Both the position numbers and the translations under genes were made by a program. Positions 1-64,000 of a stretch of 64,000 nucleotides of DNA are shown here, one piece after another (position 1 is the stretch's first letter; each line of letters starts with the position of its first letter). This DNA comes from Anolis carolinensis (Eukaryota). The DNA lies in assembly GCF_035594765.1 (NCBI RefSeq), contig NC_085841.1, forward strand, positions 316,829,402-316,893,401. The letters run 5' to 3'. The notes under the pieces were generated by a model. The model had not been told where the DNA came from and made no database searches. It saw nothing but the letters and a program-made list of their open reading frames with translations.

Positions 1-2166
1 AAATTCTCTTTGTATTGGCACTGAAGTGCAATGTTCCAGTAATGCAGAATAGCTCCAAAATGTTATGCAACAATATGATGTAGCCTATTAACTATTAAAA
101 GCCTAGGTTTACATCTTAGTTACTAAGCAAACAGAAATGTCACTATTAAGATAACACCCTTTGGCTTTGCTGTGTGTGAAGAGTTGCAAAGTTTTTGAAC
201 TTTATACTTAGAAATTTACTTTGGTTTAACAATGAAAAGTCATGGCTTGGTTCCAAAGAGGCCTGAGTCAAACTCAGTTCATGCCCTGGAGTGTTCTTCT
301 CCCTCCATCTCTGTGGAACACTCTGTAGGTCACATTATTTTTATTGAGGGCCACATTAGCCTTATGGTTGCTTTCAAGGGGTCATTGAATCCATAGGTAG
401 AATCCATGGATACAGAGGGCCAACTGTAATTTTTTTACATAGTTTTTACCCAATTTGGGTCCCCAGGTGTTATTGAATGACACCTCTCATCACTTTTGAG
501 TACTGGCTTTCTATTTATCCTTGTGTACATAAAGATTTAAAGTTACGTTGTTAAACTTATTGCCTTAATTTTATCAAGCAACACATTAATCTCATTAAGG
601 TAAGATGCTCTGTGGCAGCAACTGTTCTGTCAAGTGTTTATTTCAGCTCTTACACAAAATTGTGTACCTAGTCTGTGACCTACCATGTATACTAAAGCAA
701 TAATATCAGCACAGGTACTGTATTATTAAGACTGTATATATCATGTTGTATACATGTATTAAATATTATAAAATTTTCATTGTACAGAGACTAAAATAAA
801 AAGCAAAAATCGGTTTTTAACAGATTTATGCTATTGTTTCCTGAAAATTGCATTAAGTGCACTGCAGTAACAGGCACACACCTTACCACTTTTCAGTTCT
901 GCTGTCAACAGTTAGCATGTTTATGAATAAATATCATATCGAATGACTAAAAATCTCTTTCCGATATCAAATATGCAGGTTTGAGTGAAGCTATGTGAAG
1001 AAAAACAGAATGCTTTTTAGAGCAACAAGCTCAATTTTGTACCAACCCATTCCAAAATAGAGTCAATCCACATTTTTCACTTTCAAGATTGAGATAATGA
1101 GTTGGGGGAATGAGAGTAAGAGAAAAAAGGGAAAAGAGAGAGAGCCTACTTCTGTAACTTTAGCTACATTAAAAATAGTGCTGGATTGGCTGTAATGTTA
1201 TACCAAACAACCTTCCCCCAGCATCAGCTTTATTTTTTTTAAATGCAGGCAACTTCCTTAAGAGTTGATGAGGACAATACTCATAGTTGTCATCATTTGT
1301 ATTACTGGCTAACTCAAACTACAAAGGTAGAAGAACTCAACCTCAGTGACTCAACTGGAGTGGTCACATTGAGTTGTTTTTATATCATGTTTGCCCTTAG
1401 AATTAATTAAATAGACCTGTAAGTCAAAATAGCCTTGGTCTCAAAGAACATTTATAGTGACATCTTCAAATTACTTCTTGAGTATTTTTTTTAATAACTT
1501 GATAAAAGGCTGCTTATAATTTGAAATCTCTCCCTCCACTTTCAACCTCAAACTATACAGCCTTAGCACTATGTACTTGACTATGGCAAGTGCCTTATTC
1601 AGGTGTACACCAAAGTGAAGCCAGGTGGTAGTACAAAATTTGGGGTGTATTATTATTTCCCTGTCTCAGCTGGAACCCTAGTATTGTCGTCTAGATCAGA
1701 GACTGAGTTCCAATACTTCTGGAGAAGACAACAGTCAGTTTTAGACAGTACTGTCTAAGCTTGGGAGGACAGTAGACTGTAAGTCTCCAGTCAATTCCAC
1801 ATCAAAGGCTTCCTCAGAAACCTTTGCTGCTAAAGCCTCCCACCAGAATGCAGCTATCGAACACAGGATCTTTTGCTACTTCTCATGGCCTGTTTGAGCC
1901 AGCACAGCGTTCTGAGTCAAAACCCACATTAAAAAATCCAGTTCTTGTTAGTCACAGTAAGGCAATCTGGAGAAATTGACAAAGTTCTTGTTAAATAGTA
2001 GTGATTAGGCATCAAGCTTTAATTCCTAAGGTACATTCCATGCAACACTACAGCCAGAAGAATATTTTCCCAAATTTTGGTCCGGTCCATTTCACTACAG
2101 TATATGATAGAAATTTAATGGACACAGAACATAGTAAAAGAGGCATGTGTGTTATCTGGCATAAAT

Positions 2167-2560
2167 ACAGATTGAGTATCCCAAATGCTTGGAACCAGAA
2201 GTGTTTTGGATCCTTGAATACCTGTACAGGTTAGGTATTTCTTATCTCAAGAGCTTAGAACCAGACTTAGTTTGGATTTTTTTTTGGATTTTGGAGTACC
2301 TGTATTATATATAGGTACATAATGCAACATCATGGAGATAGGACCAAAGTCTAAACAACATTAATGTGTTTCATATATACCTTATACACATAACCTGATG
2401 GTAATTTTACACACAATATTTTTTAATAATTTTGTGAAACAAAGTTTGTCTACAATGAATCATCAGAAAGCAAAGTTGTCACTATCTCAACCACCCATGT
2501 GGACAATTTCAGATTTTAGAGTTATTTCTGATTTTGAAATTCCTGGCATGGAATGCTTAG
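2167..2560. mobile_element. Older TA-flanked DNA transposon family (further copies at about 4960-5460, 8470-9400 and 61345-61630)
   Basis: Shared motifs caggttgagtatccc, aaacataaatgaattt and aaattaccttcag recur across the window. Confidence 0.6.
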
Positions 2561-5500
2561 CCTGTACAAACAAATAATACAATAATACAATTAGGTAGAC
2601 CAACTTCATCTAACATAATATGGTATGAGTAAATACTCACTGGGCAGCATCTACCCAAGTGTTCAGAGACATGGGTTTTTCCCTTGGAGATGACAATAAT
2701 TGAACCTGGAACTCCTTGCATGAGTTCTACCACAGAGCTACAGCCTTTAGATAGGCAGGCAGATAGAAAGGTCAACATACACAAATACATACAAAAGGGT
2801 ATACAGAACCTTTACTTCATACAATTTGTCCTACAAGGACAGTATGTAACCAATCAAGAAACAAGAAATAGTTTAGGAAATACATTTCTTTGGTTGTAAA
2901 TTTAATGGAGCTTCTTTCTGAAAAAGGAGCAGCTGCCTAACACATTTGGCACATTTCTCTAGAAATACAGCTCTGGAAAATATTTGTAGAACAGCTTCTT
3001 TGGCTAACCGCTAGATCTCTACTGAAAGCTAATGTAGCAGAGTGGTTATGAGACTGAATTGTGAATTTACGTCTCCCAGTTTTGATGCTTTCTTGGTCAT
3101 ACACTCACTGGGTGGCCTGTAGCAACTCACTTTTTCTGAGCTTTAGTTTCACATTCACGCTATGCAGATAATAATACTGCCCCATCTAAGAGAGGATTGA
3201 AATCACTACATTGTCATAGCTTTCTGTAATGTATACTATAATTTAAAGTGTATGTCTGGCTATCTATTGTGCCATACAAATCTAGACGTTTCATCATAGA
3301 AGCATTAAGCATGATAAGGTATACAATGGGATCAAAACAAACACTTTATTTTGGTTTCAGACCCAATCTACCCGTTTGTATACCTCCCAGACACATCCTT
3401 TGAATTTCAATGTTCTCGAAGGTGCATTTATGAACTGATTTTGCCCAATTGTCATATGTTTTTAACATGTTTGTGCAACTTCAGAACCAATCAGAAATGT
3501 TTTTTCACCTGAGAAATAGTGGCTTCAGACACATTTGTGTTTTGAAGCAGATGTAATGCATTTAGGTGCAACGTTAAAACTCCCCCCTCCCCCCCCATTA
3601 AAACGATATAGAAAACTAGCAACATCCATTGGGGGCGATGCCAGGTAAATTTCAGAATGCTATGAATGCTGAAATGTTAACAAGTCATCTTGGATTAGAC
3701 TCTGCAGTCAATGTTGTAATGCAGTTATCTGTACTTCCCTACTTGAAAAATTCTACTTTGGCATGTGTGTATTTCTAATGGGTTTAATTTTCTTGCATCC
3801 CTCGTACCAAATACATAAAGGAGAAGCTGGACTTATCAATGTGTTCCTTTCCTTTCATAAGAAAGGAGAGGCAAGTAGTCCCACCCTCTGTAAATATATC
3901 TGTGCTGATGGGTGGGCTGTATGTCTAATTTGAACAATGATGTATGAGGAGTGCCAGATAAGACACTCCAGAAGTAAGTCTGTGCCTGCTCTGCTTTCAT
4001 TTTCTGTTGTTTTTTTACATATTGTTTTCAAGCAGCTTTCTAACATATTTAATTGTCTGTCATTTCCAAGTGTTATATCTAAATGTACCTATGTTCTAAT
4101 GAAATTATTCCCAAACTAAGCAGTTCCTGAGCTTTTTATGTGGTTTAACAATTTGTGGGACCTGACTGAAGACGGATGAGATTTTCTTTAGTTCATGTTT
4201 TTTTAGGAATCACTTGTGAAATCTTATTCTTTTCTTTATAAATGGAGGAGAAATGATTTCAGATTTTCAAGATTCACATGCAGAAAAAAATCAATGCAGA
4301 ACACTTTGAATATTCAACTCTTAAAAATCCAGGAAAAAACAATTTAACCAACCATGTTTCTGGGTTTCTCCTGTAAGGTCTTCATTCTTAACAACTACAT
4401 GATGGGAAGGTACAGCCCATCACTGTCTATGTTGGAAACTGGCTATTTTAAATCACTAAGAATTTTGTTCCTTTTCCACACTTTAAAAATCTTTCATGAA
4501 TACATGAAGATAACCTGAGGCTAAAGGATTTTTTGCTCTGGAGAAAGTAAAACTGTCATATCCATCAACATTAAGATTAGCTCTTTTCAGAGTAAGAGGA
4601 TGAGTCAGCTCCTTCCAGGACAGCAAACAATTAAAGGCATATTGATATGTATCATCTGATATTCAACAATAAAGGAAATATGTATTACTGTATTTTGATT
4701 ATAAAACACTTTAACCAGCCAAAATATTTAGGTTGCTAGACTGAAGCTATCTGAATGACAGGCAACACTTCTGCCTTTACTAAGGAACCATGTGGGATAA
4801 AATGTCTAACAATATTAATCTGACAGCACCATTTCAACAGTATTTATGTATTTATTTATTTTACAGGAATAAGCATTTGTATATTGTTGTTTAAAGAAAA
4901 ATACATTTCATGGAAATTTTTTGATACATTTTATAACTGAAGTTTATATGAATAATGCTGGTTGAGAGCCTCTCTTCTCTGAAATACTTGAGATCTTAAG
5001 TTATTTTTGGATATACAATATTTTTGGAATATCTCTATTTGTATATGCATAGTTCATGGGGGATGGGGGGGAAACATATATGTTGTATCATGTGTGATTA
5101 TTGCTAAAGTGCATTCTTCCTAGACCTTAGAAGCAACATAAGTAATACAGGTTGATCATCACTTGTCTGGAAATCTGAAATATTCCAACATTCACAATTA
5201 TCCACATGGGTGACTGACATAGTAACATTTTGATGGTTCAGTTTACATGGACTTTGCTTCATACATAAAATTATTTTTAAAAGATTGTACATAAATTACT
5301 TTCAAGCTATGTGCATAAGGTGTTTGAAACAATGAAATTTGTTTAGACTTGGCTCTCATCTGCAATATATTTCACGTATACTGTATGCAGATATTTCAGA
5401 ATCTGAAAAACCCAAAGCACTTCTAGTCCCAAGCATTTAGGATAAGGGATACTCAGCCTATAGTATCACTTTTTTTAAGTAAAAAGAGTAGCATCATTGC

Positions 5501-6155
5501 TTTTAATCATTTTAATAACAGTGACAAATTAGAATTGATTTTATAACTTGTACGTTCAAAAATATTATGGGGGAGATAGTTGGTCATTTTTAGTTATTTT
5601 TTAAAAAAATTAGTAATGTATATATGTAATGTGCATTATTTCATCCTAATGAGTGATGCATTACTCTTAAAAATGATAATTAATAAGCAATGCACTACTT
5701 TTTTTGAGTAGCAGGTTTTTTTTCTATATGATACATCATCATCTCCAGGAAGGGAGTAAAAGAGCTTGTTAATAGTTTTTGACAAAACAATTTCCTACTA
5801 TCTCAAAGGATTTAAAAAAAAAAAGATTCCTTGACCATCATAATTCCAAGTGTTTTGTGTGGAATAAAATTTTATTCAAGAACCAAAATAGTGTAGCTGT
5901 ATGAGTGCTGAATCCTGGTAGACCAGGATTCAAATTCCCATTTGGCCAAATAAAACCTTGAGCAAGACACCTTCTGTCACCTTGAGGAACACAGTGGCAA
6001 CCCCCCTGGACAAATGCTGCCCAAACTCCTCCCCCATGATAGATTCACCTTAGTGTCACCATAAGTTAGAAATGACTTGTGAATAGCTTCCTTTTCAATT
6101 TACTAAACAGTATTGAACATTACAGCTTATACTTCAAACACACAAGGAAAATGTA

Positions 6156-6518
6156 TACAGTTCTGACACTCCGTATTATCCGACATGCTGGCCGCATCTT
6201 GTCCCTCCCAGCGGGTGCCCAGCGCTTGGAGAGGCCTGCTGCGCATTGCTGAGAAACAGCTGTTTTTCTAGGCAGCAATGCACAGCGTGCCTCTTCAAAC
6301 AGGGTGCTAGCCAGGAGGGACAAGATGCGGTTGGTGCACACTTTTCCCTTCCAGCAAGCGCCCGGTGCTCTGAGAGGCCCGCTGCGCATTGCTACCTAGA
6401 AAAACAGTACTTTCTCAGCAACACGCAGTTTTTCCTTAATCCCACCTTATTACCCAACATGTTCGCTTATCCAACATTCTGTCGGCCCATTTATGTTGGA
6501 TAAGCAAGACTCTACTTT
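6156..6518. mobile_element. Tc1/mariner-type MITE variant with internal inverted repeats
   Basis: The right end (ttggataagcaagactctact) matches the family above. It has internal GC-rich inverted segments. Confidence 0.65.
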
Positions 6519-8516
6519 ATATATAATTGAAATATGCATTAAGAAATATCATGCAGAAAGAGAAAGGTGGACTGCACATATCTGTGCTACAATATTACAT
6601 ACAGTGTACGATCCCCATATAGGCAGGCATGTGGCTTCATTAATTCACATGCCACAAAATTTGTCTCTAGGAGCAGAAGTCCTTCATTTTAAAAGGGTTT
6701 GCTATTATTTCATGTATTCACGTGAAATCCAGAAACTTATTTCGTACTTATTTACCATAAAGGATGTGAAGTAAAATAATTAGTGGAAGGTCTTTTTCCA
6801 CATTCTAGAGGCAAATGTGGGCAAATTATGGTCCAATTCCCCCCCCACCCCCGATGTTTTTGAGTCCCTTGACAACTCCAAAATTCTAAGATCTACCTTC
6901 TTCCCAAAGAAAGGGTGAACTTCTGCTCCTGGAAAGCTCCTGGTGCAACAGCAACATTTAAATAGGTTGCAAGGCTTCCCTGTACTGTTTAAAATTAACA
7001 AATACCAATTTTGATATTTAGATGTATATTTCTGCCCATGGGGGCATTATAGTTTCGGTAGTCCATGTGATATCTATATGGTCCCAGTGCATAAAAGTGT
7101 CCCCCAGACCTTCTGCAGTTTCCCACCTTTACTATAAGGAATATGGGCTTGTTTTGGGAAAAGGTAAAATAATAGAATTTCACAACCTTTGCAACCTCTC
7201 CCCCCATGGCTCCTTGCAAATGTATGCTGGAAATTGGACATTATTAATTAAAAGAGGGAACAATGTTCAATTCCACTTCAGATTTAAATATCAACCCACA
7301 ATTTTGGAAAACAAGTGGGGGAGCACTTTTCTATCCACATAAATAGCATCTTTTATCTAGACCTTGGAAATACATAATTCTAACCTTAAACATTACTTCT
7401 CCTTTCCCTCTCTACCAGTAACATAAACCCTAGACTATGTTTCCTGGCAAAGGCTCCCACAAACTCAGCCAGATTTACATGTTTGCACCTCCCCCAGTAA
7501 TACAAAGACACAATGTACTCTCTCTTTGCCCAGGTCCAAGACTATCTTGGCAGTTAACAGCCCCCACTTTGTTTTATTTTTGTTATTTGCACGCAAGATG
7601 AGACATAAGACAAACTATTTTAATAGAGCAACTGATTAGCAGGATTAAATTAATAGAGGAGTTAAAGTACAATTTTCCCTTTAGCTGGATTTAAATTGGG
7701 GCTGTGACAATCTCCTGTGCAATAGTAGGCAAAACAAATGGTTGCTATAAAAGAAATCTACATACAGTACATGCAAATAATCTTATTTTTTTTCTCAAAA
7801 TGACAATATGACTAGGCGAAGAGAAGACTCTTCCTCGAGCAACTTTAAACCAGTGGGAAAATCCATTATGGATGTGAGAAATAACATTTTCAAGACAGAT
7901 TAAGACAGAAAGGGGCTAGTCGGAGGATGATTACTGCTGGATCTGGAAACCAATTTCTTATCTTTAGTCCTTATAGTATGACTATGTCCTAATTTAGAGT
8001 CAGTGTTTGTTTAGAATAAACTTCATCAAATGGTAAATCTTCGAATAGACTGCGCTGAGGACTGCAGCCATGCATCTCAATTACCCAAACAATCTGCAGC
8101 ATACTCAGTTCACTGAATCTGCTGTCCTGCAAGAACATGAGCCACATGTTCCTGCATGACATGGTAAGGAAGCTATAGAAGACATGTTTCTACATATCAC
8201 ATCCAGTTTCTTGCCTTCATTATCAACCTGGGCAGTCTGGATCTTTTGAGTGGTCTTGGATTGGACAGTACCAATGAAAAATGAATTTGGTTTTGGATGT
8301 TTCACTAACCAATCAATTCTGGAATCCATGACCTTATACAGGCTTTCACACTTCTTTGCAGTAGACAGCATTGATGAAAGAGTGGCTCAAGGATCAAAAA
8401 CAATGCATCAATGAAGGAGGTATTGAAAAGAAATGACATAGAAGCCGGGTAAGGCACTGTATGTATGTATGTTCAACATACATAAACTTTGTTTAATGCA
8501 CAAAATTATTAAAATA

Positions 8517-9025
8517 CTAGCTGTGCCCGGCCACGCGTTGCTGTGGCAAAGTATGGTGGTATGGGAAATAAAGTATTGAGGAATTGGTGGTAGTTAAGGT
8601 AAAGGGTAAAGGTATGGAGTCCAGATAATCAAGTTAAAGCAGATAATATAAGATTATAAATGGGTTATATAGCTGTGTGGAAGGGCCTTGAGTATACACT
8701 GCCATCTAATCCAGTTAAAATCTGATAATTTGTATTTTATAGGCAGTGTGGAAGAGGCCTAAGTGAGGCCTAACTCTGCCTGTCCCCTGGGTGAGTGGGT
8801 TGCTAGGAGACCAAGTGGGCGGAGCTTAGTCTTCTAACTGGCAGCAATTGGATAAAAACAATTATTCCTCTCCCTCTAATTAGGACTTTATTTTTCTTTT
8901 CTTTTTGTTGTATCAACCTAGAGGCGTGGGTGATGGGTTGTGTTGTCAATTTTTGAGGTTGTGGGGTGTTTAGTTTTGTTGTTTTGGCGGTCGCCAGGAT
9001 TCCATCACTCTTTTATATATATAGA
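8517..9025 (-). mobile_element. Non-autonomous Helitron
   Basis: The minus strand begins TC(tatatatataaaag) and ends with a GCCAC...GTGGC hairpin plus CTAG. It is inserted between A and T with no TSD. Confidence 0.85.
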
Positions 9026-9439
9026 TTATATAAAATTACCTTCAGGAGTATAGCATATATATGAAACATAAATGGAGTTTGTGTTTGGAACTGAGTCCCA
9101 CCTTCATGATACCTTTTTATGTATATATAGTTGATATTGATCTACTGGAATTTTGTTCCAGGACAAACCCAAAGATATCAAAATCCTTGGATATTCAAGT
9201 TCTATTATATACACTGCTGTAGTAAAATGGTATCAAGATTTGCTTCTTTGATTGTTTATTTCTTTGAAATGTTTTCAAGCCATGGATGATTGATCCAAGT
9301 ATACAGAACATGTGGGTACAGAAAACTAACTGTATATAGAAATACAGTTATTAAAAAATCTGGGAAAAAAGACAAATTCAGAAACACTTCTGTTCTGAAG
9401 CAGCCCATAAATTTTCTATGAACGAAATATGCTTTTCAT

Positions 9440-9640
9440 ATCAGATCTTTTCTGATATTGGAAGCTAAGCAAGGTCAGGTCTGGTTAGTACTTGGATGGG
9501 AGACTATTAAATACTAGGTGCTGAAGGCTGTATTTCAGAGGAAGGAACTTGCAAACCACCTTTAAGTATCCTTTATCTAAGAAAACCATGTTAAATTTGT
9601 GGGGTCAACAAGAGACCTAAAGACACATACACACATATGA
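9440..9640 (+). mobile_element. 5S rRNA-derived SINE (second copy at about 37190-37400)
   Basis: The head gaagctaagcaaggtcaggtctggttagtacttggatgggagac resembles the 5S internal control region and is followed by a non-5S SINE body. Confidence 0.8.
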
Positions 9641-9984
9641 GATGTTTACATTAATATCACTAAGTGAATGAATAAATGGCTTAAAATTGTTGCAAATTAT
9701 ATTCTATTATCATTGCTTTTCCATTTTTTAACTTCTGTGTCAACTTTTTTTTTCAAATCTTAGAATAGGTCACAGATGTGTTGTATACTTCAGGAGACCC
9801 AGTGTATCTAGTATGTACCACAGCAGCCTTTCTTTGTGAAAGCAATATTGTACTATGTAAAATGCACCCATTACACCAGCACATTAAATCCACACACTAA
9901 AAATTGTAATGCGAACAAAACATTTTGGCTTTTGCCTTCTTTAATTGTTAAAACTGAGATGTATCTAAAGTCACAATTTAAAAT

Positions 9985-10290
9985 ACCCTGTTTTCAACAT
10001 TCTTCAGTGGATGATGGAATTATTCTTTAGGTTGAAGCCATATAGTATTAGGATCTTATGTCTATGAATCCGGAAATTGTATTTTGCCTAAATGCCCGAA
10101 AACCAATTCTTTGTACCAAATGGGAACAAATGAAACAAGCTGTGATGCTCTGAGTTAAAATGGCTAGCCACTGGTTGCTCAAGCTTCTTGGTCAGACCTG
10201 TGAATGCCGAAATATGTATGCAGGTTCTCTGGCTGTATTCCTTACATATTGTAGATGACATTTTGCATGCCTGCATTAAATTACATAAAG
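9985..10290 (-). mobile_element. Old Penelope-like fragment (GIY-YIG endonuclease remnant)
   Basis: The minus-strand peptide ...LEQPVASHFNSEHHS... resembles the C-terminus of a PLE GIY-YIG domain. A degenerate CTGAAGA...GAAA lies near 9990-10008. Confidence 0.5.
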
Positions 10291-10454
10291 AAAATGCAGG
10301 ACCAGCATGTGATATGCTGTTTAATATAGTTGATGCTTCTAATCACTATGCTTCTAAAAATGACAGTCTGCTTAAGTTACCTATGACTGATATAACACTT
10401 TGAATTGCAAGGGTGCAATCTTGGACTGCTGACTTGTGTTTACAGGAATGAAAA

Positions 10455-11540
10455 TATACACACATAGACAATGCCAAAAATGTATACACATTTTAAGAAA
10501 GGAAAATTAAAATTCTAATACTCAATATATACTAGTAACAAAAGATGAATACATGCCACATTTAACTTCTGCAATTAAAGAGGTGCTCAGAGTTACCATC
10601 AGCATTCAGACACTTCTGCTTATGGCAAGCTATTGTCCATTTGTATTTCTCCCAGAGCCATAGCCAGAAAAAAAATTGGGGGGAGGGGGGGCTTTTTTAA
10701 AGAGAATCATGAAGAGTAGTTACATAACGCAAAAATAATATAGAAATCAGGTTCCATTGATAAACTTCAGTGAACACTCAAGCCAGATAAATTTCAGTGG
10801 ACACTCATGTGGATTTGGTTAATCAGTTAAAATTCATGAGTAAACCAGTTTTTTTTTAAAAAAAACAAAACCTAAATTTGGGGGGGGGGGGTTGAACCCC
10901 TAACCCCCCGGCCCCCCTTGGCTACAGCCCTGATTGCTCCTCATCCTCTTCTATGATGTTTTGGAACCAATCACAATTCTGCACCCTTCAATCAGTGTTG
11001 TCTTCATTCAGTGCTTGCAATAATCTTGGGATGAAAACTTTCCATTTTGCCGTTTTAAGAATGTGCTGTATGCTTGTTCTGCTAACTCCTGTCTCACAAG
11101 CAGACTTGTTTGGCAGAATTCTGTGGCAAGCGTGTAAACTGTTCCAACACCATAGCAGATGAAGCAGATCTTCCAATGTGTACATCACACACAATACCAT
11201 GCATCTCAAATTTATGATGAATGTGTGCAGTTGTGAGGCATGTTGGAAATTCTGCTGAATACTTACACCTCCATTGTGTTAGTTCCACAATGTTCTCGAA
11301 TTTCAAATACCACTTCAAAAGTCTTGTACTCCCCTCAAATGACAACCATGTTTCCACCATTTTTGTTGACTGTTCTGCCTGTCGCATGGTGACACTAGCA
11401 TTCATTTGATTAATGCCATTTTTTGAGTGAATGTCATGCGACACATTGCTACTGTAATTTAAATCAACTTCAGAAAGCAATACATACATCTCTTAAAATG
11501 TGTATACATTTTATTGTATATGCCCATGTGTGTGTATAAA
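10455..11540 (-). mobile_element. Decayed Tc1/mariner transposon with transposase N-terminal fragments
   Basis: Inverted termini (aaatgtatacacattttaaga / tcttaaaatgtgtatacattt). Minus-strand fragments LKWYLKFENIVE and ETGVSRTSIQHILKTAKWKVFIPRLLQALNED resemble a transposase HTH. Confidence 0.75.
10653..10932. mobile_element. hAT-type MITE nested in mariner remnant
   Basis: CAG...CTG TIRs with an 8-bp TSD, ATTTCTCC/ATTGCTCC. Confidence 0.75.
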
Positions 11541-13254
11541 AAAGTCTATATTTCTGTACTTGAGACTAGTAACAGCAAAATCTTTCTGATGAAGAATGGC
11601 ACACAAAACGAATAAAAGCAAAATGCAGTCCAAGCAAATGCAATTAAAATGTAAGCAATTCTTCTCCGTTTGGTTGAAATTACCATTTTATTGTAGTTTC
11701 TTGAAAGATGTCAGGAAAAAAAATCTTCCAAGGACTGTTGTCTTGAAGTTATAAAACGAAGATAGTGGATCAGAGTGTACTTCGAATCACTCTGTTTCAT
11801 TTTATAAACAACAGAATGGCTAATACAAGTTTGGAGAAGCTTGGATTCATCCTTGCAGTGACTGTGACTGCAGTGGCTATGACTGAAAGAACAATTCAGG
11901 TGGAAAGTTTCAGTTGTGTCTGCTTCAGTCTTTTTCCACAACTGACATACAAGTACTGCTGAAGTACTGGTTAACCTAGTCAAATAAATTCGGCTCCATT
12001 AAATAGAAATATACAATACTCTATGTGCAATCAGTCTCTAAATTTGAGTTACCAAAACAAATGTACCACACCTGATTAGATAACAAAAAACAAGACCTGT
12101 GTTAAGTCTAGTTATGTTGAATGTCAAATTAAAATTTTTATAGTCATGTCAGTTATTGGTGAATAGCAAAGTGAGAACTATAATCCACAAACATTTTGAG
12201 GACCTGTTGTAGGTTTGTTAATGTTGTACACTTTTACAATTATTATGCATGAGATATCTAGTTCTAATATTTTGATTTAACATAAATTAACTTTAACCTC
12301 TTCACATGTATGAAACAAGAGCTTTGTTTCATTTTCACATTTTGTTTTGCACTGTGGTATTTTTCTTTTATCTCACTCTTAATTTTCACTGAAACAGTAC
12401 ATTCATATCTGGACCTCAAATCATGAATAATATTAGCAGAAAATAAACATTCATTAATACTAGGATACAAGCTAAGGAAAACATTTATTTAAAAAAATCA
12501 ACACCGTAACTACACAGTATTACCACATATTGCAGATTGTCATAAAATAAATGGTGGCTTTAGAAACTACATGACAAGTGCAGTGAAAGCCATGGCAAAA
12601 TAACATAATTCATACAATTCTGTCCCAGTATAACTGGAAAAGCAATGACAGCATAATCCAAATCAGGAACTGATTGCCAAAAGACAAGCAACATTTAACA
12701 GGCTCTGCTGACACCCTAGATATGTAATGTATTCTGGAAGATGGAGGAGTAGAGGAAGTTGACCTCACATCCCCACATCCTCACAATGACTGATATATGC
12801 AAGTGTGGAAGAAAATCAGATTATGCACAGATAGACAGTTTCCATTCACCAAACTTCGATAGCATTCCTGCATGGATACATAGGATATAATTCAAAATGC
12901 AATCCCTTACAAACAGAGCTGGCCCTAGGTATTTTTCAAGTGTCAGCGAACAGAATTTTGGCGCCCCCCCCCCCCCAAACCAATCACTGAAAAATAAAAG
13001 CGTTGGATAAGTGAAAATGTTGGATAATAAGGAGGGATTAAGGAAAAAGCCTATTAAACATCAAATTACATTAAGATTTTACAAATTAAGCACCAAAACA
13101 TGTTTTACAACAAATCAACAGAAAAAGCAGTCTCGACTGCGCCCCCGTATGTTTTGCTGTCACATAGACACTCTGAGACTAAGATACCTAGCAGAATACC
13201 TTCTGCGTTAGTGCCCATTCAACCTTAGCAGAAGCTGTAACAGATGTTCTAGAG

Positions 13255-13389
13255 CAGTGGTTCTCAACCTATGGATCCCCAGGTGTTTTGTCCTACAACC
13301 CCCAGAAATCCCAGCCAGTTTACCAGCTGTTAGGATATCTGGGAGTTGAAGGCCAAAACATCTGGGGACCCACAGGTTGAGAACCACTG
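13255..13389. mobile_element. hAT MITE (135 bp)
   Basis: TIR CAGTGGTTCTCAACCT with an 8-bp TSD, TTCTAGAG. Confidence 0.92.
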
Positions 13390-26743: not shown

Positions 26744-27479
26744 TGTCGGACCCCCAAACCTGGCCCCTTTCCGCCAGAATGGCCTCGATCCGGAGGGGCG
26801 GAGGAAGAGATCGAGGTGAGTGTGTGTGTGTTTCTTGGGGGGGGGGGGTCCGCCCCCCAAAATAAGCAGCAGCCGTCCAAGTCTTCCCTCTTCTTCGTCG
26901 TCCTTTCAGCACCTTCTTTGCCCCGGAGTTGGGTCGATGATTATTCCTCTTCCGCGTCGACGACTGCTGCTCCTCCTTCTAGTTCTTCCCTTTGGAAGAA
27001 GGCAGCTTGGAGCCTCTCTCGGTGGCTCCCTCGGGCTGCGGCTGCTCCTTCTCGCAGCGCCTGGCCTTCACCTCCTTCCTTCCTTCCTTCCTTCCTGCCT
27101 TCCTTCCCTCCCTCCTCCCCTCCTCCCTCCAAACAAGTCTTCCCCCCTTCCTCCTCCTCTTCTTCTTGAGCTGCCAGCCCCGGGCCAGGAAGGAAAGAGC
27201 CTCCTCGGCTTAAATTCCACCAGACACCCAACAACGCCCAACAAATCCGAAAAAGGGAAGGCGGAGAAGGCGGGGGAGGTTGAGAGAGAGAGAGAAAAAA
27301 AAGGCTCAGAGAGAGAGAGAGAGAGAGAGCGGAGGCAGCACGGAGAGGGGAACTAATTCAGCCCCAGGCGGGCGAGAGGAAGCAGGAGGAGGAGAAGGAG
27401 GAGGAGGAGGAGGAGGAGGAGGGGGAGTTTTAAAGCAAGAGGGGGAAAGGGGGATGCGTCACGGCTGGTGGCTGCGAGG

Positions 27480-28730
27480 AGGAGAAGGGGAAAAAAAGGA
27501 AGGAAGGACAAGGAGGAAGAAGAGAAGTCCCTCACGCAGGCACAGAGATAGGGAAGGGGCGCAAGAAGGTAGGAGAAGGAGAAGAAAAAAGAGTCCCGTC
27601 ACAGAGCGGGAAGAGGAGAAAGAAGCCAAGAGGAGGAGGTAAAAGAGGATCTTACAGAGAGAATTAAGGAAGGGGAGTAAGAAGCCAGGAGGAGGACACA
27701 GAGAAATAGAAAAGGAGACCAAGAAGCCAGGACGAAGAAGAGTCTCTCACAGAGAGGGAAGAGAAGGGGTGAAAGAAAAAGGAAAAAGAAGAGTCTCTCA
27801 CAAAGAAGGAAGAGGAGAAGGAAGCCAAGAGGAGGAGGAGTATCTTATAGAGAGAACTAAAGAAGCGGAGTAAGAAGCCAGGAGGAGGAAGAGTTCCTCA
27901 CACAGAGAACTAGGGAAGGGGAGCAAGAAGCCAGGAGGACGAAGAACAATCTCCAACAGAGAGAGAAGAGAAGAGGTGAAATAAGCCAGGAGGAGAAAGA
28001 AGAGCCTCTCACAGAGAGAGAAGAGAAGGGGTGAAAGAAGCCAGGAGGAGAAAGAAGAGTCATAGAGAGGGAAGAGAAGAGGTGAAAGAAGCCAAGAGAA
28101 GGATAAAAAAAGGAAAAAGAGAGGGAAAAGGAGGAGAAGCCAAAAGGAAGAGGAAAAAGAGAATCTTATAGAGAGAACTGAGAAAAGGGAGTAAGAAGCC
28201 AGGAGGAGGTGGAGGAAGAGTCCCTTACACAGAACTAGGAAAGGGGATCAAGAAGCCAGGAAAACGAAGAAGAGTCCCTCACAGAGAGGGAAGAGGAGAA
28301 AAAAAGCCAAGAGGAGGAGGAAGAAGTGTATCTCACAGAGGGGGGGGGGGGGGGAGAAACAAGGAGAAAAAGGAAAAAAAGAACAAGAGTCTCTCACAGA
28401 GAGGGAAGAGGAGAAAGATGCCAAGAGGAGGAAGAGGATTTTACAGAGAGAACTAAGGAAGTAGAGCAAGAAGCCAGGAGGAGGTGGAGGAAGAGTCTCT
28501 TACACAGAGAACTAGGAGCAAGAAGCCAGGAGGAGAAAGAAGAGTCTCTCACAGAGAGGGAAGAGAAGGGGAGAAAGAATCCAGAAAGAGAAAAACGGAA
28601 AAGAAGAAGAGTCTCTCACACAGAAGGAAGAGAAGGGGAGAAAGAGGCCAGAAGGAGGAAGAGCCCCTCAGGCATATACAGAGAGATAGGGAAGGGGGGC
28701 AAGAAGCCAGGGGATCAAAAGAAGAACCCC
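27480..28730. repeat. Degenerate polypurine (GA-rich) minisatellite directly upstream of SPRED1 promoter
   Basis: Recurring units such as aagaagccaggagga...agagtctctcacagagagggaagaga, with an extreme purine bias on the + strand over about 1.25 kb. Confidence 0.9.
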
Positions 28731-28753
28731 CCCACACACACACACACACATAT

Positions 28754-28902
28754 AGGCCCCTTCCACACAGCTGAATAAAATCCCACATTATCTGATTTGA
28801 ACTGGGATATATGGCAGTGTAGACTCAGATAACCCTGTTCAAATCAGATATTGTGGGTTATTCTACCTTGATATTCTTGGTTATATGGCTGTGTGGAAGG
28901 GC
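28754..28902. mobile_element. PIF/Harbinger-like MITE
   Basis: TIRs ggccccttccacacagc / gctgtgtggaagggc. Confidence 0.7.
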
Positions 28903-28920
28903 TCATAGTTAGAGAATTCA

Positions 28921-29400
28921 ATGTGTTGTCGAAGGCTTTCATGGCCGGAATCACAGGGTTGCTGTGAGTTTTCTGGGCTGTATGGCCATGTTCCAGAAGC
29001 ATTCTCTCCTGGCGTTTCGCCCACATCTATGGCAGGCATCCTTAGAGGTTGTGAGGTATATTGGAAAACCTAAGCAAGGGAGGTGTATATATCTGTGGAA
29101 GGTCCAGGGTGGGAGAAAGAACTCTTGTCTGTTGGAGGGCAGTGTGAATGTTGTAATTAATCACTTTGATTAGCATTTAATGGCCTTGCCAGCTTCATGT
29201 CCTGGCTTCTTCCTGCCTGGGGGAATCCTTTGTTCGGAGGTGTTAGCTGCCCCTGATTGATTCATATCTGGAATTCCTCTGTTTTCAGAGTGTTGTTCCT
29301 TATTTACTGTTCTGATTTTAGAGGGTTTTTTTTTTAAACTGGTAGCCAGATTTTGTTTATTTTCATGGCTTTCTCCTTTCTGTTGAAATTGTCTACATTG
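28921..29400 (-). mobile_element. Penelope-like element fragment
   Basis: Same family as 19170-19380, with a 9-bp TSD, GAGAATTCA. Confidence 0.85.
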
Positions 29401-29851
29401 GAGAATTCAGTTGGAGCGCCCGATTTTCCCAGCGTGAAAGGCAACATCAACTGCTACAATGTTCTCTCTTCATTCCTTGGGGGGAAACTGTGAGGAAGCG
29501 TGACTTCCCAAGCTCCTTCCGAGCTCACTTTGGGAGAGGAAGGGAAGGGAAGGGAAGGCCGCCCTGTTTGGGAAGAGGAGCCTTGAGAGTCTCCAGGACC
29601 GAGGAGAAATGTCCTGGGAACTTCACCTTTTCTGTGAATAGAAACGGAGGGACAAAAGGCACCTGAGCTTTTTCCACGCCAAGGGCGTCCTCCTTCCCCT
29701 CTCCCAGTGCCATTGCACTTCAAGAAGAATGCTTTGGCAGCTGGGTCTACACTGTAGAATTAATATGGGTTGGCACACTACTTTAACTACCACGGTTTAG
29801 TGCTAGGGAATGATGGAAGTTTGTACTTTGATGAGGCACCATCACCAAACT

Positions 29852-30490
29852 GGGCCCCCCTTCACACAGCTGAATGAAATCCCACATTTTCTGCTTTGAA
29901 CTGGAATATATCGCAGTGTCGACTCAGAGCCCTTCGACACAGCCATATAACCCAGAATATCAAGGCAGAAAATCCCACTATATGTATTTTGAACTGGGTT
30001 CTCTGAGGGCCCTTTCACACAGCCCTATATCCCTGAACATCAAGGCAGGAAACCCCACATTATCTGATTGTGGACTCAGAAAACCCAGTTCAAAGCAGAT
30101 ATTGTGGGATTTTCTGCCTTGGTATTCTGGGATATTGGGCTGTGTGAAAGGGCCCTGAGTCCACACTGCCATATATTCCAGTTCAAAACAGATATTGTGG
30201 GATTTTCTGCCTTGGTATTCTGGGATATAGGGCTGTATGGAAGGGCCCTGAGTCCATACTGTCATATATTCCAGTTCAAAACAGATATTGTGGGATTTTC
30301 TGCCTTGATATTCTGGGATATAGGGCTGTGTGGAAGGGCCCTGAGTCCATACTGTCATATATTCCAGTTCAAAGCAGATAATCTGGGATTTTATTCAATT
30401 ATGTGGAAGGGTCCTCAGAAAACCCAATTCAAAGCAGACATTGTGGGATTTTCTGCCTTGATATTCTGGGTTTTATGGCTGTGTGGAACT
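29852..30490. repeat. Tandem/inverted array of Harbinger-like MITE units (93-bp period)
   Basis: Repeated unit ccagttcaaa.cagatattgtgggattttctgccttg...gaagggccctgagtcca. The 31-aa periodicity in ORF 29978-30358 reflects the 93-nt unit. Confidence 0.85.
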
Positions 30491-30564
30491 ACAACTCTCA
30501 CTGTTTCATCGCATTGAGCCATGGGCAGTTAAAAGTGGTGCCAAATTGCGTTAATTCTACAGTG

Positions 30565-31520
30565 TAGATGCACCGGAGGAGGAGTCTGTTTTCATTTAAC
30601 TTCCATTTCCCTCACGAAAGGCAGTGCGCTGCGTCCCTTCATTCAGCCTTTCGAGGCGCTGTTTTATTGGCGAGTTTATTATTCGCTTTTGTGGTCATCT
30701 TCTCCTCACACGTACACACTATTTTACTCACACAACTTCAACGCAGAGGGGGGAAGAGGCCAGGCCCACTTCTCCGCCTTTAGTTCCTCTAAATGAGAGG
30801 AGAAAGGTATGGTAGGGAGCCTCCAATTCATAAATATTTCGCGACCACGCGAGAAAGGCTCTCTCTGTCCTATGGAGGCGCAATTATTGTCTCCAGAAAG
30901 ACAACAAGGCGAAGAAGAGACGGAGGACGAGGAATAAATAACCCTTGAAAGGTCCCTCAGGCCGCAGTGTGTGTTTTCTTTCCCCACTCAGCCTCTCAAG
31001 CTCCCGCCATTCAAGTCCCCTGAAAGTAGTCCCTCCTTTTCGTTCACTTTATTTTTCGCGCGGAGGGATATTCTCGGGAGGTTGGCTCTCTTTTTGGAGT
31101 GAGGGGGCCGGAGGAGAGCTGTTGTGGGAAAACTAGCTTTCATGTTGGGCCAGGATGGCTTCAGCCGCGGTCCCTTGCTTTCAGAAGGGGCCAGCTCCTT
31201 TCTCCTGACCCCCACCGCCCCTTTGGGGCGGTTGGGGGTCAGGAGAAAGGAGCTGGCCCCTTCTGAAAGCAAGGTACCGCGGCTGAAGCCTCCAAGGCGC
31301 ATGCACACTGCCATACTCGTTCCAAGTTGTTTCCCCTCCGGGAACTTTTTTCTCTCCCAGTCTCCCTCCGCTCGCCCAGCCACGCAGGAGGGAGCTTTTC
31401 GCACCCTCAGGGCACGAGCCTTAGCACACTCGTGGCTCAGGGCGTGGGATTTGTAGCGCCGTGGAATCGGGCTCACGCGGACAAACCCCTGCTCCTGCCG
31501 GAGAGGAGAAGGAGCGCAAA
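30565..31520. promoter_or_regulatory. Second CpG-rich, TE-free island about 3-4 kb upstream of SPRED1 TSS (candidate enhancer or promoter)
   Basis: CpG-rich unique sequence between MITE clusters. It contains a long palindrome. Confidence 0.5.
31157..31290. repeat. Near-perfect palindrome (65/66-bp arms, TTT loop)
   Basis: 31157-31221 is the reverse complement of 31225-31290 apart from one substitution and one 1-nt indel. Confidence 0.97.
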
Positions 31521-31745
31521 GACAACAACAACAATCACATCATGCCCCCCCCCCCTTGAGATTGGGCTGTCTAGCTGGTTATTATGGCAAAACATACACC
31601 TTGCAAAGCAGAATTCAAAGTCATATCCGTGTTAAGCCCCTTCGACACTGCCATATAAAATCCATCTTATCTGCTTTGAATTGGGTTGTATGGCAATGCA
31701 GACTCTTCATCCAGTTCAGTGTGGATTATCTGCTTTGGCAATGGA

Positions 31746-32052
31746 GGTAAAGGTAAAGGTTTTCCCCTGACATTAAGTCCAGTCGTGTCCGACTCTTGGG
31801 GTTGGTGCTCATCTCCTGACATTAAGTCCAGTCGTGTCCGACTCTTGGGGTTGGTGCTCATCTCCATTTCTATGTCTGGAGCGCCGCTACCTTCCCGCCA
31901 GAGCAGTACCTATTGATCTACTCACATTATTATTGGTTTTTATTATTGTTCTTTGATGTTACATATTTTATTTTATCATTGTTTTGTATCTGATTTTGCT
32001 GTAAGCTGCCCCGAATCCCCTTCGGGGGAGATGGAGGCGGGATATAAATAAA

Positions 32053-32091
<39 letters not shown>

Positions 32092-32228
32092 TGCATGATT
32101 TCGAACTGCTAGGTTGGCAGAAGCTTGGGCTAACAGCGGGAGCTCACCTCACTCTCAAATTCGAACCGCCGACCTTTCAGTCAGCAAGTTCAGCAGCTCA
32201 GTGGTTTAACCCACTGTACCACTGAGGG
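31746..32228 (-). mobile_element. Sauria-type SINE interrupted by LINE tail, with 49-bp internal duplication
   Basis: (AAAGGT)n end, a duplicated cctgacattaag...catctc segment, and an insert at about 31927-32091 ending in (ATT)n. Confidence 0.8.
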
Positions 32229-32263
32229 CAATGAAGAAGGGCCCTTAATCTGCAATATCAATA

Positions 32264-32586
32264 CAGTAGAGTCTCACTTATTCAAGCCTCGCTTATCCAA
32301 GTTTCTGGATTATCCAAGCCATTTTTGTAGTCAATGTTTTCAATATATCGTGATATTTTGGTGCTAAATTCGTAAATACATTAATTACAACATAACATTA
32401 CTGCGTATTGAACTGATTTTTCTGTCAAATTTGTTGTCAAACATGATGTTTTGGTGCTTAATTTGTAAAATCATAACCTAATTTGATGTGTAATAGGCTT
32501 TTCCTTAATCCCTCCTTATTATCCAAGATATTCGCTTATCCAAGCTTCTGCCGGCCCGTTTAGCTTGGATAGGTGAGTCTCTACTG
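32264..32586. mobile_element. Tc1/mariner-type MITE (same family as 19703-20027)
   Basis: TA TSD and TIRs CAGTAGAGTCTCACTTAT / ATAGGTGAGTCTCTACTG. Confidence 0.9.
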
Positions 32587-32711
32587 TATGTACAAGGATC
32601 CTGGTGCCATTATAGCAGCTAAACACCACATTTAAGTGCCATGGCTTGTTGCTATAGAGCCCCAGGAGTTGTGGTTTGGTGAGGCACCAGCACTCTTGGG
32701 CAGGGAAAGCT

Positions 32712-32971
32712 TTTTGTTTCTCCTCGTGTCAGGAGCGACTTGAGAAACTGCAAGTCGCTCCTGGTGTGAGAGAATTGGTCGTCTGCAAGGACGATGCCTA
32801 AGGGATGCCCGTATGTTTTACCATCCTGTGGGAGGCTTCTCTCATGTCCCCGCATGGGAAACCGGAGCTCACAGAGGGGAGCTCACCCCGCTCCCTGGAT
32901 TCGAACCACCGACCTTTCGGTCAGCAGTCCTGTCGGCACAAGGATTTAATCCACTGTGCCACCGAGGGCTT
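32712..32971 (-). mobile_element. tRNA-derived SINE (second family; copies at about 35978-36250 + and 63030-63415 -)
   Basis: 11-bp TSD CAGGGAAAGCT, a shared body gacttgagaaactgcaagtc, and B-box GGTTCGAATCC on the minus strand. Confidence 0.88.
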
Positions 32972-34569
32972 CAGGGAAAGCTAGAGACCTTGCAAAACTA
33001 TAACTCCCATGATGTATTCTAAAGTGTTGGTGCTGCCTTAGTTGGAAAAGGAATCACCATTTTCATATCTGCTGGGCATTACATTATCAAAGATCTGAGA
33101 TGACTTGCTATCAAGCTATACAGGCCCAAGAGAGAGCCTTCAGTATATTATTATTTATTCTTATGTTGTTTACTTATATCCGGCTTCATCTCCCAAAGGA
33201 GGCTCAAAGTGGCTTGCAATTAAAAGCATGACCACATCATTCACAATATAGAAATAAGCAAACATTAAAACAGAATTAAACATAACAATATTAAAATTCA
33301 GTTAAAACCCATTAAGACATATTCAAGGCTAAAAATTGTAGCACCCCCTGACTTACTCTTAAAAACCTTCTTCTTTAAAAACCTGTCTGAATAAGAAGGT
33401 TTTAGTCTTCTTATCCAAACCTGAACAAAATTTATTCTGTTGTACAGTATCTCTTTGGTAGGGGAAGACATCTAAAACAGGAAACATTAAAATGACTATT
33501 TACAAGTACAGAATTAATATGTGAGATAACAGTCTAGGATTAATGGCTTTGTTTTGAAGTACATGTTTTCCATTCGTAAAGTAAATACAATATCCAGGTG
33601 TGTGTGTACATGTGTATGCCTTCAAGTTGCCTGTTGACTTGCAGTAACCCTATGGATTCCATAGAGTTTCCTTAGATAAGGAATATCCAGAGGTTGTTTT
33701 CCCAGTTCCTTTCTTCCTACAACCTCGCAGACATTAATTGGTGATGTCCCATCTAAGTAGAACCATAGACTTGGAAGAGACCACATGGGCCATCTAGTCC
33801 AACCACCTCCCATACAGGGAAAGCACAATCAAAGCACCCCCAACAGATGGCCTTCCAGCCTCTGTTTATAAGCCTCCAAAGAAGGAGCCTCCACCACACT
33901 GCTAGGCAGAGAGTTCCACTGTTGAACTTACAGTCAGGAAGGAATCTCCTTTCCTGTAATATAAACCCATTGTTCTGGGTCCTAGTACTAACCAGAGCTG
34001 ACCCTGCTCAGATTATCATATCAGAAGGGTTATTTAGGCCAGCCTGAGATCCAAGTATCATTTTTTGTAGTCTGTTTCAAACAATATGAACAGATAACAG
34101 CATACAGTCCTGACAACGATGCCACAGTCCTGCACATGTAAAGGCTACTAAACTCCAAGTGACCTTGAGATTTAAGCAGCCTAACTCTGTGCAGACATGA
34201 ATCCTTGGTATTACTTCTCATTTTCTACAGCCAAAATCCTCTGGCTTGTAAAAACAGAGTGGTCATTGCCTAGATTCTGCTAATACGGGTTTAGCTGAAT
34301 TGAGCTGCTTATATGAGTAATTCAGTAATATCTGATCTTGCTAATTTTTGAAAAGGATTTCATGTATAAACATCAGATGGTGAAAATGTTTCCTAGCTGT
34401 GTACTTTTTGTTTAATAGCTACAACTCAAAGACAGATTTTGGAAAGCAGCCCTTTATAAGATCCTGTTTAATCCCCCAAAGTTGTTGTTGTTATCTCCCA
34501 TTGCCAAACACAAGAGTTGTAATTGGAAAACAGCCCTTTGTAAGACCCTGTTTAGTCCCCCAAAGTAAT

Positions 34570-34570
34570 T

Positions 34571-34622
<52 letters not shown>
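34570..34622. repeat. (CAT)n microsatellite
   Basis: Direct reading. Other trinucleotide tracts are (ATT)n at about 20321, 32053 and 35014, and (AAT)n at about 58750. Confidence 0.97.
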
Positions 34623-34624
<2 letters not shown>

Positions 34625-34633
34625 GTCATTAAA

Positions 34634-34770
34634 CCTACCTCACAACCTCTGAGGATGCCTGCCATAGATGTGGGAGAAACGTCAGGAGAGAATACTTCTA
34701 GAACATGGCCATACAGCCCGGAAAATATACAACAGCCCTGTGATCCCGGCCATATAAGCCTTCGACAACC
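34634..34770 (+). mobile_element. Penelope-like element terminal fragment
   Basis: Same family, with TSD CATTAAA and a hammerhead-like core at 34649-34684. Confidence 0.85.
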
Positions 34771-34869
34771 CATTAAAGATAGTTCCTTGGGTCTTGCACT
34801 CCACTTTTTGTATTTTTTTTTCACCTCAGCCCTCTCCCCTTCTTTTTTTTACACAAGCATTAAAAAAAT

Positions 34870-35012
34870 CCACAAATAATAACACAGCCCAACCAAAAAC
34901 ATTTTTTTCTTGGTGTCTTGGTTTATAGGCCTGTTCATGGGGTTATTTGGAGTGCTGATTCAGAAAATTGCCTTGGATAGACCCCTTGGGGAGATAGGGC
35001 AGAATACAAACA

Positions 35013-35071
<59 letters not shown>

Positions 35072-35316
35072 CAGCTCAATATGGTTTTATGTGGGCGAGC
35101 AGATGGTGACTACTAGATGGCATGTGTTCTGTATCAGAACCTAGAGCTGATGTTGTCTATCCAATGCAATTTTCTGAATCAGCACCCCAAAAACCAAACC
35201 AAATCTAAAGTTGACCAAAAACTGATTTGTAACCCTTTTTGGTACTAATGTTGGAGAGTGGTCCCTGGTCAAAGTGGTGCCAGACCAAAAAAAAAAAAAA
35301 AGGCTGGGAACCACTG
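34870..35316. mobile_element. hAT-like non-autonomous element remnant with (ATT)n insert
   Basis: Right end aggctgggaaccactg, and internal inverted segments (gctgattcagaaaattg / caattttctgaatcagc). Confidence 0.55.
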
Positions 35317-38300
35317 CTCTAGAAGAATGTGAACCATGTTCACTTTCTCCTTCTAGAAAGGACACTTTTGATCAGAGGACAGTCTTGGTCCATCCATTGG
35401 CCAGAGAGAGAGAGCAGCAGTTTCAGTGCTTGCTTTCCCTGTTCCTTTCTTTTTGTGCCTTGTATATTGGGGGACTTGTTGATCTTTCAATACACAGCAT
35501 GACTGCTGTATCTGCTGGGAATATACTTCACAAAACCATAGATAAATGACTTTCAGTGGCATCATATTATAGGGTTGTGCTGGAGGACCTAGGAAATGCC
35601 TAGAGATGACATATTATGTAAAAGGCAGGTAAATAGATATGGAGATCATTCCATATGTATGGGACTTAGAATATTTAGGGTTACTTTAAAAGTATTATGT
35701 GACAACCACCAATACTACTATTGTTGTGTGGGCTCCTCTGACCTATCTCATGCTGTATTAACCATTTGTGTGTGCTTCCGTTGTTGCCGCACCCAATGCC
35801 TACCAATGGTCATGAAAATAGGTTTGGAGGATAAAGGCCTTTTCAGACTACACAATAATAATGTGATGACTTCTGCTGCTATGGCAGCATCCTATAGGAG
35901 TCTGGAATTTGCAGGATTCTCTGCTGGAGCACTCCAGAGCCTATCAAAACTACAAGACACCATTCCATAGAATTCATCTGGAGCCCTGGGTGGCACAGTG
36001 GGTTAAACCCTTGTGCTGGCAGGACTGATGACTGGAAGGTTGGGTTTCTGACTCGAATCCAACACAGGGAGAGGTGGATGAGCTCCCTCTATGAGCTCCA
36101 GCTTCATGCAGGGACATGAGAAGCCTCCCACAAGGATGGTAAAAATATCAAAACATCCAGGTGTCCCCTGGGCAACGTCCTTGCAGACAGACAATTTTCT
36201 CACACCAGAAGTGACTTGCAGTTTCTCAAGTTGCTCCTGACATAAAAAAAGGATTCATCAGGTGATTAAAGTGAGGTCATTTCATTTCATTTTCATTCGT
36301 TTTTAATGTGCACATTTATTTATGAATTTTACCTGATATACATATTTTTTTCATAAACTAAAGCAATGTCTCTGAACATTTTAAATGTTTTATGTGGTCA
36401 ACAGACTGATGCGAATCAGATCTAATCCTGTTGTCCATGTTGCTTCGAAGCTGCGGAGATACTCTAGAGTACTCCCTACTTTCCGTGGTGTAAGATGCTA
36501 ACGTGGTGTAAGATTGTTTAACACATACTTAGCAGATGTGAAAAAAAGTTGTGGGAACAGCCAGGGGCAAATTCAGGGTGAATCTGGGTTATAATTGCCA
36601 TGTAGACAATCTCAGGTTCGAAATACAGTAACACGATCCCAAACACCAGAAGAAATAAATACTAAAGTACATGTTGATAGCATGATTAGATAAACAGATT
36701 CGTTGCTATGGGTGCATAACCACTATTTCTGAGACCTTAAGAAAGAAACAATTTATTTCAAAATGCAGTTCAAAGATAAGCTCCCCATTAGTCAATTTAT
36801 AATATCTCAAAAACAGTGTTCATAACAAAAGGAAACCTCACCACCAGTTTCTTTCATAGCTGCATTTTTCAAATCTATCAGTTCTTTGTCTTTTTCTAGT
36901 GTGACTGTGGCTCGAAACTGTCACTGAGTCACACAGCTGTCTTTAGGCCTATGGCCAATATAATTACAGCAACAACTTCTGAACCACTGTAAAATAAAAG
37001 AAGGTAGTCTTTAGGCTCACTAGAGACATGATTAATGCACCAAGTTGACAATGTTAAACAAATGTTAGCAATGTCAAATAACAAGAAATCAGTGAAGCTA
37101 CTGGTTTATCAAAGCTGTCTCAAGCTAATGGGCTCTTGAAATAGTTTTGCAATGAAGTCAAAATAATAGCAGCACACCTAAATACCCTAAAGGCACCAAA
37201 TCCCATCTGATCTTGAAAACTAAGCAGGGTCAGCTGTGGTTAGAATTTGGATGGGAGACCATGAATGAATAGTGAGTGCTATATATTATATTTTAGAGGA
37301 AGGAACTGGAAAATCACCTCTGACTATTCCTTGCCTAAGAAAAACCTATAAAGTTCATGGAGGTACCACAAGTCAACCGACAGCTTGAACATACACCCTG
37401 ATATTGCTATGACAGAAACTCTAAGCCGTGAGCCTCTCAGCAAACACTATCAGATTAACTGTTTAAAATGGATCTCTAAGTTTGTTTGTTCTAAATAAAA
37501 TGAATGTCAGCTGTTTGGCAAACCTGTTTTTTTTAAAGTTACTCAGAAAATGCCTATAGAGGATAGGATAAAGTGTTCTGGGTCAGTGGAAAAGCAGCAA
37601 TGCCACTAAACTGCTTTGGAGAAGATGCTGTTCTGTACTGTCATTTACACTAAGCCAGAAACAAACATCAGTGGTATCTACATGATTATTGTTTATCAAT
37701 TCTGAAGGATTTGAAACTTATGGCATTCATCCTCAGTACTGCGGTAGGACTCACTTTGGTCTCTTAGTAAACTAGGATTGACAGTTGCTTCAGGCCACTG
37801 ATGAATTGATAGGATAGCCAAACAATAGTTTGATTAAATGCTTGCCTTTTGACCAATTAATTGATTCTGATATGGATGCAAACATACAAAGCCAGTACAA
37901 CCATTAGGCAAAGTGAGCCAGTCACCTCCAGTCACAGATTTTAGATTTCATGGAAACATTGTACTGATTGGGAGATGAAGTCGTGATAGGTCTGCTGCTC
38001 CAAGCATTCCTCACCATGGCTATGCTGGTTAGAGCTGCTGGGACTTGGGATTTGAACATTCTTAGAGAACCGTATGATTCTGAGTCCTTCTCTGCAATCT
38101 GCATCTTCCTTTGTCCCAACCCCATCCTGATCCGCTGATGCTGCTAAAATCTTGCCTGTTGGGGTAACTTGCCTCCCATGATGGTGCACACGGTGTAAAT
38201 CCAAGCTCTGTTTAATTTACCCTCTTGGGTGTCTGTGGCTCCATTTGTTTACACCCCTCATCAGCTGTTTCGGGATTTTAAAATACGCACATGCACTGGA

Positions 38301-38559
38301 GCAGTCCATAACAGCATATAGGGACAAAGTCCTGTGTTTTGCTTGAGTGTGAGGATATACAGTGATATGAATATTCTCATTTTCCTGTCGAAATCGGATT
38401 TTAAGCACACTTCTTAACACATGTTTTTCTGCTTTTAATGCGATCCAGCGCACATTTTTGGCAAATGTCATTTAGCCTTCCCCCTTTTAAATCCTGGTTT
38501 CTTCCACATTTTAGGGCCTGTGTAGAAAGACCCTTAGATAGGGTTATCATGATTTTATA

Positions 38560-39150
38560 TGGGTAAGCAGATGGAGGCTGGTATATGCCATATGTTCTGA
38601 ATCTCAAAAAATAGAGCTAATAGGGGAAAACCCGTGTCATTTTTCAAATCAGCAGATCAAATGCAGCCAGAAACAAGGCTAACATTTGAGGCACCCAAAG
38701 GTTTGTTGATCAGTGATCAGTAAATGTTTTATACTTATTTCATATACTTATTTATCTGGGGTCATGTAAAAATTTATTGAGCAGAAAGGGATTGCGAATG
38801 GAAAAAGTTTAAGAATCCCTGCTCAAGACCACTGGATCCTAACCTCAAATGGGGTCCCCTTAGCCCAATGTTGTGTGTTGCGAAAAATTTGGCAACAGTA
38901 AAAGGTTTCTGAACCTTTTTACACAAATCTGTTAGCAATAAGGTGCAGTGTTTACCGTAGACTGCAGAAGATGCCTTAGCTCTACTTAGTAAAAAGAAAA
39001 ATCAGCCTGTTTAGCAACCCTTGCAAATGCTGATTTATTATTAATGTTAGATTTTTATTGCTAATATTATATACCTACATACCTAGGGTCACATAAAAAT
39101 TTCTGGGGTGGAAAGGGGTTGCAACTGGAAAAAGCTTAAGAAGCTCTGCT
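38560..39150. mobile_element. Two adjacent decayed hAT-like elements
   Basis: Repeated right ends (ggaaaaagtttaagaatccctg and ggaaaaagcttaagaagctctg). Confidence 0.5.
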
Positions 39151-42100
39151 CTAGACAACTGATAGCTAAAGTTATATCTGAGACAAAATGTAGACGCATG
39201 ACTCTAACATCATGACTTTTCTTCTATATAATTTATAACATCTTGGCCTGAGGAAGAATTCAAGTGAAGTTTCAAAAGCTTGCATGATGTACTTCATGCT
39301 TTTTAGCTGAACCAGTAACAGTATTACTGTTTTGTCGATTTTGTATTTGTTATATTTTGCTGTATGTCTAACACAACTATCCCTGTATATGTTTCCACTA
39401 TAGCTCTGTGGTGAAAGAATCCTTCTGTTCTTGCTTTCACAAAAGCACACAGAATGGCACTGATGGATCTTTTTCCTTCATGTGGTTCTGTAAGTCTTCG
39501 CTAGCTTTAAAAAAAAAGAAGTTTTAGATTAGATTATATAAACAAGGAAAATCACTTAAAGGGTAAGGGTAGCCATCTTGAGTTCCAGTTTGGAGGGAGA
39601 GTGAAATATAACCTTCCTTCCTTCCACTTAATTTATATCCCACCCTTCTTCCAGCATGGGCCCTGAGATATCTAAATAAAGTTCATCATCATCACAACCA
39701 TTTTAGTTTTCATCTCCTATTACCTAATAAACTAGAACCATATCAGCCATACCCATTTAATCCATTGGAACTTCCACTGTTTGAGTTATTGATTAAATCA
39801 TGAAATCCTTCAAAAATACTTGAATTTCAGATGATCACTTTAAATTTGTTAATCCATTCACTTGGGCAGAAGTTTTTCAATCCATACTGCAAGGCTTCAT
39901 CTTCGTATGAACACTTATTTGGGAAGTATATCTCCATGAGTTTGATATAACTGGCAATTGGTCTTGGGCAGCATTGGACTGGTTGACCTTATAGAATTCA
40001 CTAGTTTTTGTGGTCAAAAATACAGAACAGTTATGTTCAAATCCCTTTTTCTCTGATAAAAGTAGTTCAGGTGCAAACTTCTAGGGAAGTTTAGAAAATT
40101 CATTTTTTCAGCTAAGCTCTAACTCAACACTATGGGGATTCATTCAAACAGCCTATTCTTATTTCAAAAATGTGGGTCAGTCAAGAAACATACTACAGCT
40201 GTTGTGATCTGGAATACTGACAGAGTGTTTCCAGTTATTCACTTTAAATAGGAAATTTAGACAAGTATAACACAGAACATGTGGTTGGAAAGGTGCTCTG
40301 TTTTTGGTGGAATTCTTCCATTGCTCAGTCGTCCATCTCTCAAATTCTTGCAAAAAGCCTATTTAGAAACCTCATACACTAGACTCAATTATGCCTTATA
40401 TCTGGCTGTTAAATTTAGTGGGCAAGTATACATTTACATAGCTAGTGTAGGAGTGCTGTAATTACAAGCTAGTAGAATCCATAGAGAGGCATTAACACTA
40501 GAACAGTTACATTACTAAAGAGCTTAAAAGGTTTTGCTAATATGAACCTTTCACTCATACTGGTTTTAAGTGCTTTTAAAATATGGAAAAGTGTAATATG
40601 TCCTGGAAACTGTTGCACTCTACTACGACATCTCAAATACAACCCTCGCCTTTGCTGCAAGACATGGAGGGAGAGGAACAACAATCAGGGAACGAGACCT
40701 GTGGAAGCAGCAGGAATAACAAGGACCAAGCCTGAAAACCCATATACACTTACCTGAACTCTGGGACTTATTTTTGAGCAGACACATATAACTGTGCTGA
40801 AAGAAAATGACTGAGTAGAGCTAGACACAGGATCATGTGACACTTTAGAAGTTGTTGGACTGAAATTTTCAGCTTTCCTCACCTCACAATCGAATACTCT
40901 GGCTAGGGATACTAGGTCATTCAGTTCATAGTGTCCAATACTGACTATAGCCTATATATTCATCCTTCTCATTAGGATTTGGTCAAGTAGGGATGTAATC
41001 TAATCATAATTTTGTACCTGAAGAAAGTTTTGCATTCACTGTATTTGAATGAGGGTCAGACACTGAAGGTTAATCCGGATAGGACAGAAAGGCATCTGTT
41101 TGTGAGCAAGGGTTCAAAATTATCTTGGATGAGTTGACTTATCTTTGAAGATTTAGGCTAATAGTTTGAGTGTACACCAGTTTCAACTGACCCTGAACCT
41201 CAATGCCTAGATTTCATAGTACCTTTATGCAGTTGAAGGTAGTATACCAACAGTGGCCATTCTGGACATCTCTGCTCTAGTATTGCATCAGTAACACATG
41301 CCTTAGATACAATGTTTGTACAAATGTGATACATTCAATTTGGATATAGCTTTGAAGACACTTTTGGCCAGGAATCATCAACTCGGTGCCATCTAGATAG
41401 TTTGGATTATCATCTTCACTGCCTCTGACCATTGATTGGTAGACATGGTAGTCCAAAACGTCTGGAGGAAACCAAGCTTTGTATTATTATTTTGTGTCTC
41501 TGAATAATTCCCATGTTGAAACAACTTCATTGTTTGTAGATATATTTCCAGGAAATAGCACAATTTTAAAAGCTGTTTATGACTACAAAGCCTCAAATAA
41601 TTTAGGATGAGACCTGACTAACTGCATTCTCCAGTCAAAATTTGTCTTGGTTTTAATATCTTCAAGAGGGGTCATTCTTTTTGTTTCACCAATATGGGGA
41701 AACATGGTAAATGGGAATTTCAGAGGATTTTCTCATTGCCTAATTTCAAACTCTGGAATTCTTTGTGAAGAGGGACCCAGATAGACCCCCTTTTGATAAC
41801 CAAAGGCACTTATTTAGATAGGATAACCGCACTTCTCTGGGGAAAGTGCAGACAGATTGCCATAACAGTGGTCTCTCTTCTTTGATAGGACTAACTCCTG
41901 TTACTAGTTCTCACTAGAATAGACCCACTGAAGCAATGTAATTTTGATATGTATTGGTTCACCATTCAACAACTGACTGAATGGGCCTAGTCTAGTTTGG
42001 ACTAATGAATCAGAAGCTACACAAGGAATGGAAGGTACTTTGGGGTGGATCTTTATACTTTATTTTAAATTATTTGGTAAATTTTGAACATCATCAAATG

Positions 42101-44020
42101 TACGTTTTCAACACAATTAAAGTACAGAATAGTTTCAATGAAGGATGATCAATATGTGGCCCTCCAGGTAATGATGGATTACAATGGTCATTGTTCTTCA
42201 TCATGACTATCCTAGCTAGGGCTGTTTGGTTTTGCAGTCTAGGGGCATCCGGTGGGCCAAAAGCTGCCCATCCCTTGTTTAACTAAATCAGAAATAATGT
42301 GTTCTACATATTGTTTATATATCTTACTGAATTGTCAGATGTCATCAGGCCTTAGTGAGTCTGAAACCTTGTGTATGTTGTCATATTTCAGTATTCAGTA
42401 TAAAGGAGGCATGCATTTAGGCACTGACATCTTCCAGACCCATTTTACCTTTTCCATGTTTTTTGATCAGGAGCAGGGTGGACTTCAGTACTGGGGGACC
42501 AAGATATCAAACTGATGTGTAAATGTGTGCTTTTCAACCCCCTATTCATTTAGGGGTTTTAAAGTGTGAATTCTAAATATTGTCACATTATGTACGGGGT
42601 GTGGGTTCCATTAATTAAAGGTAGTTTCTCTTAGAACTTTATTGCATGAGGCTGATGAACCAGTACTGCAGCAATCAAAAGTGGATTATGAGAATATTTA
42701 AAATGAATTTGGTCTTGTTTTCTAGAGAGTGGGGGCATGAAGCATGAGGCCTTGAGAGCTTTCATTGAAGGCATGATATCAGGTTTTAAACCAAATAATA
42801 GATATAATGCAGAAAAAGAGTATTAATATTAGCCACATGGAAGTGCTAATTACTGGTAGTGTGATTAGAAAAGGAGTCTTCTGCTTTTTGACAGTGGATA
42901 ATATTTCAGCATCTTGATTCATATTTTTCTTCTAAGAAACACCATATTGCTTTGACTTGCCCTGAGCTACTAAAGGAATGATAAAGAAATTGGTTCACCT
43001 AAATCCTTTATACTTAATACCTATTTTCCAAGTCCATTAAGTATAAATGATCTATTTTGAAAAGCAGAATTCCAGGAAAGCTCTTAATTTTCCCATGATG
43101 ACTGATGTATTTGGAGCATTTTTTTCAGTGCATGCTTATATGCTAGCCTATCCATCTGACATGAACTTAGTAATTAATTTTTCAAATGGCTTCTTCAGAA
43201 ATATCTTCAGGACCTCATGAAGGTCTCTAAACTATCAGTATTAGAGAACTGAAGTAGGATGTTTGGGGGAAATCAAATACATCCAACTGTTTACATTTAT
43301 GCAGATAATACCTTCCCTCTTGTAATTCTCCCTATATGACACATGATATTAAAATGAAATGCTATCATTAAAATTAAACATCTTTTAGAAACATAACAAG
43401 AAAGGAGTGAAGTACTCTGCTCCCATCACAAGTCCTTTAGCAATTATTAGTAGCTAAAAGCTATCAAAATTAAAAGATCATTATGAATGGGAATAAAGAA
43501 AGTACCAAACTTTCTTGCAACCAAAGGGTGTTTTGTAGCCTGGGAACAGCCACCAGCAAGACCTTCTCCCACGTCTTCATCAAAAGTGCCTGTGAAGGTA
43601 GTGAGAACAAGGGAAAGCCCTCCCCTAACTATCTCAAAGTTTAGCCAGCCTCGTAGAAGGCGACATAATATTTCAGACAGACTGGTCACAGAGTGTATCT
43701 ACGATTTTGCAGTAGTATGTTTTGCAATACAGCAGACTTGGAGAACTGCTGTGTATTGTTGCACATATCCACAAGAACAAAACTAAATGGGGAAATACTA
43801 GATGGGGTTGAGAAAGATTGTGATTATCCTTAAGGGCAGGAGTGGACAAAGTCTAGCTTTAAGGCTCGATGCAGCACCAAGGCTATTTTTGCACCCATCC
43901 TGGACACTCCCAATGCTCTCCTGTTTTAGTAACAAGGAGATGTTCATTTGCCCCTTCTGAATGTTAGTAGGAATATGTGTTTTACCACTACTGCAATAAC
44001 AGTGATGTACTTGTTCAGCA

Positions 44021-44341
44021 GGAGCCCCGGTGGCGAAGTGCGTTAAAGCACTGAGCTGGAGAACGAAAGATCCCAGGTTTAAACCCTGGGAGCGGCGGGA
44101 GCGGCCGCTATTAGCTCCAGCTCCTGCCAACCTAGCAGTTCGAAAACATGCCAATGTGAGTAGATCAATAGGTACCGCTCCGGCGGGAAGGTAACAACGC
44201 TCTGTGCAGTCATGCTGGCCACATGACCTTGGAGGTGTCTATAGACAATGCCGGCTCTTCGGCTTAGAAATTGAGATGAGCACCAACCCCCAGAGTCAGA
44301 CATGACTGGACTTAATGTCAGGGGAAACCTTTACCTTTACC
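44021..44341 (+). mobile_element. Sauria-type tRNA-derived SINE, full length
   Basis: tRNA-like head, (ACCTTT)n tail, and a 13-bp TSD, TACTTGTTCAGCA. Confidence 0.92.
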
Positions 44342-45109
44342 TACTTGTTCAGCAGGGAGTAGAATCGTGGTCTAGAATAATAGCTGTATATTTCATGGTC
44401 AGTACAGTAGAACTGTGACCTAGTGTTGTAAAATATTATAAATTCTTGCTCCCTGATCCCAGAAAATATTATAAATTCTGCTCCCTGATCCCAGAAGGGC
44501 AGTTGGTTCTCGCAGAAGCAGAGGCAGCAGGAGGACATTTTTGCTCCCTGGCTTCAGGTAGGATTTGGCTAAGATTTTAAACTGAGTGTGGGCTTGGCTC
44601 CTGTGGTCAAAGTCTAACTGTTGTGTGACTGTTGTGTTGAAAGAGAGCCAGGTACTTAAGTTGATTGACAGCAGGCATTGTCCCCTGTTAATTGAGTTTC
44701 TGGGAAAGCTTTATTTGCCAGTGTGAGTTTCTGCCAGAGCCTGATCCCAGAAGGGCAGTTGGTTCTCGCAGAAGCAGAGGCAGCAGGAGGACATTTTTGC
44801 TCCCTGGCTTCAGGTAGGATTTGGCTAAGATTTGGCTAAGATTTTAAACTGAGTGTGGGCTTGGCTCCTGTGGTCAAAGTCTAACTGTTGTGTGACTGTT
44901 GTGTTGAAAGAGAGCCAGGTACTTAAGTTGATTGACAGCAGGCATTGTCCCCTAAGGCACCTTTACTAACTATCCTTTGCAGTACATACAGGAAACAAAG
45001 CAACATAAACAAATACACAAAGAGGTGGTTTGTTGCAGTTTGCACATAAAGTGCGTGCATATTACTTAACTGTACAAAGATCCCACTTGGCCACCACGCT
45101 CACCAAGAG

Positions 45110-46381
45110 ATGCAACAAAAGCAAAACATTCCCATCACATGCACCAGCTGTGGCATGTTCCACTTTTTCACACAAAAACTAGACAACTACATCTGCTCCA
45201 AATGCAAACAGATGACTTTGATGGAGCAGAGGATCCAACAGCTCGAGCACCGTATTAAGACCCTTAAGGACATTCAGGCACTCGAGCTCTTCTTGGACAC
45301 TGCACAACACACTGTTGTAGATCAGCAGCCTGCATCACACCAACACCACCAAGACCATGATCAGGAACCTTATGGGGAGATCAACTCAAAGGTAGACAAC
45401 CCTCAGGCTTGGAAGGAGGTCACCCATAGAAGGAGACGCAGGACCAGGCAGCCTCCGCAGAACTCCTCTGCTCAGCTGCATTTACACAACAGATTTGAAA
45501 TTCTTACATCATTAACATACAATCAGGAAACACATCTTGTGGAGGACCACAGTTTCTTAGATACCACTCAGTGGACCACCCTGGATCAATGCGCAGGGGA
45601 TAGCCCTGATGGGGACAGTGCATCACCACAGTCACACTTATGTAATCATGCAAATGCTCCATCCCCAATCATAGACCAGGAGCAACAGGAACATCCTTGG
45701 GAGAGTAATGGGCTCTCGGATGTATCTCAATGGATTGTCATTGATGAATGCACTGGGGATGTTGAGGAGGAGGACAACACTTTACACCTACATGATTCAC
45801 TTCAACAGGAACACTCTTCAGGGGACATGCACACTGTCTTGCACAAAAGGGACCCTGTCAATACTCAAAGGAAACAGGTCTTGGTAGTAGGTGACTCCCT
45901 CCTTAGAGGAACGGAAGCCATCATTTCCAGACCGGATGGGATGGCTCGAGAAACATGCTGCCTCCCGGGGGCAAAAATACACCATATCACTCAGAGGCTC
46001 AGCAGGCTCCTAAAGCCCCATCACCCTCCCCACCTTATGTTGATTCATGTAGGTACCAATGACACCGCTAGGCATACTTTTCAAAAGATCACAAATGATT
46101 TTCGAGCTCTGGGAACAAAGCTAAAACTGTGTAATGTACATGTGATCTTTTCATCCCTCCTCCCCGTTGTAGGACACGGCTCTACAAGGGCCGGAAAAAT
46201 AGTACAGGTCAATAACTGGCTCAGAAAATGGTGTCAAGAGGAGCATTTTGGCTTCCTTGACCATGGTCTACTCTTCCAAGAGGATGGACTACTGGCAAGC
46301 GATGGGGTGCATCTCACACAAGTAGGAAAACATCTTTTTGCACACAGACTCACAAACCTCATCAGGCGCACTTTAAACTAG
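45110..46381 (+). CDS. CR1 ORF1p (Zn finger, coiled coil, SGNH/GDSL esterase-like domain)
   Basis: 423 aa with CTSC...CSKC, heptad leucines, and SGNH blocks [15 protein letters not shown] and DGVHL. Confidence 0.92.
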
Positions 46382-49289
46382 ATCCACTGGGGGAGGGGAA
46401 CAACAGCCTGGCGAACACTATATTACCCACGACCACAGGGAACCGCCAAAAGGCTAAACGGAGGGCTGCACAAACACAGCAAGGACCAAGTACAGAGAGC
46501 ACAATAATCCCAAATAAACAGTTCGAGGGGAGGTCACAGGGGCTTACATGTCTTTACACTAATGCTCAGAGCATGGGAAATAAGCAAGACGAACTCCAAC
46601 TCCTAGCACAGCACCACAAATACGATGTCATAGGCATCACTGAAACCTGGTGGGATGACTCCCATCACTGGAATTTAACCATTGAGGGCTATAAACTCTT
46701 TCACAGAAATAGAACAAAGGGGAGAGGAGGGGGAGTAGCTTTATATGTCAAAAACAGTTACGTTGCAGAAGAAATGCAAGACTGTAATCCGGGAAACCAG
46801 CTTGAAAGCATCTGGATAAGAATAAAGGGAACCGGGACTCAAAAGGATCTTGTCGTGGGTGTCTACTACAGACCTCCGAGTCAGGATGAAGGACTTGATG
46901 AAGCCTTCTGTCAACAGCTGACCAAACAGGCACAAAGAAGAGATATAGTAGTCATGGGCGATTTCAATTATCCCGATATCTGCTGGAAAACAAACTCAGC
47001 CAAGAGTACAAAGTCCAACAAATTCCTCACTTGCCTTGCAGATAATTTTATGGTCCAGAAGGTAGAAGAGACAACAAGGGGATCAGCAACTCTTGATCTA
47101 ATCTTAACAAATGTGGAAGACCTGATCAATACAGTTGAAGTGGTTGGATCCTTAGGGGCAAGTGACCATGTGCTCCTGCAGTTTGCAATACAAAGGAATG
47201 CTGAAACTAAGACAAGTCAAACACGCATTCTGGACTTTAAGAGAGCTGACTTCCAAAAAATGAAGGAATTACTGAGCGGCATTCCATGGACGCCGATATT
47301 AAAAAACAAGGGAGTTAAGGATGGATGGGAGTTTTTCAAAAGTGAAATACTCAAGGCGCAAATGCAAACAGTGCCAACAAAGAAGAAAAATAAGACAAGT
47401 GCAAAGAAGCCAGAATGGATGTCCAAAGAACTTCTAACTGAGCTAAAGCTCAAAAGTGACATGCACAAGAAGTGGAAAAGGGAAGAAATCACCAAAGAAG
47501 AATTCAAATGTATAGCCAACACCTGTAGGGAAAAGGTTCGCAAGGCTAAAGCGCAAAATGAGCTCAGGCTTGCCAGGGACGTAAAAAACAACAAAAAAGG
47601 CTTTTTTGCTTACGTTGGTAGAAAAAGGAAGAAAAAGGAGGCGATAGGGCCATTGCAAGGAGAAGATGGGGTGATGGCGACAGGGGACAGGGAAAAAGCA
47701 GAACTACTTAATGCCTTCTTTGCCTCGGTCTTCTCAGAAAAAGAAAGCCATCTTCAACCTCAGCAACATGGAATGGACGAAGGATTGGGGGAAATTCAAC
47801 CCCAAATAGGGAAACAAGTTGTCCAGGAACACCTGGCCACTCTAAACGAATTCAAGTCCCCAGGGCCAGATCAGCTACATCCAAGAGTACTGAAGGAACT
47901 AGCGGAAGTTATTTCAGAACCACTGGCAATTATCTTCGAGAGTTCTTGGAGAACGGGAGAAGTCCCAGCAGATTGGAGGAGGGCGAATGTGGACCCTATC
48001 TTCAAGAAGGGAAAAAAGAACGACCCAAACAATTACCGTCCGGTCAGCCTCACATCAATACCAGGCAAAATTCTGGAAAAGATCATTAAGGAAGTGGTCT
48101 GCGAACACTTAGAAACAAATGCGGTCATGGCTAATAGTCAACACGGATTTACCAAAAACAAGTCATGCCAGACTAATCTGATCTCTTTTTTCGATAGAGT
48201 TACGAGTTGGGTCGATACAGGGAATGCTGTGGATGTAGCGTACCTGGATTTCAGTAAGGCCTTCGACAAAGTCCCCCACGACCTTCTGGCAAACAAACTA
48301 GTAAAATGTGGGCTAGACAAAACTACGGTTAGGTGGATCTGTAATTGGCTAAGCGAACGAACCCAAAGGGTGCTCACCAATGTGTCGTCTTCATCATGGA
48401 AAGAAGTGACAAGTGGAGAGCCGCAGGGTTCCGTCCTGGGCCCGGTTCTGTTCAACATCTTTATTAACGACTTAGACGAAGTTAGTTTGCAGACGACACA
48501 AAACTGGGAGGGATAGCTAACACTCCAGAAGACAGGAGCAGAATTCAAAATGATCTTGACAGACTAGAGAGATGGGCCAAAATTAACAAAATGAAGTTCA
48601 ACAGGGACAAATGCAAGATACTTCACTTCGGCAGAAAAAATGGAAATCAAAGATACAGAATGGGGGACGCCTGGCTTGACAGCAGTGTGTGCGAAAAAGA
48701 CCTTGGAGTCCTTGTGGACAACAAGTTAAACATGAGCCAACAATGTGATGCGGCTGCTAAAAAAGCCAATGGGATTCTGGCCTGCATCAATAGGGGAATA
48801 GCGTCTAGATCCAGGGAAGTTATGCTCCCCCTCTATTCTGCCTTGGTCAGACCACACCTGGAATACTGTGTCCAATTTTGGGCACCACAGTTGAAGGGAG
48901 ATGTTGACAAGCTGGAAAGCGTCCAGAGGAGGGCGACTAAAATGATTAAGGGTCTGGAGAACAAGCCCTATGAGGAGCGGCTTAAAGAGCTGGGCATGTT
49001 TAGCCTGCAGAAGAGAAGGCTGAGAGGAGACATGATAGCCATGTACAAATACATGAAGGGAAGTCATAGGAAGGAGGGAGCAAGCTTGTTTTCTGCTGCC
49101 CTGCAGACTAGGACACGGAACAATGGCTTCAAACTACAGGAAAGGAGATTCCACCTGAACATCAGGAAGAACTTCCTCACTGTGAGAGCTGTTCGACAGT
49201 GGAACTCTCTCCCCGGGGCCGTGGTGGAGGCTCCTTCTTTGGAGGCTTTTAAGCAGAGGCTGGATGGCCATCTGTCAGGGGTGCTTTGA
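46381..49289 (+). pseudogene. CR1 ORF2 (APE endonuclease + reverse transcriptase), frameshifted near 48480
   Basis: APE motifs LYTNAQS, GITETW, GDFN and SDH; RT motifs [17 protein letters not shown] and [12 protein letters not shown] (48486-48497) is in a different frame from the upstream RT and continues into ORF 48591-49289, consistent with a small deletion. Confidence 0.93.
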
Positions 49290-51088
49290 ATGTGATTTCC
49301 TGCTTCTTAGCAGGGGGTTGGACTAGATGGCCCATGTGGTCTTTTCCAACTCTACTATTCTATGATTCTATGATTCTATGATTCTATGCTGTTGTCCACT
49401 AAGCTTGTGGCTTTTGTGGAATATTGACGGTGTCAGCTTATGCAGAGATACAGCCAGTGATTATACTTCTTAAAGAAATAGACAATTTATTTTCCAAGTG
49501 CTATATCATATGACTCTAGCTGGTAAGAAACTCTATCCTCAATTAGCAACTGCTGCCCATTACCAATTACATACACATCTGCACAGATCTCAGCACTTAT
49601 GTTCATAAAACACTGTGGTTTCTTGCTCTTAAAAATATAGGTCAGTTTGACCTTTGGCATGCTCTAATACTTAGGGAACACAGGAATCTTCATTTCTGTA
49701 TATTTCCTCTAGCTACTAAAACTGACATTTATTTTAAATTGGTCATTATTAAACATACTGGCCCATTAGGATAAGAAGAAAGGGTTCAGATATATATTTC
49801 TTAAACTCCAAGCTTAAAAAGTTAACTTTGAAGAATAAACATAAATGCTGAAGCCGTGGTGGTAATATGGTGCTCAAGCGCCAACATGTTGTAGTGGTTT
49901 GAGCAGTGGACTACAATTCTGGAGACCAGGGTTCAATCTTCCCACTTGGTATGTAAACCAACTGGATGGCTTTAGATGAGTCGCACACACTCAGGTCATA
50001 AAATCCTGTTCTGTAAAGAAAAGTTTCACTTTCCTGAATCTGGGTGCAGTTCTACACAGAGGGCATAGAATGGCTCGAAGGCAGGGTGCCTACAAATTAT
50101 ACACTCTCAATGTGCACTCCAATGCATGTTAAAAGTGATACAATACTTTTTAAAAGTCCCAGAAAATTCCAAGTTCTTTTTTAAAAAGTGCTGCAGCTGA
50201 TTCCAATGCATCCCATATCCAGGGCGATATCAGCTGTGCAAAATGTGGAGATCATTTTAGACAACCGCCCCTGTTGAAGCACAGTAAAAGATCCTAAATG
50301 GGGGCTGGGTTGCCAAAAATGCCCCAAGGGCAGAAAGGGTAATTGATTTTGTCTGTTTCTGCCTATCACTTCCCCTTTTTTCATCCTGTATGCCTCTGGT
50401 GCACAGATGCTCATCTCTGCAGGAAATGGAAAGAATCCTGCAAAACAGTTTGAGACCATGTTCTGTGTTCAATGCAATCACCTTCCTGGCCTCAGACTTG
50501 TTCTAGACATGTCAATATAATCACCCCACATCAAAACAGGTTCTTTTTATTCCACTTTGAAACTGGATTATAGTGCTTTAATGGACTGCCCTGGGTCATC
50601 AAATTTAACAGTGAACCAGACAGTTACCAACTAGTTGTTTACTTAGCTTTGAAGCAGAGCTTGGAATGTTAAGTCATAGTAACATAGAATTGGAAGGTGC
50701 CCGATCATGTCCAACCCTCTGTTCAGTGTAGGATATCCAGCTAAAGCATTCTCAACAGGTAGATAGATGTTCAACTTCTTTGTGAAAATGCCCACTGAAT
50801 TCTGTTGAATCTAACATTAAATTAGTTATTGTTGACCTTTAGGTATTGGAGAGATTTATTTGCTGCCTAGATAGTGATAATTGAAATCCTTACATTAATT
50901 TAGTTGTATTGACTAAAAGACTACTTAAATGATTAGTGTTTTGGTGTGGGGAATACCTGGAGCTTAAAGAGAATGGTGTAGAGGTAAGACACTTTCACAC
51001 TACATAATTATAGCAGTCTGATATCATTTATCAGGCATATCTACATCCGATGCAATATTGGAACATATAGTTTGATGAGGCACTAGAG

Positions 51089-51223
51089 CAGTGGTTCTCA
51101 AATTGGAGTCTCCAGATGTTTTTGGCCTACAACTTCCAGAAATCCCAGTCAGTTTACTAGCTGTTAGGATTTCTGGACGTTGAAGGCCAAAAACATCTGG
51201 GGACCCCAGGTTGAGAACCACTG
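51089..51223. mobile_element. hAT MITE (same family as 13255-13389)
   Basis: TIR CAGTGGTTCTCAA with an 8-bp TSD, CACTAGAG. Confidence 0.92.
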
Positions 51224-51739
51224 CACTAGAGCCTTCTGGTAGAAAATGCTAAATATCACACAGAACTTGAAATCCCAGGATTCTGCAGGATGAATCCATG
51301 GTAGCTAAAATGATATCACATAGCCATTTCCTCATTAATCTGCAATTTGCATGAATCAAGGCTGATTTTATATTTCTAGTTGATAACTATGAATTGATCT
51401 GAAGACATATTGTTTGAAATGCAAAGATAACAGGATCAGTCTTTACATCTCCATCACAAAACATATCTTTCAAGATTCTACTCTCACATGAAATCAGGAA
51501 GCCCTTGATGTTTAAGGTTTCACCACTTGATGCCATCTTAACCTTTTTTCATTTGCTATGTTTAATGTATTTGTAATGCTTTCATCATTTGGATCTTTCA
51601 GAATTCAGAGTACTAGCCAGAATGTAATTCAGTTTTAGCAGACGAACAGTCTGGTTTCAGATAGGGAAGGTTAGTTATAGATCACTGGTTTATCCTGTCT
51701 TATCTGGAATCAAAATGTTCAACAACTGGACACCAGCTC

Positions 51740-52320
51740 TCTTTCCTGCCTTCATTGATCTAAGTGCAGCATTTGATTCTATAAATAGAAATTTGCTATG
51801 GGTCAAATCGGCTAAAACAAATATTGATTAGGCTTCTTTTTCTTATAAAGGCATTATACATGGACACCCGATTACGAGTCAGAACAGGGGTGAATCACAC
51901 ATTAACTAACTAAATTTCCACTGACAAAAGGGTTTATCAGAGCTGTATACCTACTCCGTTCATTTTATACTTTTTATTAATGCTTTGGTTTCTATAGTTA
52001 CATGGGAAGAGTTTCACATGCCAAAGTTATCTAATACTACATAAATACTCTTTGATGCGGAGGTGATGATAGTATTACCTATTGCACTGGTTAGTTTACA
52101 TGGGTTACTAGGGAAAGGTAGATTGTAATATAAGGATGATGATTTAGACATTAACAATAAAAACAAAAATCTAAATTTTTGGGGAAAGAAAAGTAAATAC
52201 GAGCAGTGGTTGCAAGATGTTAATAAGATTAATCAGGCAGATTCCCTTATGTACCTTGGGGTAGTTTTCCCATCTGCAGCTTGCTAGTCATTGCAGATCA
52301 AAAGAAATGATCTAAAAGCA
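51740..52320 (+). mobile_element. Highly decayed non-LTR RT fragment
   Basis: AFIDLSAAFDSINRNLLW motif. The downstream sequence is disrupted. Confidence 0.55.
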
Positions 52321-52959
52321 ATAGTCTGTTCTCTCAGCCATCTTTTGAGCTATGGCTACCCGGCATGGGGTTGGACTAGATGATCCCTGTGGTCTCTTAC
52401 AACTCTATGAATCTGTGATTCTATATCCTATGATTTTTTTTACCAATAATCAATGTGTATAAGGCAAAGGTGTAGTCAGTCTTAACATGAGTGTCAGAAA
52501 GCATGAATCTGTTTTTACAACTTGTTCAATTAATCTTTTTTCCTCATCTGCATCTCTCCTCTCTTCTTTCTAATTCCTGCCAACATTTACACCACAATCA
52601 GATTTCAAATGCTTCATTTGTTAAAGGTTAAACATTAATAATGTATTTATTTCCGACAGAGGACAAAGCTCTACTGTAAGTGCAAGTGTAAATGGCTGAC
52701 GACATAGTTCCTGAACCAAGAATAGAGAACTCTTCATCAGAAATGTTACAGGTGCTAGTGAACAGAGGAAGAACATTTTCTTGCACAAAGAAATCAGGTC
52801 ATTTCTTCTTCCTCCCCACTCACAACCAAGTAGAAATTAGTGATAGAGTAGATGTTGCATTCAGAAATCAGGCATTTCAAGTCCAACCCGTATAATATTT
52901 AATTTACAAGAGCAGGTATCTAAAACATTTGCAGTTCTTTGCATCGATCTTGCTTTCGT

Positions 52960-53070
52960 CGATCTGTTGGGGGTGCTTTGAACGTGATTTCCTGCTACTT
53001 GGCAGGGGGTTGGACTGGATGGCCCATGAGGTCTTTTCCAACTACTATTCTATGATTCTATGATTCTATA
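52960..53070 (+). mobile_element. 5'-truncated CR1 3' end (others at about 52365-52430 +, 33760-33985 -, 50680-50790 -, 58370-58500 -)
   Basis: Near identity to the 3'UTR and (ATTCTATG)n tail of the CR1 at 49270-49388. Confidence 0.9.
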
Positions 53071-55555
53071 TGCATTCACAAAACTCCTATTCTTGCAGAA
53101 GTGACTCTATTACTTCTGGTTGAGTAACCAGGTATCCAAAAACACAGTTGTAGTGGTTTTCTACTTTAACAACAAAACACGCAGAGACTTTTGATCTTTC
53201 CCAAATAAGCAGGAAGGCTTTTCTTTCTCCTTTGTTGCAGTGGTATGCAAAATATATACAAACTACACAACTACTTCTTCCTTATTACTCATGGCAGTAA
53301 TTCTCCAAACCACTATCCATCCCTTACCAAACTTAGTATAACTGCAACCTATATACTACTCCCTATTGCTTTAACCACCACACCCTAATTGCAGTGGCTA
53401 ACTCTTTTACAGGTGGTATTAACTCTGCTTTCACTTAGAAAATGCCAGGTATTTTCCAAATCCTGACATTTTAAACTGTTTTTAATTAATGTTTTTAAGG
53501 GAATTGCTGTTTAATGCTTTTTAGTTTTTTTTTTACTACATATTGTTTGAATTATATTGTTTAATGTATTGTTTTAATGTTTGATGTGTAGGATATAAAC
53601 CAGTAAAAAATTAGTGATGGCTGTATTCATTCATTTTGTTGTCTGTCTCTGTTTCACATGACACATACATAATATTTGCAACAAAAGTTAAGCTGAATAG
53701 CCCATGGACTAGTGAATACATGATTATTGAAGCAGTTTGGCCTTGCTTATCTTTTGCGACCAAATCTCAAAACTTCCTGTCTCCTCAAGCTTGTTTTCTA
53801 AGAAAAATTGTCTTACTAAAAATGGATGCAGTGATCCAGTACCAATTTATTGGAGAGTAAAACTCTTCATATGCAAGATGACACACTTCTGAGTAGACTT
53901 TATTAATAAAGTTTTTGATACTGTTCCATTGTCCATGCGGAGGCCACTAGGGGATGATAGAGAGACAAGGAGGAAAACAATTTCCCCTTGTTTTCCTGTT
54001 ATTTCCCCCAGCCATGTCCCTGTTGTGGAAACAACCCTCACTTATGAATTAACCAGCAAAAATGGGGAAAATGGTTTTCCTTTTTCAACTCCCCCTACCC
54101 AATAAAATGGACTATTCTTCTCTCTCTAGTATCCCCTTGTGGCCTCCGCCCAGATAATGAAATAATATCAAGTTTTTAAAAGAAAGAAATAAAGAATGGG
54201 AAAAAGCAAGCAGTTACTGAGTTGTGAACTTGGACTCCAAACTAGTAGTCCCAACTTTATTGAAACCTTATCCACTGAAGTACATAGTGGGTTAAAAGCA
54301 GAAGGGGAAAACTAACTTCTGGCCAGAGTTGTCTGCTCTGAGACAGAGATTGGTGGACGGTCATCAAATCTCTACAAAGGCATTTCAGAAAATGATTCTT
54401 CATGCACTCTCAAATGGTGTGCTAATCTCTTTAGTTACCGCTTTTTGATACAGTCATCACCTTATTAATTAATCTCACCTAACTTCACAGGCATATTCCT
54501 TGCACTGTGAAGATATCAACATCTTCTCTTACTACTGAAGGAAAAAACGTTCCCTGAATTGGTTGCAACCAGAAAATATTCAGCTGTTTATCAACAAGTA
54601 TGGAGTGGCCCCTGTAATATGCTTTAAGTTGAGCACATGGGTTTGCAGAAAATGTATACAACCTCACCCTCAAAAGTCAAATGTGATTCCATATATTGTT
54701 TTGTGGCTTACTTCTGAGTATAAAGACCAAAAGGTATTTGACACACAATCAGGCACATGCTTACTTAGAAATAGACCCTATTGAACCTTCTTAGAATTTT
54801 GAATTGTTGGGAGCCTTCCATCCAGCTTAATTTAAAATGAAAGACTGCACTAATTGTTGCCTTGGTATGGCAGAAAAGTCAGGACATTTTAAATATAGCT
54901 TCTTCCTTATTCCTGCCACTAAACTGCCTAACTTCATTCTAAACAGACCCACAAAAGTTTAGTACTAAACAAGAACCTGTTTTGGGAAGCCCTGGTTAAT
55001 TATGGACCAATAACTTGGGTCAGAATGACTTTGTGGTGAGTTTCTAAAAAGGTATCATGTAAAGCTTGGCTTCTTAGAGGCACCACAACTATATGAGCTG
55101 CATCCCACAAGCTGCTGTAAAAGAAAACAAGTGTCTTGGGAGTGGGGATGTGATTCATTGACTCCTGTGCCAGCACAACATTACATCATAGTATGGCATG
55201 CTTCTGTAGTGAGTCAATCAAGGATGGTACTGTGATGCAATATGGTTTCATTTTGAGATGCTGGGAATCGTATAGCAATCTGATTTAGGGTTGCCAAGTT
55301 GAATTGGGAGAGGGTTGTCCTGTATCTTTAATCGTTCTACATCACCTCCTCCAAAACCACCTTTTAGCTGATGCCTATTACTAATAACCAATTGCTGAGA
55401 GTGGAGAGTACTGGGTGTGGGGTATATCTGGGGCATTTCTCTGCAATTGTCATCATTGTCTACTAATCAATAAATGACCATGTTGAGCATAGGCGAATGC
55501 ATCAGCTAAAAGGTAGGGTTGGATCAAGTGAGGGAGGAGATGTTGCATAGCAAAT

Positions 55556-56415
55556 TGTGATGACTCATGGGCCTTGTAGTCCTGTTCCTAGTACTATTGT
55601 GGCAGACGAAGAGGAAAACATGGGATTTTCGCCGGTTCAGCCAGAGCCGGAGCCTCTCCACCTGGAGGATGTTTGCCCTCAAGAATTCAGCCAAACAGGC
55701 CTTGGGCAGAACTCCCCCCCGTTTTCCTGGAGGGACAATTATACTAGAGATAGAGGAGTCAGAGAGGCTAATCGCCAGAGCCTGAGAATCGCTGCCAAAC
55801 AACTAGCTGATTAGGTCTGCTTCCCTTGGGAAATTCTAAGGAGTCATGCATCTGGACAGAGTTGGGTTTCGCTTCTCGTTCTCTAGGGAAAGTGTTCTGT
55901 TGGCGGGAAAACGAGACCCAATATAGGTGTTTGTCGCAAGGGGAACTTTGCGGAGTCAATTGATCAGCTTGAGGAGAGAGATCGTGTGTGGACTTCGTAA
56001 CCCCAGTTCCTTGCTTCCCGGATCAAGTTTCAAGCCTGCCTTGTTTCACGTTTTGCCACGGACTTTGTTTCATGCTTCATGTTTGCCTCGTTTCAAGTCT
56101 TTGATCTAGCCAAGAATCAAGTTTATTTTCCAGCCTTGTTGTCAAGCTACATTGGACTTTAAAGACTCTGTCATTTCCCCACACTATTGCTTGGCAAAGT
56201 GTGTGTTTCGGTCAAGTGGATTAAAACTTTGAACTCTAATATCTTATATTGGACAATACATTTCTGGACTATATTTGACCTCATCTGAAAGGTCTGCTTC
56301 TGAACTATATTCTTCACTTGTTTTTATTGTTTTTATATATTTCTTTAATAAAGATATTAGATAGAGTCTGGCCTCTGCGCATGGTTATTGGTGTTCTGCA
56401 GCCTGGGTCCTGACA
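55556..56415 (+). repeat. 5' LTR (860 bp) of gypsy element
   Basis: Starts TGTGA and ends TGACA, with a TATA-like ATATA at 55921-55925 and AATAAA at 56347-56352. Confidence 0.9.
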
Positions 56416-56458
56416 GTTTGACTCCGCCACCTTAAGCACCAATTAACCTAAGGCCAGA

Positions 56459-57445
56459 ATGTCTACAGGAACCGGGGCGGAAGCCCAACCACCCAGTTAC
56501 ACCATTTCCCAGGAAGAATTCAACAGGATCCGAGACATACTCCGTACGCAGGAGGGAGAAATACGGGGCTTGAAGGAACGCGGTGTCCGTCTCCCTGCCC
56601 TAGCGCTACCAACCAAGTTTTCTGGAGAAGCCTCCAAGGTTCATGTTTTCCGTCACCAGTGCCAGGCGTACTTAGAAGCCCGCCAAGCCAAGTTCCCCCA
56701 AGAAGATGTCAAAGTGGCGTGGATCTACAGTCTCCTAGATGGACCAGCGGCCGCTTGGGCGACGGCGCCATTTGATGCGGGTTCCACGCACCTAAGCTCC
56801 GCGCACAATTTCTTGAACCACCTTAGAAAGACCTGGGGGATCGAGGACAACGAGGAGGCGGCCGGCCATAAACTCCGGCGTCTCTTCCAAGGGGACAGGC
56901 CGTTGTCCCGGTACATAGCCGAGTTCCGGGTGCTGGCTCAGAACACCGGTTGGAACGATATAGCCCTCAGAGGACAGTTTCGCGAGGGCCTTAACTTCGA
57001 GATGCAGGAAGAAATCTCTAAGGTGGATCCCCCAGAGACTCTTGAGAGACTCATCAACCATTGTTTACGAGCCGAAGCCCTGCTTGCCAACAAAAAACAG
57101 TGGCTCCGAGGCCAGAGTGGAAGAGCCGGAGTGAAACCCCCCGCTTCTGCCAGTATTCAGCCACGTCCAGTATGGAGATCCCCACCGCCAGCCCCAAACC
57201 CCATGGGGTGCGAGGAGGAGCTGATGCAGTTGGGCAGTGTGCGCCCCAGACTAGATGTTGCCGAAAAGGCCCGCCGCCAACGTTTGAATCTGTGTTGGTA
57301 CTGCGGGAATGGGGGGCACTTCGCCAGAGAATGTCCAGCCAAAAGAAAGCCCGTCACCCGCCTGGCGGTGGCGTCCTCCGCGGAGCCGGAGGCGGCCATG
57401 GCAGCTGGAGCCAAGCCGGCGGGGGAAGCCAGCGACCGGGCGTAG
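56459..57445 (+). CDS. Gag of sushi-type gypsy element (PEG10/RTL-related capsid + CCHC knuckle)
   Basis: 328 aa with LPTKFSGE...FRHQCQAYL, LFQGDRPLSRYIAEFRVLA, EELMQLG and CWYCGNGGHFAREC. Confidence 0.92.
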   Translation: MSTGTGAEAQPPSYTISQEEFNRIRDILRTQEGEIRGLKERGVRLPALALPTKFSGEASKVHVFRHQCQAYLEARQAKFPQEDVKVAWIYSLLDGPAAAWATAPFDAGSTHLSSAHNFLNHLRKTWGIEDNEEAAGHKLRRLFQGDRPLSRYIAEFRVLAQNTGWNDIALRGQFREGLNFEMQEEISKVDPPETLERLINHCLRAEALLANKKQWLRGQSGRAGVKPPASASIQPRPVWRSPPPAPNPMGCEEELMQLGSVRPRLDVAEKARRQRLNLCWYCGNGGHFARECPAKRKPVTRLAVASSAEPEAAMAAGAKPAGEASDRA

Positions 57446-58746
57446 AGAGGCTCGACAACCCGGTCAAAAACCCCACTCAAGAGCCGCAAACCGGGGTCCT
57501 ATTTCTTCTGGTGGTCACGCTGTGGTCAGTGAAAAAAGGACCCGTCATGATCTGCAGCCTGGGTCCTGACACAAATCTAGGCTGGAAAATTTAGCAATGA
57601 TATATCATTTTGCAATAGCCATTACTAGAAGTACCATAGCAGTATATTAGCCATTGTATCGCGGGAGTAAGATGTGGCAAGGACATGTGGGAACATGGTG
57701 GAAATGATGCTTTTAAGGATGTTTTCACACAAGCATTGAAACTGGAAGCATAAATGAATTTTACTTCCTTAAAAAAATAACTGTAGATGCTGCCTTTTTC
57801 AAAAGGGAAGACATAATCAAGGAGCACAAATCCATAACTTGCTTGCTCTCTATGATTCAAGATTTTTTAAGCAAAAGGATGGTAAATGGCATTTTTATAC
57901 ATTATTGTCCAAAACAGAAGCTATTGCATCACTGTTTTTTATTTAATGCATATCCTGCCACTATGGGATCCCAGGTAAAATGGTTGATGCAAAAAGAATG
58001 AGAGGAGGGCAACAGAAGGAGGAAATTCGACAACTTGGGAGAAGTCTCTGAGAAAATAGCATATTTCACTGTTGAATAGCTTCTATCGCAAAATGTGGTG
58101 GAGTCTCCTTTTCTGGAGTGTGTTAATTCCCTGGTAAAAGGTAGCCTGGCCATAGTGATCTATGCCCTCAAAACATTTAGAGATAACCGTTATGGTGTAT
58201 TGAATCTGATACTACCTTTGTGGAAGATGCAGTAGGAAGTAGGCTTCTAAATTATATGGAACAAATCAGTTTTAGAAACAGCTTTTGTAGGAAATTGAAG
58301 TTGCTTTAGGTCTTTGGGAAGAGCATGTCTGTCCATCCTTCCTTCACCACAGGTGCACTTGGTGAGGACACATAGAATCATAGAATGGCAGAGCCAGAAG
58401 ACACCCCAAGAGGCACTCAGCCCAAGTCCCTGCCACAATGGGATACACAACCAAAGTACTTCTAACAGATGGCTATCCAGTCTCTAAAAACCTCCAGAGC
58501 TTCTGTTATCCTGGTCCCAAATTGCATATGGCTTTATAGTTAATCTTAAGGATTACCATCTGCCAATATCCTTAGATTATCCAACACAATATTCTCCTGG
58601 TTCGATTTCTTTTTCATGAGAAATGAGTGACAATTAGCTTCACTTAGATGACTATGTCTGAAATAATTGCTTTTTTGGTGGCGGGGGGTGGGGGGGTCAT
58701 TTTGGTGGTCAGGTTAAAAAACATGTTGTAATTAATTCAGTATATG

Positions 58747-58807
<61 letters not shown>

Positions 58808-58849
58808 TTATATTCCACCCTATCTCCCTGAGGGGAGATGTTTAACTGC

Positions 58850-59150
58850 AACCCTGCTTTACACTTTCTTCTTTCACCTTGGTTATAATGCTTCTCAGCT
58901 CCATCAAAGTGGTATCATTTGCATATCTAAGGTTGTTAATGTTTCTTCCAGAAATTTTAACTGCAGCCTTGGATTGATTAAGCCCCACACATCACATGAT
59001 GTGTTCTGCATACAAGTTGGATAGGCAGGGTGAGAGTATACAGCCCTATAGTACTCCTTTCCCAATCTTGAACCAGCCTTTTGTTCCGTGGTTTGTTTTT
59101 ACTGTTGTTACTTGGTCGTTATACAGATTCCTCAGGAGACAGACAAGGAG
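58850..59150 (-). mobile_element. RTE/BovB-type LINE RT fragment
   Basis: The minus strand encodes GCILSPCLSNLYAEHIM and VKISGRNINNLRYANDTT. Confidence 0.85.
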
Positions 59151-60429
59151 ACAGACCACCAACAACTTACCATGGTTTCGCTCATGGCATCATTGAGGTG
59201 CTCAAGCTCCAGCACTGCGACAAGTTAACGGTCCTTTGCAGGAAATTCTCAGTTTTAGATTATGGTAATCTATGGTTCAGATTTCCTTGCTTTGTAGAGT
59301 ACTGTTCCAAACATAACCTTTTGCTTTAAACCAGATTGTCTCCTCTTCAGGGAATATATCTAAGGTTATGATGCTAAATTATCTTGTTTTCTGTTGAGTC
59401 TTTTTAAAAATAAATATTCTTAATGTACCACAATTTGACTTAATGCACCTAATTTTGAACTCTGTATGTCATCTGAGATAGTGATTGGTATAATATGCTT
59501 GTTGGAGTAGGACTATGGGAGACCAGGATTTGTATCATGGCTCAACCAAGGAAACCTAATAGATGATCCTCAACAAGTCACATACTCAACTTAGGAAGAA
59601 GGGAAATGACAAACCTCTTCTGAACAAGTCTTAAAAACCCTAAAATGACATTGCTGTAAGCAAGAAGTCGACTTGAAAGAACATAACAAAACTTGTTCAA
59701 GGTTTTGGTTATTATTGCTTCTTCAAAAAGGAAACTGCTGTTTTAACTTCCCCTCTGATTTTTATTGTGTTTCAGACGTTTTGGCTGCTTGAATGACAAA
59801 TCCCATTGCCTTCTGCTCCCAAAAGAGGAAGCCTCACTTTGGTGTACACGTGACACAAGTGCTGTTGTCAAATGGAAGTAGAAGTATGCCTTTTGGGACA
59901 AAACTCTTTTTTAAAAGACAGGATATCACAGAAAAAATAGACTATGGCCTCGGCAATTTATCATGCACGTGCATTTCTGCGGGCACACACAGGCACATGC
60001 ACACAAAACATGTACAGAGCAGGAACTTTTCACACAAAGACTTCTTCCCACACAAAAGAGACATCAGCTGATTTTGCAATATCATGCCCACTTCCTCTCA
60101 TTCCCAGATCTGAATATAGAAAGTTAAGGTGGGATGTGAGAAGGAACATGCTGTATATGGCCCCTTGTGGGGATTGCAGCATCATGCGTCTAAGAAATAC
60201 CATAAGGAATCTGTAGATAAGTTTACAATTCTGATGCTACAGTCACAGCATATAAAAAATCAAGGTATGCGAATAGCTATGCTGGTTGGAAGTAAATCAC
60301 AAAGATAAAGTTGAAACAAGATTTTATGGGTGTTTTGCAAAAACAACAACAACACCCTACCTAAAATAAAATAATAAAGGACCAGACAAAACTAACATCA
60401 ACTGGAAACAATTACAATTTGTGAAAACT

Positions 60430-60835
60430 GAGACGCTAGATCTGGCCATATTAGTCCATGCCTTAGTCATATCCCGCTAGGACATCTACAATGCTCTCTA
60501 CGTAGGGCTGCCTTTAAAGATAGTTCAGAAGCTTCAACTGGTCCAGAGATTAGCAGCCAGACTACTATCTGGAGAGCCATTCAGGGAGCAGACAACTCCC
60601 ATGTTACGGCAACTAAATACAAAGTGCTGGTTATTACCTACAAAGCCCTAAACAGTTTGGGCCCAGGCTATCTAGAAAACTGCATCTCCTTGTACAAATC
60701 TGTGCGGGCTTTTTGTTCAGCTGAGGAGGCCCTACTCTTGATCCCACCCCCGTCTCAAGCATGGCTGGTGGGGATGAAAGAGGGGCCTTCTTCGTGGTCG
60801 CCCCCTGTCTTTGGAATGCTCTCCCCAAGGAGATC
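60430..60835 (+). mobile_element. L2 LINE 3' fragment
   Basis: VHALVISR.DIYNALYVGLP and KVLVITYKALNSLGPGYL. Confidence 0.8.
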
Positions 60836-60839
60836 AAAA

Positions 60840-61205
60840 TGGCCACCTCCCATGAGGGTCTGCCTCCAGGGGCAAACCAAGAATGGGCAATTTGGAAGTC
60901 CCTAAACAGACTGAGAAGCAGAGTGGGCAGATCAAAAGACAACCTGGTAAGATGGCACTACCTGGAGGAATCTTCCACCTTGTGTGACTGCGGAGCTGAA
61001 CAAACAACTTCTCATATGTATGTTTGCCCACAATGTCCTGCCTCATGCACGGAGGAGGAGTTGTTTAAAGCTATGGACAATGCGATTGCTGTTGCCCACT
61101 TTTGGTCCAAAACTATTTAGCTGTTTGTGATTCCTTTATTTTATCACTTTTAAACTTATTTATTATGCAATGCTTTTGACACGAAATAAATAAATAAATA
61201 AATTT
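60840..61205 (+). mobile_element. Vingi/Ingi-type LINE 3' end
   Basis: WKSLNRLRSRVGRSKDNL..W and a CDCG..QT..H..C zinc knuckle, with a (TAAA)n tail. Confidence 0.8.
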
Positions 61206-63252
61206 GAAAATCAAGATGGTTCCTGGCAAGAACCGAATAACGCTCTCAAATTCCGTGATAAATAGATAAATACAATTTCCGTCGATATCAGCATGGGCAG
61301 AGTGCTTATCAAAATTGGTCATGATTTGTATTCAAATTAAAATAGAGGTTGATTATCCCTTATCTGGAATTCTAAAATACTCTGAAATCCAAAGTTGCCC
61401 ATATAGGTGCTTTTTGATGGCTCAATGTACACAAACTTCATTTTATACACAAAATATTGTATGAAATTATCTTTAGACTATGTATATAAGGTGTATATGA
61501 AACATAAATGAATTTTATGTTTCAACTGGAGTTTCATCTCCAATATATCTTATTAAGTGCATAGGTGCAAATACAAGTATTCCAATTTTTTATTTTAAAA
61601 AAGCATTTCGGAGAAAGAATATTCAATCTGTGTAGAAATGTATATATTCAGTATATATATTATGTACTATTGCAATTTTTAAAAATCGAAACACTGCTTT
61701 TGAGGAAGGATGCATATTTCTTTGACGTGTGGTGCGCAAGTTTCCTTTGTACAAACAGATAATGGATATAAGCTATCCTGAGACAAGTCTTAAAGCTGAG
61801 CTTCTTTTTCTCTTATTTATTTATTTATTTATTTATTTATTATGAATTATATTTATTTATTATCTTTATTTATACCCCGCCTTTTTCCCCGTGGCGACTC
61901 AAGGCGGCTAACACTCCCCACTCTACTTGACTATAGCCCTGCTGAAGCCAATATCCTAAGGCTATCACAGAATTCTATGCTGAAGAGCTGTATCCTTCCA
62001 ATGTCTAAATTGGATTTACAACTGTGAAGTATTTGAATTAATATGAAGACCAGTAAATCTTTGCAAACTATGTGAGGAATAATAATTTCTCAAATTTATA
62101 AAGTGCCTGATGACTGACTCCGGAAAGATGTGGCACAATCTGGTTTTGTTTAAAATGAACACCAAGTAGGCTTCCTTACATCTGCAAAAGAATGATGACT
62201 GTTTCATATTCTCCACAGTTCCTGTGAGAGAGGTGGATCCCTTCATCTCAATGGTTTATGAAACTCATCCATGACCTTTGTTGAACTAGGATAGTTGTCT
62301 GCAAGTGGCCAAATATAAAATGGATCAGCCAGCCATGAATATACCTACTGAACCATTAAGAAGAAAGAGAACAGCTTAAAGCAAGAGCTAAACCGGCAAG
62401 TTGAATTAAACAAAGCCTAAAGGCAAGCAGAGTGGGTGGTAGGGAGGGAGGAAGTAACAAACTGAAAAACATCAAAACCAAGAAATGGAGCCGGAATTAC
62501 ACCACTAAACATGAATGGTCAAGGCAGCCAGAAACATTTTTTATGTAAACATTAATTTTTGTTTCCTCTGGCCAGCTGTTCTTTAAAATGGTCCCTGTTG
62601 CTAAAGGGAGACTCCGGTCTTGCTACAAGACAGTAGTAGCTAGTGCTATAGCCATTTTAAATTCACCACCTCCTCTTCCTTTTAAACTGCTTCTGAAAGT
62701 GCCTAATAATTAAGCACTCTAGATATTGTTTAAGGGCTGTGTTGTGTAGTTTTCTTTTTTGAATGTGAAAAGTGTAAACAAACAGATGCAACTAAATAGA
62801 TTAGGTAAAGCAGGGCAAGTACCAGTTAAACTAGCATAAGAACAAGATGTATAAAAATAGTTTTCGTTCTTTTCCTACTATTTCGCCCTTAACATGCAGC
62901 AGTCACACCAGGAAAAAAGCAGCTTATGTCTGGAGAGTGGACATTGTTGTTGTATTAGTAGTTATTTCTCCCTTCCAGATTCTGTATCAGGATGCCACCA
63001 AGAACAGTGATGATGATGATTTCGTTCCATGTCAGTAGTGACTTGAGAAACTGCAAGTCACTTCTGGTGTGAGAGAATTGGCCATCTGCAAGGATGTTGC
63101 CCAGGGATGTTTGATGTTTTACCATCCTGTGGGAGACTTCTCTCATGTCCCCGCAAAGGGATCTGGAGCTGACAGAGGGAGCTCACCCACTCTCTCCGGA
63201 TTCAAACCGCCGACCTATTGGTCAGCAGTTTTGCCAACCCAAGGGTTTAACC

Positions 63253-63387
63253 CAGTGGTTCTCAATCTGTGGGTCCCCAGATTTTTTGGCTTTCAACTTG
63301 CAGAAATCCTAACAGCTGGCAAACTGGCTGGGATTCCTGGAAGTTGTAGGCTAAAACACCTGGGCACTCACAGGCTGAGATCCACTG
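63253..63387. mobile_element. hAT MITE inserted in a SINE
   Basis: Same TIRs as 13255-13389, with a degenerate TSD GTTTAACC/GGTTAATC. It splits the SINE at about 63030-63415. Confidence 0.85.
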
Positions 63388-64000
63388 GGTTAATCCATTG
63401 CGCCACCAGGTACTCCATGATGATGATGATACTTTATTTATTACCTACCTCTCCTTGTGGCTCAAGGCAGGGTACAAAACTGTTAAAACAGCGAAGTAGA
63501 ACAAAGCACTTTTAAAATACATATATACAGATAAAATGCAGCTTAAAACTTACCAATAAATTGCAGGTTAAAATTCACAAGTTAAAACTGATTGGATAGA
63601 CCTTCTAGAAAAGATAGGCCATAAGTGTTTAATTCTGATAGCTGATTTAGCTGTTGGATCTCTTCCAGCAGGTCAAGAATTGCACATTGTCCAGTTGCCT
63701 GTGTGAGAAGTTGCTTTGAATTGTCAATAAAAAAGTAATTCTGGTGTTATCTAGTCATAGTTGCTAAATAGGGTCCAGTTTGTATTATTAAACTATGGCA
63801 TCCAACAGGCAAAGCCACCACAGCCAAATGTGATGGTTGATGGAAACCCAGCAAGATCTGGAGCAGGGGTCCCCAAACTAAGGCCTGTGGGCCGGATGCG
63901 ACCCCCCAAGGTCAATTACCTGGCCCCCACCCTCAGTTTTAGACTTAGGCTCACCCAAAGTCTGAAATGACTTGAAGGCACACAACAACAACAACAACAA

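Follow-up and report, generated by a model that had tools for sequence, protein, structure and literature searches.

How does a CR1 LINE reach the reading frame of its endonuclease and reverse transcriptase (RT), when this frame lies at −1 relative to ORF1 and offers no AUG before the endonuclease begins? The question is raised by a copy with ORF1 and ORF2 on the + strand of the window, by which we mean the whole 64,000-nucleotide stretch of Anolis carolinensis DNA that was analysed (NC_085841.1, positions 316,829,402 to 316,893,401). ORF2 translation is settled for few LINEs, the reviewed answer being reinitiation, while CR1 elements make up about 12 % of the chicken genome (PMC11835228). An earlier note, made from the sequence alone, had proposed −1 programmed frameshifting at a U_UUA_AAC heptamer, and we followed up this proposal by comparing the junction with its relatives.

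The element and its ORF1–ORF2 junction

The element itself is an ordinary CR1, and it is the junction signal that is new. An N-terminal Cys motif and an SGNH esterase domain in ORF1 (PF13472, E 2e-10; match to PDB 4C1B at E 3e-23), an ORF2 with APE and RT domains and a 3' tail of 8-nt repeats identify it as a CR1 LINE with an esterase-type ORF1. As its RT frame is broken near 48486–48516, the window copy is a dead member of a recently active CR1 family, of which the A. carolinensis genome contains thousands of near-identical copies (the young family). The features are collected in Table 1.

Table 1. Features of the CR1 copy and its junction, in positions of the window.
Feature	Position	Strand	Remarks
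CR1 ORF1	45110..46381	+	423 aa from ATG at 45110; N-terminal Cys motif, C-terminal SGNH esterase domain, Leu-Asn-stop end
TGA closing the −1 frame upstream of the junction	46258..46260	+	also shuts off the −1 frame ATG at 46228
Slippery heptamer U_UUA_AAC (putative)	46372..46378	+	X_XXY_YYZ phase with ORF1; from sequence and conservation
AUG-less −1 frame linker, heptamer to endonuclease	46372..46542	+	stop-free; predicted disordered
ORF1 stop directly behind the heptamer	46379..46381	+	TAG here; TAA or TGA in relatives
Conserved G-rich motif GGGGGAGGGG	46389..46398	+	spaced 10 nt from the heptamer; −1 frame translation G-E-G
First beta-strand of the APE endonuclease	46543..46572	+	invariant Asn at 46561–46563; upstream of the first ATG
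Remainder of ORF2 in the −1 frame, from the first ATG	46573..48516	+	encodes APE and RT domains; disrupted towards its end
C-terminal part of ORF2 in another frame	48486..49289	+	frame break in the window copy
CR1-type 3' tail	49357..49388	+	four 8-nt repeats; from sequence

The 3' end of ORF1 reads ACT TTA AAC TAG, so that TTTAAAC stands in X_XXY_YYZ phase immediately before the stop, as had been claimed. Likewise, the −1 frame is open from 46261 to 48516 across the ORF1 stop, coding for the APE and RT domains, and its first ATG after the TGA is the one at 46573. This AUG corresponds to ORF2 residue 68 and lies behind the core strand (residues 57–64), confirming that initiation there would leave out a strand of the endonuclease. 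The strand carries the Asn N64, which is invariant in 25/25 sequences and probably has a catalytic role, judging from this invariance and the predicted structure; sequence alignments to the L1 endonuclease begin behind the first strand and thus do not cover it. Among the 423 codon positions of ORF1 the junction is the only phased slippery heptamer, and the ORF2 frame contains 8 in 703 positions, about 1 % per position. At this chance rate a single site is weak evidence, and it is the conservation of the heptamer, not the lone site, that carries the frameshift claim.

Conservation of the heptamer

Of 105 young-family records (not de-duplicated), 104 carry the exact heptamer, as do 29 of 30 copies of a predecessor subfamily; in an ancient lizard family (30 copies) its letters are in the majority at all seven columns. 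The earlier note suggested that other CR1 ORF1s end alike, which is borne out by a set of 35 junctions, drawn from four groups of lizards and from bird-type CR1s, with a protein identity of about 40 %: 26 have the exact heptamer, 33 a T before the Leu codon, and 31 TTA as the Leu codon itself, compared to 7 % TTA elsewhere. Since junction sequences share ancestry, these counts are not independent. In a synonymous-site test covering 24 of the 35 junctions, the preceding third base was T in 24/24, with Ala, Thr, Ser or Cys as the encoded residue, and TTA, the choice at 25 of 349 Leu codons elsewhere, made up 22 of the 23 at the junction; these two sites ranked higher than each of the 47 control sites (control mean 0.58, maximum 0.89). 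The heptamer is thus conserved at synonymous positions beyond the needs of the protein. Search patterns that left the slippery bases free gave slippery matches in 6/6 cases within the own genome and in 0/4 among chance prokaryote or viral matches.

What does vary is the Z position of the heptamer (C, U or A in the 35 junctions) and the ORF1 stop (TAG 15, TGA 12, TAA 5), followed by a purine in 33/35; these are the parts in which tandem slippage permits variation. The variable stop also bears on splicing, in which the ORF1 end would act as a 3' splice acceptor yielding a separate ORF2 mRNA. The TAG form does end in AG with G-runs behind it, but this AG is not conserved, as the stop is TGA or TAA in 17/35 junctions and, among some 90 young-family records, 17 have TAA, and we regard splicing as the least probable explanation of all. 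In transcriptional slippage, RNA polymerase would insert an extra base at T3-A3, bringing ORF1 and ORF2 into frame in a minority of transcripts. This route, too, calls for a conserved run directly ahead of the stop, and its product would be the same fusion as in frameshifting; phase and Z rule, however, match tRNA re-pairing instead of polymerase stutter. Runs of three are also short for transcriptional slippage, which counts against it at T3-A3 and leaves it highly improbable. Four sequencing runs were available as contigs, their RNA status being a guess; one contig runs unbroken from 44954 to 47300 with neither indel nor joint listed at the heptamer, and as contigs drop rare forms, it is silent on slippage and splicing alike.

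A constraint on the protein only would mean that ORF1p needs a C-terminal Leu-Asn, that the codons are inherited and that ORF2 starts downstream by an unrelated route. It is in line with the vertebrate CR1-like clade, where 18/18 proteins end in x-L-N at an identical position, but not with synonymous bases fixed far above the control sites, nor with the more distant proteins, where four L2-type esterases on the tree are devoid of the ending, other clades swap to G-N, K-N or F-F, and the ORF1 tail spans 24 to 39 residues across clades; we consider it very unlikely. Slippery-compatible C-terminal tripeptides end 30 of 51 esterase ORF1 proteins sharing <60 % identity, against a background of 4–6 %, and the other 21 have no compatible ending. 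The compatible ones alternate between x-L-N, x-G-N, S-K-N and F-F/F-L, and the residue before them suits the base required; they fit the classes G_GGA_AAC, A_AAA_AAC and U_UUU_UUA/C at the protein level only. Prokaryote genomes, viral contigs and phage records yielded no usable DNA for the distant clades, the G-N, K-N and F-F classes included. When the own genome was queried with a distant CR1 protein or an L2-type one, the matches inspected were once more young-family copies; 15 of these loci are counted with the young family, so that they supply no L2 control at the DNA level.

Entry into ORF2 and downstream signals

ORF2 lies in the −1 frame in 7/7 junctions with an unbroken path, as the earlier note expected, with linkers of 35 to 86 codons, and five degraded copies have their endonuclease motif in a different frame. 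For the ancient lizard family, the heptamer–endonuclease distance modulo 3 is spread 6, 5 and 2 over 13 copies, and the majority-column count is off by one base. In 12/35 junctions the −1 frame is closed by a stop no more than three codons before the heptamer, so entry into this frame must occur at or after the heptamer. The linker shows weak purifying selection, with a pN/pS of 0.55 in the −1 frame versus 0.91 and 0.77 in the others, over 25 changes.

The claim that no in-frame AUG precedes the LYTN motif of the endonuclease stands for the two lizard subfamilies and falls for the bird-type elements. The common form of neither lizard subfamily, young or predecessor, has such an AUG, which occurs in 4/96 open young-family and 5/16 open predecessor records. 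Bird-type CR1s have one before the endonuclease in 5/5 intact copies, and in four of these it stands beside the stop as TAG-nn-ATG, an arrangement absent in both lizard subfamilies. Many database ORF2 proteins begin at a Met within the linker, and across the 35 junctions the codon that precedes G-E-G is frequently AUG or differs from it by one base. A CUG at 46387 was considered as ORF2 start codon and rejected, as it is CCG in the predecessor subfamily.

These start codons are what makes termination–reinitiation the main rival to frameshifting. Ribosomes would end ORF1 and, after a few bases, start anew in the −1 frame, using an AUG as in the bird-type layout or otherwise a non-AUG codon and giving a separate ORF2p, with the conserved bases acting as a termination or tethering signal. 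Reinitiation is the mechanism described for LINEs (PMC2881922), L1 initiation is called AUG-independent (PMC5009743), and UAGnnAUG is a known reinitiation layout, listed for victorivirus; AUG or near-cognate codons are moreover common at +3 to +8 after the stop, and no frameshift pseudoknot was found at the junctions. Reinitiation does not, however, predict that X and Y stay invariant while Z is free, or that heptamer classes are apparently swapped. Neither a conserved start codon is present, with CAG CCG in the predecessor subfamily and a varying AUG position, nor a conserved TURBS motif, as UGGGA (motif 1, expected 40–90 nt upstream of the stop) is absent at the window junction and found within 25–100 nt upstream in 9/35 junctions. 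Overall, we judge reinitiation unlikely, if clearly worth keeping in view.

As stated in PMC3542737, a 3' stem-loop or pseudoknot is a normal part of a −1 frameshift signal. In agreement with the earlier note, which saw no clear pseudoknot, the window junction has no stable downstream fold (z = −0.31), no structure stands 5–9 nt downstream of the heptamer (z near 0), and z ranges from −1.84 to +1.8 across 14 loci with no shared helix, which is why we do not file the junction under the canonical pseudoknot type. An Rfam scan of 44000–49500 gave no match near the gathering score. Some 24 nt past the stop, a hairpin seemed to be common to lizard and bird elements; it was discarded as a stimulator, as it is no stabler than shuffles and has no common register. 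The G-rich motif is a candidate for either an unstructured stimulator or a constrained peptide, its variation also fitting a G-E-G-D/N constraint in the −1 frame.

Proposed expression mode and known systems

The conservation of the junction supports the frameshift proposal, and we consider it likely that CR1 ORF2 is made by low-level −1 frameshifting at U_UUA_AAC, yielding a minor ORF1–ORF2 fusion. Most ribosomes would stop at the ORF1 stop and release ORF1p, while a few, with tRNA-Leu and tRNA-Asn on the heptamer, would slip back one base; given that no pseudoknot is present, these are probably a low percentage. Shifted ribosomes would pass the stop in the −1 frame and translate a disordered linker of about 55 residues followed by endonuclease and RT, giving a fusion of roughly 1,400 aa. 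Frameshifting would hence set a high ORF1p:ORF2p ratio, as for Gag versus Gag-Pol. The most speculative step is that an unstructured or protein-bound stimulator may be formed by the neighbouring stop together with the G-rich motif 10 nt from the heptamer.

A wider reading is possible, with our own estimate leaning slightly against it: esterase-type CR1 LINEs, which rank with the most common mobile elements in reptiles and birds, may have expressed their endonuclease-RT as a Gag-Pol-like −1 frameshift fusion for hundreds of millions of years, swapping at least four canonical heptamers. Vertebrate elements would use a new, pseudoknot-free stimulator made of the adjacent stop and the G-rich element, perhaps bound by a host protein, and the fusion would tether RT in cis to a particle of the esterase-domain ORF1.

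If true, conserved frameshifting would provide a defined and cheaply testable mechanism. Database ORF2 proteins annotated from the first Met (e.g. P0064) would be devoid of the core endonuclease strand, the junction should be retained in engineered CR1 constructs and in surveys of intact CR1s, and thousands of naturally occurring versions of a −1 signal apparently free of structure would be available.

No mention of −1 frameshifting for vertebrate CR1 was found in the literature searched, which did not extend to the original CR1 papers. CR1 subgroup 7 with its type IVB ORF1 (zinc finger/leucine zipper plus esterase) shares the ORF1 architecture, the APE-RT ORF2 and the 8-nt tail with the window element (PMC4120745, where the words 'frameshift' and 'overlap' are absent). 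The earlier note held that characterised LINE ORF2 mechanisms are reinitiation or coupling, which is right for L1 and SART1; a review nevertheless states −1 frameshifting for the APE-type non-LTR retrotransposons TRE5-A and TRE3-A of Dictyostelium. CR1 is therefore not the first LINE with claimed −1 frameshifting, although the TRE elements belong to another LINE clade and have another ORF1. L1 and SART1 resemble CR1 in their bicistronic mRNA with ORF2 dependent on ORF1 translation (PMC2881922), and the bird-type TAG-nn-ATG layout comes close to them; they make a separate ORF2p, whereas in the lizard family no AUG precedes the endonuclease and synonymous sites of the heptamer are conserved.

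For a 3' stimulator without pairing within the mRNA, the Semliki Forest virus 6K/TF, arterivirus nsp2 and cardiovirus sites provide a precedent with spacers of 11–14 nt (PMC5009743). By comparison, the CR1 motif is G-rich, stands at 10 nt, has no known binding protein and also fits a peptide constraint. The coronavirus, arterivirus 1a/1b and retroviral gag-pol sites place a stem-loop or pseudoknot 5–9 nt downstream, where CR1 lacks one and has its unstructured G-rich motif at 10 nt instead, and shifting in CR1, a non-LTR retrotransposon, is predicted. They nonetheless share with CR1 a canonical X_XXY_YYZ heptamer at the end of an abundant 5' ORF and a polymerase ORF in the −1 frame, and U_UUA_AAC itself is listed among the shiftiest sites (PMC5009743, PMC3542737).

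Junction of the CR1 copy

The window carries a CR1 LINE whose ORF1 is of the esterase type (Pfam PF13472; PDB 4C1B match) and whose 3' tail consists of 8-nt repeats. Its family is young and large, with 980 candidates in a DNA search (the 40 scored ones near 100 % identical), 3,549 candidates in a protein search and closest database proteins at 99 % identity, labelled Anolis carolinensis. All coordinates that the earlier note gave for the junction proved correct on the window sequence, from the phased heptamer at the end of ORF1 to the open -1 frame and its first ATG. In the ORF2 frame about 1 % of codon positions (8/703) carry a phased heptamer by chance, and the terminal one is the sole phased heptamer among the 423 codon positions of ORF1. 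Since about five would be expected at the ORF2-frame rate and none lies in 45110-46371, non-terminal slippery heptamers may be avoided within ORF1.

Features of the CR1 copy and of neighbouring repeats in the window
Feature	Position	Remarks
Degenerate tandem repeat	27600-28600	period about 50 nt, strong purine skew, AT skew 0.5; may represent an acidic coding exon of low complexity
Short GC-rich element	44020-44345	just 5' of CR1; presumably SINE-like
32-nt tandem	44430-44496	CR1 5' region
Direct duplication	about 44480-44686 and 44741-44953	roughly 200 nt; CR1 5' region (44474-44953)
Divergence of other samples' contigs	44953/44954	
CR1 ORF1	ATG at 45110	423 aa; ends ACT TTA AAC TAG
-1 frame without stop	46261-48516	follows TGA at 46258; encodes endonuclease and RT domains
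Heptamer TTTAAAC	46372-46378	X_XXY_YYZ phase
First -1 frame ATG	46573	
Break in RT	near 48486-48516	

Selection on the heptamer

Within the lizard genome, 104 of 105 young-family locus records (a few of them duplicates) carry the exact heptamer, as do 29 of 30 copies belonging to an older predecessor subfamily. Ancient families were found with patterns leaving the synonymous heptamer bases free; all six matches in the lizard's own genome were slippery, against none of four chance matches in prokaryote and viral contigs. A further pattern search gave 14 matches, two of them repeats of the first six, and 6 of the remaining 11 were exact, locus L149 being left out as a likely chance match. Among 30 copies from one ancient family, the heptamer letter is the majority at every column (72–100 %).

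A metagenome scan gave 46 CR1 loci (32–46 % identity over longer matches), which similarity to proteins of storks, waders and ducks would place as bird-type. The junction was examined in 18 of them, the other 28 stopping short of it or matching neither ORF1 end nor ORF2; after one mislocated locus (L074) was dropped, the remainder and 18 lizard loci made up 35 junctions. With a finder whose scoring motif itself contained the heptamer (protein alignment independently gave the same position for 13 bird-type loci), TTTAAAC was exact in 26 of the 35, one base off in eight and two bases off in one, bearing out its proposed conservation in phase; in all nine inexact junctions the path to the endonuclease is interrupted. 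T precedes the Leu codon in 33/35 junctions, and that codon is TTA in 31/35. The ORF1 stops are TAG (15), TGA (12), TAA (5) or mutated (3), followed by a purine in 33/35 and then by T in 26/35, which suggests a tight stop context.

The heptamer is also conserved at synonymous sites, the comparison that the earlier note had proposed. Among 24 of the 35 loci (11 were excluded for poor ORF1 alignment, four of these having an inexact heptamer), T is the third base of the codon ahead of Leu in 24/24, whether that codon specifies Ala, Thr, Ser or Cys, and TTA accounts for 22 of 23 Leu codons at the heptamer versus 25 of 349 elsewhere in the domain. Both heptamer sites outrank each of the 47 control sites, whose mean is 0.58 and maximum 0.89 and which carry the same relatedness among loci. 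The junction signal is real and selected at the nucleotide level.

Reading frame, first AUG and possible reinitiation

In 7/7 unbroken junctions the endonuclease lies in the -1 frame, 35 to 86 codons downstream; five degraded copies have the motif in a different frame. No single frame stands out for the ancient lizard family: distances modulo 3 are 0, 1 and 2 in 6, 5 and 2 of 13 copies, two being stop-free in -1, and a majority-column count falls one base off frame with one column borderline. A -1 stop adjoins the heptamer within three codons upstream in 12/35 junctions, so earlier entry into that frame is impossible there. Database gene models of a wall lizard and of several bird species contain the -1 peptide F-K-L-x-x-x-G-E-G-D/N, and a turtle model contains its G-E-G-D part; from there to the endonuclease strand the distance is 35 to 99 residues. 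Between young and predecessor subfamilies the linker shows no fixed indel and no stop; its pN/pS is 0.55 in -1 versus 0.91 and 0.77 in the two remaining frames, a weak comparison (25 changes) whose endonuclease control had a register slip near the end.

When the -1 frame is modelled with AlphaFold from the heptamer on, residues 1–55 are of low confidence and strand 57–64 opens the folded domain; the model matches the TRAS1 (E 2e-14) and L1 (E 5e-13) endonucleases. The first Met is residue 68, behind this strand, and on this prediction the first AUG of ORF2 is too far downstream for a complete endonuclease fold. Asn64, which we take to be the active-site counterpart of L1 Asn14, is unchanged in 25/25 aligned proteins. 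P0064 and P0066, database ORF2 models of the window's CR1 family, begin at a Met beyond the first strand, which is thus missing from them.

As far as the endonuclease motif, 96/105 young-family records and 16/30 predecessor copies keep an open -1 frame. Most of these have no in-frame AUG before the endonuclease, the ATGs in 4 of the 96 and 5 of the 16 being read as changes acquired after insertion; among intact bird-type copies 5/5 have one, four as TAG-nn-ATG. This layout is listed for victorivirus reinitiation in PMC3542737, and reinitiation is the LINE mechanism given in a review (PMC2881922). Termination at the end of ORF1 with restart downstream, giving a separate ORF2 protein, is the main rival; we consider it unlikely, as it does not account for the fixed X and Y bases beside a free Z, for two lizard subfamilies having no start at all or for the switching of heptamer class, and the reinitiation-linked TURBS motif lacks conservation (9/35 junctions). 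A CUG behind the stop was rejected as a conserved start codon because the predecessor has CAG CCG at the young family's CCA CTG. Judging from sequence, programmed -1 frameshifting is probably the mechanism of ORF2 translation, ahead of reinitiation, and both could operate in bird-type families.

Possible stimulator, distant ORF1 proteins and known systems

No outstanding RNA structure was detected at 46340-46480 (z = -0.31), and 14 loci (z -1.84 to +1.8) share no helix starting 3–15 nt past the heptamer, in agreement with the earlier note, which saw no clear downstream pseudoknot. A G-rich motif 10 nt past the heptamer is conserved (G in 28–31 of 34 at four of the first five positions). Its first G-run is kept though the residue changes, which points to constraint on the RNA, whereas later A/G changes sit at the third codon positions of G-E-G-D/N and speak for constraint on the protein. 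Unpaired stimulators and spacers of 11–14 nt have precedents in PMC5009743. Frameshifting at the CR1 heptamer would be expected to be of low efficiency.

Thinning a set of 124 esterase ORF1 proteins that had complete tails to below 60 % identity left 51; 30 of them end in a tripeptide encodable by a phased heptamer, versus 4–6 % for other tripeptides, and 21 have no compatible end (18/31 compatible at a 50 % cut-off). The residue before G-N can end in G in 5/5 (Fisher p = 0.024, on informative, non-independent residues). On a tree of 50 of the 51, built with terminal residues left out, a vertebrate CR1-like clade ends in L-N throughout (18/18) and none of four L2-type proteins does; a second clade combines L-N ends whose tails measure 27, 32 and 39 residues, two sister proteins ending S-K-N and S-G-N, a number of G-N ends, and a group carrying F-F or F-L close to the terminus. 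P0341 and P0342, near-identical database ORF1 proteins, end differently in M-F-F and K-G-F-L-G, and at the protein level both would be compatible with a run of U and a following AG, as with U_UUU_UUA.

Full-text searches found no paper on CR1 ORF1/ORF2 frameshifting within a coverage that leaves out the original CR1 papers, where an earlier remark is possible; passages of PMC5009743 name HeT-A gag frameshifting and hold no CR1 case. Dictyostelium TRE5-A and TRE3-A need a -1 frameshift, according to PMC5911963. The distant protein ends, taken as proteins only, appear to match the heptamers rated shiftiest in PMC5009743. The residue before L-N can end in U in 23/24 proteins, and the remaining one, Glu, is compatible with G_UUA_AAC, the heptamer type of equine arteritis virus (PMC5009743, PMC3542737). 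The CR1 junction departs from the canonical -1 frameshift type in that no pseudoknot was detected, but the putative mechanism would work like gag-pol frameshifting.
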